Virus record (IMG/VR): IMGVR_UViG_3300036982_000507
Location: 1-39,960 of that record
Length of the DNA: 39,960 bases
Reading direction: 5' to 3' (one strand)
DNA from: a virus
Lineage: Duplodnaviria > Caudoviricetes
Shown: positions 1 through 39,960 of the stretch, piece by piece
Layout of the letters: each line of letters starts with the position of its first letter
Position numbering within the stretch: the stretch's first letter is position 1
The notes under the pieces: model-generated
What the model saw: only the letters and a program-made list of their open reading frames with translations
The model's database searches: none
Told to the model about the DNA's origin: nothing
Program-made: the position numbers and the translations under genes

Positions 1-160
1 ATCAGACGCGGTGACGTCGGACACCGCCACCCACACGCACGGTATCGGATGATCAACGCGTCGGCGGTGCTGGTCTGTGGGGTGGGGTACAGGTCGAGTT
101 GCACCGCTGGCATACCAGACCCCGCGACCAGTGGGGTGGTGCCGTTGGACTGGGCCCACG
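1..160. repeat. Terminal overlap, left copy (circular assembly overlap or terminal repeat)
   Basis: Identical to 39800-39960 except that the right copy has an extra G at 39834 (cccacGacgcac vs cccacacgcac). Confidence 0.97.
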
Positions 161-518
161 GCCGCGACATAGCGGCAAAGAACACGCTGCCGTCGAGCGA
201 GGGGTCGGTGGTGTTGCGCAGCAGTTCGATGTGGTCGGGCGTGGTAAGGTTTACAGACCACCCAAGCCCCGCCTTGCACACCAGACTGACGATTTCTTCC
301 GCGTCCCCAGGAAGCGCCGCCCAGTTCTGGGCCGCAACAAGGGTCACGGGGCGGGCGGTCCGTTCACGAAACTTCCACGGCTTGCTGAACAGGAACGTCG
401 CCGACTGGTTGATGATTTCGGCAATTCGTTGGTCTTTCGTCACCCCTGTAACGATCGACGGCTGGCCACCAAGGGCCAGCAGAATGTGTTGTTTGAGCCC
501 TCCGTACGTCAGTGCCAT
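1..518 (-). CDS. N-terminal part of head-tail adaptor/fibre fusion; continues across the origin into 38933-39960 (about 461 aa total)
   Basis: ATG at 518 after AGAGGA opens MALTYGGLKQHILLALGGQPSIVTG...AEIINQSATFLFSKPWKFRERT..., in frame with MPAVQLDLYP at 113. The IN...W.F and LYP.P motifs and the position after capsid genes fit podovirus adaptor proteins. Missing from the ORF track because it runs off the contig end. Confidence 0.8.
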   Translation of the reverse strand, partial: MALTYGGLKQHILLALGGQPSIVTGVTKDQRIAEIINQSATFLFSKPWKFRERTARPVTLVAAQNWAALPGDAEEIVSLVCKAGLGWSVNLTTPDHIELLRNTTDPSLDGSVFFAAMSRPWAQSNGTTPLVAGSGMPAVQLDLYPTPQTSTADALIIRYRACGWRCPTSPRL

Positions 519-519
519 G

Positions 520-1230
520 TTATCCTCTGTTAGACCCAAACACGATGCCGTCAAACAAGACGGTGGGACGGGACACGTAGCCACGGTAGCCACTGGTCAG
601 CGTAAACGTTGGCACCAGCGGCAACGCAATGTCGGTGAGCAAGATGCCGAGCCCGACTTGGTCAACGGCGGTGGTGTAGGTAGACCCCGCAAGCGACGTG
701 GTCAGCCCGCAGAACTCTTGCGGATCGGCTGCGAAACTGCCGTTGCGGTCCACGTCGGGGTCTAAATATTCGGCCTGCAAAGCAGACGCGAGCGGGGACG
801 CGGTAACGTCGTTTACAAACAGCGTGTTGCCCTTGGCAATGGTGGTTGCCGCGTTAGCACTCCCCCGAAAGTACACCACCCGTGGGGTACACACCCCACG
901 CACGCAGACCACCACCCGTTGGCCCACGTTGCCCCCCTTTGTGACCACAGCAAACACCCCAGCGCGCAACTTGTCTACTAAAGTAGAGTCGTACCGTGTA
1001 AACATTCGGCCACCGACCACGTTAAACCCCGAGAACTTCTTGTCAAACCGAAGCAGGTCAGCAACCACCGCCGTGGGAAACGTGTCAAGCGACGTCATCC
1101 CCGACAAGTCAAAGCACACCACGTCGCCCTCGCGTAGCGGATAAAGTGACCCGTTGATAGCGGTGGTGGTAATGGTCTGGGGCGCGACGCCGCCAAACGC
1201 GTTTGCGGGGCTGGTGCATCCAGAAATCAT
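520..1230 (-). CDS. Capsid decoration/cement-like protein, paralog 3
   Basis: Shares GDVVxFDL, FNVV, GxFAVV and CVxG motifs with the two upstream ORFs; ATGA overlap with paralog 2; lies after the capsid gene. Confidence 0.65.
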   Translation of the reverse strand: MISGCTSPANAFGGVAPQTITTTAINGSLYPLREGDVVCFDLSGMTSLDTFPTAVVADLLRFDKKFSGFNVVGGRMFTRYDSTLVDKLRAGVFAVVTKGGNVGQRVVVCVRGVCTPRVVYFRGSANAATTIAKGNTLFVNDVTASPLASALQAEYLDPDVDRNGSFAADPQEFCGLTTSLAGSTYTTAVDQVGLGILLTDIALPLVPTFTLTSGYRGYVSRPTVLFDGIVFGSNRG

Positions 1231-1730
1231 GCGCCGTTGGACCCGATTGCGTACCCGCTGAGCAGCACAGGGGTGATGGCGTTTGCGCTAACGGTTTGGA
1301 CCAACACAACCGCCACAGCGGGCCATTCGCCGTTAACTGTTGGGGTAAATGACTTTGCGGTTATTGCTGATGCAGACACTGTCACCCCTGCGGCTATGCT
1401 TGCGGCTAGAATCTTTGCGTTGCACAGCCCGCCGATGCACACCTTTGCCCGCTTCCCCGCGCGCACGTCGGCCATGACCACGCCGAAGATGCCATTTTCA
1501 TGGTTTGACGTCAGCGTGCCCCCGCCCGAAATCACCACGTTGAACGGGCATTTCTTGTGGTTGTAGTTGGTCAACTGCGCGGCGTCGGTGTAGGTGGCGT
1601 TTGTCGACTTGAGGTCAAACATCACCACATCGCCCAACAGAAAGTCTTCCGCCGCAATCGGTTCAACAATCACCGTGGCGGGCTGGAGCCCGCCGAACAT
1701 GCCCGCTGGTGTGACGATTGAACTCGACAT
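1227..1730 (-). CDS. Capsid decoration/cement-like protein, paralog 2
   Basis: Start re-assigned to ATG 1730 (MSSSIVTPAG) after GGAG; motifs GDVVMFDL, KCPFNVV, GIFGVV, VCIGG. Confidence 0.7.
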   Translation of the reverse strand: MSSSIVTPAGMFGGLQPATVIVEPIAAEDFLLGDVVMFDLKSTNATYTDAAQLTNYNHKKCPFNVVISGGGTLTSNHENGIFGVVMADVRAGKRAKVCIGGLCNAKILAASIAAGVTVSASAITAKSFTPTVNGEWPAVAVVLVQTVSANAITPVLLSGYAIGSNGA

Positions 1731-1740
1731 AGTCTGCTCC

Positions 1741-1775
1741 AAGAAATCCAGTGGGCGGCTTTCGCCGCCCACTGG
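1741..1775 (-). terminator. Intrinsic terminator-like hairpin after decoration paralog 1
   Basis: Perfect 12-bp stem CCAGTGGGCGGC-GAAA-GCCGCCCACTGG (1748-1775) followed by ATTTCTT on the minus strand. Confidence 0.8.
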
Positions 1776-1785
1776 GGGTTGTTGT

Positions 1786-2319
1786 TTACGCGCCGCCGAT
1801 GGCGAAGGCGTAGCCGTGAAACAGCACCTTCATCGTCAGCGTTTGGCTTGTAGTCGAAGCCGTAAACGCAATGCCAAGCGGTGCGCCGTTGTTGGTACCC
1901 GCCGCTGGAGTAACCAGCGCAGGGACCAGCACACCAGCGCCGTTTGTAAGCACGGTTTGGCCTGCCACCGTTAGGTTAGTGCTGGCCGTAGTGGTGACCT
2001 TTGCGTCAACAAACCCGCTGACGCAGACCGTGCACCGCTCGCCAGCGGCTGCGGCCTTGGTCACCACGGCAAACACGCCGCCGTGGCCAGCGCCTGCGGC
2101 TGATGGAACAACCGCAAGAACAACCACGTTGAACGGGCACGTCTTGTCGTCAAAGTCGTTGATCTTTGCAACAACGGTGTAGGTCGAGTTTGTGGCCGAG
2201 AGGTCGAACATGACAAGATCGCCGACCGCCACCGCAACGGCCGCGATGGGGGTTGTGGTGATTTGGTGGGGGCTGAGCCCCCCGAGATTTCCTGTCGGAC
2301 AAATGATTCCTGGAATCAT
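1786..2319 (-). CDS. Capsid decoration/cement-like protein, paralog 1
   Basis: ATG 2319 (MIPGIICPTG) after AAGGA; Ala/Val/Thr/Gly-rich beta protein directly downstream of the capsid gene; motifs GDLVMFDL, TCPFNVV, VCVSG. Confidence 0.7.
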   Translation of the reverse strand: MIPGIICPTGNLGGLSPHQITTTPIAAVAVAVGDLVMFDLSATNSTYTVVAKINDFDDKTCPFNVVVLAVVPSAAGAGHGGVFAVVTKAAAAGERCTVCVSGFVDAKVTTTASTNLTVAGQTVLTNGAGVLVPALVTPAAGTNNGAPLGIAFTASTTSQTLTMKVLFHGYAFAIGGA

Positions 2320-2341
2320 GGAAGTTTCCTTTGGTTTGGGG

Positions 2342-3667
2342 TCAGGAGCAAACAAGTGGGGCAACAATGCCGTGACGCTGACGCGAGTTGCAGAACAAGT
2401 TTGACCAGCAGTCCACGGGCTGAACGTAGGTGAACGGCTGGTTGGGGTGGCGCAACACTTCGTGCTGCTTAAAGTAACGCTTGGCGTGGAAGATTGGCGT
2501 GAGGTAGTTGCCGTTCACAAAGAAGAAACGCGGCGCCTTGACAATCGTGTTCGTACCCTCTTCGGTGCCAAACGCTGAAAATGCACCAGCAGCACCCGTA
2601 ACACCGTTGTACCCAGCAAGGGATTGGGTTACAGCACCGCTGTGTGCGGGGAAGATTGCAGCGGTGTCGAGGTCTGAGCAGTAGGTCACGTCGATGCCCG
2701 CGTACTGCGGCGACGAGTACGACGCGTCTTGGTACGACACAAGGGTGTCGTTGGACGCCCGCAACGCGTTGCGGTACATCTGCGTACCCGACCGACTGGT
2801 CAGGATCATTTGACGGTTCAGCGAGTCTTTTTCAAAGTACTGCTGCCGCGTGGACGGTGCCTCGTACTTCAGACGCATAAACATCAGGTCCATTGCGTTA
2901 AAGACGTTGCTGACATTTGGCGTATGGGTACCGCCTTGTGCGTACACCGTGTTTGAGGTTAACGCCGTTGCCGTGGTATTCTGCCACGTGGTGCCCAGCG
3001 GGGTCCGCGCGGTGCTGACTGCGTCGTACAACTCAACGGCGTTGGTCCATCGGGTTTCGGTCGCGGGGCTGATGCGCATCACGTTGGTCGTCGTGTTGGC
3101 CGACGCGTGGAACGGCTTGGTGCCGCGCTGGCCCAACACGCCGCCGAGGTTGGTGCCCAACTCGGTGATGAAGTATGGCAGCGAGTAGGGCAACTTGCCC
3201 GTGTCGTCTTCCATGTTGGCGGGGGACGGTGGGGCCCACAAGTCTTCCTCAAACCCGTTGAGCATGGACGTCCACATCCGCTGCTCTTTGATCCGCTTGA
3301 GACGCTTGTACGCGGCCTTGGTGCTGGCGCCCGTCTCGCCTGTGTTGAGTTCGACTTCGGCGTCGGTCCATGTCATGTAGTCCAAATGGAAACGCCACGG
3401 CGCACGGACGTATTCCGTGACCTGTGGGTTGCGCCACGTGAACGTGTCGTTGGGCTGGTAGTGGTCGTAGGTGCGCGAGTCGTCAAACATGATGACGTCG
3501 CGGATCTCGGTGCCGCCTTGGATGGTTTGTTCGCTGGTCTTGCCCTTGAGCAAGCGGGAGAACGCGTAGGTGTTCTTCACGGCCTCGTTGATCACGGAAT
3601 CTGCACTGGTCAGATACGCGGGACCCGTGGTCGTCATAAAGTCGTTGAACGTAGTAATTGAAGGCAT
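2342..3667 (-). CDS. Major capsid protein
   Basis: 441 aa after the scaffold, GAGG RBS; N-terminal GGTEIRDVIM..Y.P.DTF...APW...EVELNTG and C-terminal NLFCNSRQRHG patterns resemble a widespread podovirus HK97-fold capsid family. Confidence 0.88.
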   Translation of the reverse strand: MPSITTFNDFMTTTGPAYLTSADSVINEAVKNTYAFSRLLKGKTSEQTIQGGTEIRDVIMFDDSRTYDHYQPNDTFTWRNPQVTEYVRAPWRFHLDYMTWTDAEVELNTGETGASTKAAYKRLKRIKEQRMWTSMLNGFEEDLWAPPSPANMEDDTGKLPYSLPYFITELGTNLGGVLGQRGTKPFHASANTTTNVMRISPATETRWTNAVELYDAVSTARTPLGTTWQNTTATALTSNTVYAQGGTHTPNVSNVFNAMDLMFMRLKYEAPSTRQQYFEKDSLNRQMILTSRSGTQMYRNALRASNDTLVSYQDASYSSPQYAGIDVTYCSDLDTAAIFPAHSGAVTQSLAGYNGVTGAAGAFSAFGTEEGTNTIVKAPRFFFVNGNYLTPIFHAKRYFKQHEVLRHPNQPFTYVQPVDCWSNLFCNSRQRHGIVAPLVCS

Positions 3668-3682
3668 AGGGGCCTCTGTGGG

Positions 3683-4564
3683 TTAGCGGGACATGGCTTT
3701 GAAAGCGTCTTGACGGTTGCCACCCGCCAGCAGGATGTCGAGCACCGCGTCTTCGCGGTCCACCGCGTTCACAGGCCGTGGCGTGGGTCGTCCGACCGTG
3801 GGCCTGCCTGTGTTGCGTGGATCGGGTTTCTTCGGCGCGTCGCCCATTCGCTGGCGAAAGGCTTCGTGAACGATTTCGGAAATGGATGAGAATTGATTGG
3901 GGTTCTCGCGCCCAATCGTCGCTGCCACTGTGCTGATCTCGTCGAACGTCGGGGCGTTGCGCCCGTAGTCCGCTGCAAAGCGGTGGTACGCGGCCTGTGC
4001 CTCGTACTTGGTTTCCATCAACCGCGACTTCTCGTCGAACTCGGCGCGAAGACGGTTGGTGATGTCGCGCAAAGGCTTTGCGGCCTCGTCGCCAAAGATT
4101 TCGCCAAACACGGACAACGGATCAGCGTCCGATTCGTTGTCGCCGCTGTGGGCCGAGCCGCTGGGCGTGACCACACCGCTGCCGTCTGGTGTGTGCGCGA
4201 GCGGTTTCTTGGCATCCGCCCCCGTTCGTGCACCAAACGCGTCCACATCGGCCTGACGCTTTGCCGCTTTCAACCCCCACTCCTTCACCTTGGAAGGGTC
4301 GGACTTGATCATGGCAATGACATCGGCTGGGACGCCGTCACGCTGCAAAGCCTTCAACGCACGATCGTATTCAACGTCGTTTGTTGGAGCAGACAGCGAC
4401 GGCGTGAGAATGTCCCGCTGTGGGGCGGGCTCGTCGGCGGCAAACAATCGGTCAAGCACAGCGTCTTCGGATTCGGAGTTGTCCGTGGTTACGGCTTCCT
4501 TCGCAAACGCTTGTACAGGGTCGATGTCGTCTGGCGTTACTGGGTTGAGACTGGGTTCTGGCAT
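3683..4564 (-). CDS. Putative capsid scaffolding protein
   Basis: Acidic/disordered N-terminus, helical core, Pro/Arg linker and C-terminal helix; located between portal and capsid genes. Confidence 0.7.
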   Translation of the reverse strand: MPEPSLNPVTPDDIDPVQAFAKEAVTTDNSESEDAVLDRLFAADEPAPQRDILTPSLSAPTNDVEYDRALKALQRDGVPADVIAMIKSDPSKVKEWGLKAAKRQADVDAFGARTGADAKKPLAHTPDGSGVVTPSGSAHSGDNESDADPLSVFGEIFGDEAAKPLRDITNRLRAEFDEKSRLMETKYEAQAAYHRFAADYGRNAPTFDEISTVAATIGRENPNQFSSISEIVHEAFRQRMGDAPKKPDPRNTGRPTVGRPTPRPVNAVDREDAVLDILLAGGNRQDAFKAMSR

Positions 4565-4567
4565 ACG

Positions 4568-4858
4568 TCAGTCCTTCTCAAATCCGTGGCGGGACATGAT
4601 TTCTCGTTCATGCCGCTTCGACTGGACAATGGGCTTGCCAAGGGGGGTGTGTTTGCAGCCCTCCAACTTGCGCGGCAGTGCCGTGCTGGCGTAGGGGTAC
4701 TGGCTGCGACACGTGCCGCCATCGACTTGCACCATACTTGCGATACGGGTCAACTGCTGCCCGTTGTGCATGATGTTATCGCCAATTGACACCGCGTCTG
4801 CCATTGACATTGAAATTTCGACAACATTTTGATCAGGGTCTAAGAATTCGTATTTCAT
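4568..4858 (-). CDS. Hypothetical 96-aa head-module protein (MKYEFLDPDQ...)
   Basis: ATGA overlap with the portal stop; the real start lies inside the track ORF 4568..5356; GKPIVQSKRHEREIM resembles small proteins often found after portals. Confidence 0.75.
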   Translation of the reverse strand: MKYEFLDPDQNVVEISMSMADAVSIGDNIMHNGQQLTRIASMVQVDGGTCRSQYPYASTALPRKLEGCKHTPLGKPIVQSKRHEREIMSRHGFEKD

Positions 4859-6660
4859 CGCATCCCTCTGTTGGCCGCGCCTTGGATCCCTGCAAGGCTG
4901 CTTGCGGGGATGGGCGACGGCTCGTTCATGGCGTTTCGTGGCGGGCCACCGCCGCTTGGGGGCATCGCGCCGCCACCGCTTGGTGGTGCGGGTTGTTGCT
5001 GTTGTTGCTGTTGTTGTTGCATCGCTGCGGCCATGCCCTGCTGGTCGATGGCGTCGGCAAGGTGTGGCATGTTGAGCGCGTCGCCCACCGTGGACAAGAT
5101 CTCGCCCCATTTGATGAACGGCATGGTCATCATCCCCTGCGCCACGCTGGTGGTGATTTGCAGCAATTCCATTGCACGCTTCTGGACCAGCGCTTCGGAC
5201 ACCCGTTCCATGCTGTACGCGTCGACGGCTACTTCCAAATCTTCCCACCCGCTTGCGCGGACACCGCCTTGGAACAACGGGGCGGCTTCCATCAACCGCT
5301 CCGCACCCTCGCGGCCCAGCGGGAACACGATGCGGTCGTCGTGCCACATAAACCACAGCACCGATCGGCCGAGGTCGTCGACCGCTTCTTGAAACTGACG
5401 CTTTAGATGGGCCATGCGCATGGTGGCGCTGCTTTCGGCAACAGCCACTTCGGTCGCGGTCGCGGTGCCGCTGATGTTGCCACGCATCGCGTCGTGGATG
5501 CCCGACACGCGGTCGAGTCGGTCTTGCGCCATTTGCGAGTACTGGACCTGTTGCTGGGTGATGCCGCCCACTTCAAGATTGACCACCTTGTCTTTGTCAA
5601 GGCTTTCGCTGAGCACGATGTAGTCGTGTGGTCGGTCTTTGAGATCCTGCGCCAGTTTGTGGTTGCGGCTGTCGACCATGATCAACCGCTTGTACGCGGC
5701 GGCGCTGGACCGCACGCTTGCCAAGTGGGCGTTGAGGTCGGTGACCTGCGACTGGATCGCCATCAACGGGGACAGCGGGTACGGGTCGTCGGGCACGGTG
5801 TAGACCCCGAACATGGTGTATGGTCCGTTGCGTGGGCCAAAGTACGGCATCGGCGCGCGGATGTACCCGTCAAACTTTGTGGTCTTTGATCGGCCCTTCA
5901 CAAAGGTGTAGATGGTGCCGTTGACCATGCTTTGGCCCATCGCGTCGTCAAGTTGCTCGGCCAGATCGTTGCCCATCTCGGGCACCCACACCTCGTAGAC
6001 CCCCATTTCTTGGCGGTCTTGTCCGTTGCGCCCGCTGTCGTCGCGGACGTCGTTGAGATCGGTGTTGGGCGGGATTTCGGTGATGGCGTCGTAGTCCCAC
6101 GACGGGTCGGTTTCGGCCTTGGCCAGCAGGTCCGACTTGTCGATGGCGTAGCAGTGGCCCATGTACCGCGCGTCTTCGATGTGGGTCGCGGTGGGGTCGA
6201 TGAAGAACCGTTCGGGCGAGATGCGGTACACCCGTGGCAGGTACGGCTCGTCTTTGTCGGTTTGTCGGAATTCGGCACGGGGCTCGCTGACCGTCAGCCC
6301 CACCCCGTACGCAAACAACATGTCGGTGGCGATCCGCTCCAGCGTGCGACGCAGTTTGGTGATGCGGCTCCATCGGTTGATCGCGATTTGCAACCGCTTG
6401 CCCACCATCAATTCCATCATCGGGTCGCCCAACTTCACCCGAAACTTTGGGGTGTCGTGGATGATGCGGGGCAGCACCAGCGACAGGTACTCATGGCCAA
6501 AGTTCTCGGCGTCGTCGATGTACGCGTCGCATCGGTCCTCGCGAAACGCGGGGCCGTGGTACCGCTCCACCATAGTCCGAAACGATGCAAGGTGCACGTC
6601 GCGAAACCGCTCCGCGCTGTCAATTTCCAAACGAAGTTTGTCAAACGACATGTCCAGCAT
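4855..6660 (-). CDS. Portal protein
   Basis: About 600 aa downstream of terL; RISPERFFIDP, DRVSGIHDAMRG and TATATE motifs typical of P22-like portals; Gln/Pro-rich tail. Start taken at MLDMSFDK. Confidence 0.9.
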   Translation of the reverse strand: MLDMSFDKLRLEIDSAERFRDVHLASFRTMVERYHGPAFREDRCDAYIDDAENFGHEYLSLVLPRIIHDTPKFRVKLGDPMMELMVGKRLQIAINRWSRITKLRRTLERIATDMLFAYGVGLTVSEPRAEFRQTDKDEPYLPRVYRISPERFFIDPTATHIEDARYMGHCYAIDKSDLLAKAETDPSWDYDAITEIPPNTDLNDVRDDSGRNGQDRQEMGVYEVWVPEMGNDLAEQLDDAMGQSMVNGTIYTFVKGRSKTTKFDGYIRAPMPYFGPRNGPYTMFGVYTVPDDPYPLSPLMAIQSQVTDLNAHLASVRSSAAAYKRLIMVDSRNHKLAQDLKDRPHDYIVLSESLDKDKVVNLEVGGITQQQVQYSQMAQDRLDRVSGIHDAMRGNISGTATATEVAVAESSATMRMAHLKRQFQEAVDDLGRSVLWFMWHDDRIVFPLGREGAERLMEAAPLFQGGVRASGWEDLEVAVDAYSMERVSEALVQKRAMELLQITTSVAQGMMTMPFIKWGEILSTVGDALNMPHLADAIDQQGMAAAMQQQQQQQQQPAPPSGGGAMPPSGGGPPRNAMNEPSPIPASSLAGIQGAANRGMR

Positions 6661-6664
6661 GTGT

Positions 6665-6835
6665 TTACTTCTTTCCGCCGCCGCCAACGGCTAGCGACGC
6701 TTTCAGGGCAATTGCTTTCCGCACAACGGGTGCCATCGCGCGGTTGCCGCCGCCGCCTTTGGCACCGCCAACACCGCCGCCCTTTGCACCGCTCTTTGCA
6801 CCGCCGCCGCCGTACCGTGAGTTTGCTTTCGCCAT
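6665..6835 (-). CDS. 56-aa Gly/Lys-rich basic peptide
   Basis: MAKANSRYGGGGAKSGAKGGGVGGAKGGGGNR...GGGGKK; GAAGGG RBS; fills the gap between HNH and portal. Confidence 0.7.
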   Translation of the reverse strand: MAKANSRYGGGGAKSGAKGGGVGGAKGGGGNRAMAPVVRKAIALKASLAVGGGGKK

Positions 6836-6857
6836 GACTGTTGCCCTTCGTTTGTGG

Positions 6858-7079
6858 TTAGTGCTTGCGCCTATTTTGAGACTTTGGCACCACGCGCAGG
6901 TTTGACTTCCTGTTGTCGCGTGGGTTGCCGTTGACGTGGTCCACGTCGTTGCCGTCGCCTTTGCGCGCACGGCCGCTGGCCACAGCAGACCGCCGCGCCG
7001 CGTTGCGCGACGCGCGGTCCGCCTTCGCCGATTCCGACGAATGGAACTTGTCGTACGCTTTGCGGTAATTCACCGCCAT
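6858..7079 (-). CDS. HNH endonuclease (terminase-associated type)
   Basis: DVDHVNGNPRDNRKSNLRVVPKSQNR is an HNH/HNN motif; TGATG coupling to the upstream peptide gene. Confidence 0.85.
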   Translation of the reverse strand: MAVNYRKAYDKFHSSESAKADRASRNAARRSAVASGRARKGDGNDVDHVNGNPRDNRKSNLRVVPKSQNRRKH

Positions 7080-7207
7080 CAGCGTTTGCCCGACTTCTTC
7101 ACACCCTTGGCACCGCCCTTCGCGCCGCCCTTGGCCCCATTCTTTGCGCCACCCGTTCCACGTGGAACGCCGCTGCTGCGTGGTGGCTGTTTGTCGGACC
7201 TGCTCAT
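7079..7207 (-). CDS. 42-aa Gly/Lys-rich basic peptide (below ORF-track cutoff)
   Basis: Read from the sequence: MSRSDKQPPRSSGVPRGTGGAKNGAKGGAKGGAKGVKKSGKR; starts 11 nt after the terL stop and its stop overlaps the HNH start. Confidence 0.65.
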   Translation of the reverse strand: MSRSDKQPPRSSGVPRGTGGAKNGAKGGAKGGAKGVKKSGKR

Positions 7208-7218
7208 GCTTGAATAAT

Positions 7219-8937
7219 TCATCGAAAGACCTCGTTGTGGTGCAGTATTACACCAAGTGAATTTCCTGGCAATGGGTCAACAGAACGTTCTGGGCCCACC
7301 CCTTCCTCGCACAGCATAAGCGCTCCTGCCAGTGCAATGACACGATCTCCGTGAGATTCTCGCGCTCCGCTAGAAATATCTCGGACGCTCGCGGCCTCGA
7401 TAGACCCGTCGTCGAGGATGACGTAGTCCAACATTTCGCGCAACGTGTCTTCGCTGGGGATCCGAATGTCGCCCTGCGAAATGGCACGGCTGAGACTGCC
7501 CAGCAGCGTGCGCTTGGCACGGCGGCTGCTGTTCCACCCAATCCGCACCGTCAACCGTTCGGTGGTGGTGCCCACAATCCGCTGTCGGTACACACTGGTG
7601 TACCCGATGCGCTGAAAGTCGTGGTGCAACGCGGCCCCTGGTCCGTTAACCTCCCACCCAATCAGCGGGTGCCGACGGCCACGGTACGCCGTCATCGCCA
7701 CGTCGACCATTTCCAGCGCCAAGTCGTGGGGCGGGATGTTGGGGTCGGCAAACTCGGCCACCACTTCACGGCTTTCGGCGTCCATCACACAAATCGCCGC
7801 GTTGGCCGAGCCTGTGCCGTACGACGGGTCGGCAAACATCACGTATTCGCGGTTGATGTCGCCGTTGCGGAACACACGCCACCGCCCGTGGGGGGACGAA
7901 ATCCACTTGCCGCGCAGCAATTCACACCGATCCGCAGGCATGGCGTATTCGTTCATGTGCGACGTGACCACGCTGGGGGTAAAGAAGTTGGACCCCGAGC
8001 CGACCTCGTTTGCAAACACATTCTGCGCCATGTCCACCGTGTCGCGGCGCTTTAACTGCTCCGACAGCCACGGGGTCCACACATACTCGCCACCCGCCGT
8101 GCCCGTCACACGGCCGTCGGTGTCGATCCGCGTTTCCGCGCCCAACCCCTTGGCGGGGTGGTCGGTGTACAGCAGTTCTACCAACCGTGGATCGCCTTGC
8201 GTGCGCGCCAGTCGGACCAGTGTGGCGTATTGGGTGCCGCTGCCCAACGGGGTGCTGACCGCAATACGGCACGCCGTCGCGTCTGCCGCCGATCGCCACG
8301 CCGCTTCGGCCTCGCCCATCGCCGCAAACTCGTCAAACACAATCATTGTGCGGCGTCCGCCACGTCCCACGTGCGCCGTACTCGCCTGACCCGCAATCGT
8401 AGCCCCCGACACAGGGTTTCGCAGCATCATGTGCTGCCGCGTGTCCGACCCACGGCGCAACAATTCTTCGTGGGGCATCGGCAACAGCCACGGGGGCTGG
8501 CACTGCAACAAATAGTCAACTTTCCACAGCAAACTGTCGGGATCTCCTGGCCTGTCCACGCCGTCTTCCACGCGGCTGACCAACAATGTTTGCCAGCCTT
8601 TGAACAACCACCCCCACGCGGCCACACTGGCCAACAACCACGACGCGCCCATGTCGCGGCTCTTGCGGACCACCACGTCACGACCCGTTTCTACACCCGA
8701 AATGATCTGCAACACCGCCGATTCCTGACACGGCCACAACACGTACGGCCGATGCGGCTTCTGGCTAGGGACTTCACGTCCTGTAACCATATCAACCTCC
8801 TTTGGCGCGTAGGTCCAGCCCGTGAGTTTAAGCCACAAACACATGTCGTCTATGAACAATGCCCGAAAGTCCGCCTGACTTTGTGACGTTGTCGTCGTGT
8901 CAAGGAATTTCTTGCGAATTTCTGCAATATTGTGCAT
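7219..8937 (-). CDS. terL: Terminase large subunit
   Basis: Walker A-type KSRDMGASW, GRGGRR, Walker B IVFDEFA, coupling motif VSTP, RNase H-type MFADPSYG and HGDRVIA. Confidence 0.95.
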   Translation of the reverse strand: MHNIAEIRKKFLDTTTTSQSQADFRALFIDDMCLWLKLTGWTYAPKEVDMVTGREVPSQKPHRPYVLWPCQESAVLQIISGVETGRDVVVRKSRDMGASWLLASVAAWGWLFKGWQTLLVSRVEDGVDRPGDPDSLLWKVDYLLQCQPPWLLPMPHEELLRRGSDTRQHMMLRNPVSGATIAGQASTAHVGRGGRRTMIVFDEFAAMGEAEAAWRSAADATACRIAVSTPLGSGTQYATLVRLARTQGDPRLVELLYTDHPAKGLGAETRIDTDGRVTGTAGGEYVWTPWLSEQLKRRDTVDMAQNVFANEVGSGSNFFTPSVVTSHMNEYAMPADRCELLRGKWISSPHGRWRVFRNGDINREYVMFADPSYGTGSANAAICVMDAESREVVAEFADPNIPPHDLALEMVDVAMTAYRGRRHPLIGWEVNGPGAALHHDFQRIGYTSVYRQRIVGTTTERLTVRIGWNSSRRAKRTLLGSLSRAISQGDIRIPSEDTLREMLDYVILDDGSIEAASVRDISSGARESHGDRVIALAGALMLCEEGVGPERSVDPLPGNSLGVILHHNEVFR

Positions 8938-9105
8938 ATTTGTAATCACGGATATGGGGGTAGAGATTTATTGGGGGGGTGACATTTGGGAGTGTGGCGC
9001 TAGATACTTAGTACTCGGCGCGGATCGGCGCGGGGGGTGGCCCGTCGGTCGCGGCGATCGACCCCCCCCCTGCTGTCTCGCGTCCACCCCACCCCGATGC
9101 TTGTG

Positions 9106-9603
9106 TCATCCTCCGCTGTTGTCGATGACATGTTGACTCGATGACGATTGCTCGCCCCCCTGCCATTCGGCAAGCATGATCCGTGCTCGTCCACCCTCGC
9201 CGATGCCTGCGGTCAGCGTCGTGCGTTGGTCCACCGACACCGATGCACGCTCGCGGTAGACGTCAGGACGCAGCGCCTTCAGCCTGAACTGCAACAGCGT
9301 CACCTGTGCAGGCGTCGCGTCTGTCTCGCCTGTTGCGATGGCGTCCACCAGTGTCTCGAGCCTGAGCGCGACCGACGCAGCGGCATCAGCGTGCGCCTGC
9401 CTGAACTTGCTGTCGCGGCGCATCCACCGCATCACCTGCTCGTCGCCCACATCGGCCGCATCACACGCTGCACGCCATCCGTTGGCCGCGTACGTTTCCA
9501 ACCACACCCCTTGTTTGACCTCACGCTTCTGCCTCACAGCGAGGTTATCAACCTCCACGGGGATGCTCTCGAAAAAAAATGTGTCGGTGGCAAATTCCTT
9601 CAT
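9106..9603 (-). CDS. terS: Terminase small subunit
   Basis: HTH-like N-terminal region (AACDAADVGDEQVMRWMRRDSKF) and LLQFRLKALRPDVYRER signature; upstream of terL; ATG 9603 after AGGGG. Confidence 0.8.
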   Translation of the reverse strand: MKEFATDTFFFESIPVEVDNLAVRQKREVKQGVWLETYAANGWRAACDAADVGDEQVMRWMRRDSKFRQAHADAAASVALRLETLVDAIATGETDATPAQVTLLQFRLKALRPDVYRERASVSVDQRTTLTAGIGEGGRARIMLAEWQGGEQSSSSQHVIDNSGG

Positions 9604-9683
9604 ATCCCCTGAGTTTACGTGTGTTTCCGCCGATCGCCTACCACCTTTCCCCACAATCTTTCAAGATTCTCGATACAACCCCC

Positions 9684-9711
9684 TTGACCCACCACAATTG
9701 TGATGTAGAGT
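9684..9711 (+). promoter_or_regulatory. Sigma70-type early promoter with palindrome in spacer
   Basis: TTGACC-16nt-TAGAGT; the spacer contains CACAATTGTG. Confidence 0.65.
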
Positions 9712-9759
9712 GTGTGCAGCAGGACACCCCTGCGGCACAGACGTTCTGTGCTTGACCCC

Positions 9760-9774
9760 GATCTCGAAAGGATC
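9760..9774 (+). promoter_or_regulatory. Start-associated RBS hairpin, copy 1
   Basis: GATCTCGAAAGGATC, 6 nt before ATG 9781. Confidence 0.8.
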
Positions 9775-9780
9775 CCCACC

Positions 9781-10047
9781 ATGACAACTCGCAAGACACT
9801 CAAAGCCGCACAAACCACGCTCCGATTGCAGATCGTTCACAGGACCGACGCGCTGCGTCAATTGAACTCAGGCACGGGGGCTACAAACCTCGATGTGGTC
9901 AACGACTTTCATGAAATCAACGGCCTGATTCAGGCTTTGCTGATAATCGATGGCGATTGGGCAGGCTTGTTTCTCGCAGCAGGACGAGCAAAAAATTACG
10001 CCATGACCAACGTCACCAACATCAACGCTCTCCGCGTGGTGTCCTGA
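9781..10047 (+). CDS. Hypothetical early protein (88 aa)
   Basis: ATG follows the conserved AAAGGA motif; the ORF ends just before a long hairpin. Confidence 0.75.
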   Translation: MTTRKTLKAAQTTLRLQIVHRTDALRQLNSGTGATNLDVVNDFHEINGLIQALLIIDGDWAGLFLAAGRAKNYAMTNVTNINALRVVS

Positions 10048-10056
10048 GTCTGCGGT

Positions 10057-10083
10057 GGGCAGGCGTGCGCCGCACGCTTGCCC
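10057..10083 (+). other. Intergenic GC stem-loop
   Basis: GGGCAGGCGTGC-GCC-GCACGCTTGCCC, 12 bp with one G-T pair, no U-tract. Confidence 0.7.
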
Positions 10084-10117
10084 TCCATGCACTCCGCATG
10101 ATGCATTCAATTCACCC

Positions 10118-10132
10118 GATCTCGAAAGGATC
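10118..10132 (+). promoter_or_regulatory. Start-associated RBS hairpin, copy 2
   Basis: GATCTCGAAAGGATC before ATG 10140. Confidence 0.8.
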
Positions 10133-10139
10133 CCCCACA

Positions 10140-11033
10140 ATGGCATTGCTCACCACCCCCGCCGCCCGTCTCAACGCTTTGACCAACCTGTTATCCGCCG
10201 AAGGCGACATCGCGCAACGCAGGTTCACAACCGTGAACGACCGCGCAGCGGCATTCGTCGCGGCCATGTTTGACCTTGGCCACACCGCAGAGTACTTCGA
10301 CTCCAACACCGTGCGCGTTGACGGGTTGACGATCTGTCGGGCAACCCGTTCTGACTATTGGTCGTACGACATCATCGCGTCCGACCGTGCAACGGTGCTT
10401 GCGGACCGCGATGCGAAGTGGGCCGCTGAGCGTCAGGCGGCAGAGCGTCGCCTCCAAGCACGCGACGCGGCCACTGAGGCGTGGTCCAACGAGGCGGGTG
10501 CGCCCAACGCACAACGCGCCGTCCGAAACGTGCTGCGCACGCTTGGGTGTGTGGTGTCGTTCGTGTGCGATTGCGACTGCCGCGTCACGTTCGACGACGG
10601 GTCCACCATCGACCTCGACATCGACCCCAACATCGACGGATTCGATTACGAGGGCAGCACCGACGACGCAGAATGTGTGCAGGGCTGGGCCGACGCAGCC
10701 GCTGCTGCGGCACACGCGTCGGCCGCGACGTTGCAGTCGGTCGACCCCGCGCTGTCCCGCCACCTAAACGACGCGGTGGCGACCTTTGGCGCATTGGTCA
10801 GAATCAAGGCGCTCGCCGACGACGCGTGTGCGTCGATCAGCGCGGCGATCATCGCCACGCAAACCGCTCGCACGCAATCGTGGAACGCGGCCGCGCTGAA
10901 CGCGAGCGCCCAGTGCGCGCTCATCACCTTGGAGTGCCTTGCGGCGGTCACGGAGTGTGCGGCCAAGCGTGCGGCGGGCGACGCCGCTGCCACGCAAGCA
11001 GCGGCCGCAAAGGACGCAGCGGCCAACGCCTGA
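10140..11033 (+). CDS. Hypothetical Ala-rich early protein (297 aa)
   Basis: Start MALLTTPAAR defined by the repeat RBS; GC3-rich codons. Confidence 0.8.
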   Translation: MALLTTPAARLNALTNLLSAEGDIAQRRFTTVNDRAAAFVAAMFDLGHTAEYFDSNTVRVDGLTICRATRSDYWSYDIIASDRATVLADRDAKWAAERQAAERRLQARDAATEAWSNEAGAPNAQRAVRNVLRTLGCVVSFVCDCDCRVTFDDGSTIDLDIDPNIDGFDYEGSTDDAECVQGWADAAAAAAHASAATLQSVDPALSRHLNDAVATFGALVRIKALADDACASISAAIIATQTARTQSWNAAALNASAQCALITLECLAAVTECAAKRAAGDAAATQAAAAKDAAANA

Positions 11034-11039
11034 TCATGT

Positions 11040-11074
11040 GGGCAGGTTGTGGACAAGTGCGCCACAACCTGCCC
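11040..11074 (+). other. Intergenic GC stem-loop
   Basis: GGGCAGGTTGTGG-9nt-CCACAACCTGCCC, perfect 13-bp stem, no U-tract. Confidence 0.75.
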
Positions 11075-11077
11075 CGC

Positions 11078-11106
11078 TTGACAGCCTCCTACAATTGTGG
11101 TAGAAC
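11078..11106 (+). promoter_or_regulatory. Sigma70-type early promoter
   Basis: TTGACA-17nt-TAGAAC with TGn extension; the spacer contains ACAATTGT. Confidence 0.65.
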
Positions 11107-11130
11107 ACCTTCTCAGCATTCATTCACCCC

Positions 11131-11147
11131 TGTTCTCGAAAGGAACA
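11131..11147 (+). promoter_or_regulatory. Start-associated RBS hairpin, copy 3
   Basis: TGTTCTCGAAAGGAACA before ATG 11153. Confidence 0.8.
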
Positions 11148-11152
11148 CCCCC

Positions 11153-11695
11153 ATGCAAAGCAACTGGCCAACCACGTTCGTGATCCACTCGTACCTGCTC
11201 CCCACCCCGCGCTACCTCGTCAGCGCCAAGGTTCCCACCAACGTGGTGTGGACGACCGACCGAAACAAGGCGGCGCAGTTCGCCGACTTTGACACCGCGC
11301 GCGCGCTGTCGTGGGAAATCGGCGGCGGCACCTCGCGCGTCGAAGAAATCGCCGCCGACGCCACAGACCGCGCGGCTCTGCTTGAGGCGCAATCGGTCAA
11401 GCACAGCGCCGAACTGCTTGAGCAGGCACACCTGCGCAGCGCCGACCTTGCCACGAAGGCAACTGAACTGCGCAACCGCATCGTGTCCGACACGCGGCTG
11501 CTTGGACGGCCGTACGCACACACCAAGATCACCAACGTCCGCATGACGGCGATGCACCTGCTCGGCCAAGTGTCCGCGTACGCCGTCCTGACGAGCGACG
11601 ACGACACCATCAACGACGCGTTCGCGCTGCGCGGGGACGTGGTGAAAGCACGCGACGCCGCGCTTGAGACATTCCGCACCAAGAAGTCCCGCTGA
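11153..11695 (+). CDS. Hypothetical early protein (180 aa)
   Basis: Start MQSNWPTTF defined by the repeat RBS; contains WTTDRNKAAQF, a motif common in small phage proteins. Confidence 0.8.
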   Translation: MQSNWPTTFVIHSYLLPTPRYLVSAKVPTNVVWTTDRNKAAQFADFDTARALSWEIGGGTSRVEEIAADATDRAALLEAQSVKHSAELLEQAHLRSADLATKATELRNRIVSDTRLLGRPYAHTKITNVRMTAMHLLGQVSAYAVLTSDDDTINDAFALRGDVVKARDAALETFRTKKSR

Positions 11696-11697
11696 GT

Positions 11698-11738
11698 GCG
11701 CGGTGGCGGGGCATGACACACACGCCCCGCCGCCGCGC
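11698..11738 (+). other. Intergenic GC stem-loop
   Basis: GCGCGGTGGCGGGGC-11nt-GCCCCGCCGCCGCGC, 15 bp with one G-T pair, directly after the stop codon. Confidence 0.75.
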
Positions 11739-11786
11739 CCAATAACCACGACTTGCACAATCTTGCAATAATTCGCACTAAAGTGG

Positions 11787-11814
11787 TTGACTCGTGTCGA
11801 TCACGCGCTACACT
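11787..11814 (+). promoter_or_regulatory. Sigma70-type early promoter
   Basis: TTGACT-16nt-TACACT; the spacer holds the inverted repeat CGTG-TCGAT-CACG. Confidence 0.7.
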
Positions 11815-11841
11815 CCCTGAGTCAACCCCGCCAGTTCACCC

Positions 11842-11856
11842 GTTCTCGAAAGGAAC
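11842..11856 (+). promoter_or_regulatory. Start-associated RBS hairpin, copy 4
   Basis: GTTCTCGAAAGGAAC before ATG 11864. Confidence 0.8.
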
Positions 11857-11863
11857 ACCCACC

Positions 11864-12802
11864 ATGACAACGTTCTTTCACTCGATCCTGCACAAGGGCA
11901 CCCGCGCCGTCAACACCATCTACCACATGAGCAATCGGTACGCGACGTTCAACGAGGCGGCTGACGAGGCGTACGGGGCCGTTCCCGCGGGCAGCACCAA
12001 CAACTGGTTGATTTGCGTGTACCACGTTGAAAACGGCGTCGGCCGCGAGGTCACTGCTGACGGCAGCGAGATCATCCCCGACGGGTGTGGCCGCGTGGTC
12101 GTTGTTCCGTGCACAACTGTGCACGGGTTCCACGCGCGGCTCCACGTCGCTGAGGAGAATGCGCACGCGGCAGCGCGTGCCGTGATCGACGCCACGATTC
12201 GGATGAACCTCGCGCCCGTCGGCGACCGCGACGCGACGGGCGACAAGGACAACGCCGAATGGTGCTTTCGGCAGCGGTTGCTGCTGCTTGGCGAGGCGGT
12301 GGTGCTTGCGGACAACGCGCGCAAGGCGGAGGCTACGGCGGCTGTGGTCGACCATGTCGGTGAGCCCACCGAATTGGTGGTCGACCCTTGCTGCTACTGC
12401 GGCGAGTCGACGGCGTGCGGCAACGGCAAGTTTGTGAACCGCATCCCGTCGGACGGTGGCGATGCCAACGGCCCCGACGTGTGGGCGTGCGAGGCGTGCA
12501 CCTCGCCCGACCTCGACGAACTGCTCGACCGTGCCGTACGCGAGCACGCCGCAGCCCTCGCGCTGTGGTCTGCGCGGACGTGGGAAGACGCAGGCATTGC
12601 GGCCGACACCCGCACGTTCGCGCGCGACGCGCTCGACCACCTGCTCCGCAACAACTACGAGTTTGCCGCACGTTGCGCCTGCAACGCGGTCAAATTGGAG
12701 GCTGAGTATTTCGGCGACATCGGTGTGTGGACAGCGTTCGCCGAATGCTGCATCGAGTGCCGCGACTTTACGGGCGTGACCGCACAGGAGGAAACACAAT
12801 GA
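11864..12802 (+). CDS. Hypothetical early protein with putative Zn finger (312 aa)
   Basis: CCYCGEST..GKFVNRIP...ACEAC gives a CxxC...CxxC module; start defined by the repeat RBS. Confidence 0.78.
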   Translation: MTTFFHSILHKGTRAVNTIYHMSNRYATFNEAADEAYGAVPAGSTNNWLICVYHVENGVGREVTADGSEIIPDGCGRVVVVPCTTVHGFHARLHVAEENAHAAARAVIDATIRMNLAPVGDRDATGDKDNAEWCFRQRLLLLGEAVVLADNARKAEATAAVVDHVGEPTELVVDPCCYCGESTACGNGKFVNRIPSDGGDANGPDVWACEACTSPDLDELLDRAVREHAAALALWSARTWEDAGIAADTRTFARDALDHLLRNNYEFAARCACNAVKLEAEYFGDIGVWTAFAECCIECRDFTGVTAQEETQ

Positions 12803-13167
12803 ACGCAAACGATCTTGCAACAGTTCTTGAGGATAATCAGAGACTACGCATCGAGAACGATCAACTCCGCAAGGACTTTGAGTTTGACCTTCGCGAGCGA
12901 AACGCAGCGATATGCGAGCGCGACGCGGCGATTCTTGAACGAGACAAGGCGCAAGTTGATCAGAGATTGATCGATGAACTTTGGGATCGCAGAACAGAGA
13001 TGACTGATATGAAGGAACAGATCAAACGCCTGCGCGAAGAGCGGGATGCTGCACGGCGGGAAGTGTGCCATTGGATGAACACAGATGAGAGCGGATGCAT
13101 CAAGCATGGATCCAAAGAAACCGCCATCACCCGTGGATGGGATTGCTTCAAGGAGGAAACACAATGA
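12786..13167 (+). repeat. 17-bp direct repeat AGGAGGAAACACAATGA flanking one gene
   Basis: Exact copies at 12786-12802 and 13151-13167. Confidence 0.9.
12799..13167 (+). CDS. Coiled-coil hypothetical protein (122 aa)
   Basis: AGGAGG RBS, ATGA overlap; heptad-like sequence ending ERDAARREVC...RGWDCF; visibly more AT-rich than its neighbours. Confidence 0.8.
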   Translation: MNANDLATVLEDNQRLRIENDQLRKDFEFDLRERNAAICERDAAILERDKAQVDQRLIDELWDRRTEMTDMKEQIKRLREERDAARREVCHWMNTDESGCIKHGSKETAITRGWDCFKEETQ

Positions 13168-13436
13168 GCGGTGCGTGTCTTTTCATCGCATGGCTACCCG
13201 TGTGCAAATGCTACGGCGCGTTCTTCGGCGACCCGCGCGCCAACCCGTCGACGTGGACGTTTGTGCTCGGCTACGCCACGGGCTTGTACGGCATCACCGC
13301 GTTGCGGGAGTTTGCCGCAGCGAATGGCGCGACGCTCACCCGTCTGCGCACGAAGCGAATCAGCCCCGTGTACCGATTGGATTTCGTGCCAGTGGTCACG
13401 GATTCCGTGACCACTGGCGAGGAGGAACAGCCATGA
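13164..13436 (+). CDS. Hypothetical protein (90 aa)
   Basis: AGGAGG RBS, ATGA overlaps at both ends. Confidence 0.7.
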   Translation: MSGACLFIAWLPVCKCYGAFFGDPRANPSTWTFVLGYATGLYGITALREFAAANGATLTRLRTKRISPVYRLDFVPVVTDSVTTGEEEQP

Positions 13437-13660
13437 CGCGGAGCACCGACGTCGACACGTGCAACGACCGAGCGCGTCGGGGTGTCGCCGACGCGCTCGA
13501 ACGCCACGGCCGCACGTGGTACTGGCTTGGCTGCGAGGTACAGCGCCGACGGCTTGGCAGCGCCTCGACCGTGCACCAGTGGCGTGCGGGCCACATCAGG
13601 GCCATCGGGTGCGGGCTGTACCTCGCCATCGTGGACCTGCTTGCTGCGGAGGCACGATGA
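13433..13660 (+). CDS. Putative Cro/XRE-like HTH protein (75 aa)
   Basis: ALERHGRTWYWLGCEV...SASTVHQWRAG resembles an XRE HTH; GAGGAGG RBS; ATGA overlaps. Confidence 0.55.
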   Translation: MTRSTDVDTCNDRARRGVADALERHGRTWYWLGCEVQRRRLGSASTVHQWRAGHIRAIGCGLYLAIVDLLAAEAR

Positions 13661-13893
13661 TAACGGTTGCCAACAGGATCAAGGCGTACGCCATCGGCAA
13701 CGCCGTCTACTGCGTCAACTGCACCAAACGCGCGTACGACCGTGGCGCGTACGTGCTCGACGGCCGCGACGTCCACGACCACCACGGCGTGGGGATGTGG
13801 GTGTCGGACACCCACGGCGACCCCGTGCACGCCGTGTTCACCATTCTGCACCCCACCAACTGCGACACCTGTCGCGAAAGCCTCACACCATGA
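13657..13893 (+). CDS. Small Zn-finger protein (78 aa)
   Basis: YCVNC...CDTC; GGAGG RBS; ATGA overlaps. Confidence 0.7.
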   Translation: MITVANRIKAYAIGNAVYCVNCTKRAYDRGAYVLDGRDVHDHHGVGMWVSDTHGDPVHAVFTILHPTNCDTCRESLTP

Positions 13894-13988
13894 CCGATGC
13901 CCCACCACCACCACCGTCAACACTCACCGACATCATCGGCACCCTCATCACGTTTGCGGGGCTCATCGCCCTTGTCACATTTCTCTGA
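13890..13988 (+). CDS. 32-aa membrane peptide
   Basis: MTDAPPPPPSTLTDIIGTLITFAGLIALVTFL; ATGA overlap; one hydrophobic segment. Confidence 0.5.
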   Translation: MTDAPPPPPSTLTDIIGTLITFAGLIALVTFL

Positions 13989-14006
13989 GATTCTTTGCGC
14001 AACCCC

Positions 14007-14034
14007 TTGCACATCACAAAAGTGATGTCATACT
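14007..14034 (+). promoter_or_regulatory. Sigma70-type promoter with perfect operator-like palindrome
   Basis: TTGCAC-16nt-CATACT; ACATCAC-AAAA-GTGATGT at 14011-14028. Confidence 0.7.
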
Positions 14035-14067
14035 ACCCCCATCGGCCGCGTGTGCGGCCACCCCCCC

Positions 14068-14082
14068 GTTCTCGAAAGGAAC
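14068..14082 (+). promoter_or_regulatory. Start-associated RBS hairpin, copy 5
   Basis: GTTCTCGAAAGGAAC before ATG 14091. Confidence 0.8.
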
Positions 14083-14090
14083 ACGACACA

Positions 14091-15083
14091 ATGGCTTCTG
14101 AAATTTACAGCAACGACCACATCGCACTCGCCAACACCGCCGCATGGCACGGGCTTGGCACCGTCATCCCCCACACCATGTCGCCGTTGCAGGCGCTTGA
14201 CGTGGCGAAACTCAACTGGACTGTCGACGAATCGTCGCTGATGTCGGCCACGTGGGTCGACGGCGTTGGCGCGGCCGACATCGTCGAGGTCACCACACAC
14301 AAGTCGCTGCGACGCAGCGACGACCTTACGGTGCTCAGCACCGTCGGGTGCGACTATTGTGTGTTGCAGAACGCGACCCTCGCATCGTTTGCGGCGGCGC
14401 TTAGCGCCACGGGCAACGTGCAGGTGGAAACGGCGGGCTCGCTGTTTGGCGGACGCAAGGTGTTCTTCTTGCTGCACGCGGGGTCGGTTGACGTCGCGTC
14501 CAAAGGCGACATCGTGGAGCAGTACATTTTGCTTGCGAACAGCCACGACGGCAGCATGGCGGTCACCGCGCTTGCGACGTCGGTACGCGTCGTGTGCAAC
14601 AACACCCTGACGCGTGCGACCAGTGGCAACGGCATCGCCACCCGTTGGCGCCACACCAGTGGGCTCACGCTGAAGGCCGACGACATCGCCAAGGCCATCG
14701 CGTCGTTCGGCATGGCCGCACAGGCAGAGGCCCGCGAGTTCGACGCACTGGCGGCGAAGTCGCTTACCAGTGAGGAAATCAGCGCGCTGTGGCTCGACGT
14801 GCTGCTCGCGCTTGACGGCCCCGTCGCGTTCAACCCTGCGACTGAGCAGCAGCAGCGCCGCAAAGACAAGTGTGTCGCCGCGCTCGCTCACATGTCGAGC
14901 ACGTTCGACGCGGAGGCGCCGTCGTACGGGGCCAACGCGTGGGTGGCGGCAAACGCGGCCACCAACTACATCCAGTTCGCACGCGGCAATCTCAAGGCTG
15001 ACGCGCGGATCAATTCCGATTTGTTCGGCGCGTACGCCGACGCGAAGCGGACTGTGATGGGCCTTGCCCTCGCGACCATCTGA
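14091..15083 (+). CDS. DUF932 / TIGR03299-family protein
   Basis: AWHGLG, LNWTV, ETAGSLFGGRKVF, LLANSHDGS and SVRVVCNNTL motifs. Confidence 0.9.
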   Translation: MASEIYSNDHIALANTAAWHGLGTVIPHTMSPLQALDVAKLNWTVDESSLMSATWVDGVGAADIVEVTTHKSLRRSDDLTVLSTVGCDYCVLQNATLASFAAALSATGNVQVETAGSLFGGRKVFFLLHAGSVDVASKGDIVEQYILLANSHDGSMAVTALATSVRVVCNNTLTRATSGNGIATRWRHTSGLTLKADDIAKAIASFGMAAQAEAREFDALAAKSLTSEEISALWLDVLLALDGPVAFNPATEQQQRRKDKCVAALAHMSSTFDAEAPSYGANAWVAANAATNYIQFARGNLKADARINSDLFGAYADAKRTVMGLALATI

Positions 15084-15094
15084 CCCAACGCCTG

Positions 15095-15134
15095 CCGCAG
15101 GGTAGGGGGTAGCACCCCACCCCTTCCCCTGCGG
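15095..15134 (+). other. Imperfect intergenic GC stem-loop
   Basis: CCGCAGGG...CCCTGCGG outer stem with inner GGGGT/ACCCC, just after the DUF932 stop. Confidence 0.55.
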
Positions 15135-15154
15135 TGGGCTGTTCCACCACACCA

Positions 15155-15442
15155 ATGAGCACCAAAATGACCACACCCGAATCGCTTCGCACCAAGCCCC
15201 GACCGCACGAAACCATCAGCATCGGGGGCCGCACCAAATGGAAGTTCGACGCCCTGTGCCTTGCGGGCCGACGGTCGCGGACCGCAACCATCGACGTGCT
15301 GATGGACTTCTTCCTAAAGCACAACCCCACCGTCCGCGACTTTGTCGAGGACCGTATGAACGACCCCAAGACACCCCAACCCAAACGAAAACCGTCGGAC
15401 GACGCTGACGCGTCGCCAAACGATGAAAGGACCACACCATGA
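15155..15442 (+). CDS. Putative ribbon-helix-helix DNA-binding protein
   Basis: ETISIGGRTKWKFDALCLAGRRSRTATIDVLMDFFL fits the beta-alpha-alpha RHH pattern; start could be 15155 or 15167. Confidence 0.6.
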   Translation: MSTKMTTPESLRTKPRPHETISIGGRTKWKFDALCLAGRRSRTATIDVLMDFFLKHNPTVRDFVEDRMNDPKTPQPKRKPSDDADASPNDERTTP

Positions 15443-16275
15443 GTGTACCACCCACAGGACTGCACCACCTTTCGGACGCTGATTATTTTTCGATTGATTT
15501 GCCATCGAGCAGCCAAACCAAGACGCTGCTGTCGGGGACCAACGCGCATCTCGCGTTCGACCGCGCAACACCCCGTGCCGACACCGACGCGTTTGCGCTT
15601 GGCGCGTACGTGCACGCGCTGCTGCTCGCACCCGAGTCGATCGAGTCAGGCTTCGTGAAGGCGGGGACCATCGACAAACGCACCACCGCAGGCAAGGCGG
15701 AGTACGCGGCGTTGGTGTCGCGTGCCGAGCGCAACAACGCGCGAATCATCACCGCTGAATTGGTGTGGCAGGCCGAGGAAATGGCCGCGAGTGTGCGCGC
15801 AAACCCCAGTGCACGCGCCTTGCTCGACGCGCTAACCGAGCGCGAGGTGACGGTCATCGGCGAGATTGCCGAGCAGCCTGCCAAGGGAAAGGTAGACGGG
15901 ATCATCCGCCTGCCCAACTTCAACGCGTGCGCGATCGTTGACCTCAAAACAACAGAGTCGGCGTCGGCGTTTGACTTCGCGAGCAGTGCCGCAAAGTTTG
16001 GCTACTACCATCAGGCGGCATTCTACCGCCGACTGGTCGAGCAAACCGTTGCCGTGGTCGACGACGTCATCGTCATCGCGGTTGAGAAGAAGGCCCCGTA
16101 CCTGTGCGCCGTGTACCGTATCCCCGTGGTCGCCATCGAAACCGCCAACGCAAAGATTGACGGGCTTGTCAAGCGTTGGTGGGACGTGCACGACGGCGAC
16201 GTGACAGGGTACCCCACCGACATCACCCCCCTGACACCACCGCGTTGGTGGATGTCTGCTGCCAACGATTCCTGA
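15439..16275 (+). CDS. RecE/exonuclease VIII-like PD-(D/E)xK nuclease (DUF3799-like)
   Basis: SSSQTK, LGAYVHALLL, KGKVDG, IVDLKTT, YYHQAAFY and AVEKKAPY motifs. Confidence 0.9.
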   Translation: MSVPPTGLHHLSDADYFSIDLPSSSQTKTLLSGTNAHLAFDRATPRADTDAFALGAYVHALLLAPESIESGFVKAGTIDKRTTAGKAEYAALVSRAERNNARIITAELVWQAEEMAASVRANPSARALLDALTEREVTVIGEIAEQPAKGKVDGIIRLPNFNACAIVDLKTTESASAFDFASSAAKFGYYHQAAFYRRLVEQTVAVVDDVIVIAVEKKAPYLCAVYRIPVVAIETANAKIDGLVKRWWDVHDGDVTGYPTDITPLTPPRWWMSAANDS

Positions 16276-16281
16276 AAGGAA
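16269..16281 (+). promoter_or_regulatory. Start-associated RBS hairpin, variant copy 6
   Basis: TTCCTGAAAGGAA overlapping the nuclease stop, before ATG 16288. Confidence 0.6.
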
Positions 16282-16287
16282 CACCCC

Positions 16288-17085
16288 ATGAGTTTGATTA
16301 AGACAAACACCGAAACCCAAGCGATCATCGAACAGGTGATTGTGATGGGCGACCTCGCAAAGTTGAACCCCGAGCAGCGGAACGTGTACTACAAGAGTGT
16401 GTGCGATTCGCTTGGCCTCAACCCGTTGACACGTCCGTTTGAGTACATCACCCTCAACGGCAAACTGGTGCTGTACGCGCGCAAAGACTGCACCGACCAG
16501 TTGCGCAAACTTCAAAACGTCAGCATCCGCATCGTCGGACGCGACCTGATGGACGATCTCATCGTGGTCACCGCCGAGGCGACAAACGCCAACGGCCGCA
16601 CAGACAGCAGTATCGGCGCGGTGTCGATTCAGGGTCTGAAGGGCGAGGCAAAGGCCAACGCCCTGATGAAGGCCGAAACTAAAGCGAGGCGCCGCGTCAC
16701 GCTCAGCCTGTGCGGGCTTGGCGTGGTCGACGAGTCGGAGATTGACTCGATCCCGCACGCCCGCGTTGGCGAGCCCGATCGTCCGACCGACGCGATCGTC
16801 AAGCACGCGGTGTTGGCGCCCGAGCCTGCGCCGTTGGCGGTGGTTGACACCGCACGGGATCCGAAGCGAACGGTGATCGACGTGGAATCGATTGAGGAGC
16901 ACAAGGGCAAGAACGGCCCTGTGTGGAAGGTCACGACGCAGGCGGGAGACGTGTACGCGGCCGTAGTCGACAGCGTTGCGGCGGACCTGTCCGAGGCGAT
17001 GTTGATTGGCCACCCCGTGGCCATCACGTGGGAACGGCGCGGCATCCGCAGCATCATTCTCACAGCAGAGGCGGTGGCCGAATGA
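16288..17085 (+). CDS. Single-strand annealing protein (RecT/Red-beta superfamily-like)
   Basis: CDSLGLNPLTRPF and ALMKAETKARRRVTLSLCGLG motifs; paired with the exonuclease. Confidence 0.82.
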   Translation: MSLIKTNTETQAIIEQVIVMGDLAKLNPEQRNVYYKSVCDSLGLNPLTRPFEYITLNGKLVLYARKDCTDQLRKLQNVSIRIVGRDLMDDLIVVTAEATNANGRTDSSIGAVSIQGLKGEAKANALMKAETKARRRVTLSLCGLGVVDESEIDSIPHARVGEPDRPTDAIVKHAVLAPEPAPLAVVDTARDPKRTVIDVESIEEHKGKNGPVWKVTTQAGDVYAAVVDSVAADLSEAMLIGHPVAITWERRGIRSIILTAEAVAE

Positions 17086-17588
17086 ACGACGTGCCACGGC
17101 CACGGCGCACCAAACGCCAACACACCCGATGGACCACCCAAGACGAAGCATTCGCCGCCGCCCCACAGGGGGCGACGGCTGATGTGTTGCGTTACATCGC
17201 CCAAGCCCCGTCGACGTGCGACGGGGTGGAGGCGGCGTTCGGCGGTCTGCACCAATCAATATCCGCAAGCGTCAACCACCTGATGCGCAAAGGATTCATC
17301 AGACCGTGCGGCTACGGCGTCACGCGGTCGGGACGTCGGGCCGTCATGTGGGCTGCGGTTACGAGCGGCACCACTGATGCCGTGCACATTAAACCTGTGG
17401 CCAACGATCTTGTCGAGCGGCTGCGCGCGTGCGCGTCCGTGCTGCTGCGCGATTTGCAGCGGGACGACATCGTCACGTTTGCATTGCTTGTTGAGGCGGC
17501 GAAAGAGATCGAGCGGCTGCGCAAGGTCCAAGCATTTGCGGCGCGACGCGTTGCACAACTGACACCGATTCGCGGGGTGAACGAATGA
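17082..17588 (+). CDS. Winged-HTH protein
   Basis: STCDGVEAAFGGLHQSISASVNHLMRKGFI...TRSGRRAVMW; ATGA overlaps. Confidence 0.72.
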   Translation: MNDVPRPRRTKRQHTRWTTQDEAFAAAPQGATADVLRYIAQAPSTCDGVEAAFGGLHQSISASVNHLMRKGFIRPCGYGVTRSGRRAVMWAAVTSGTTDAVHIKPVANDLVERLRACASVLLRDLQRDDIVTFALLVEAAKEIERLRKVQAFAARRVAQLTPIRGVNE

Positions 17589-17992
17589 ATCTCAAACGCC
17601 AATGGTGTATGCAACAGTGCTCAGAGATTGCGTTGTGGGAAGGGCTCGACGACGCGCTGATTGGCGTGGCCGAGCGCCCAAACATGCCGCCGCTTGCGGT
17701 GTATGACCGCGAACGGATCCTGCGCAAACTACGCAAAGACATGCCGTACGAGGACGCGGAGGAGTACATGACGCACAACATCACGTGTGCGTGGATCGGC
17801 GACCTTACGCCGATCACGCTGCACCGTGTGCCCCCGATTGCGGTGTTGCAGATGATGGACGTGATGGCCCCCGACGCGGCGAATGAAATTGAGCGGCTGC
17901 GTAACGCGTTGGCGCAGATAGCCGAGAACAAAGACGAGCCCTACGCCCGCGACTTCGCGATGGACATTCTTGAACGACGGGAGCCGATATGA
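17585..17992 (+). CDS. Conserved hypothetical phage protein
   Basis: GLDDALIG...AVYDRE...EDAEEY..NI..AWIGDLTP pattern common in aquatic phages. Confidence 0.8.
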   Translation: MNLKRQWCMQQCSEIALWEGLDDALIGVAERPNMPPLAVYDRERILRKLRKDMPYEDAEEYMTHNITCAWIGDLTPITLHRVPPIAVLQMMDVMAPDAANEIERLRNALAQIAENKDEPYARDFAMDILERREPI

Positions 17993-18309
17993 GGTTTTAC
18001 AGCGCGCGCCGAATTGTTGAGGCGGTGGACGAACTGGTGCCCGACGTGTACCGCGAGAAGACGGGCAAGGCCGTCGAGGAATTGCGTCGGCAGAAGAGTG
18101 CGGTGATGGTGGGGTGTGCGTACGAAATGCCCGCTATTCGGCCGTCGATGGTCGAGATAAGCGTCATTCTTGGCACGTCGCACAGCGCGGCCAAACTGCA
18201 CTTGGAGTACTGGCGTGGGCTCGACTGGCAGGCGCGGTACGCGTGGATCCGATTCGTGGAAGGGAGGCTGAGCCATGAAACGAACCCCGTGGATGCCGCT
18301 CTACTGTGA
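17989..18309 (+). CDS. HTH protein, weakly DnaA C-terminal-like
   Basis: PSMVEISVILGTSHSAA resembles the DnaA domain IV HTH; next to the initiator gene. Confidence 0.55.
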   Translation: MRFYSARRIVEAVDELVPDVYREKTGKAVEELRRQKSAVMVGCAYEMPAIRPSMVEISVILGTSHSAAKLHLEYWRGLDWQARYAWIRFVEGRLSHETNPVDAALL

Positions 18310-18841
18310 CGACATCATTTCATCAACCCCCGACATGACGGCCGAGGAGTTTGGCGCGTACGTGCGGCTGCTGTGCCACATATGGACACGGGGGCCCGTG
18401 CCCATCGACGAGGCGGTCATTTGCCGCATCGCGGGGTGCAAGCGTGCGGTGTGGAAGGCTATTGCGCCACGCTTCAGCGCGTGCCAACGCGATGACGGCA
18501 AGGCGGGGCTGTCGCAGACCCGACTAGAAGCCGAACGGCTCAGAAGTTATCTCAAGTGCGAGGAGCGTGCCGCGTCGGGACGGCGCGGCGCTGCATCGCG
18601 TTGGCACAATGGCTCAGCCAATGGCTTAGCCAATGGCAAACCGATAGCAAACCGATGCCAACCACAACCACAACCACAAAGAGAGAAGACAAACGTGACC
18701 GTAACGGTTGCCGATCGCGAGGCATCGACAGCGCCCTGCGGGGCTGTCTTGCCGCGACTTGCATCCGTCGACGAACGCGACGCGGTGACCGACAGCAACC
18801 GCGCCTTTGTCGCGCAGTTCCGTCAAAGGAAAGCCCCATGA
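18275..18841 (+). CDS. DUF1376 (YdaU-like) putative replication initiator
   Basis: PWMPLYCDDIISST..MTAEEFGAYVRLLCHIW, RLEAER, AASGRRGAASRW, then a QPQPQP linker. Confidence 0.88.
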   Translation: MKRTPWMPLYCDDIISSTPDMTAEEFGAYVRLLCHIWTRGPVPIDEAVICRIAGCKRAVWKAIAPRFSACQRDDGKAGLSQTRLEAERLRSYLKCEERAASGRRGAASRWHNGSANGLANGKPIANRCQPQPQPQREKTNVTVTVADREASTAPCGAVLPRLASVDERDAVTDSNRAFVAQFRQRKAP

Positions 18842-19305
18842 ACAGCGCCGAACTGCGGTGGCCAGACCCCGCGTTGTCGCCCAACGGCCGTGTGCACTAC
18901 ATGACGCGGCACCGAGCCGTTTCGCGGTACCGTCAGGCGGCGCATTACGCAGGGCGTGGCGGCAAATGCCTCGCCGTGCCCGTGTGTGCGATTCTTCCAC
19001 TTGTTGCCACTCGGAGGCGCCGCGATCTCGACAACGTCTTAGCGAGCCTCAAGAGTGCCATAGACGGGCTCACTGATTCGGGGTGGTGGAAGGACGACCA
19101 CGACATCAAGGGGTACCACATGGTCCCCGACATCTATTCTAAACTGTGGCAGGACAACCGCATCGTGGTGCTTGCGTGCGAGGCCGCAGACGCGGCGCAT
19201 ATGCAACTGGCCATCACCGCGTTTCAACTGGCGTTGACCGAGATTGACCCCAACCCCCACGCGGCGTTGCGCACGCTCCGCGAGTCAGGACCACCACATG
19301 GATGA
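18838..19305 (+). CDS. rusA: RusA-family Holliday junction resolvase
   Basis: WPDPALSPN and RRRRDLDNVLASLKSAIDGL...DD motifs; AAAGGA RBS and ATGA overlap. Confidence 0.85.
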   Translation: MNSAELRWPDPALSPNGRVHYMTRHRAVSRYRQAAHYAGRGGKCLAVPVCAILPLVATRRRRDLDNVLASLKSAIDGLTDSGWWKDDHDIKGYHMVPDIYSKLWQDNRIVVLACEAADAAHMQLAITAFQLALTEIDPNPHAALRTLRESGPPHG

Positions 19306-19519
19306 ACAGACCAACAACCGCATCGACCTTACCCAAGAGCAGTGGGTGCAGATGCAGATGTACAGGGCCGTGGCGTGGGACGTGTACGCGGCGGCGGTGC
19401 TTAGCATGTCGCGGCACCCAGGGACCACACGCGATGCGGCGGTGCCGCTAACACTGCCCGAGGTCGCGTTGATCGCGGACGGGATGCTAGTCGAGCGTGA
19501 CCTGCGCTTCGGCAAGTAG
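19298..19519 (+). CDS. Hypothetical protein (73 aa)
   Basis: AGGA RBS; WDVYAAAVL...IADGMLVER pattern seen in small phage proteins. Confidence 0.7.
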   Translation: MDEQTNNRIDLTQEQWVQMQMYRAVAWDVYAAAVLSMSRHPGTTRDAAVPLTLPEVALIADGMLVERDLRFGK

Positions 19520-19975
19520 CCGCGCGGCGTTGGCCCGCAGCGTGTTGCGCACATGGGTGTCGGTGTATCCCACCCGTTTGGCAACGGCTTTGAACGACAG
19601 CCCGAGCACGCGGAGCGACCACGCCTCGCGGATCCACGGCAAACAATCAACCCTGTCAATCATGCGAAGGCACTCGCGCTCAGTCGTGGCCGTGTCTTGT
19701 TGCGCAGCCGCGCGCGCCCCGCGCAATGCGTCGCCGTTGTGCGTGCTGGGCAACGCGCGCTTTCGGTTGCGGCCAAGGTGCCTGCGCAGCGTGTCTTTGT
19801 ACACGTACTCTGCTTTACGCCTTGCAAATTGCAGCGGCGTGTTGTTCAGCAACATCGCGGCAATTGTGTCTTGCGCAATGTCCTCGGCGTGCTTGCCGTA
19901 GACGGTGTGGTTGCCGTCGCGACGCATCAGCGTGCGAATCCGTTGCAACGCGGCGGCGTGCGCGGCGCGTATCAA
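19487..19975 (-). CDS. ECF/sigma70-family sigma-factor-like protein
   Basis: Region 2-like AEDIAQDT...YKDTLRR and region 4-like LPWIREAWSLRVLGLSFKAVAKRVGYTDTHVRNTLR. Start uncertain (TTG 19975 or ATG 19928). Confidence 0.72.
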   Translation of the reverse strand: MIRAAHAAALQRIRTLMRRDGNHTVYGKHAEDIAQDTIAAMLLNNTPLQFARRKAEYVYKDTLRRHLGRNRKRALPSTHNGDALRGARAAAQQDTATTERECLRMIDRVDCLPWIREAWSLRVLGLSFKAVAKRVGYTDTHVRNTLRANAARLLAEAQVTLD

Positions 19976-20026
19976 TGCAAACGCCGCCCGAGGACGGCGC
20001 CTGCACTAGGGAAAAGGATGCCCTCA

Positions 20027-20054
20027 ATCATAACGCGCGTCACTAGGGTGTCAA
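20027..20054 (-). promoter_or_regulatory. Near-consensus sigma70 promoter for the sigma-like gene
   Basis: TTGACA-16nt-TATGAT on the minus strand, overlapping the stop codon of the giant gene. Confidence 0.8.
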
Positions 20055-23000
20055 TTCGTTGGACACACGGATTACACGTTTCATGGCCCGTGCGCGTGCC
20101 GCAAACAACGCCTCGCGTTGTTCGGGCGTTGCCCCCTTGCCGTCTTTGCGGAGTTTGCGCAACTCCTTTTCGGTCGACTCGACCACGCGGGCCAACGAAA
20201 TGTTGAGCGGGTTGATGCCCCGTTCGATAATCGCCTCTTTGACGGGGTACGACACCTCGGGGTCTAGCAACGCTTCGGTGCGACGCAAGTCGGGCATGAC
20301 CCGTGCGCTGATCCCTTGGTACGTTTCGGCCACGGCGCGCGTGTCCTGCGACGCGTCGCCCGAAAACGAACGGACCAGTGGGATGTCGGTACGTTCCACA
20401 GGCTGGTCGCTCAGCGCAATCTTGGCCAGTCGGTCCATTGTGCGGCCAAACCCGCTGCCGTAGTACCCGACAAGGTATTGGAGTGTGTTGGGGCTGTAGT
20501 CCATGTACCCCTGCCCACCCCCCTCAAACATATCACCACCGCCGAGGCTGTTGAACCCTTGCGCAGCGTCAATGTACGTCTGACTGGTGCCCTCAAAGTA
20601 CGAGAACGCGTCGGTTTCCGTCTGCACCCCAAATGTCTTTGGAAAGATTGGTCGGCCCATGAAATTCTGATTCAGCCCAATCTCAGCCATCGGACGAATC
20701 ATGGTCGGAAACAGCGCAGCCACCAAGTTGCCCGTGCCTGTGGTAATACCCGAACCGCCCATTGGGTTGAACGAGTTCATGGCGTCGGTGACCATCCCCG
20801 ACACCATGTTGCCTACCGACTTGTTGCCGAACGCCGTGTCGGCCGCGCGAACACCTGCCGAGTACAGCACGTTGAATCCGTAGGCCAGCGGGATCTTTAT
20901 GTACTTGCCCGTGCCACGCGGGTCCATCAGAATAATGTTGGACGCCTTCTCGTAATCAGGGATTGCGTCCCACCGCTTGCCGCCCGTTTCCTCGTCGTCG
21001 CCGCCAAGCGCGCGAAGCATTGCGGTCACCATCCCAAACATTGCCAACGACGGGGCTATTGACGCGGCGCGCCGCGTCGCCCTGCCCACGTTGACGCTTC
21101 CTTGGACGCTTGCGTTCAAGAACATGTAAAATGTGTTCAGCGTCGGCTTACGCTTGCCGCCTTTGCCAAAGTCAACCGTGATGTCGCGTGCGGCCAACGC
21201 CGCCTGCTCGGCGCTTGATCCTGTTGCACGACGTTGCTCAAATTGGGCCAACCGCGTCGCAGTTTCGGCGGCTGTAAAGAACGCGGGGTACCACCCAAGC
21301 AGTGTACGTGTCAGCGTGCGGTCGTTTGGATCACGCCGTGTTACACGGGCCGCAAGCGCGTCAAAGTCGGTGTCTTTGGTTTCCAAATCGTTGCGGCCCC
21401 AGTACACCTGATCGCCGCCCGCGCGCACAAAGTTTGCGTACGACCGCGTTGGCCGCGTGGGATCGTTCCACGCATCGGTAAACACGTTGAGAAATGCACG
21501 CGGGTACCGCGTCAGCATTTCCGCCGTGTCCCGCGCGCCATGACTCGCCGTGTTGACCATTGACCCCGCCATAATGTCGCGGACCAAGTTAACAGGCGCA
21601 AACTCAGGAGCGCCCATGCCCGTGGTAAAGAATCGCCACACGTTGTTGACGTGGTTAAGCCCCCGCGCGAGCGTGCCAATGTCTGCGTTTGGCACCGTCA
21701 TCGCGGTGGCCAAACGGGGGTTGTTGATGCGGACAACTACCATGTCACCCGCTTCGTAGTTGTGGCCGTTGATGGTGATTGGTGCGTTTACGTACGCGCC
21801 GAAATGCCGTGGTTCCGACATCCAATTGCCGTCGTGCACGGTGCGGACGACGCCGTCTACATTGCGCTGAATAGTTGGTCGGACCACCACCGCCATCGAG
21901 GGGTCGTTTACCAGTGTCACCAAACGAACAAACCGTTGTCCGATTTCGTTGCGGGCAACCCGTTTCATCGTGTCTTCGTGCAAGAACCCGACCTGCGACG
22001 TTACCCCCTCGGCCCGTGACCCACGGCCCAATCGTTCGGGCATTGCACGGCTTTGGGTTGACATCCCACGGCCAAACACGTTGCCCCCGTCAAAGTCTTC
22101 AAACAGTTCGTCAAATGGTCGCGCGGGCGCGCCCCGCAACGGCACGTAGTGCGTGTACCGCGTGGTAAGCAACGTGTGCGTTTCGTTGGTGATGAGCCCC
22201 GCGTCGCGGCGAAGATCAAGCCCCGCACGCAACAACTCACGCCAGTCCTCGGCGATGCGGTTCATCTCGCCGTACTGGCCAGTGGCGCGTGCTTGGTTGA
22301 TGATTTGCTGCGCGTCAGCCGTCATCATCCCCGTGCCACCGTCGGGAAACCGTGGGTTGATTGTCGCAATGTACGCGTTGCCGTTGTTTACCGCGTGCTG
22401 CGCCGTCAGAAAGTTGTCCATCGCCTCAAGCGAAATGTTGTGCTCGGACATGTCGCGCAAGGTGTTTGCGTACTCGCGTGTCGCGGCCTGCTGCATGGCG
22501 CCAAGACGGCCTGTAAGCACACGCACCCCGAGATACGGGTTGGCAGGGTCGGGCAGCGCCACCCCGCTGGTTTCCTGCCAGTTGTCGGCGTACCGACGCA
22601 ACTCGTCGTACTTGTCGACAAATTGCAGCGTGGCTTCGTCTTTGACGCCGCGTACGCCTTCACGCATCGACATGCGGATGGGCACCTCGTTGTGAAACAG
22701 GTCTGGGTACGCGTTGACAACGGCTGCGGGCTGGAGCCGCAACGAACGACGGATGTCTGCGTCCTTGGGGCTGTAGTCCCCGTTGTTGTTTGCAACAGAC
22801 TTGACCGCCGTGTCGTCCCACAAGATCACAGCGGTGCGTTTGCCGTAGATCCGTTGCATTGCTTCAATGCGTTCATTGCTTGTCTTTTCGTACGCGTTCA
22901 TGCCCGACATTTCCCATTGGGCAAACTCATCATTGAGTTCAAACAATTCGGCCGCGCTTTCTTGTTGCGCTGCGGCAACCATAAAGTCGCGGTCGTCATG

Positions 23001-26000
23001 ATACGTTTCGCTGTCGGGGTTGAGGTTGGCGGAGGCGGCGTACGCGTTTGCCCCCTTTCCCTCGATTGTATTTTCGTACGTGATTCCGTCGTACCCAAGA
23101 TTGTTCAACATATTGCGCACATAATCACGGCTGAACGATTGGTTTCCGTTTGGGTGCTGGTCGTTGTTAGTCATTACCGATTCAAACCCTGACTGGTTGT
23201 ACCGCAAAAACACCTCTGCGCCTGCTTCGGGAATGCCAAGCCCCGTGTAAATTTCCATAAGCGCGTCGTCCATTGTTTTTGTCGAAATTATGTCCACCTG
23301 CTTCAGACCCTTGAGCACGTTGAACGCAGTCCACGACCCCATGTCCTCGACCTGTGCCACGCGGGTTGCGCGGGCGTAGACAGGAAACAGCACCGCTCCG
23401 TCGGGACTGTTGCGGAATGGTGAATTGTACACCCGCAAACGGCGGTCAAAGAAATCTGTCGCTTGGGCAAACGGGCCAAGGTGCAACCCAAACTGATCGG
23501 CGCTCATGTTCACGTCAAACTGGGTGTGGTGGCGGTACCCGCCATGAAACCAAATGTCGTTGGGGTGGATCCCGTTCAACGCGTTGCCGTTGTCAAAGTA
23601 CTTTGTAAACGCTGGGGTCGTTGGCTTTGAATACGGCGACGCGACCAGTTTCTTGTACAGGGTGGTCACCCCCCTACGCGTTTGCGCAGCCACGTTGACC
23701 AGACTGAACTCCTTTCTGTAGTCGCGTTCCTTCGCATCAATATTATTTGAAAATGGTGCAAGGGTTACAGCGTCTTCGATGACGCCTAAGTCGCGCAGAC
23801 TCATCCGCGTGCCGTGCGTCTCGGCCAACGTTACAATGTGCGCACGGCCTTTGGGCCCAACAATTGGGTCCTCGTACCACGGTGCAATGCGGGTGCCGTC
23901 GGCACGCTCGCTGTCCCGAGTGACCATGAAATCTGGCGGCTTCTCGCCACGCACAGGCTTGCCCTTTGCGTCGAGCGGCGGCGCCCAATTCATCTTGGCC
24001 CACTTGGTGGTAGAAAGCGCTTTGGTAAACAGACCAAAGTGGGCCGCGTCGAACATAAACGACTGGCCGTCGATGGTGTACTTGTGCGACGGCTTTAGCA
24101 CGCCGTCGGCGTCACGCGTGTACCCGTACTCGGCGCCAAAGGCATAGGTGTCGTATTGACCTTCTTTGGCCCACACCCCCACCATCTGCTGCTCACCCGT
24201 CGCAATCATTTGAAGCAGCCCGTCGAGAGTTTTGTGGCTGGCCTCTTGGTCCGACGCGCCCACCCAGTTCAACCAATGCTCGGCGCCGTGGTTAGCGTGC
24301 CGCGTCATCTCGGGCTGCGTCTTCAGCAGCGGGCCGAACACGCGGTTGGGATCAATGGCCCGCTCCACCGCTTCGTAGATGGCGATGCCACGCGCGCCGT
24401 TGAACAGCGTCGCCAGCCCCCCAACCTTCTTGGTTTCAACGCTAAACGTAACAGGCAACGCCGCAGGGTCTTCGGCCACGCGGCGTGCCGTTTCGGCCTT
24501 GGCCTCGGCCGTGGCCTCGGCGACCAACACGCTTGTGAGTTCGCGCTTTGCGGCGGCGTGGGCCAATTTGTCGCCGTTGAAATCGGGCAACCGCACCTCG
24601 CGGACCATCTCGTCGTCGATGACGACTTGCAGGGCCACCGTGTTGCCGTCGTACACGTTGACAAATCGTCCGTCGCGGTTCCAATGGTCCGCCACACGCA
24701 CGCGGTCGTACACCGACCCGTCCGTCTTTCCCGCAACAAGCGCCGAGAATGAAATCACCTTGTTGTCGATGCCAAGCGAGCCGCCAAGCCGCGTGAACAC
24801 GCGGCGGACCTTCTTTGCTGTCGCGGTTGGGCTGGCCATTGCGTTGTGCAAATGGATTACCCCTGTTTCCGTTACCCCGTCAATTGTTACCTGCTTGCCG
24901 ATGTTGGCAAGAAACGACTTGCCAAAGGCGTTGCCGTTGTGCGTGGCCCCCGCCCCTGGGGTGCCGTTTGCGCGCTTGACGTCGCCGTCTTTGTCCCGAA
25001 GCACTTCTCCGTCAACGCCAATCACGTCGTACCGCGTGCGCTCAAACATTGCGTCGACAAATCTCAGCCACTCACCCGTGTCTGCCTTGGTCCAGACGCC
25101 AGCCACGGCGCGGTCGACAAACGTTTGATACGTTTCGCCCTTTGAGTTTGTGAAATTGACCAGATCAATAAACAAACTTTCTTGCACGCGTGGCGACACG
25201 CCGCGCGACATGAATCCCCACATAGCAAGCGCGACGGTGTGGTGTGGCTTTACCTGTCCCGTGGCGTAGAACGCGCGCAACCGCTGCGCCATGTCGAGCC
25301 CGTGGACGGCGTCGTCTACCATGCCCTGACTCAGCCGCCCGCCGTTGGCGCGGAGCGCCATGTTCCTCTGCATCCCCGCGCTGTTGTTTGCGAGGTCTGA
25401 AATCAAGAAATCGGGCAACACGGGGATGTCGCGCGAGCCGTACAAATCGGCAAAGAATCGTTCCGTGGCGTCACGCGACGTAAACGCGTCGGGATGCCGT
25501 TCCAACAACGCGTCAACTTCTACAAGCGAACGTTCTGCGTTGGCCATGCTGGTCTTTGCGGGGATCTTGTACCCCCCCTCAAACTGCTGCATGTTGCCGC
25601 GATACCGCGTCAGGAACTGGCGGTCGAGTCCGTGCTTTCGGTTGACGGACCGACTGGCGAGTTCTGCGATGAGGAGGTCTTTGACTTGAGGCGCTTCGGC
25701 TTTGGCGAATTCGCCGAGCCACCCATCGAGATCGATGTCGAAGCCTTCGTCTTGGACGATTTCAACGATTGTGGCAGCAGGCTTGACCCAAAGATCCCAT
25801 GTCGTTTTGCCGACTCGGGATCGACTGCCAGCCCCCGTTGCGCGAGGATTTCGTTGAACTTTGCCCAAGACATCGAAGTCTCCAATCGTAGTGTAAGTGC
25901 TTTGAACCTGCGCAAACTCCACGGACATTCCGCGTGTTGCAGCAATTTGCGTTGCGTTGTCGACAAACGTTTGACGCGACGACGTTTGTCCGTCATAGTC

Positions 26001-29000
26001 GCCGTACACGGCCCACACGCCACGCTTTGACCCCAGTGTAGTCGCGCCGTTGAACTTTGCACCAACATCGGACAAGAGGCCACGCAATGTGGGCTCATCA
26101 AGCGGGTTGGTGGTATTTGCCACAAATATTGCTGCCAACACCTGCTCTGTTTCGGGCACGTTCTTTGTCGCGGGGCCGACGGTGATTGCGGCCTTCTGCA
26201 ACAGCAACGACCCCAACACCTCGGCGACTCGGTGCGTGTCAACGTGGTTCAACCCGCCCACGTGGATCCGCATCGACCGCTCGGTGCGTCCCTCAAAGTA
26301 TCCCAACACCTCTTCGATGTTTGGCTTGTTTACACCAATTTGGTTGCCAAGCATGGCTTGCAGTTGGGTGTTGAACTCCACCCCCGTAACCGCGTCGCGC
26401 ACCCGTTCGTTCACGCTGTCGTACGCGGCCTGCTCGTTGAACAGCGGGTCTGCGCTGACGTCGGGACGGATGATGTGCTTTGACAGAATTGGTTGAGCGG
26501 TGGGCTCCACGCTCATGCTGATCCGACGGGTGTCGGTTACCGACTGCACGTCGTCTTTGACATTCTTGCGCCGCAACACAGACGCCGCGCGTGCCTGAGC
26601 CGCCGTGTTTCGCCGCTGCAACACAGCCTTTGTAGGTTGCGTGTCGCCCCCCTGCTCGCGCTGCGAATACATGATGCGTTCGTCGGCGGTTGGGTTGGCG
26701 TTGAAATACCCCTTCACCTGATTGGGGTTAAACACAACAACGTCTTTGCCAAATTGGCCGTAGTCACGAATAATTCCGTCGTAACCCAATTCGTCTTGCA
26801 GCAATTTACGCCACTTTGACCGATCAGTAAGATCAAGTCCGCGCGCGGTTGGGCCTAACTCTCGCGCAAGCACCTTTGCCACTTGGTCAACTACGTCTTC
26901 GGTGCTATTCTCAAGAATTAACGGACGACGGATATTTGCAACAGCGGGAACAATTGCAGACTGGTTGACAAATTTTCCAGAATCTGGATCCTCCGCAAAT
27001 TCGTTTGCGCGCCGAGGGTCTGTTGTCAGGTAAATTCCCCCGCCGATTTGGCCGTTGATAGAACTAATAAACGTGTCAAACTCAGCACGCGTTCCGTGAT
27101 ACAACGGAATCAACGCGCCGTCGGCGTCAACAACTTTGGACCCCTTTGCCCAGACTCGCATCTTGGGCGTCATGTCGTAGTTGTTGAGCGGGCGAAGCGA
27201 TGACCGCGACTCAACAGGGGTGTCGCGCTGCGAATACAGCGCCGTCAAATCGGTAGGCGTTGCCGCCATTTTTTGATCGGCGTATCCAACGCCTTGTTTC
27301 AAATCGTCCATCCATTTGGCGTAGCGTGGATCGGATTGTCCCCACACCGACCCGTCGGCGTTGCGCCGATTCGGCCCGTAGTTCAGCCACGAATTTTGCC
27401 CACGTGTTTCGGTTGCCATTGCCTGACGGGCTAACGGGGAGAACATCGACGCGTGCGATCGGTACGCGTTCTCTTCGCCACGTGGACCAAATTGAAATCC
27501 CTCGGCGCTGTGGCCAAGGATGTCGTGCACCCCGCGAAACAAATCGTTAAACGTTTGTTGGTACACGTCGCCCGCGCTGTCCAACACAGGGACACCCGCG
27601 TCGGCCAACAACACGTTGTTGTTGATTGCGTCCGCAAGCAACGACGGGTTTGACCCAAACGACATGGCCTCGTTTGGGTTGATTGTCTTAAAGTAGAACA
27701 CGCGCTTGTTCTTGCGCACGTCGTCAATCATGTCGGCAGAGTCTGCGTATGGCTGGCCCTCGCCAGCCCACGGGATGATTTCGTAGCCACGGTCTTTGAG
27801 GTACTGGTACTGGTCAAGCGTTTCCTCGCTGAACGCTTTGTACGCGGCACGTGTCTCGGGATTGGTGGTTGACGCGGGCTGTGATTCAAACCAATCCGCA
27901 TACCGCTTTGCAAACGACTCGTCAACCTCGGCGTACGTGTCTTCAATTGGTTCGGCTTTGATCCCACGGTCGCGCATGTAATCGTTGCGAACGGACCGCA
28001 CATCGTCGTTTGCCTCGCGCCGTCCTGCGCGGTCGCGCAGCGAGAACGCAATCTCTTCGGACGGTGTTTGCCTAAGCATCCGCGTCCGCTCAATGCGGGC
28101 CACGGTGTTGGGCGCAACGGGCTCGGTTGGCGATTCGCCACGGATGATGGCCATCGCCTGTATTGCGTTGCGTCTGCGAATTGCAATGGCTTCCAAGTCT
28201 GGCGCTGCTGTTTGCACCACACCTGTGTCGGACTCGGTTGGCACCGCGTCGGGCGTTGTGGCCACGGTGTCGCGCATCGCGTCGGGCACCTTGCGGATGT
28301 TTGACGGGATGCGATTGGGTTGCATCACGCGGCTGCTTGGCGACAGTTGCGCGCTGGTGTTTGCCAACACGGGGGCCACGCTTGCAAGCGCGGTCATTGC
28401 ACTGGCCAACAACCCTGCGCGTTGCTCGGGTGGCGCAGACTGTGCCTGCTGCAACAACGCCGCCGCGTCGCTCATCTTCTTGTCGTCGTCGCCCGCAATT
28501 GCGCCCGACATACTCGGCGTTGCCGCGTCGCGCAGCGAGAACGCAATGGGGTTTGGTGGTTTGCCAACAGGGGCGGGCGTGGCCGTCGGTGTAGCAGTCG
28601 GCACAGCGGTCGGCGCAGCGGTTGGTGTAGCCGTTGGCGCGGCGGTCACGTCAACAGGCGCGGCACGTGGTGCCGATGGCGTTGGCGGACGCATCGCGGC
28701 CTGCAACGCGGCGCGCGCGTTGACACGTTTCTGGTTTGTTTCAAGATCTTTGCGCACCGCCTCGGCGACGCGGTCGCTGAACTTTGAGTGAATTTGCAAC
28801 TGCTCTTCGCGCACGCCGTCGAGCCGTTGCCGAATTTCAAACAACACCTGCTGCGCTTCGGGGCCAAAGAATCCGTTCTTGACCAACGCGTTTGCCATCC
28901 ACCGCGTAAACCGTTTGTCGGCGCGGCCCTGCGCGTCGCGATACAGCGCTTCGTATTCCGCAGCCATTACTGTGGCGCTGCCTGCGGTGCGGTTTGCCGT

Positions 29001-31853
29001 CGTGGCTTGGCTTTCGGCGGCAAATGCTTGCACCGATTGCTTCGCGCGTTGCGCGCCACCCGCAGCGTCAACCTGTTCGGCTTGCTCTGCCGTGGCCGTG
29101 CCCGCCATCACGTCGTTTGCGGCAGCGGCCAGCCCACGGTAGTACGCAATGACTTGCGGCAGGCTCATGTTCTTGACGTTGTCGTCAACTTGCCTCATGT
29201 ACTCGGCGCCGCCACGCATGGCAAACGCGGGGTCTATTTGCAGCAACTTTGCGACGAACTGGGCGCCTGCTGCTGAACGTGACGCGGTGCGGTGCCGTGT
29301 TTCGTGCATCGCAATCGCAAACGCGTTGCGCGCCGTAAAGGCGGTGCCGTTCTCCCGAATTAAGTATACGCCGTCGGGGCTAGATTGTGATAGATACGCG
29401 CCATCGGCAAGCCCGTCTCGTTCAATAGTGCGCGACGTGCCGTCATTCTGCTTGATGGTGAACACCACCCGCGCGTTGAGCACAGTTGCCTGCTGACCCG
29501 TGAGCCGTGCGATGTTACGCTCGCCGTCGGAAAGGTCGGCGTCGGCCACGCGGACCAACGACACAACAGACGTGACATCGGCGTTGGTCGCGTCGCCAAT
29601 TTCATCGGCGCTAAGCAGTTTGGATTCAAACGGCGCGTCTTGTTTGACCCGCACCCCCTTGCGCTTGGCCTGCGACCCCTGCGCCGCGCTGGTCATTTCA
29701 AGGTGAAGCGCCTTGATGCCGCGCGCCTCGTTACGTTTACTTTGCGGACGGGAGAACTGTGGCGTGGTGTTGGTCTGCACCGCGTCGGCGTCAATCTGCC
29801 GTTGAATCTGATCCGCAACAGGCGCGGTAACGCCACCCTCTGTGGCGGTAACCGTCAACCCGTTTCGTACCGCAAGCGACGCAATCGCTGGCGCTGCTTC
29901 AAGCATTTCGCCGTTGTCGGAATACGGAATCACGTCCACGATGTGGCCCGCGTTGTTGCGCAGCGTCAACACGCCCGCAAGCACCGTTCCGTTGTTAAGT
30001 TCGGGAAATCCTGTCAACGCTTCAACGTTGCCGTCTTCGATGTTGGCGCGGGCTTCGGCTTCAGTGCCATTTGCAACGTACACGTGCGTGCCGTTTGACC
30101 TTGTGATAGGGATGTTGCCAATTCCCAACGCGTTCATGCGGTCGCGGACGTCTTTGGTAAGCGTAGTACCAACGTCGTCTTCTTTGACAAACATTGCGGT
30201 GCGGTCGCCGTTGGCCAGTTGCTCCACTTGGAACATGGCCATGCTGCTGCCGCGCGCGGGCTGCGCATTGCGGTTGAGGTGCAACAGGTCTGGCTTGTTG
30301 GCCGACGACTCAGACTTGCGATTCATGCGCCCCTGCGCGTCTGTTTCCTGTGTCTCGACAATTGCCCGTGTCACAAACTCAGTGCCTTTGCGAACCTCGG
30401 CGGCAACGCCTTTGCGGATAGCGCGCTCATCCCGTGCGCCCTTTGAAATGATGTGGTGCCCGCCGCCAAACAAGCCGCCCGCGTAGGCGCCAACGCGGAG
30501 CGAGTGCCACACATTCTCGTCAATGAACAACTGCTTGGGATCCGAAGAGAATAACGGGCGATCGATTGTGTAAAAATCATTGTTTGGGGCAAACAATGTC
30601 TGGCTCAACACGTCTTGCACCTGTTCGCCAAGATGCGGCGCACCTTCTTCAAGCCCTTCCACTGTTGCGGGCACCCCAACCACCGCCGCAACTTTCTTGA
30701 TCACGCCTGCGGGGCCGCGCTGGCGCATCATGCTCTTGTTCAAGTTGCTGAGCATGGTGCCGACCGACGTGGCACTGGCCTTGCCCGCAACTTTGCGGCC
30801 CAACGCCGTGCCGAGAAACGCGGCTTGGGCCGTGTCGCCGACGTACTCGGATCCGTATTCAAACGCCGCGCCGATCACGCCGTACATTTCCATCTCGTTG
30901 AACGTTGGCATGGCGGGCGGTTTGATGCCCATTTGCTCAGCGGTTAGCAGTTGTTGCTTGTAGATGTCCCACCGCCCTTGTTTGGCGTCGGAATACCCCG
31001 CCATCGCAAACGGCAGCGCAAGCACTGCGCGGGCTTCGGGCGTCGGCGCAAGCATCGACGGCAGCGATGCGGGCAACGACCCCGCAGCAGCGCCAAGATC
31101 GCCTGCAAACGTGTGCGCTGCGCCGCTAACAAACCCTGTTGGCGCGCCCAGCCGCTCAGACGCCAACACAGGCGCGTCGGGATCGCCTGCCAGATGCTGC
31201 GCGTAGCCGTCTACGTCAACAGCGTTGCCCGTGGCTTCGTTCAAATACATCGTGTCCACGGCGCGGCCAAACCGTTGGCCCGCTGCCATAGCGTCGGCCA
31301 TTCCCGCCATGCTTTGCACCATGCGCGCGGGGTCGTTGCGCCCCGTCCACCGCATACCCCCTGGCCCGTACACGTCGTACATCGAGAATCCGCCTGCGGC
31401 CACGCCGCCCGCAAACCCCTCGAAACTGGTGAGCGCGTTGCCAAGAAAGTTCTCAAACACCGCCACAGGCGCGGTTCGTTTCTGCGCTTGATACGAGTCC
31501 CATGCAATAGGCTTTAACCCCTTGAGAAACTGGTCGGCTTGCAGATCCGCAAACGCGTTCACGTCGTCGTCGTCGGACTGATACGCGCCGCCCAACGACG
31601 CCGCGTCGGCCTCGTTGTCGATAAACGAAACGCCCGCGTGCTTGGTCACGTCACGCATCAGTTGCAACGATTTTTGACGTGCCGCGTTCCACGCGCGGTC
31701 GTCGATGCCGTTCATCGCGTCGGCAATAAACGCCTTTGCGTCGGGGGATTCCAACGACCACCCGCTGTTGATGGCGTCCTGCGTCGCCTTTTGACGTGCG
31801 CGTTGACGGATGACATCGATTTGGCTTTGGGCGATGGGGGTGGGTGGGATCAT
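20043..31853 (-). CDS. Giant polyvalent virion/ejection protein (3936 aa): HExxH module, HDxxGH module, two ART-PolyVal-like modules, HhH-glycosylase-like module, C-terminal LPD38-like domain
   Basis: Uninterrupted ORF ending the ejection-protein cluster. Motifs: MHETRH; FRGVHDILGH...GPRGEENA...TETRGQNSW; LYHGT..FDTF...GIYLT...GYDGII; WFHG...GLHLG...GYDGITYEN; GIDNKVISF...YDRV...HWLNW; HYVPLRG, ARDITVDF, WDAIPDYEK, KIPLAYG, NQNFMGRPI. Confidence 0.9.
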   Translation of the reverse strand: MIPPTPIAQSQIDVIRQRARQKATQDAINSGWSLESPDAKAFIADAMNGIDDRAWNAARQKSLQLMRDVTKHAGVSFIDNEADAASLGGAYQSDDDDVNAFADLQADQFLKGLKPIAWDSYQAQKRTAPVAVFENFLGNALTSFEGFAGGVAAGGFSMYDVYGPGGMRWTGRNDPARMVQSMAGMADAMAAGQRFGRAVDTMYLNEATGNAVDVDGYAQHLAGDPDAPVLASERLGAPTGFVSGAAHTFAGDLGAAAGSLPASLPSMLAPTPEARAVLALPFAMAGYSDAKQGRWDIYKQQLLTAEQMGIKPPAMPTFNEMEMYGVIGAAFEYGSEYVGDTAQAAFLGTALGRKVAGKASATSVGTMLSNLNKSMMRQRGPAGVIKKVAAVVGVPATVEGLEEGAPHLGEQVQDVLSQTLFAPNNDFYTIDRPLFSSDPKQLFIDENVWHSLRVGAYAGGLFGGGHHIISKGARDERAIRKGVAAEVRKGTEFVTRAIVETQETDAQGRMNRKSESSANKPDLLHLNRNAQPARGSSMAMFQVEQLANGDRTAMFVKEDDVGTTLTKDVRDRMNALGIGNIPITRSNGTHVYVANGTEAEARANIEDGNVEALTGFPELNNGTVLAGVLTLRNNAGHIVDVIPYSDNGEMLEAAPAIASLAVRNGLTVTATEGGVTAPVADQIQRQIDADAVQTNTTPQFSRPQSKRNEARGIKALHLEMTSAAQGSQAKRKGVRVKQDAPFESKLLSADEIGDATNADVTSVVSLVRVADADLSDGERNIARLTGQQATVLNARVVFTIKQNDGTSRTIERDGLADGAYLSQSSPDGVYLIRENGTAFTARNAFAIAMHETRHRTASRSAAGAQFVAKLLQIDPAFAMRGGAEYMRQVDDNVKNMSLPQVIAYYRGLAAAANDVMAGTATAEQAEQVDAAGGAQRAKQSVQAFAAESQATTANRTAGSATVMAAEYEALYRDAQGRADKRFTRWMANALVKNGFFGPEAQQVLFEIRQRLDGVREEQLQIHSKFSDRVAEAVRKDLETNQKRVNARAALQAAMRPPTPSAPRAAPVDVTAAPTATPTAAPTAVPTATPTATPAPVGKPPNPIAFSLRDAATPSMSGAIAGDDDKKMSDAAALLQQAQSAPPEQRAGLLASAMTALASVAPVLANTSAQLSPSSRVMQPNRIPSNIRKVPDAMRDTVATTPDAVPTESDTGVVQTAAPDLEAIAIRRRNAIQAMAIIRGESPTEPVAPNTVARIERTRMLRQTPSEEIAFSLRDRAGRREANDDVRSVRNDYMRDRGIKAEPIEDTYAEVDESFAKRYADWFESQPASTTNPETRAAYKAFSEETLDQYQYLKDRGYEIIPWAGEGQPYADSADMIDDVRKNKRVFYFKTINPNEAMSFGSNPSLLADAINNNVLLADAGVPVLDSAGDVYQQTFNDLFRGVHDILGHSAEGFQFGPRGEENAYRSHASMFSPLARQAMATETRGQNSWLNYGPNRRNADGSVWGQSDPRYAKWMDDLKQGVGYADQKMAATPTDLTALYSQRDTPVESRSSLRPLNNYDMTPKMRVWAKGSKVVDADGALIPLYHGTRAEFDTFISSINGQIGGGIYLTTDPRRANEFAEDPDSGKFVNQSAIVPAVANIRRPLILENSTEDVVDQVAKVLARELGPTARGLDLTDRSKWRKLLQDELGYDGIIRDYGQFGKDVVVFNPNQVKGYFNANPTADERIMYSQREQGGDTQPTKAVLQRRNTAAQARAASVLRRKNVKDDVQSVTDTRRISMSVEPTAQPILSKHIIRPDVSADPLFNEQAAYDSVNERVRDAVTGVEFNTQLQAMLGNQIGVNKPNIEEVLGYFEGRTERSMRIHVGGLNHVDTHRVAEVLGSLLLQKAAITVGPATKNVPETEQVLAAIFVANTTNPLDEPTLRGLLSDVGAKFNGATTLGSKRGVWAVYGDYDGQTSSRQTFVDNATQIAATRGMSVEFAQVQSTYTTIGDFDVLGKVQRNPRATGAGSRSRVGKTTWDLWVKPAATIVEIVQDEGFDIDLDGWLGEFAKAEAPQVKDLLIAELASRSVNRKHGLDRQFLTRYRGNMQQFEGGYKIPAKTSMANAERSLVEVDALLERHPDAFTSRDATERFFADLYGSRDIPVLPDFLISDLANNSAGMQRNMALRANGGRLSQGMVDDAVHGLDMAQRLRAFYATGQVKPHHTVALAMWGFMSRGVSPRVQESLFIDLVNFTNSKGETYQTFVDRAVAGVWTKADTGEWLRFVDAMFERTRYDVIGVDGEVLRDKDGDVKRANGTPGAGATHNGNAFGKSFLANIGKQVTIDGVTETGVIHLHNAMASPTATAKKVRRVFTRLGGSLGIDNKVISFSALVAGKTDGSVYDRVRVADHWNRDGRFVNVYDGNTVALQVVIDDEMVREVRLPDFNGDKLAHAAAKRELTSVLVAEATAEAKAETARRVAEDPAALPVTFSVETKKVGGLATLFNGARGIAIYEAVERAIDPNRVFGPLLKTQPEMTRHANHGAEHWLNWVGASDQEASHKTLDGLLQMIATGEQQMVGVWAKEGQYDTYAFGAEYGYTRDADGVLKPSHKYTIDGQSFMFDAAHFGLFTKALSTTKWAKMNWAPPLDAKGKPVRGEKPPDFMVTRDSERADGTRIAPWYEDPIVGPKGRAHIVTLAETHGTRMSLRDLGVIEDAVTLAPFSNNIDAKERDYRKEFSLVNVAAQTRRGVTTLYKKLVASPYSKPTTPAFTKYFDNGNALNGIHPNDIWFHGGYRHHTQFDVNMSADQFGLHLGPFAQATDFFDRRLRVYNSPFRNSPDGAVLFPVYARATRVAQVEDMGSWTAFNVLKGLKQVDIISTKTMDDALMEIYTGLGIPEAGAEVFLRYNQSGFESVMTNNDQHPNGNQSFSRDYVRNMLNNLGYDGITYENTIEGKGANAYAASANLNPDSETYHDDRDFMVAAAQQESAAELFELNDEFAQWEMSGMNAYEKTSNERIEAMQRIYGKRTAVILWDDTAVKSVANNNGDYSPKDADIRRSLRLQPAAVVNAYPDLFHNEVPIRMSMREGVRGVKDEATLQFVDKYDELRRYADNWQETSGVALPDPANPYLGVRVLTGRLGAMQQAATREYANTLRDMSEHNISLEAMDNFLTAQHAVNNGNAYIATINPRFPDGGTGMMTADAQQIINQARATGQYGEMNRIAEDWRELLRAGLDLRRDAGLITNETHTLLTTRYTHYVPLRGAPARPFDELFEDFDGGNVFGRGMSTQSRAMPERLGRGSRAEGVTSQVGFLHEDTMKRVARNEIGQRFVRLVTLVNDPSMAVVVRPTIQRNVDGVVRTVHDGNWMSEPRHFGAYVNAPITINGHNYEAGDMVVVRINNPRLATAMTVPNADIGTLARGLNHVNNVWRFFTTGMGAPEFAPVNLVRDIMAGSMVNTASHGARDTAEMLTRYPRAFLNVFTDAWNDPTRPTRSYANFVRAGGDQVYWGRNDLETKDTDFDALAARVTRRDPNDRTLTRTLLGWYPAFFTAAETATRLAQFEQRRATGSSAEQAALAARDITVDFGKGGKRKPTLNTFYMFLNASVQGSVNVGRATRRAASIAPSLAMFGMVTAMLRALGGDDEETGGKRWDAIPDYEKASNIILMDPRGTGKYIKIPLAYGFNVLYSAGVRAADTAFGNKSVGNMVSGMVTDAMNSFNPMGGSGITTGTGNLVAALFPTMIRPMAEIGLNQNFMGRPIFPKTFGVQTETDAFSYFEGTSQTYIDAAQGFNSLGGGDMFEGGGQGYMDYSPNTLQYLVGYYGSGFGRTMDRLAKIALSDQPVERTDIPLVRSFSGDASQDTRAVAETYQGISARVMPDLRRTEALLDPEVSYPVKEAIIERGINPLNISLARVVESTEKELRKLRKDGKGATPEQREALFAARARAMKRVIRVSNELTP
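25610..25873 (-). CDS. Possible nested out-of-frame ORF (87 aa, MSWAKFNEILAQRG...) inside the giant gene
   Basis: TACACT-acgatt-GGAG-acttcg-ATG; amphipathic N-terminus followed by a Ser/Lys-rich tail. No convincing -35. Confidence 0.4.
   Translation of the reverse strand: MSWAKFNEILAQRGLAVDPESAKRHGIFGSSLLPQSLKSSKTKASTSISMGGSANSPKPKRLKSKTSSSQNSPVGPSTESTDSTASS
26656..27238. repeat. 16-bp exact direct repeat encoding YSQR, bracketing the first ART-like module
   Basis: TCGCGCTGCGAATACA at 26656-26671 and 27223-27238. Confidence 0.85.
28032..28547. repeat. 21-bp exact direct repeat encoding IAFSLRD
   Basis: GTCGCGCAGCGAGAACGCAAT at 28032-28052 and 28527-28547. Confidence 0.9.
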
Positions 31854-31861
31854 GGGCGTCG

Positions 31862-33100
31862 TTATTTAAGGTCTAACGTAAATGAATTAGGATCTTGCGC
31901 CATTGTGGGTGTTTCCGCTTGCTGCTGCTGCTGCCCCTGCTGCGGCTGGTATGTCACGCGGTTTGCCTCAAGCGTCGTGTTTACCATAGCGTCAATGGCT
32001 TGCGGGTTTGACGGGTCCCATTTCAAATTGACCTGCGCCCATTGGTCAAGTTCAAATAAGTATTTGCGATAATTCATTACCGCGTTGGGATCGGCTGGAC
32101 GGCCAGGGACAAAGTCGCCCATCACAGGCGGTGCAACCATGTCCACTTTGTTTGGGAACAGATTTCCGCCAAACGCCGCAAGGTGGGCTATCTGGTCAAA
32201 TCGGCCAAGCGGGTTGGTGTCAAACCCTTCCATCCCAATTATGTCAAACACGCCCACGGGCCGTCCCTGAATTGCAGGATCCAGTTTCATGTCTTTGGGT
32301 GGGTACAGCGCTTGAAGCGATTGGAACGCGTACGCAGTCCTCTTGTGCTCGGGTTTGTTGCTCTTGGTCAACTCAAGAACTCTTTCCAACGCTGGAGTGC
32401 TCCTGCGAACGCCTGTCTGAATCTGTGCGTTTTTGATGTTTGGGTCGTACACAGGAATTTCGATCGGCTCGTTGAGTCGGCCCTGTTCCGCGCTAATTGC
32501 GGCGTTCTGCATCCCCGCGCCGATCTTGCTGATCTGGCCACGGCCACCGTCTTTCGACATGCTTGCAAGCAGTTGCGCTGTTTCGTTCATTGCGGCTTGT
32601 GGGTCCATGTCCGCAAGCCCCATAAGCAACTCGCCCAGCGCGGGCGGGATGTTTGGCGCCGCCGCAATGGTGCGCGATATGGTGGACTTTGCCTTTCGAT
32701 TCATGATGTCGAACTCGGTGCGGGCTTTGAGTTCTTGGCGCATCTTGCTGCGCATGGTCAGCAGCGACATCCACTGCTCATGGCGGATGGGCACATTGGC
32801 CCCGTTGATCACAATTGCGGGGGTGCCGTCTTCGTAGAATCCAAGGTCAAACGTTTCCATGCCCGCTGGATCGCCGTCGGTAATCCCGCTCAGCGTGAGG
32901 TCAAAGTCGTTGATGTGCGACATCTTGCCCTTGGCCTCTTGCGACGCCAGTTTGGCAAAGTTCTGCTCCTCGGGGGTGCGCAGCGCGTTTGCATCCACAG
33001 GGTCTTGTTGCGGGACAAACGACCCCCCCGCAACAGCCTCGGGCGCCATCGGATCTGGGATGGCTTCAAACACGTTTCTGTCCATGATTCTGTTGGCCAT
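31862..33100 (-). CDS. Putative internal virion/ejection protein (412 aa)
   Basis: Helical protein, TAATG-coupled, between the nozzle and the giant gene. Confidence 0.6.
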   Translation of the reverse strand: MANRIMDRNVFEAIPDPMAPEAVAGGSFVPQQDPVDANALRTPEEQNFAKLASQEAKGKMSHINDFDLTLSGITDGDPAGMETFDLGFYEDGTPAIVINGANVPIRHEQWMSLLTMRSKMRQELKARTEFDIMNRKAKSTISRTIAAAPNIPPALGELLMGLADMDPQAAMNETAQLLASMSKDGGRGQISKIGAGMQNAAISAEQGRLNEPIEIPVYDPNIKNAQIQTGVRRSTPALERVLELTKSNKPEHKRTAYAFQSLQALYPPKDMKLDPAIQGRPVGVFDIIGMEGFDTNPLGRFDQIAHLAAFGGNLFPNKVDMVAPPVMGDFVPGRPADPNAVMNYRKYLFELDQWAQVNLKWDPSNPQAIDAMVNTTLEANRVTYQPQQGQQQQQAETPTMAQDPNSFTLDLK

Positions 33101-33702
33101 TACGAACCCCCTCGCATCTTTCGCGCTGCCCGTGAATACGACTTCGGCAGGGCCACCGCTGGTCGCCGCGCGTCGGCCGCGTCAACGTCTTCGTCGGGGT
33201 CAATTGGCGAGTTGCCGCCGCTGCCTTTAATCCCCGAGATGGCGTAGAACCCATCGCGGTACAACCGTGCTGCTTCTGCTGCGGCGGTAGACTTGCCCGC
33301 GTTGACTACGCCTACCGTCATGCCCTTAAATCGCGCTAATTCTGCGGCTTGTTGCGCTTCTGCCCGCGTGTCGGTGCGTGTTTCGGTAGCGATTACGCGT
33401 GTTTCTGCCCGCTTCTCCGCGTCAATGCGCCGCTGCTCTGCGCGTTCTTCGTCGTCCAATTGGTCGGCGTTGGCCTGTTTGCGCGCGCGTTCGCGATCCT
33501 CCGCCGCACGTTCGCGATCGTCCACACCCTCCGCCCGTTGCTGTGCCCGCCCCTCGCGGTTGGCTTGGCTGGTAAGCGTGCCTTCCATCGCAGCGCCCGC
33601 AGACGCCAACGGGTTGTTGGGGTCGTAGGTTTGAAACCCTCGGGCGATGCCCATGCCAAGGTCACGTAAACGGTCGGGGTCAAAGAAGTCGTTTGTTGCC
33701 AT
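33100..33702 (-). CDS. Putative internal virion/ejection protein (200 aa, charged coiled coil)
   Basis: Glu/Arg/Ala-rich helix; synteny with podovirus ejection genes. Confidence 0.6.
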   Translation of the reverse strand: MATNDFFDPDRLRDLGMGIARGFQTYDPNNPLASAGAAMEGTLTSQANREGRAQQRAEGVDDRERAAEDRERARKQANADQLDDEERAEQRRIDAEKRAETRVIATETRTDTRAEAQQAAELARFKGMTVGVVNAGKSTAAAEAARLYRDGFYAISGIKGSGGNSPIDPDEDVDAADARRPAVALPKSYSRAARKMRGGS

Positions 33703-33711
33703 TGTGAAGCC

Positions 33712-34656
33712 TTAAAAACGGTATCCGCTGCCGTCACTAGGACCGCTGTTGTTGCCGTTGTCGCCGCCGCCGTACGCGTTAAAATTTTGGGGGTACGCAT
33801 ACCCGCCGCCGCCGCTTGACCCGCCGCCGCCGCCGCTGTTGGGACCCGCGTTGCCAAGCCCACCGCCCACAAACGCGCCGCCGATACTGGTCATGGCGGT
33901 GCCCGCCGCTGCCCAACCCGAGCCCACGTACTGCGCCGCCTGACCACGGAATTGGTACCCAACGTCCAGACCGTGGCCCATCATTGTGTACTGATTTTGA
34001 AGCGCCTGCGACGACATGTTTGCAAGGTTGCTGCTGTACGTTTGGTAGATGTTGGACAAATTGCCCGCCATAGATTGCTGAATCGACGACACGCCTTGGC
34101 CCATCTGCGCAGTCAGTGTGGACATGCCCGCCGCGCGTTGGGCCTCAAGCGACGACAACTGGCCCGCGTATTGTTCGCGAATCGCGCCTTCTTGCAGCAC
34201 GCCTTGCTGGCCAACAGACAGCACGCGCTCTTGGCCAAACGTAGACTGGCCGATGCCGCTGAACGCGTTGGCCGCACGTGTTTGCTGTTGCTGCCGCTCG
34301 CTAAACTGGCGCTGCAACGCGATGGTGCTGTCGCGGCCGATGCGCATTTCGGCCGACGCCTTGTCCATGCCAGACCCGTATTCCAACTTGGCTTTGTCAA
34401 AGTACGACGTAAACATGGTCCGCGCCTTGTTCATGTCTTTGCGGTACATGGCCATGTTCTGTTGCCGTTCGGCCGTGTACCGTTCCAAGATCTTGCCGTA
34501 GTCGCTTGCATAATCGGCGCCAAGTTCGTTGAAGTCGTCGATGGCCCCAGCCGCAAGCCCGAGCATCGCCCGACGCTTTGCCTTTGCGGCTTGTGACGAA
34601 GCGGCCGCGCCGCCCGCAATAAGTATCGCGCCGATTGCAAATCCAATAAGTGCCAT
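33712..34656 (-). CDS. Putative DNA ejection/pilot protein
   Basis: Start MALIGFAIGAILIAGGAAASS at 34656 (GGAG RBS, TAATG overlap); hydrophobic Gly/Ala N-terminus, Gln-rich helices and a Gly-rich C-terminus like P22 gp7 or T7 gp14-type proteins. Confidence 0.7.
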   Translation of the reverse strand: MALIGFAIGAILIAGGAAASSQAAKAKRRAMLGLAAGAIDDFNELGADYASDYGKILERYTAERQQNMAMYRKDMNKARTMFTSYFDKAKLEYGSGMDKASAEMRIGRDSTIALQRQFSERQQQQTRAANAFSGIGQSTFGQERVLSVGQQGVLQEGAIREQYAGQLSSLEAQRAAGMSTLTAQMGQGVSSIQQSMAGNLSNIYQTYSSNLANMSSQALQNQYTMMGHGLDVGYQFRGQAAQYVGSGWAAAGTAMTSIGGAFVGGGLGNAGPNSGGGGGSSGGGGYAYPQNFNAYGGGDNGNNSGPSDGSGYRF

Positions 34657-36947
34657 TACGTGTCTCCTCGACTCTTGCCAACTTGTGAAACTACGACGGA
34701 CGCGCGTTCGATTGCCCACGGCTTGCCGTCCGACGCGATGGTGAGGTACACGGCCTCGGACCGCACGCGGCATTTCAGCGCGGTGTTCTTGCCTGTTACA
34801 AGCGTGGCAATTTCTGTAACCTCTGCCTCGGGAAACGACGCCGCAGACACCAACGCGGTGTCGGGCATGTCGTCAATGGGCGTTTGTTGCTGAGTGACCA
34901 TCGACCCGCTGGGGTTTCCGATGTCGGGGGTAATTTGAACGTACTCGGCCTTTGGCAACCCTGTTATATCGCTTACGCGTTCAATGGCCCACGACGGGTT
35001 AATGAGCCCCGCAAGGTCGGTTCGCCACCGCAGCGTCCATGTGTCGGGCCCGTTGTATATGCGGGCGTTTCCAGCGGCAAACGGATCGCTTTGCGAGTAC
35101 AAACCAAACGGACGTTCGCCCCACCGACCGTCTACACGATCGGGGCTGGGCACGGCGGTGTTCCCGCCTTCGTACAACGGCGACGGTGTGGGGTTGTCGG
35201 CCGAGTTGCCGCAATCAACCACAATGGGGTTGATGTTGATGACAAACAGGGTGTCGGTTTGCAGCCCAAGCGCCGCCTGAGCGGTTTCGCCCGTGCTTAC
35301 CGACAGAATTGGCGACTGGCTAAGGTCGTTGAACCCCGTTGGCAATTCGTAATCGTCTTGGCCCATGTCCACGCGGACTTCGCGGAGCATGACGCGGTAG
35401 GGCAACGGCGCCGTGATCGGGCCGATGGTAAGGCTCGACCGCACAAACTGTGCAATCTGGTCCTCGTCTTCCATTTCCGAATCCCACCCATCCACACCAA
35501 TGGGAAACGCTTGATCAATAACACTGATTGACTCGGCGCCCGCCATGAAGAATCGGCCCGAGTTGGTCCGCGACGTGCCGACGTAGCACGCCGAAGACGG
35601 GGCGTAAATATTGGGGTCCGAAAACCGCTGCGGCCAGAACGAATCAGTCTTCAAATCGTAGTACAGGTGCAGGCTGGAAATCTCCACCCCGCTTACGGAC
35701 AGAAACATCCAAATGCCTTCGCGCTCGGGGTCGTACACCAAGCACGGAAACACTTCCCCGTTGGCAGCGTTGCCGAGTAAACTTATTGCCACAGGGTCTT
35801 GGGCTACGTCGACCGCTGTGCCCTCCGACGTCAACCCCCCGCCACTGGTCTGGGTTTGCGCGGAAGCGCCTGAGCCGCTGCCACCGTCCGTTTGGAGCGA
35901 TCGGAGCGTGCCGCCGCTAAGCGCGCTGGTGCCGCCGATGGCGGGGGTGCCAAAGTCCAACCGCAGAAAGAACGAATCAAGCCGCCCCGCGCTCACACGC
36001 TTGCCACGGTCAAAGTTGAAATCGTTGGGGCTGATGAAGTACAGCCCGTCGTTTGTCAGAACAAACGCGCCCTTCTCTTGGGACTGGCACCACGCGCGGC
36101 TTCCCGATATGCCAATGCTGCGGGTCAGGCTGACCATCGCCACTTCGTTGTTAAACAGGGGGTCGGTGGTCAAAAATGAAAACGAGTTGGTGCACCCAAA
36201 CATCAGCCCCGATTGGGCAAATGGGAAGATGGCAACGATGGGATCGCCCAGTGTGCCGTACTCTAGACTGACCGCAGCCCCGACAGCGCCGATAGCAACC
36301 CCCGCGTTAAACCCGTCGAGGGCGCCGCCTGACGGGCATTCGACAAGGTCTGGGGCACACGCGTACCACACGTTAGGCGTTTTTTTGAACCCCGCCAGCA
36401 CAACGCGCGCGCCCCACCGACAAATAAGCGTCGCGCGGCTGTGGTCGTTGGACGCGTACGCGTTGTCTAGATGAAATGGGCCGTGCTTAGGAGATGCATT
36501 CCCCCACACCGACGCGCCTGTTGCGGTGTCGGTAAGCAACACCTTGACGTAGTGGTCGCCGTCAACAAAGTAGAAGTACTCGTTGAACTGGACCCCTTCT
36601 ACCAGCCCCGTGGTGTTGAGCAACGCGGCCGACTGGTTGGGAAACAGGGTCAACGCTGAGGGCAGGGTGGCCGCGCGTGGGTCGGCGTAGTACACCTTGC
36701 CCCCACGGACCACAATCAACTTCTCGGTAAACACCCCGCTGATGTACGCACGAAAGGTGCTCATGTACTGCACGTCGCCAAGGTCAAACAACCGCGTCCC
36801 GTTGCGGGTGCTGATACGCGATCGCCCGTTCCACACATCCATTGGCAACACGTTCAAGCACGACGGGGTCATGCCAGCGGGCACGGCGTTAAACGACGTT
36901 TGCTCCGTGAAGCCTTTCATGGGGATGTTGACGGGGATGTGGGTCAT
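34656..36947 (-). CDS. Tail nozzle/stabilisation protein (P22 gp10 or T7 gp12-like beta-propeller)
   Basis: 763-aa beta-rich protein with the early motif CLNVLP..STRNGT, propeller-like repeats and C-terminal WAIERASV; directly before the ejection genes. Confidence 0.72.
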   Translation of the reverse strand: MTHIPVNIPMKGFTEQTSFNAVPAGMTPSCLNVLPMDVWNGRSRISTRNGTRLFDLGDVQYMSTFRAYISGVFTEKLIVVRGGKVYYADPRAATLPSALTLFPNQSAALLNTTGLVEGVQFNEYFYFVDGDHYVKVLLTDTATGASVWGNASPKHGPFHLDNAYASNDHSRATLICRWGARVVLAGFKKTPNVWYACAPDLVECPSGGALDGFNAGVAIGAVGAAVSLEYGTLGDPIVAIFPFAQSGLMFGCTNSFSFLTTDPLFNNEVAMVSLTRSIGISGSRAWCQSQEKGAFVLTNDGLYFISPNDFNFDRGKRVSAGRLDSFFLRLDFGTPAIGGTSALSGGTLRSLQTDGGSGSGASAQTQTSGGGLTSEGTAVDVAQDPVAISLLGNAANGEVFPCLVYDPEREGIWMFLSVSGVEISSLHLYYDLKTDSFWPQRFSDPNIYAPSSACYVGTSRTNSGRFFMAGAESISVIDQAFPIGVDGWDSEMEDEDQIAQFVRSSLTIGPITAPLPYRVMLREVRVDMGQDDYELPTGFNDLSQSPILSVSTGETAQAALGLQTDTLFVININPIVVDCGNSADNPTPSPLYEGGNTAVPSPDRVDGRWGERPFGLYSQSDPFAAGNARIYNGPDTWTLRWRTDLAGLINPSWAIERVSDITGLPKAEYVQITPDIGNPSGSMVTQQQTPIDDMPDTALVSAASFPEAEVTEIATLVTGKNTALKCRVRSEAVYLTIASDGKPWAIERASVVVSQVGKSRGDT

Positions 36948-38108
36948 TTAGTACACGCGGTAGAGCATAAACACAATTCCGCCTGTATTGCCAGAAGCAC
37001 TGACGGTACACGCACTTGAACTACTAATTAGCGTGCCCGTATACGGCGTAACAGTAACTCCGCCAACGCCACCAGCAGTACTTAAATACGCAATAACAAT
37101 ACCCGCCCACGACGTACCGCCTGCCGTTGGCTTTAACGTCACAGTTGGGGTACCAATTCCTGTTGTTGTCCATTGTAAAGTACCCGTGCTTGCGGTAATA
37201 GTTGTCGCATTTGTTGTTGCCCAGCCCAGCGCAAACCCGTCGTACAGTTCTTGCGCGCGCAACACGTCTGCTGCCGCAGTGGGCGCTGTGGCATTTCTTA
37301 CACGGCCGAGGCTGTTAAGGTCAAGGTTGCCGTTGAACGTTGCACCCCCTACAAACACGGCTTTGAGCACCGCCGCTGCTGTTGAGTCAAGCAACAATTG
37401 CTGCGTGCCGCCCCCTGTAAACGCTAGTTTGTCGGCAGCGGGAAAGAAGATACCCGTGTTTAGATCGCCTGCGGTGGTGATAATGGGCGCTCCTACCGCG
37501 CCTGCCCGCACCGTGACCACGTCGGCGTCGGTGTCGCCAAGGGTGGTGGTCCCCGCCACAATGACGTTGCCTACCAGCGCTGACACGCCGTCAACTATCA
37601 ACGTGTCCTTTGCCCTCAGACTCTTTGCGATGAGGTCGACGCCGTTTGTGGCGTCGGCGCCCCACACACTTTGCGGGGCCCACGCGTTCCACGCAGACCC
37701 GTTGTACTGCCGACAATACGACTTGGACGGGGTAAAGGGCGACACGGTGCCGTACGTCCACAACGTTTGGGTGACGTACGTGCTCTGCTTAACCACCAGC
37801 AACACGGCGTGGCCGTCTGCGGCCACAAGCACTGTGGGCGCCGCTGGTCCGTTGGTAAGCCCAACGGCGGATGCAAACGAATACAGCCCCATCACCCTAA
37901 ACGACGAGTCGTTGAGGTCGGTCAACGCCGTGGCAAACGACGGCAGCGTTGCGCCCAAGTACGGGGTAGACCCGTACGCAATGTTCGACCCAATCTTGAT
38001 TTGGTTGAGGTCGGTGTCGAGCGCGATTTCGCCAGGCGCCAAGATGTTTGACGACGCGGCAGCCCAGTTTGCTGTGGTGTCGCGCCGTACTTGAATCTTT
38101 GCGGTCAT
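36948..38108 (-). CDS. Tail fibre: Mtd_N/hyaluronidase-like N-domain plus pyocin-knob-like domain
   Basis: IQVRRDTTANW...LAPGEIALDTD...KIG; DLN...GLY...NGP...LLV...VTQT...YCRQYNGSAWNAW; GDLNTGIFFPAAD fibre motif. Confidence 0.8.
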   Translation of the reverse strand: MTAKIQVRRDTTANWAAASSNILAPGEIALDTDLNQIKIGSNIAYGSTPYLGATLPSFATALTDLNDSSFRVMGLYSFASAVGLTNGPAAPTVLVAADGHAVLLVVKQSTYVTQTLWTYGTVSPFTPSKSYCRQYNGSAWNAWAPQSVWGADATNGVDLIAKSLRAKDTLIVDGVSALVGNVIVAGTTTLGDTDADVVTVRAGAVGAPIITTAGDLNTGIFFPAADKLAFTGGGTQQLLLDSTAAAVLKAVFVGGATFNGNLDLNSLGRVRNATAPTAAADVLRAQELYDGFALGWATTNATTITASTGTLQWTTTGIGTPTVTLKPTAGGTSWAGIVIAYLSTAGGVGGVTVTPYTGTLISSSSACTVSASGNTGGIVFMLYRVY

Positions 38109-38338
38109 TTCTCGGCCTCTTCGACAAACTTTGGCGACACGATGAACATGCCTTCGGGGATTTCAATCTCGTTTTGTGACAACGTCCATTCGTGGCCCAC
38201 CAGCATCCACACGCGGGCCTTCACCTTTGGCCCCATTCGGATCGGGGAGGTTTCGGAGATGAACACCGCCCTGCTGCCGCAACCACTCACGAATGCGAGC
38301 GCCGCCGCGACGCATACGGTCACGATCAGCGGTAGCAT
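38105..38338 (-). CDS. Lipoprotein, o-spanin (Rz1)-like
   Basis: MLPLIVTVCVAAALAFVSG-C lipobox; overlaps the upstream ORF out of frame. Confidence 0.6.
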   Translation of the reverse strand: MLPLIVTVCVAAALAFVSGCGSRAVFISETSPIRMGPKVKARVWMLVGHEWTLSQNEIEIPEGMFIVSPKFVEEAEK

Positions 38339-38423
38339 CAACCCCGACCGCACCACGTGCCATGCGCTTGTCCAACCAGTCGAACAGGGCCAATGCAATT
38401 TGCGCGATGATTTGGGTGAGCAT
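38163..38423 (-). CDS. Putative i-spanin (Rz)-like protein
   Basis: Hydrophobic N-terminus, GAAGG RBS, overlaps the lipoprotein gene, follows the holin-like gene. Confidence 0.5.
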   Translation of the reverse strand: MLTQIIAQIALALFDWLDKRMARGAVGVDATADRDRMRRGGARIREWLRQQGGVHLRNLPDPNGAKGEGPRVDAGGPRMDVVTKRD

Positions 38424-38460
38424 GGTGCCTTCTCTTGAAACCAGTCGTCGTAGTCAGCGT

Positions 38461-38670
38461 TCACTTTGCCCCAGCCTTCTCGCTGCTCACGGCGTTGTCG
38501 CGTGCAAACACAAGCCCCGCGCCCGCGATCACGGCCGCGATGGCAATGTCCCACTGGGGCACGGTGTTGGGGTCGTTGTCCAAGAACGCGGCCACGACCG
38601 CAAACACGGCGATGGCGGCTGTGAGTACGCCCGCAAGAGTGGTTCGCCACGACGGCATAATGTTGCTCAT
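38461..38670 (-). CDS. Holin-like membrane protein
   Basis: SWRTTLAG..., two hydrophobic helices, GLVFARD and a charged C-terminus; alternative start at 38676. Confidence 0.65.
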   Translation of the reverse strand: MSNIMPSWRTTLAGVLTAAIAVFAVVAAFLDNDPNTVPQWDIAIAAVIAGAGLVFARDNAVSSEKAGAK

Positions 38671-38672
38671 AA

Positions 38673-38936
38673 TCATTGCCTTTCGAGTCGCTCAAGGCGA
38701 CTGTTGAGTTCACGCAGACGGTCTTCCGTTTGCTTGTCGGTGATGGCAAACCCGATGTTTGCCTTTGCAAGTTCCGACACAATACTGCTCAGTTCCTTCA
38801 CCTGCGATGTTGTTGTCGACAATTGTTGATCTTTCCGTCCCATTGCCAATATCAGCGCGCCGATGCCCAAGCACATGGCCACAACTTGTGCCCACGCAGC
38901 AATCAACTGGCTGCTTTGTTTGCCGTCATCGCTCAT
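38673..38936 (-). CDS. Single-TM coiled-coil protein of the lysis cluster
   Basis: N-terminal TM segment then a coiled coil (RLRELNSRLERLER); GAGGA RBS; ATGA overlap. Confidence 0.7.
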   Translation of the reverse strand: MSDDGKQSSQLIAAWAQVVAMCLGIGALILAMGRKDQQLSTTTSQVKELSSIVSELAKANIGFAITDKQTEDRLRELNSRLERLERQ

Positions 38937-39960
38937 GCAATCCTCAGCGCGTATAAATTGGTGGCCCCGTCGTAGTTTCCTGTGGTGCTTAAATACCGTG
39001 CGGTGTACGCCGCGACGCTTGAGACGGCTTTCATATCAATTGATGTGGTGGTGGTTAGCACAACAACAACAGAGCAGTTGAGTCCCTGTGAGGTGGACGT
39101 TACGGATGCCTTGTGCGCCGAGGTTGACGCAAGGTTGGCTGGGGTTGTGGCATTGTAAATGAACATGGTCATGGCAGCAGAACCCGCTGAAGCACCCTGC
39201 ATCAAAACGGTCTGCCCGTTGATCATCCATGTTCCTGCTGGCAGCGAGATTGATGCCACCGTATACACCTGATTTGCTGTCGTCATCGCCACGTCAACAG
39301 TTGCAATAAACTGGACGTAAGAAACAACGCCCGTGGCGCCCGTAGGCCCCGTGGCGCCTGCAACGCCTTGGACCCCGTCGGTGGTCATCAGTTCCCATTG
39401 CGACGCGGGCGGGGCGACGTTTGAGTTGGACGTGACCGCAATCCACGCACTCGTTCCGTCGCGGACCACGTCGCCGACCGCGTACAACTCGTTTGGGTTC
39501 CACACCCCGCGCCAGCGGATGTTGCTGAACGCGCTCGCGGGGGCGAGGACGCCGCCTACACCACAAACCCCCGACGATACCGCGTAGGATTCTCCGCGAA
39601 AGGGGCCGACACGGGACGGCATTAACCTGCCGTAGTCTCGCTGTTGAATTCCGTCCTTGATCGCGGCCGTGTTGTACAACGGGCCGTTGTCGATCTCGAT
39701 GAGCCGCGCCGAAAGACCTTCGTCTTCGTACGCGAGCGCAAAGGCCCGTGCGTATGCAATGAGTAACGACTCAACATACGCGGGCACAGGAACAATGTAA
39801 TCAGACGCGGTGACGTCGGACACCGCCACCCACGACGCACGGTATCGGATGATCAACGCGTCGGCGGTGCTGGTCTGTGGGGTGGGGTACAGGTCGAGTT
39901 GCACCGCTGGCATACCAGACCCCGCGACCAGTGGGGTGGTGCCGTTGGACTGGGCCCACG
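38933..39960 (-). CDS. C-terminal part of adaptor/fibre fusion (starts at 518)
   Basis: Adaptor-like LYPTP...IIRY...LLIAYARAFA, then WRGVWNPNELYAVGDVV module, short GXY collagen repeat, and a beta-rich tip SISLPAGTW...ALRIA. Confidence 0.82.
   Translation of the reverse strand, partial: WAQSNGTTPLVAGSGMPAVQLDLYPTPQTSTADALIIRYRASWVAVSDVTASDYIVPVPAYVESLLIAYARAFALAYEDEGLSARLIEIDNGPLYNTAAIKDGIQQRDYGRLMPSRVGPFRGESYAVSSGVCGVGGVLAPASAFSNIRWRGVWNPNELYAVGDVVRDGTSAWIAVTSNSNVAPPASQWELMTTDGVQGVAGATGPTGATGVVSYVQFIATVDVAMTTANQVYTVASISLPAGTWMINGQTVLMQGASAGSAAMTMFIYNATTPANLASTSAHKASVTSTSQGLNCSVVVVLTTTTSIDMKAVSSVAAYTARYLSTTGNYDGATNLYALRIA
39800..39960. repeat. Terminal overlap, right copy
   Basis: Matches 1-160; this copy keeps the reading frame of the adaptor gene. 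Confidence 0.97.

What the first reader, a model, noticed from the sequence alone, without database searches (positions are those of the whole stretch)
9760..16281. Covarying RNA hairpin that sequesters the Shine-Dalgarno of six early genes
Seen: GATCTCGAAAGGATC (9760, 10118), GTTCTCGAAAGGAAC (11132, 11842, 14068) and TTCCTGAAAGGAA (16269), each 5-8 nt before an ATG and often preceded by TTCACCC. The A-T to T-A swap between GATC/GATC and GTTC/GAAC is compensatory, and copy 6 replaces a U-G pair with C-G, so structure rather than only sequence is kept. The GGA of the SD is paired in the stem. It can also fold as a C(GAAA)G tetraloop with a bulged U. Established analogies: mycobacteriophage start-associated sequences, boxB hairpins, translational operators. 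Inference: a coordinated translational switch or protein-binding RNA element for host-takeover genes.
Basis: partly seen in the sequence, partly recalled or inferred. Interest (0 to 1): 0.8.

Follow-up and report, generated by a model that had tools for sequence, protein, structure and literature searches.

The report
Ribosome-site mini-hairpin of swappable phage genes
An uncultured lake and sediment phage and its relatives fold the ribosome-binding signal of their swappable early genes into a tiny hairpin kept by shape, which likely insulates and fine-tunes translation of whatever gene is slotted behind it rather than switching it off.

Summary
The repeat is real: five exact copies plus a variant, 6-8 nt before ATG. 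Relatives confirm that pairing is conserved: at the most variable pair 40 of 58 distinct sites pair against 17 expected, with all four Watson-Crick types. The same SD core in 121 bacterial sites shows no excess. The shape is a 2-6 bp stem, a free bulge and C(GAAA)G. 'Sequesters' is overstated. GAAA, complementary to the 16S 3' tip, stays in the loop; AUG is outside the stem; predicted stability is -1.5 to -6.5 kcal/mol against about -9.7 for the SD duplex. Copy 6 overlaps a stop codon and is unpaired in relatives. The hairpin ends a PeSL-like cassette (stop, GC hairpin, optional sigma-70 promoter, RBS) in front of orphan genes, and close strains swap genes at it. Best reading (0.45): a protein-independent insulator and mild rheostat of initiation. 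Rivals: phage-protein operator (0.25), shield against host CsrA (0.12). No Rfam match. Function is untested.

The parts
9760..9774 (+). SD mini-hairpin copy 1 (GATC-U-C(GAAA)G-GAUC), before orphan ORF 9781-10047
10118..10132 (+). copy 2, before orphan ORF 10140-11033; gene-swap breakpoint in related strains
   Evidence: joints 10133>11868, 11729>10085, 11712>10085 and loose ends at 10132
11131..11147 (+). copy 3 (6-bp form), before orphan ORF 11153-11695
11842..11856 (+). copy 4, before orphan ORF 11864-12802; followed by a different ORF in one related strain
   Evidence: loose end at 11854 in run X4
14068..14082 (+). copy 5, before the DUF932 gene 14091-15083; six different stems at this orthologous site across relatives
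16269..16281 (+). copy 6, a doubtful member: overlaps the exonuclease stop codon, and orthologous sites are unpaired
15425..15431 (+). GAAAGGA Shine-Dalgarno without hairpin, inside the upstream ORF end (internal control)
9684..9711 (+). sigma-70-like promoter TTGACC-16-TAGAGT with the palindrome CACAATTGTG (9693-9702) in the spacer
11078..11106 (+). probable promoter (TTGACA, weak -10) with a TACAATTGTG palindrome; not called by the scanner
   Evidence: read from sequence; inference
11787..11814 (+). sigma-70-like promoter TTGACT-16-TACACT
14007..14036 (+). probable promoter with CACAAAAGTG (14015-14024); the orthologous site in relatives scores as a promoter
   Evidence: inference
10057..10083 (+). 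GC-rich hairpin after the stop codon (terminator/attenuator or processing site)
11040..11074 (+). GC-rich hairpin after the stop codon
11698..11738 (+). GC-rich hairpin after the stop codon
15090..15139 (+). GC-rich hairpin after the DUF932 gene
15167..15442 (+). conserved small ORF, probably ribbon-helix-helix; candidate binder of the promoter palindrome
   Evidence: 65-75% identity in near relatives; feature look-alike 0.94 to an RHH cluster, a lead only; no Pfam or PHROG hit

Best explanation
The element is a shape-conserved mini-hairpin built out of the Shine-Dalgarno sequence at the end of a swappable early-gene cassette, and it likely works without any protein as an insulator and mild rheostat of translation. 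Shown: the stem covaries, it sits in cassettes in front of unrelated orphan genes, and related strains exchange genes at it. Predicted: the loop holds GAAA, complementary to the extreme 3' end of 16S rRNA, open, and the stem keeps GGA from pairing with distant C-runs or with the coding sequence. Inferred: the 16S tail would nucleate on the GAAA loop and peel the stem (duplex about -9.7 against -1.5 to -6.5 kcal/mol). Each newly slotted gene would then get a dependable start site whose strength is trimmed by stem length.
For: Covariation: 40 of 58 distinct clade sites pair at the third position against 17.0 in shuffles (P<1e-4; U-A 18, C-G 9, A-U 8, G-C 5). Shuffling within genomes gives 121 paired cells against a mean of 99 and a maximum of 116 in 20,000 shuffles. 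On 63 aligned sites there are 51 double-change cells against 22, and slid registers pair less (70% against 25-49% of cells). The orthologous DUF932 site has 6 different stems in 15 loci. The base before GAAAGGA is C in 82 of 92 contexts, although the 16S tail CCUCCUUUCUA (14 of 14 true 16S ends among 30 loci) would pair with A, so shape outweighs an extra SD pair. Opening GAAA costs 0.05 kcal/mol against 1.06 with a shuffled 5' arm, lower in 86 of 92 contexts. Non-local pairing of GGA has median 0.04 (49 sites with at least 4 bp), 0.30 (28 weak sites) and 0.64 (13 downstream sites). Stability is capped at -6.5 and stems at 6 bp, close to the -6 kcal/mol limit reported for E. coli (PMC3155529). 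Bulge identity is free and loops run 6-8 nt. Sister lineages use open A/C leaders in the same cassettes. Gene swaps fall at the copies.
Against: At equilibrium the hairpin makes the whole RBS harder to open, not easier: 8.3 against 6.8 and 6.5 kcal/mol, and 4.3 against 3.5 for shuffled arms. Plain A/C leaders do the job in sister lineages, so why outer pairs are selected is only partly explained. RNAalifold finds no consensus structure on the 63-site alignment. The fourth and fifth pairs are only weakly supported (P 0.03), and the second pair is nearly invariant (P 0.054). Sites are related by descent and by within-genome homogenisation, so counts are not independent events. All energies are model values at 37 C. 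No expression data exist. The constant C(GAAA)G-plus-bulge geometry would also suit a protein.
Confidence: 0.45

Rival explanations
1. A translational operator: a phage protein binds the hairpin and clamps it shut, turning the early genes down together (like Aca2, or T4 RegA and MS2 coat protein from recall).
For: Many copies before co-expressed early genes; fixed tetraloop-plus-bulge geometry; C kept at the cost of an SD pair. The hairpin already raises the opening cost. Precedent: Aca2 represses by binding 5' UTR hairpins, and an RHH protein, Aca14, regulates anti-defence operons (PMC13551039, passages). A conserved RHH-like gene and promoter palindromes are present. One distant cassette gene is the anti-restriction factor ArdC (L467).
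Against: No base outside the SD is invariant, the bulge is A, C or U, and loops vary. 27 of 90 contexts have at most 2 outer pairs. L128-L130 keep the RHH-like gene (55%) and the cassettes but have no hairpin. No RNA-binding family was found among 84 ORFs scanned with Pfam or 36 with PHROGs.
Confidence: 0.25
2. A shield against host CsrA: the stem hides the GGA that CsrA needs single-stranded, while GAAA stays free for the ribosome.
For: The paired part of the SD is exactly G-G-A (P unpaired 0.15, 0.08, 0.36). CsrA binds single-stranded or looped GGA near the SD (PMC6546359, PMC13443453, passages). CsrA is in 56 of 61 genomes of the likely host class.
Against: The stem is kept with a compensatory C-G where the SD reads GGG and no GGA exists (L147/L149/L396, L131, L467). 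Downstream genes and sister lineages leave AAGGA unpaired. The host is only inferred, and the targets of its CsrA are unknown.
Confidence: 0.12
3. An mRNA-stability or processing element that protects the 5' end of short early messages or of pieces cut at the upstream GC hairpins (as T7 early RNA is cut by RNase III, from recall).
For: It lies close to predicted start sites or just behind long intergenic hairpins, some with a fixed internal loop, and is absent from coupled downstream genes.
Against: It is far weaker than the leader hairpins beside it, and it would be melted on every initiation.
Confidence: 0.1
4. A by-product: copies spread by recombination, and short palindromes are perfected by template switching, with no selection on RNA shape.
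For: Genomes have their own sequence flavours, swaps occur at the repeats, and many copies are unpaired.
Against: The same core in 121 bacterial sites shows no excess pairing (36 against 31.5, P 0.19). Downstream sites in the same phages pair at chance. All four pair types occur, and the same geometry recurs with other sequences in phages with 47-48% terminase identity (L466, L467).
Confidence: 0.08

Closest known systems
PeSL cassettes of T4-type phages (PMC2839356, passages; PMC4122927, first third of the text)
   Same: Order of stop codon, sigma-70 promoter, polyG/polyC stem-loop, SD and start codon; placed among orphan genes of hypervariable regions; crossovers between copies swap genes, some between the SD and the -10 box.
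   Different: The passages read describe no covarying hairpin made from the SD itself. Here many cassettes lack a promoter, and the phage is a 40-kb genome unrelated to T4.
Start-associated sequences (SAS/ESAS) of Cluster K mycobacteriophages (PMC3203893, passages)
   Same: Repeated word at the RBS of non-essential genes, with conserved positions that do not pair with 16S rRNA; function unknown.
   Different: SAS is a fixed 13-mer (GGGATAGGAGCCC) with AGGAG at its centre. This element varies in sequence, is conserved by pairing, and uses GAAAGGA.
Aca2 and Aca1 5' UTR RNA motifs (PMC13551039, passages)
   Same: Covarying hairpin in early-gene leaders, next to a promoter palindrome and a small DNA-binding regulator.
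   Different: The Aca1 motif is about 20 nt, starts at the transcription start and ends about 20 nt before the start codon, and binding is shown. Here the hairpin contains the SD and no binding partner is known.
CsrA/RsmA binding sites (PMC13443453, PMC6546359, passages)
   Same: Short hairpin with GGA at the SD.
   Different: CsrA sites show GGA in the loop; here GGA is in the stem.
Lambda boxB and MS2-type operators (recalled, no call)
   Same: Short stem with a GNRA-like loop or a single bulge.
   Different: boxB acts in antitermination away from the RBS. MS2-type operators need a specific bulged purine and cover the start codon. Here the bulge is free and AUG is outside.

Membership tests
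PeSL-type cassette | sigma-70-like promoter plus GC-rich stem-loop between a stop codon and the next SD/start | tested here: met
   a promoter is present in only part of the cassettes
PeSL-type cassette | flanks orphan genes in a hypervariable region | tested here: met
   5 of the 8 window ORFs between the first copy and DUF932 have no match in 30 related loci, and two more have one partial match each; few Pfam hits among 84 ORFs
PeSL-type cassette | gene gain, loss or exchange with breakpoints in the element | tested here: met
   contig joints at 10133>11868 (runs X4, X6, one study), 11729>10085 (X5), 11712>10085 (X2), and a different ORF behind 11854 (X4); likeness thresholds 82-85%, so these are related strains
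PeSL-type cassette | measured promoter and terminator activity; mini-circles | not testable with these tools
   no RNA data; contigs only
Cluster K SAS | 13-bp consensus GGGATAGGAGCCC | tested here: not met
   consensus here is nnnTC-H-C-GAAAGGA-nn
Cluster K SAS | repeat at the RBS with conserved bases beyond 16S pairing | tested here: met
   C at -1 and -3 and T at -4 in 82, 85 and 72 of 92 contexts
Aca-type RNA operator | covarying hairpin in the 5' UTR | tested here: met
   R-scape itself was not available
Aca-type RNA operator | co-encoded HTH/RHH regulator that binds the RNA | tested here: inconclusive
   RHH-like ORF is a lead only; it is also present in hairpin-less relatives; binding untested
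CsrA binding site | GGA single-stranded or in the loop | tested here: not met
   GGA predicted paired
RBS-sequestering OFF structure | stability beyond about -6 kcal/mol, covering SD and start codon | tested here: not met
   median -3.6, minimum -6.5 (23 of 104 sites between -6.0 and -6.5); stems at most 6 bp, AUG outside
Any Rfam family | score at gathering threshold | tested here: not met
   0 hits in the window and in 8 related loci; none of 8 weak hits lies on the motif alone

The most novel reading that the evidence does not exclude
A split-function ribosome site: the phage folds its Shine-Dalgarno so that GAAA is offered to the 16S tail as a toehold while GGA is hidden from the host repressor CsrA. 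That would be a purely cis-acting RNA counter-measure that travels with every newly acquired early gene.
Probability: 0.12. Interest if true: 0.8.

Novelty: new variant of a known kind. Interest (0 to 1): 0.5.

Why it matters
What repeated start-associated sequences of phages do has been open since the Cluster K SAS were described. Here the repeat varies freely in sequence while keeping its pairing, and natural variants span no stem to 6 bp at otherwise equal sites. That is a ready-made allelic series for asking whether such elements act through shape alone or through a protein. It also extends PeSL-type shuffling to small uncultured phages, probably of Phycisphaerae, and suggests how a cassette can give dependable translation to any gene dropped behind it in a GC-rich genome.

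Tried and rejected
DNA operator reading: rejected, because all four pair types occur at one position and DNA hairpins are negligible (-0.1 to -2.2 kcal/mol). Host-wide RBS shape: rejected; no excess pairing in 121 bacterial sites, and only 2-8 core matches per genome in 5 planctomycete genomes. Random viral sites show a modest excess at one pair only (40 of 106 against 26; two of them from clade member L363; 43 of 120 against 31.5). Longer 16S tail as the reason for the C at -1: rejected. Sarcin-ricin-loop mimic (recalled likeness): dropped, since the 5' strand is unlike it and Watson-Crick covarying. An antisense copy of the SD: one match only, inside the large gene at 23710. RNAalifold gave no structure. 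No covariance model was built, since 22 columns carry too little information. The DUF932 profile found nothing in genome contigs. No cultured relative: best terminase matches are 31% over half the length. No RNA holder listed. No earlier notes on this genome or look-alike stretches. Literature searches listed no paper describing this motif; the library lacks most subscription journals and no supplements were read.
Full report
Setting. The window is a whole 39,960-nt phage record. Terminase, portal and major capsid genes lie on the minus strand. A plus-strand block from 9781 carries orphan ORFs, DUF932, exonuclease VIII, a primosomal protein and RusA. No cultured phage is close. Terminase relatives occur in 7 of 301 genomes of the class of G001, whose record is titled Phycisphaerales. 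They occur in 0 of 251 genomes in each of three control classes, centred on an alphaproteobacterium, a Burkholderiaceae genome and an actinomycete. Those matches are distant (best 267 bits), so a Phycisphaerae host is an inference.

Observation. Five exact copies of GWTCTCGAAAGGAWC stand on the plus strand, against 0.17 expected, and the variant at 16269 is there. All lie 6-8 nt before an ATG. GAAAGGA forms a 7-bp duplex of -9.6 to -9.8 kcal/mol with the 16S tail; the isolated hairpins are -2.1 to -2.9. Copy 6 includes the exonuclease stop codon, and the matching sites in relatives are unpaired. A seventh GAAAGGA, at 15425, has no stem.

Relatives. I collected related loci through DUF932 and terminase and picked sites blind to structure: GAAAGG followed by a start codon and an open frame. 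GAAAGG is therefore invariant by construction, and lineages with a shorter SD drop out. From 22 near sources, keeping one locus per duplicated contig, I kept 104 sites between the small terminase and DUF932. I set aside 25 by hand: 19 before the exonuclease or the gene after it, used as a control, and 6 elsewhere. The 104 collapse to 58 distinct sites. The third pair is Watson-Crick in 40 of 58 against 17.0 shuffled, with all four types; the fourth and fifth pairs are weaker (25 against 20.3 and 19 against 12.6, P about 0.03); the second is nearly constant. Shuffling only within nine genomes gives 121 paired cells against a mean of 99 and a maximum of 116. The 10 distinct downstream sites pair at chance. 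An alignment of these 58 plus 5 sites from two distant phages (7 other distant sites left out) gives 51 double-change cells against 22, and slid registers pair less. RNAalifold, however, returns no consensus fold, because many copies have only two or three pairs. One orthologous position, the DUF932 leader, shows six different stems in 15 loci. Controls with the same core outside the clade show no excess in 121 bacterial sites and a small one in 106 viral sites. These counts are sequences, not independent events.

Anatomy. The outer stem starts at the second G of GGA and has 0-6 pairs. Inside it lie a free base (A, C or U, rarely G), a pyrimidine that can close C(GAAA)G, and the loop. Loops of 6-8 nt occur. 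The base before GAAAGGA is C in 82 of 92 contexts, though the 16S tail CCUCCUUUCUA, seen in 14 of 14 true 16S ends among 30 loci, would pair with A. Predicted openness is 0.71-0.94 for GAAA and 0.15, 0.08 and 0.36 for GGA. Stability has median -3.6 and never passes -6.5. In E. coli an SD inside a -5.2 kcal/mol structure gave full expression, and -6 is cited as the limit (PMC3155529, passages).

Context. Each hairpin ends a cassette: stop codon, long GC-rich hairpin, optional sigma-70-like promoter with a CACA-TGTG palindrome, C-rich run, SD hairpin, C-rich spacer, ATG. The genes between cassettes are mostly unrelated between phages and mostly without Pfam families. Contigs of related strains join the copy-2 cassette directly to the fourth gene (X4, X6; one study), place the copy-2 leader behind the third gene (X2, X5), and put other ORFs behind copies 2 and 4. 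These were laid at 82-85% likeness and come from mixed samples. This matches the PeSL description (PMC2839356, passages; PMC4122927, first third). Sister lineages keep such cassettes but use AAGGA in an A/C run without a stem.

Mechanism. In folding models the stem does two things. It keeps GAAA open (0.05 against 1.06 kcal/mol with shuffled arms), and it keeps GGA from distant partners (0.04 against 0.30 at weak sites and 0.64 at downstream sites). It also raises the cost of opening the whole site by about 1.5 kcal/mol, so it damps rather than boosts. The window's five sites still open more easily (5.3-7.7) than most other starts tested in the genome. I therefore read it as a protein-independent insulator and rheostat that the 16S tail enters through the loop (0.45). 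Every step after the covariation and the swaps is predicted or inferred. A protein-bound operator (0.25) has a precedent in Aca2 (PMC13551039, passages) and a candidate in the RHH-like ORF (lead only). Against it, no base outside the SD is fixed, and hairpin-less relatives keep that gene. A CsrA shield (0.12) fits the paired GGA and CsrA in 56 of 61 genomes of the likely host class, but the stem persists where GGA has become GGG. Stability (0.10) and neutral origin (0.08) follow.

Novelty. There is no Rfam match in the window or in 8 related loci, and eight literature searches listed no description. The cassette works like a PeSL and the repeat sits like a SAS, but it fails the SAS consensus and the CsrA-site test. 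Earlier notes of this scan report other small RBS-linked hairpins in other phages; I did not test them and do not count them as support. Verdict: a real, undescribed structured RBS element, a new variant of a known kind, interest 0.5.

Noticed in passing
L407:51-3400, L124:7600-7660, L122:2400-2465, L389:7030-7110: Long intergenic hairpins share a GATC-CAA-[stem]-CT-GATC frame with a fixed 3x2 internal loop and variable polyC/polyG tops; possible RNase III-type processing sites. No Rfam hit in L407, L124 or L389; L122 was not scanned.
   Followed up: partly
L402, L392, L126, L122, L467 intergenic regions: A second hairpin family has the loop TTGAC(A), identical to a -35 box, between C and G runs and is followed by CTTC/TTTC.
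   Followed up: no
L122, L126, L150, L389, L392, L402 early arrays: SD-stem strength rises along the array from the first gene (about -1.5; -3.6 in L402) to later genes (about -6), rho -0.7 to -0.9. The trend is flat in the window, weak in L396 and reversed in L124 and L407. It may reflect shared ancestry.
   Followed up: partly
window:12786-12801 and 13137-13167: A second RBS repeat, AGGAGGAAACACAATG, flanks ORF 12799-13167; strains in runs X2 and X4 skip that ORF between the repeats. The 13137-13167 stretch has many loose ends in four runs and recurs in L124, L132 and L137.
   Followed up: partly
window:9693-9702, 11090-11099, 14015-14024; 15167-15442: Operator-like palindrome CACA(A/T)(A/T)(T/A)GTG in or beside early promoters across the clade, with a conserved RHH-like ORF as candidate repressor.
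   Followed up: partly
L456:7489-8340 and L459:706 (minus strand): A different layout: a GCCCC-loop-GGGGC hairpin directly upstream ties up the C-run and leaves GAAAGGA free.
   Followed up: no
L467:3378-4319 (minus strand): An ArdC-type anti-restriction gene sits behind one of the hairpins in a distant relative.
   Followed up: no
window:20043-31853 (minus strand): A single 3,936-aa ORF, 40-58% identical over its C-terminal part to relatives; not annotated here.
   Followed up: no
window:16288-17085: Conserved ORF after exonuclease VIII with no Pfam or PHROG hit; by position and recalled likeness a single-strand annealing recombinase, which could drive the cassette swaps.
   Followed up: no

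Follow-up and report, generated by a model that had tools for sequence, protein, structure and literature searches.

What is a short serine-arginine motif doing at eight places in one giant phage protein? The question is raised by a viral record, IMGVR_UViG_3300036982_000507, of 39,960 bases (the window hereafter, meaning the whole stretch that was analysed), which CheckV rates as 97% complete. Comparison with Pfam and PHROGs identified a minus-strand run of terminase, portal, a scaffold-like ORF, major capsid and tail-fibre genes, then three small ORFs and finally an ORF of 3,936 aa; the giant ORF therefore belongs to the virion module, having strand and run in common with the terminase, portal, capsid and tail-fibre genes. 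Podovirus ejection genes come in such an order, with three small ORFs and a giant ORF at the end of the run. The phage is podovirus-like, and the giant gene is the last of four genes for probable ejection proteins. The two ends of the contig (window 1-140 and 39820-39960) overlap by approximately 140 bases that agree apart from a small mismatch close to the end of the contig. A circular or terminally redundant genome is therefore likely, and the ORFs at 3-593 and 38933-39913 probably form a single gene. After the capsid gene, at window 520-2367, there are three adjacent paralog-like small genes, one with a weak match to a phage cement protein, and these are likely to encode decoration proteins.

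The original prediction had set the giant product beside the polyvalent proteins, and this comparison stands. Pfam matches to LPD38 (aa 3626-3817; 122.8 bits, cut-off 27) and ART-PolyVal (aa 1576-1722; 70.4 bits, cut-off 31.2) exceed the curated cut-offs, and these domains are combined in one polypeptide with a second ART-like module, an HDxxGH module and a zincin-like domain (Table 1). On three features that are read from sequence, the domain mix, the LPD/ART matches and a gene in the virion module, we class it as a member of the polyvalent proteins. By analogy with LPD38 relatives that are virion proteins, namely phi24B gp47 (in a preprint) and JC1 gp69, the protein is likely to be packed in the virion and injected; for another relative, PTXU04 gp25, a preprint describes a requirement in infection. 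The protein class is known and the novelty is a conserved, family-wide junction code. Autoproteolytic release of domains from polyvalent proteins was predicted by Iyer et al. in 2017 (PMC5512222), in a paper whose main text names neither a linker motif nor a cut site (no hits for 'linker' or 'boundar'). A description of the motif was not found in the literature searched, a search outside which most subscription papers lie; further literature on what is known and what is new comprises PMC9024508, PMC9503650 and PMC13730344.

Table 1. Layout of the giant protein, with coordinates in the window
Feature	Position	Strand	Remarks
Giant LPD38 polyvalent protein (P0001), 3,936 aa	20043..31853	(-)	
N-terminal block, aa 1-749	29607..31853	(-)	Conserved among homologues; no family match
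Zincin-like (MPTase-type) domain, aa 750-1024	28782..29606	(-)	H850, E851, H854, E947 invariant
Junction motif 1, IAFSLRD, Ser1106	28527..28547	(-)	
Spacer segment K3, aa 1106-1270	28044..28538	(-)	
Junction motif 2, IAFSLRD, Ser1271	28032..28052	(-)	21 bases identical with motif 1
Cassette K0, aa 1271-1540	27234..28043	(-)	HDxxGH domain (phrog_3170); mobile in the family
Tandem junction motifs 3 and 4, ALYSQRD (Ser1541) and SRSSLRP (Ser1552)	27189..27242	(-)	
Cassette K4, aa 1552-1729	26667..27200	(-)	ART-PolyVal domain; ADP-ribosyltransferase fold predicted by model
Junction motif 5, IMYSQRE, Ser1730	26655..26675	(-)	
Cassette K1, aa 1730-2684, ~950 aa	23802..26666	(-)	No database match
Junction motif 6, TRMSLRD, Ser2685	23790..23810	(-)	
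Cassette K2, aa 2685-3036	22746..23801	(-)	ART-like, the second such module; matches K4 by profile at 94% probability
Junction motifs 7 and 8, IRRSLRL (Ser3037) and IRMSMRE (Ser3062)	22659..22754	(-)	
Conserved C-terminal block, aa 3062-3936	20046..22670	(-)	Includes LPD38 at 20978-20403

All eight motif copies named in the original prediction were recovered at their positions (Ser at aa 1106, 1271, 1541, 1552, 1730, 2685, 3037 and 3062), and none lies inside the Pfam ART-PolyVal or LPD38 matches. The pattern.S[LQM]R[DELPQ] occurs eight times against 0.60 expected, a count reached by 0/2,000 shuffles, and the bare S[LQM]R occurs ten times against 2.1, with 0/2,000 shuffles reaching ten. Since these patterns were picked after viewing the sites, it is the tests on homologues that carry weight. 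A proposed ninth copy, PQFSRP (aa 698-703), is present but is scored by neither family profile and L002 and L003 differ at that place, so we do not count it as a site; a motif-like PAFAMRG also occurs inside the zincin-like domain itself. Elsewhere in the phage, 0/30 other ORFs score with the family profile. An AlphaFold model of aa 1240-1790 places 4/4 covered sites at pLDDT <50, a value that denotes low confidence and is not proof of disorder, between confidently modelled HDxxGH and ART modules.

Searching with the C block returned 90 proteins, of which 53 are close (43-100% identity) and constitute the family set. The profile built from these homologues is [IPAS]-[MRQ]-[FYM]-[SA]-[MQLV]-R, with a short form [FYM]-[SA]-x-R, and it detects 229 sites in the 53 proteins compared to 8-21 in five shuffles, although homologue counts are not mutually independent. 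Among the 51 proteins that include an N block, the middle region (89,627 aa), which separates the conserved zincin-like domain of HExxH...E type from the LPD38 block, contains 210 sites, whereas the N block (52,760 aa) contains 10. The C block (44,052 aa) has no site, and this conserved C-terminal block is free of the motif in 51/51 homologues examined. Unbiased counts of gapped triples place F-S-x-R and M-S-x-R among the top multi-copy patterns, not alone and with orthologous positions dominating. Motif copies from the same protein resemble each other more than expected by chance (0.349 vs 0.183; 0/2,000), a comparison that ignores kinship. The motif is conserved as protein: all six Ser codons are in use at 48 distinct DNA sites (TCG 19, TCC 12, TCA 6, AGC 6, TCT 4 and AGT 1).

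Individual sites have their own histories. The last site, motif 8, occupies one fixed place in 52/53 homologues, and the residues Gly+4, Gly+7 and Asp+10 are as invariant as its Arg, which indicates that this copy may belong to the C-block fold. At the joint of K0 with the ART cassette, two copies stand 11 residues apart and relatives often retain just one, the other having decayed. In one clade of eight proteins Ala replaces Ser at most non-orthologous motif sites; FastTree recovers this clade as a single group in the C-block tree and interleaved in the zincin tree. The motif variant therefore does not clearly track the zincin and follows the C-block tree better.

The placement of the motif at module boundaries, as had been proposed, is borne out by the way in which family members exchange segments. 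Alignments to the window protein break at ~1540-1553, 1725-1729 and 3057-3062, and cassette order is altered in the homologues P0025, P0027 and P0048. We examined edges by all-against-all BLAST with the motifs masked, using alignments of >=40% identity and excluding the start of the C block. There were 764/1,472 alignment edges <=15 aa from a motif, compared to 129 on average and 229 at most for a null of 300 circular shifts; these edges depend on one another, and roughly half of them are away from any motif, at divergent ends or missed sites. At least two nearby edges were found at 211/262 sites. Homology breakpoints are hence concentrated at the motif, copies of which flank the HDxxGH (K0) and ART (K4) cassettes. 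Cutting 51 proteins at their motifs yields 31 segment clusters in 32 arrangements, with some clusters merged by missed sites. Five members, P0025 (1194-1479), P0027, P0032, P0040 and P0043, carry a second HExxH metallopeptidase as a motif-bounded cargo cassette, K10.

As to the cargo, the model of the ART cassette recovers an ART fold, aligning with PARP catalytic domains at Z 6.0-6.6 (rmsd ~4, 113-131 aligned residues), and its top structural match is the cyanophage A4 ejection protein gp27 (PDB 9k3a). The profile match to K4 identifies K2 as a second ART-like module. For K1, a resemblance to helix-hairpin-helix glycosylases was not confirmed. The 'glycosylase-like' label given earlier to this region (aa 1730-2684) found no backing, as there was no match in Pfam, PHROGs, NCBIfam, PDB sequences or the ESM Atlas, and comparison of K1 with the cassettes that replace it in relatives gave no significant profile match. 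GIDNKV and DRV are invariant in 7/7 K1 homologues.

A candidate reader of the motif is encoded in the same chain. The HETRH motif lies at 29306-29292, N-terminal to the motif array, as noted earlier, and H850, E851, H854 (29306-29292) and E947 (29015-29013) are invariant in 37/37 aligned sequences. Family members with this region have HExxH in 49/51 cases and HExxxH in 2/51, with the downstream Glu in 51/51. HExxH is confined to the giant protein among this protein and the 30 other ORFs. The anatomy of the domain (a G-x-Y strand, a strand, the HExxH helix and a later Glu) is like that of the MPTases of distant LPD38 proteins, and its profile matches the zincins of those proteins over the core only (54%, E 1.3e-4; reversed control 0.3%), albeit with profiles that were HExxH-seeded. 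The domain model (pLDDT 74, pTM 0.52) places the ligands on predicted helices and shows strands ahead of the HExxH helix, with one key stretch at pLDDT <50. Three fold searches with this model (PDB by Foldseek and by VIA, and BFVD) returned no clear match to a zincin structure, the ESM Atlas gave unnamed clusters under 0.9 only, and no Pfam MPTase or MuF_C match was found in the domain, which belongs to a small divergent clade of 17 representatives. Predicting a complex of aa 750-1024 with Zn and a 32-residue peptide around motif 5 gave a score of 0.02, which we count neither for nor against the reading of the motif by this domain. We therefore term the domain zincin-like by its conserved residues, with the fold unconfirmed, and regard it as a predicted peptidase. 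The absence of a recognisable prohead protease, remarked on in the original prediction, was also our result: none was recognised among 29 ORFs with Pfam and PHROGs, nor with NCBIfam, many ORFs being without any match, and the genome scans recognised no protease besides the zincin-like domain.

The motif extends well beyond the close family. It persists in LPD38 proteins that are just 25-30% identical, with phages of Escherichia, Vibrio and Burkholderia all carrying variations on a single theme. The C block matches 356 cultured-phage records, and in the four phages examined (933W, BcepMigl, Vibrio 1.205.O and PTXU04) an aromatic-Ser stands ahead of the C block and also borders cassettes or the MPTase. 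In 933W, YSR occurs four times against 0.38 expected, with junctions FYSR, QYSR and YYSR; junction variants are KYSV and RFSV in BcepMigl and QYSA in PTXU04, whose protein has a single MPTase at aa 1161 and a single site near aa 1297. An ART cassette carries the variant of its host protein on both sides (SAKR in P0080, LSR in P0065 and FSR in P0069/P0070), and in P0084-P0087 the motif adjoins the first strand of the ART. P0080 has several ART-PolyVal cassettes, each bounded by S-A-K-R.

We also examined whether motif and zincin occur together in a distant set of 275 proteins, from which five were dropped as the start of the C block was not locatable. The remaining 270 comprise 177 with an HExxH-type zincin, 43 that are further zincin-like (in most of which Glu replaces the first His), 27 whose N part is short and 23 with no detectable zincin. 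Against a background of 18-31%, the motif was found <=50 aa upstream of the C block in 105/177 of the HExxH type, 13/16 and 15/27 of the further zincin-like proteins, 16/27 of those with short N parts and 7/23 of those with no detectable zincin; the pattern for this set was chosen after looking and misses drifted variants. Overall the motif precedes the C block in 118/193 proteins with a zincin compared to 7/23 without, and by clusters in 15/30 that bear a zincin compared to 1/6 that do not. This co-occurrence leans, weakly, towards a link. Approximately 40 distant LPD38 proteins (within P0242-P0322) have Glu for the first His (EExxH/EExxxH), a substitution that is conserved throughout the clade, and many of these have the motif. 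Short LPD38 proteins of 1,470-1,950 aa (P0149, P0160, P0164, P0167, P0177, P0189 and similar) have cassettes and motif without a zincin, possibly because the gene is split and an ORF upstream encodes the zincin.

The motif is thus non-random, conserved, situated in linkers and at the joints of interchangeable cassettes, and downstream of a zincin-like domain. Our favoured explanation, which we hold to be somewhat the better bet, is that it marks where the protein's own zincin cuts. Interchangeable cassettes are strung between the zincin-like domain and the LPD38 block, the same short motif recurring at each joint, and the predicted zinc peptidase of the same chain would cut at the motif, likely after packaging or on ejection, freeing cassettes to act as separate proteins in the host. 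Cuts at all sites would give pieces of ~1,105 (the N block with the zincin), 165, 270, 180, 955, 350 and 875 residues. The same joints double as crossover points for cassette exchange; a new cassette would be tolerated if the motif on its flanks is acceptable to the resident reader. Three elements of this mechanism are inferred: the peptidase activity of the domain, its recognition of the motif and the need for the cut. Counting against the mechanism are the unconfirmed fold, the weak co-occurrence of motif and zincin, the motifs kept beside Glu-for-His zincins and in seven proteins without a detectable zincin, the Ser-to-Ala variant that follows the C-block tree better than the zincin tree, the motif-like PAFAMRG within the zincin-like domain, the possible role of the last copy in the C-block fold, and the motif that adjoins the first ART strand in P0084-P0087. 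The broader proposition is more tentative, and we put it at slightly short of even: in many tailed phages the LPD38 ejection proteins would be polyproteins that process themselves and share a cleavage code that drifts (aromatic-Ser-x-Arg and variants), with a built-in zincin cutting at every joint and effectors gained or swapped by insertion of a domain between two sites.

Alternatively, the motif may never be cut and may instead be both recombination joint and structural cap, providing short end homology for crossover, with gene conversion homogenising the copies and the residues capping the neighbouring fold. Motifs 1 and 2 are identical over 21 bases, which indicates that recombination or conversion between copies also happens, and motifs 3 and 5 over 14; swap edges are located at the motif, the Ser-to-Ala variant follows C-block descent and the last site continues into invariant C-block residues. 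However, third codon positions vary, TCN and AGY are both used, and a repeat search of the window found no DNA repeat family joining all eight copies. Unrelated cassettes have the motif in common, the modelled sites appear to be in linkers, and persistence in proteins of 25-30% identity is not readily explained by this route, which we consider unlikely.

A slightly lower probability attaches to a motif that is bound and left uncut, acting as a handling signal for packing, unfolding or tail threading of the modules and read by the zincin-like domain or the ejection machinery. Polyvalent proteins do provide counterexamples to cleavage: the MPTase-bearing N4 virion RNA polymerase, ArdC and TraC1 are packaged or transferred uncut, and the MPTase region of the N4 enzyme is needed for its encapsidation (PMC5512222). 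Multiple motifs are, moreover, kept by many proteins with a Glu-for-His zincin. A signal of this type does not account for the invariance of the general-base Glu and all three metal ligands in the family, for the sufficiency of a single copy per joint, or for an 875-aa C block that must also be ejected and has no motif. The least probable of these alternatives is, in our estimation, a cut site for a host protease or another phage protease, with the zincin acting otherwise, for example on peptidoglycan or host proteins. Such an activity has been proposed in the phi24B preprint, where the gp47 metallopeptidase is suggested to degrade peptidoglycan, and the motif does occur in the 7/23 distant proteins without a detectable zincin and in 16/27 short forms. 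These short forms, though, may be split-gene halves with an upstream zincin, no other protease was recognised in the genome, and a foreign enzyme sits poorly with one motif theme across phages of Escherichia, Vibrio and Burkholderia whose variant differs between host proteins. We therefore retain cleavage by the resident zincin as the preferred reading.

Known systems resemble this one in part. Prohead proteases such as T4 gp21 and phiKZ gp175 cut packaged internal proteins at a short degenerate linker motif. The likeness lies in such a motif within a packaged protein; the differences are that the prohead motif is common to capsid, scaffold and internal proteins, whereas here it is restricted to one protein, and that the giant protein itself carries the candidate enzyme, a metallopeptidase, no prohead protease having been recognised among the ORFs scanned. 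The phage polyvalent proteins of Iyer et al. (PMC5512222) likewise include giant multidomain proteins of the virion module with a zincin-like HExxH, ART-PolyVal and LPD38, but the zincin here is divergent. The Stx-phage products phi24B gp47/933W gp72, the DarB-like protein of Bcep22-like phages and PTXU04 gp25 share a homologous C block (~26% identity), an MPTase and aromatic-Ser at the same junctions, but have other cargo and fewer sites; their published accounts, in the parts available to us, hold no report of processing either way.

The motif supplies the 2017 prediction of autoprocessing with candidate cut sites, both here and in the cultured coliphage PTXU04, where the gene is needed for infection. 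If these sites are cut, giant podophage ejection proteins would be polyproteins comparable to those that RNA viruses make. The motif would then delimit exactly dozens of injected modules that lack annotation, this family alone contributing 31 segment clusters, and new counter-defence enzymes may well be located among them. A plug-in cassette for delivering proteins that are injected with the DNA would also follow.

Cyanophage A4 gp27 (PDB 9k3a; PMC12002296) contributes an ART-like fold in a podophage pre-ejectosome and the best match to our ART cassette model, but is without HExxH, LPD38 block or motif array. The account in PMC12002296, in the part available to us, does not mention an ART-like domain; in our comparison the match to the ART model falls in the C-terminal region of gp27, the cyanophage A-4L protein encoded at L029 20116-25269.

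Follow-up and report, generated by a model that had tools for sequence, protein, structure and literature searches.

Gene content of the locus

The window, i.e. the whole stretch of DNA analysed here, is a tailed-phage contig of 39,960 bases with portal, large and small terminase, major head and tail-fibre genes on its minus strand and recombination/replication-type genes on its plus strand. Among the virion genes is a giant gene whose product joins disparate enzyme domains and LPD domains in one chain, as in the large polyvalent proteins of phages. Wholly inside this 3,936-codon ORF, on the same strand and in the +1 frame relative to it, lies a second, much shorter ORF with its own Shine-Dalgarno sequence (Table 1).

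Table 1. Features in and around the nested gene, in window coordinates
Feature	Position	Strand	Details
Host gene, 3,936-aa large polyvalent protein	20043..31853	-	Pfam ART-PolyVal aa 1576-1722, LPD38 aa 3626-3817
Upstream domain 1 (aa 1775-1895), ferredoxin fold, predicted SAM-lyase-like	26169..26531	-	model, fold searches
Upstream domain 2 (aa ~1900-1990), second ferredoxin-like domain (predicted)	25884..26156	-	model, fold search
TACACT hexamer	25890..25895	-	Tyr-Thr codons of main frame; promoter role unsupported
Shine-Dalgarno GGAG	25880..25883	-	6-nt spacer to nested ATG
Nested +1-frame gene, 87 codons (P0002)	25610..25873	-	ATG 25873, TGA 25612-25610
Selected core of nested peptide, codons 1 to ~36	25766..25873	-	codon signal, synonymous constraint, frame comparison, alignment, codon-phase shift
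Main-frame linker over peptide (aa ~1999-2016)	25806..25858	-	Arg/Gly-rich, poorly conserved, near-fixed length, pLDDT <50
Helical segment (aa ~2017-2075), closes cassette, overlaps peptide tail	25629..25805	-	invariant E-G pair in 30/30
Downstream module (aa 2096-2688), predicted HhH DNA-glycosylase fold	23790..25568	-	model pLDDT 83.7

A preliminary description had reported a ribosome binding site and an ATG opening an 87-aa out-of-frame ORF; the GGAG, the spacer, the start and the stop codon are all confirmed, and the two translations quoted there, one of the nested frame and one of the main frame, are correct. It had also likened the TACACT hexamer to the -10 element of a promoter at 11809, a reading that is not supported: the hexamer is present in one of 31 copies of the locus and occurs five times within the window, the copy at 11809 sits on the opposite (+) strand, and a promoter scan of the minus strand at the nested start gave no match.

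In alignment, the core of the nested peptide has a near-invariant Gly14, followed by a loop and a short hydrophobic C-terminal segment, and the hydrophobic moment predicts an amphipathic helix ahead of the Gly. The peptide has no match in Pfam or PHROGs, and the ESM Atlas returned a blank for the related peptide of locus L026. A second +1-frame ORF with a Shine-Dalgarno sequence and ATG, 91 codons long, was noted at 28003; it is treated as chance because it has no +1 codon signal, its start is spelled by conserved main-frame residues and its translations are not protein-like.

Evidence for selection on the nested frame

A codon model trained on the genes of the 39,960-base window prefers the +1 frame to the main frame in a single stretch of the giant gene. 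This stretch is centred on main codon 1997 and has a 30-codon LLR of -14.1 against a gene mean of +21 (sd 7). When synonymous codons were redrawn 4,000 times with the main-frame protein fixed, GGAG plus ATG appeared in 2.1% of the draws, and GGAG plus ATG plus 87 open codons in 0.025%. The selection signal is confined to approximately the first 36 nested codons, and the S/T-rich tail beyond them is mainly a shadow of the main frame.

Protein searches found 25 full-length relatives of 41-55% identity and seven more that share the downstream module only. In the full-length relatives the main frame has a conserved Asp-Val-Leu/Phe-Gly (altered in two), then an Arg/Gly-rich, poorly conserved stretch of near-fixed length, then Trp-x-x-Trp, and it is continuous in all relatives examined. 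The DNA of the relatives was fetched by a main-frame motif about 40 codons downstream, a procedure blind to the nested start. It returned 11 loci, nine of them true (L008 and L012 were dropped as unrelated pattern hits). Each of the nine, which fall into six distinct types, shows GGAG and ATG followed by a +1 frame that stays open for 86-93 codons. Further copies, with identities of 48, 38, 30 and 29%, came from full-length loci. The conservation of ribosome binding site and ATG in homologues, one of the checks suggested in the preliminary description, was found together with an open frame in 12 of 12 distinct copies, the window itself included, down to approximately 29% identity. In synonymous redraws made copy by copy, GGAG plus ATG arose in 2-24% of draws and the whole arrangement in 0.025-7.5%, as against its presence in 12/12, the copies being related and these probabilities therefore not independent. 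The Gly codon that carries GGAG is GGA in all six full-length genes.

A second suggested check, synonymous-site constraint, also bore the gene out. Among 3,890 windows in six full-length genes, the top one of the whole gene is aa 1985-2029 (observed/expected 1.89 vs a mean of 1.22, sd 0.15; z 4.4), and the same stretch shows the strongest loss of third-position excess (z -3.4). Over nested codons 4-36 the +1 frame is the better conserved of the two, and over the tail it is the main frame.

Contigs from four public runs contain zero indels over the nested ORF. Contig X2, from another study, spans the entire stretch in one piece with seven substitutions and no gap, and contig X4 is identical to the window over 25622-25899; contig X1 may be the window's own source.

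A wider peptide family

A search with a profile of the 324 residues around the peptide returned 78 representatives, and a main-frame pattern derived from them found 31 viral loci, 28 of them true (L029, L039 and L056 were unrelated pattern hits and were dropped). In every one of the 28 an ATG lies 27-31 codons ahead of the motif and the +1 frame is open; the Shine-Dalgarno sequence is GGAG, GAGG or AGGA in 24 and GGGG in the other four. The peptides of these loci share DHPxYSEG-S/P-I; DHPxY is present in 18 of 19 distinct copies, with a chance of at most 0.004 each under synonymous redrawing. Within this distant clade, 54 ungapped pairs gave mismatches per codon at main positions 1/2/3 of 0.30/0.13/0.13 in the motif vs 0.46/0.36/0.67 upstream; the wobble has therefore moved to the +1 frame. 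Mean identity in the distant clade is 0.55 for the peptide, 0.43 for domain 1, 0.41 for domain 2 and 0.40 for the main frame over the peptide. The tails of the peptides are long and variable (20-55 residues), and the nested start is spelled by different main-frame residues from clade to clade: Asp-Val, Asn-Glu, Tyr-Ala or Asp-Ala.

The window's own peptide is without DHPxY. Its position, its helix-Gly-loop-hydrophobic layout and the intermediates L022, L023 and L026 tie it to the DHPxY family, of which it is probably a member. A peptide profile search matched 138 protein clusters of called proteins; the 120 listed are all unnamed or 'hypothetical', with no functional name among them. One match, P0155, is encoded in the chromosome of Desulfopila sp. 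IMCC35008, where it may belong to a prophage. At locus L079 the peptide and the main frame are fused. Loci L026 and L027 come from MAG contigs, which may be binned phage.

Two explanations would deny the nested ORF a product of its own. One is an artefact, either an assembly double frameshift or a by-product of amino-acid constraint on the main frame, and we find it scarcely credible. The conserved main-frame Gly and Asp-Val codons do spell GGAG and ATG, so that the prior for both together is sizeable (0.02-0.24 per copy). Against the by-product stand the synonymous nulls and the different main-frame residues that spell the start across clades; the double frameshift is ruled out because independent contigs are free of indels and the relatives keep both frames, with the main frame continuous. 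The other explanation is a leader that is translated from the nested start and shifts -1 into the main frame, giving the C-terminal half of the giant protein. The fading of the +1 signal at about codon 36, where main-frame constraint takes over, and the fusion in L079 would suit it. However, slippery heptamers occur in two of 31 copies and at different places, an amino-acid motif is selected in the +1 frame, and there is little or no enzyme downstream in L019 and L088; we rate such a leader as very improbable. The earlier suggestion of an overprinted peptide with its own ribosome binding site is strongly supported by the conservation and selection tests, and on this sequence evidence we regard the nested 87-codon ORF as a confirmed overprinted gene, approximately the first 36 residues of which are selected as protein.

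The nested gene travels with the upstream cassette

All 40 hits of a search with the peptide motif are nested in a long ORF in the -1 frame; 39 of them lie directly behind domain 1 and domain 2 as judged by profile, and the 40th lies behind a diverged form. The converse search, with a domain-1 motif, gave 41 hits: three false (L105, L108 and L116, dropped), 36 full cassettes and two distant tandem domains. Every one of the 36 full cassettes, ten of which come from contigs absent from the peptide profile, carries the peptide (weakest E 0.012), some keeping the ATG without GGAG. The distant tandem domains, L101 and L137, are not matched by the peptide profile; a short +1 ORF with a comparable acidic-hydrophobic stretch is present in each. 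The two sets of loci share contigs, and their counts cannot be added up.

The region after the cassette is variable. Fifty-five proteins were classified after exclusion of nine repeats or fragments, five without an anchor and any with fewer than 60 downstream residues. Three unrelated modules, which do not cluster with one another by BLAST, follow the cassette in 40, 7 and 4 of them; in the remaining four there is no module (one), a JAB-like stretch recognized by eye (one) or a fragment (two). Because the upstream context is constant and the following module varies, the nested gene is assigned to the cassette, which runs from domain 1 through domain 2 and the loop that holds the nested start to the helical segment.

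The preliminary description had made the adjacent glycosylase-like module the partner of the peptide. The label stands: in a VIA search the module matched 3n0u, the Thermotoga Tm1821 8-oxoG glycosylase (Z 14.5, rmsd 3.3, 207/209 aligned), rows 1-22 were all DNA glycosylases of that type or a queuine salvage enzyme, and the model has the two-lobed helical HhH fold; Foldseek alone found nothing for this module. Invariant in 9/9 are G-I-D-N-K-V and D-R, which may correspond to the HhH-glycosylase pattern of a catalytic Lys after the motif and a downstream Asp. The partner itself was probably the wrong neighbour, as the peptide stays with the upstream cassette. Inhibition of the HhH glycosylase-like module is an improbable reading, with some points in its favour: a glycosylase fold could damage the phage's own DNA, other nested ORFs also precede domains, and a glycosylase-like module follows 51 of the 55 classified cassettes, two of the three types being assigned by motif alone (we take the first cluster, of 40, and the third, of 4, to be glycosylase-like from their motifs), and by eye lies upstream in L088. 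Yet the same DHPxY-type peptide stands before three BLAST-distinct modules and before none. Loci L019 and L020 keep the nested ORF and have no glycosylase of the window's type, L027 has that glycosylase without cassette and without such a nested ORF, and P0028-P0034, known as protein sequences only, have the glycosylase without cassette.

Physical embedding guarantees co-inheritance, and linkage is thus no proof of binding. The peptide might accordingly be an independent small protein aimed at the host, e.g. an anti-defence protein, that hitch-hikes where overprinting is cheap. Embedding would give it co-inheritance without function, and several unrelated nested ORFs exist in other linkers, but none of the 40 motif hits is free-standing or relocated and none of the 36 full cassettes has lost the peptide, across very different clades and base compositions. 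We consider such a hitch-hiker rather unlikely.

Predicted resemblance of domain 1 to SAM lyases

A structure model computed without the peptide is confident over both upstream domains (pLDDT ~80-95) and gives domain 1 a ferredoxin/PII-like beta-alpha-beta-beta-alpha-beta fold. The best natural PDB matches of domain 1 in Foldseek include the T3 and Svi3-3 SAM lyases (prob 0.84-0.87, E 0.02-0.06); over all phage SAM lyases matched, the values are prob 0.69-0.87 and E 0.02-0.07. In VIA, SAM lyases scored Z 7.8-8.1 (6znb: Z 8.1, rmsd 3.5, 105 aligned), a value tied with that of unrelated ferredoxin folds. Pfam PF23780 matched weakly in 8 of 30 cassettes (best E 0.004), with no match for the window's copy. 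A search of a viral library returned first 18 larger proteins, those with a named source being from uncultured tailed phages, followed by small proteins from phages in culture, among them one annotated as a SAM hydrolase (E 0.037). Sequence searches of the PDB were empty, GenBank phage records gave no match to cassette or glycosylase, a single-sequence search with the upstream domains returned zero loci, and the ESM Atlas was blank for these domains.

Two residues are described as the sole ones structurally conserved between SAM lyase and SAM-AMP lyase, a Glu where the T-loop ends and a Gln in the B-loop (PMC12255297), and Glu69 is critical in Svi3-3 (PMC7877911). In the cassettes E1858 and Q1886 are invariant in 30/30, and the modelled secondary structure puts Glu1858 at the start of beta3 and Gln1886 in the alpha2-beta4 loop. 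These residues would be the counterparts of the lyase Glu and Gln, in the same places of the predicted fold, and we give this point more weight than the fold scores. The spacing between them is 28 residues here vs 35-37 in the solved enzymes. In L088 and L019 the Glu position reads, by eye, Asn or Ser, and the nested ORF is still kept. Svi3-3 is a trimer with active sites between subunits (PMC7877911); how a similar trimer could form inside a 3,900-residue chain is not obvious. Domain 1 is best described as SAM-lyase-like, its activity being predicted from the model and from scores that are each weak, none of them significant singly.

Proposed function of the nested peptide

SAM lyase cleaves SAM to MTA and homoserine lactone (PMC7877911), raised expression of T3 SAMase is toxic (PMC7877911; bioRxiv 2023.02.27.530186), and in T3 the depletion of SAM acts against type I R-M and BREX (bioRxiv 2023.02.27.530186). 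Packaging of large polyvalent proteins and their injection with the DNA have been proposed (PMC5512222).

We propose that the nested peptide is an inhibitor that is left out of the capsid and silences the virion-bound, predicted SAM-lyase-like cassette in the producing cell; we regard the chances that this is right as evenly balanced. The peptide would be translated off the late mRNA of the giant protein by internal initiation at the GGAG and ATG, with no separate promoter, and would bind the predicted SAM-lyase-like domain encoded just upstream, keeping it inactive in the virion-producing cell. In line with the proposal for polyvalent proteins, the giant protein would enter the capsid and be injected along with the DNA, and the injected domain would deplete SAM and blunt SAM-dependent defences such as type I R-M and BREX upon entry. 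Inhibition would be needed during virion production because a SAM lyase is toxic when abundant: many copies of the enzyme late in infection would harm the producing cell, and a small inhibitor made together with it would prevent this. As a separate polypeptide the inhibitor would stay behind at packaging, and the enzyme would be active in the next host. With the inhibitor overprinted in its loop, the module could move from one giant gene to another together with its safety catch and leave the long frame unbroken.

Several observations count against an inhibitor. Among the genes of the window no methyltransferase was found to account for a need to preserve SAM. Loci L088 and L019 keep the nested ORF despite replacement of the Glu, and the tandem domains of L101 and L137 occur without a profile match to the peptide. 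The Glu-Gln distance and the individually weak SAM-lyase scores detract from the enzyme assignment, and the frequent glycosylase-like neighbour downstream (51/55), together with other nested ORFs just before domains, detracts from the choice of partner.

Alternatively, the peptide could be a positive partner of the cassette that helps it to fold as a chaperone, supplies a structural strand or subunit that it lacks, or activates it and is maybe packaged with it. We judge this unlikely, while giving it some weight: the linkage (39/40 motif hits, 36/36 cassettes) fits it equally, the retention of the nested ORF where the presumed catalytic Glu is replaced would be natural for it, and in the distant clade conservation is higher in the peptide than in the domain. 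Against a positive partner, the cassette model is confident without the peptide, and the variable tails would equally fit a diffusible protein whose end is dispensable.

Comparison with known systems

The Rz1 gene of phage lambda lies in the +1 frame of Rz. As in Rz/Rz1 (PMC6139136), a same-strand, out-of-frame gene with its own start lies here inside a longer phage gene; the Rz/Rz1 products form a functional pair, whereas the pairing here is putative. Unlike Rz/Rz1, the nested peptide has no lipoprotein or membrane features and lies outside a lysis cassette, and its host gene encodes a 3,936-aa modular protein in which it is tied to one shuffled module. In the Rpn toxin-antitoxin system (PMC10327210) a small protein from an internal start is likewise proposed to block the enzyme encoded by the same gene. 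RpnS, a bacterial anti-phage component, is in frame and identical to the toxin C-terminus, whereas the nested peptide starts in the +1 frame, is unrelated to its host protein and is encoded by a phage, with inhibition its presumed function.

The giant protein itself resembles the polyvalent proteins of Iyer et al. 2017 (PMC5512222) in being a giant multi-domain protein encoded among virion genes and in having ART-PolyVal and LPD38. The main text of that paper makes no mention of glycosylase, overlap, frameshift or AdoMet, its word 'nested' refers to a hairpin, and neither a nested gene nor a SAM-lyase-like cassette was seen in it. T3 gp0.3, Svi3-3 and the SAM-AMP lyases have the ferredoxin/PII-like fold and the Glu and Gln loop positions (PMC7877911, PMC12255297). 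The known SAM lyases are small and stand alone (PMC7877911, PMC12255297, bioRxiv 2023.02.27.530186), in contrast to the lyase-like domain here, which is part of a giant protein, is joined there to another ferredoxin-like domain and a helical segment, and comes with a nested gene. In the passages covered, these three sources describe no peptide inhibitor of a SAM lyase that is encoded by a phage. The literature covered, in which subscription papers were few, had nothing on the peptide family or on nested genes in polyvalent proteins. The arrangement is of a known kind, the embedded gene, and its setting and likely partner were not found in print within that coverage.

Other unrelated +1 ORFs with codon signal were observed in other linkers of related giant genes, each on the basis of two to four copies: before an 'NDLFR' domain in L019, L027, L041 and L047, before an 'HFS' domain in L035 and L046, and after a glycosylase-like module in L021 and L024.

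Tentatively, and with the doubts outweighing, each dangerous enzyme module of the giant virion genes may come with an out-of-frame 'safety catch' in a loop. If so, the locus would hold a virion-delivered SAM lyase together with the first phage-encoded peptide inhibitor of one, and such a layer might be likened to toxin-immunity pairs compressed into one reading frame, with exclusion from the capsid as the release.

The analysis brings to light a family of small proteins, widespread in phages, that gene callers detect only occasionally, and it explains some Arg/Gly-rich linkers of fixed length in giant phage proteins as the shadow of another gene. If the peptide is indeed an inhibitor, it would explain how enzymes poisonous to the producing cell can be mass-produced and packaged, and it would provide a testable enzyme-peptide pair of approximately 300 and 40 residues. 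Depletion of SAM by a virion-delivered enzyme would then be an anti-defence route that precedes the expression of any phage gene.

Additional nested ORFs in related giant genes

Nested +1-frame ORFs also occur in related loci at other places in the giant gene, which encodes the large polyvalent protein (Table). Those of a second kind directly precede an 'NDLFR..HD..GH' domain, and the sequence EALRRLRV is common to its members in L019 and L027; in the window's own 'NDLFR..HD..GH' domain (aa about 1290-1530) such a nested +1 signal is absent. L035 and L046 have further nested +1 ORFs with codon signal, situated ahead of an 'HFS..YGTG' domain, ahead of a stretch resembling a metallopeptidase, and where another domain ends. 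A +1 ORF also lies in the linker 3' of a glycosylase-like module in L021 and L024, the genes of which carry no SAM-lyase-like cassette.

Table. Further nested +1 ORFs in giant genes of related loci (motif, the main-frame search anchor near the nested peptide)
Setting	Locus	Position
Second kind, directly preceding 'NDLFR..HD..GH' domain	L019	main codon 1682
Second kind, directly preceding 'NDLFR..HD..GH' domain	L027	codon about 2100
Second kind, directly preceding 'NDLFR..HD..GH' domain	L041 and L047	about 598 codons past motif
Further ORFs with codon signal	L035	-554 and +739 codons relative to motif
Further ORFs with codon signal	L046	-432 and -764 codons relative to motif
Linker 3' of glycosylase-like module	L021	main codon about 2765
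Linker 3' of glycosylase-like module	L024	2329-2371

Other features of the window and related contigs

A second ART-like stretch (W-F-H-G-G ... G-L-H-L-G ... Y-D-G-I-T-Y-E-N; window about 23730-23050, minus strand; main aa 2715-2935) was spotted by eye and was not reported by Pfam. L006 and L017 are the same contig of 39,586 bases, with the giant gene divided between the contig ends and, in L017, a stop codon inside it near aa 3482. The plus strand of the window has a promoter-like site (TTGACT - 16 nt - TACACT, 11787-11814). An inverted repeat with the arms GTTGACTC and GAGTCAAC flanks this site and overlaps its -35; the arrangement looks like an operator at the changeover between the gene blocks of the minus and plus strands.

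Variant, chromosomal and possible minimal forms of the nested peptide

In a single locus, L079, a frameshift or deletion joins the nested peptide to the main frame, and this fusion is either natural or an assembly error. One called protein matched by the peptide profile, the 101-aa family member P0155, comes from a named bacterium: it is annotated on the Desulfopila sp. IMCC35008 chromosome. The SAM-lyase-like domains of L101 and L137 are distant, are arranged in tandem and lack the helical segment. Each of these loci contains a short +1 ORF, with EE[ST]EI[IV]F[IV]P common to both; these short ORFs are possibly a minimal form of the nested peptide.
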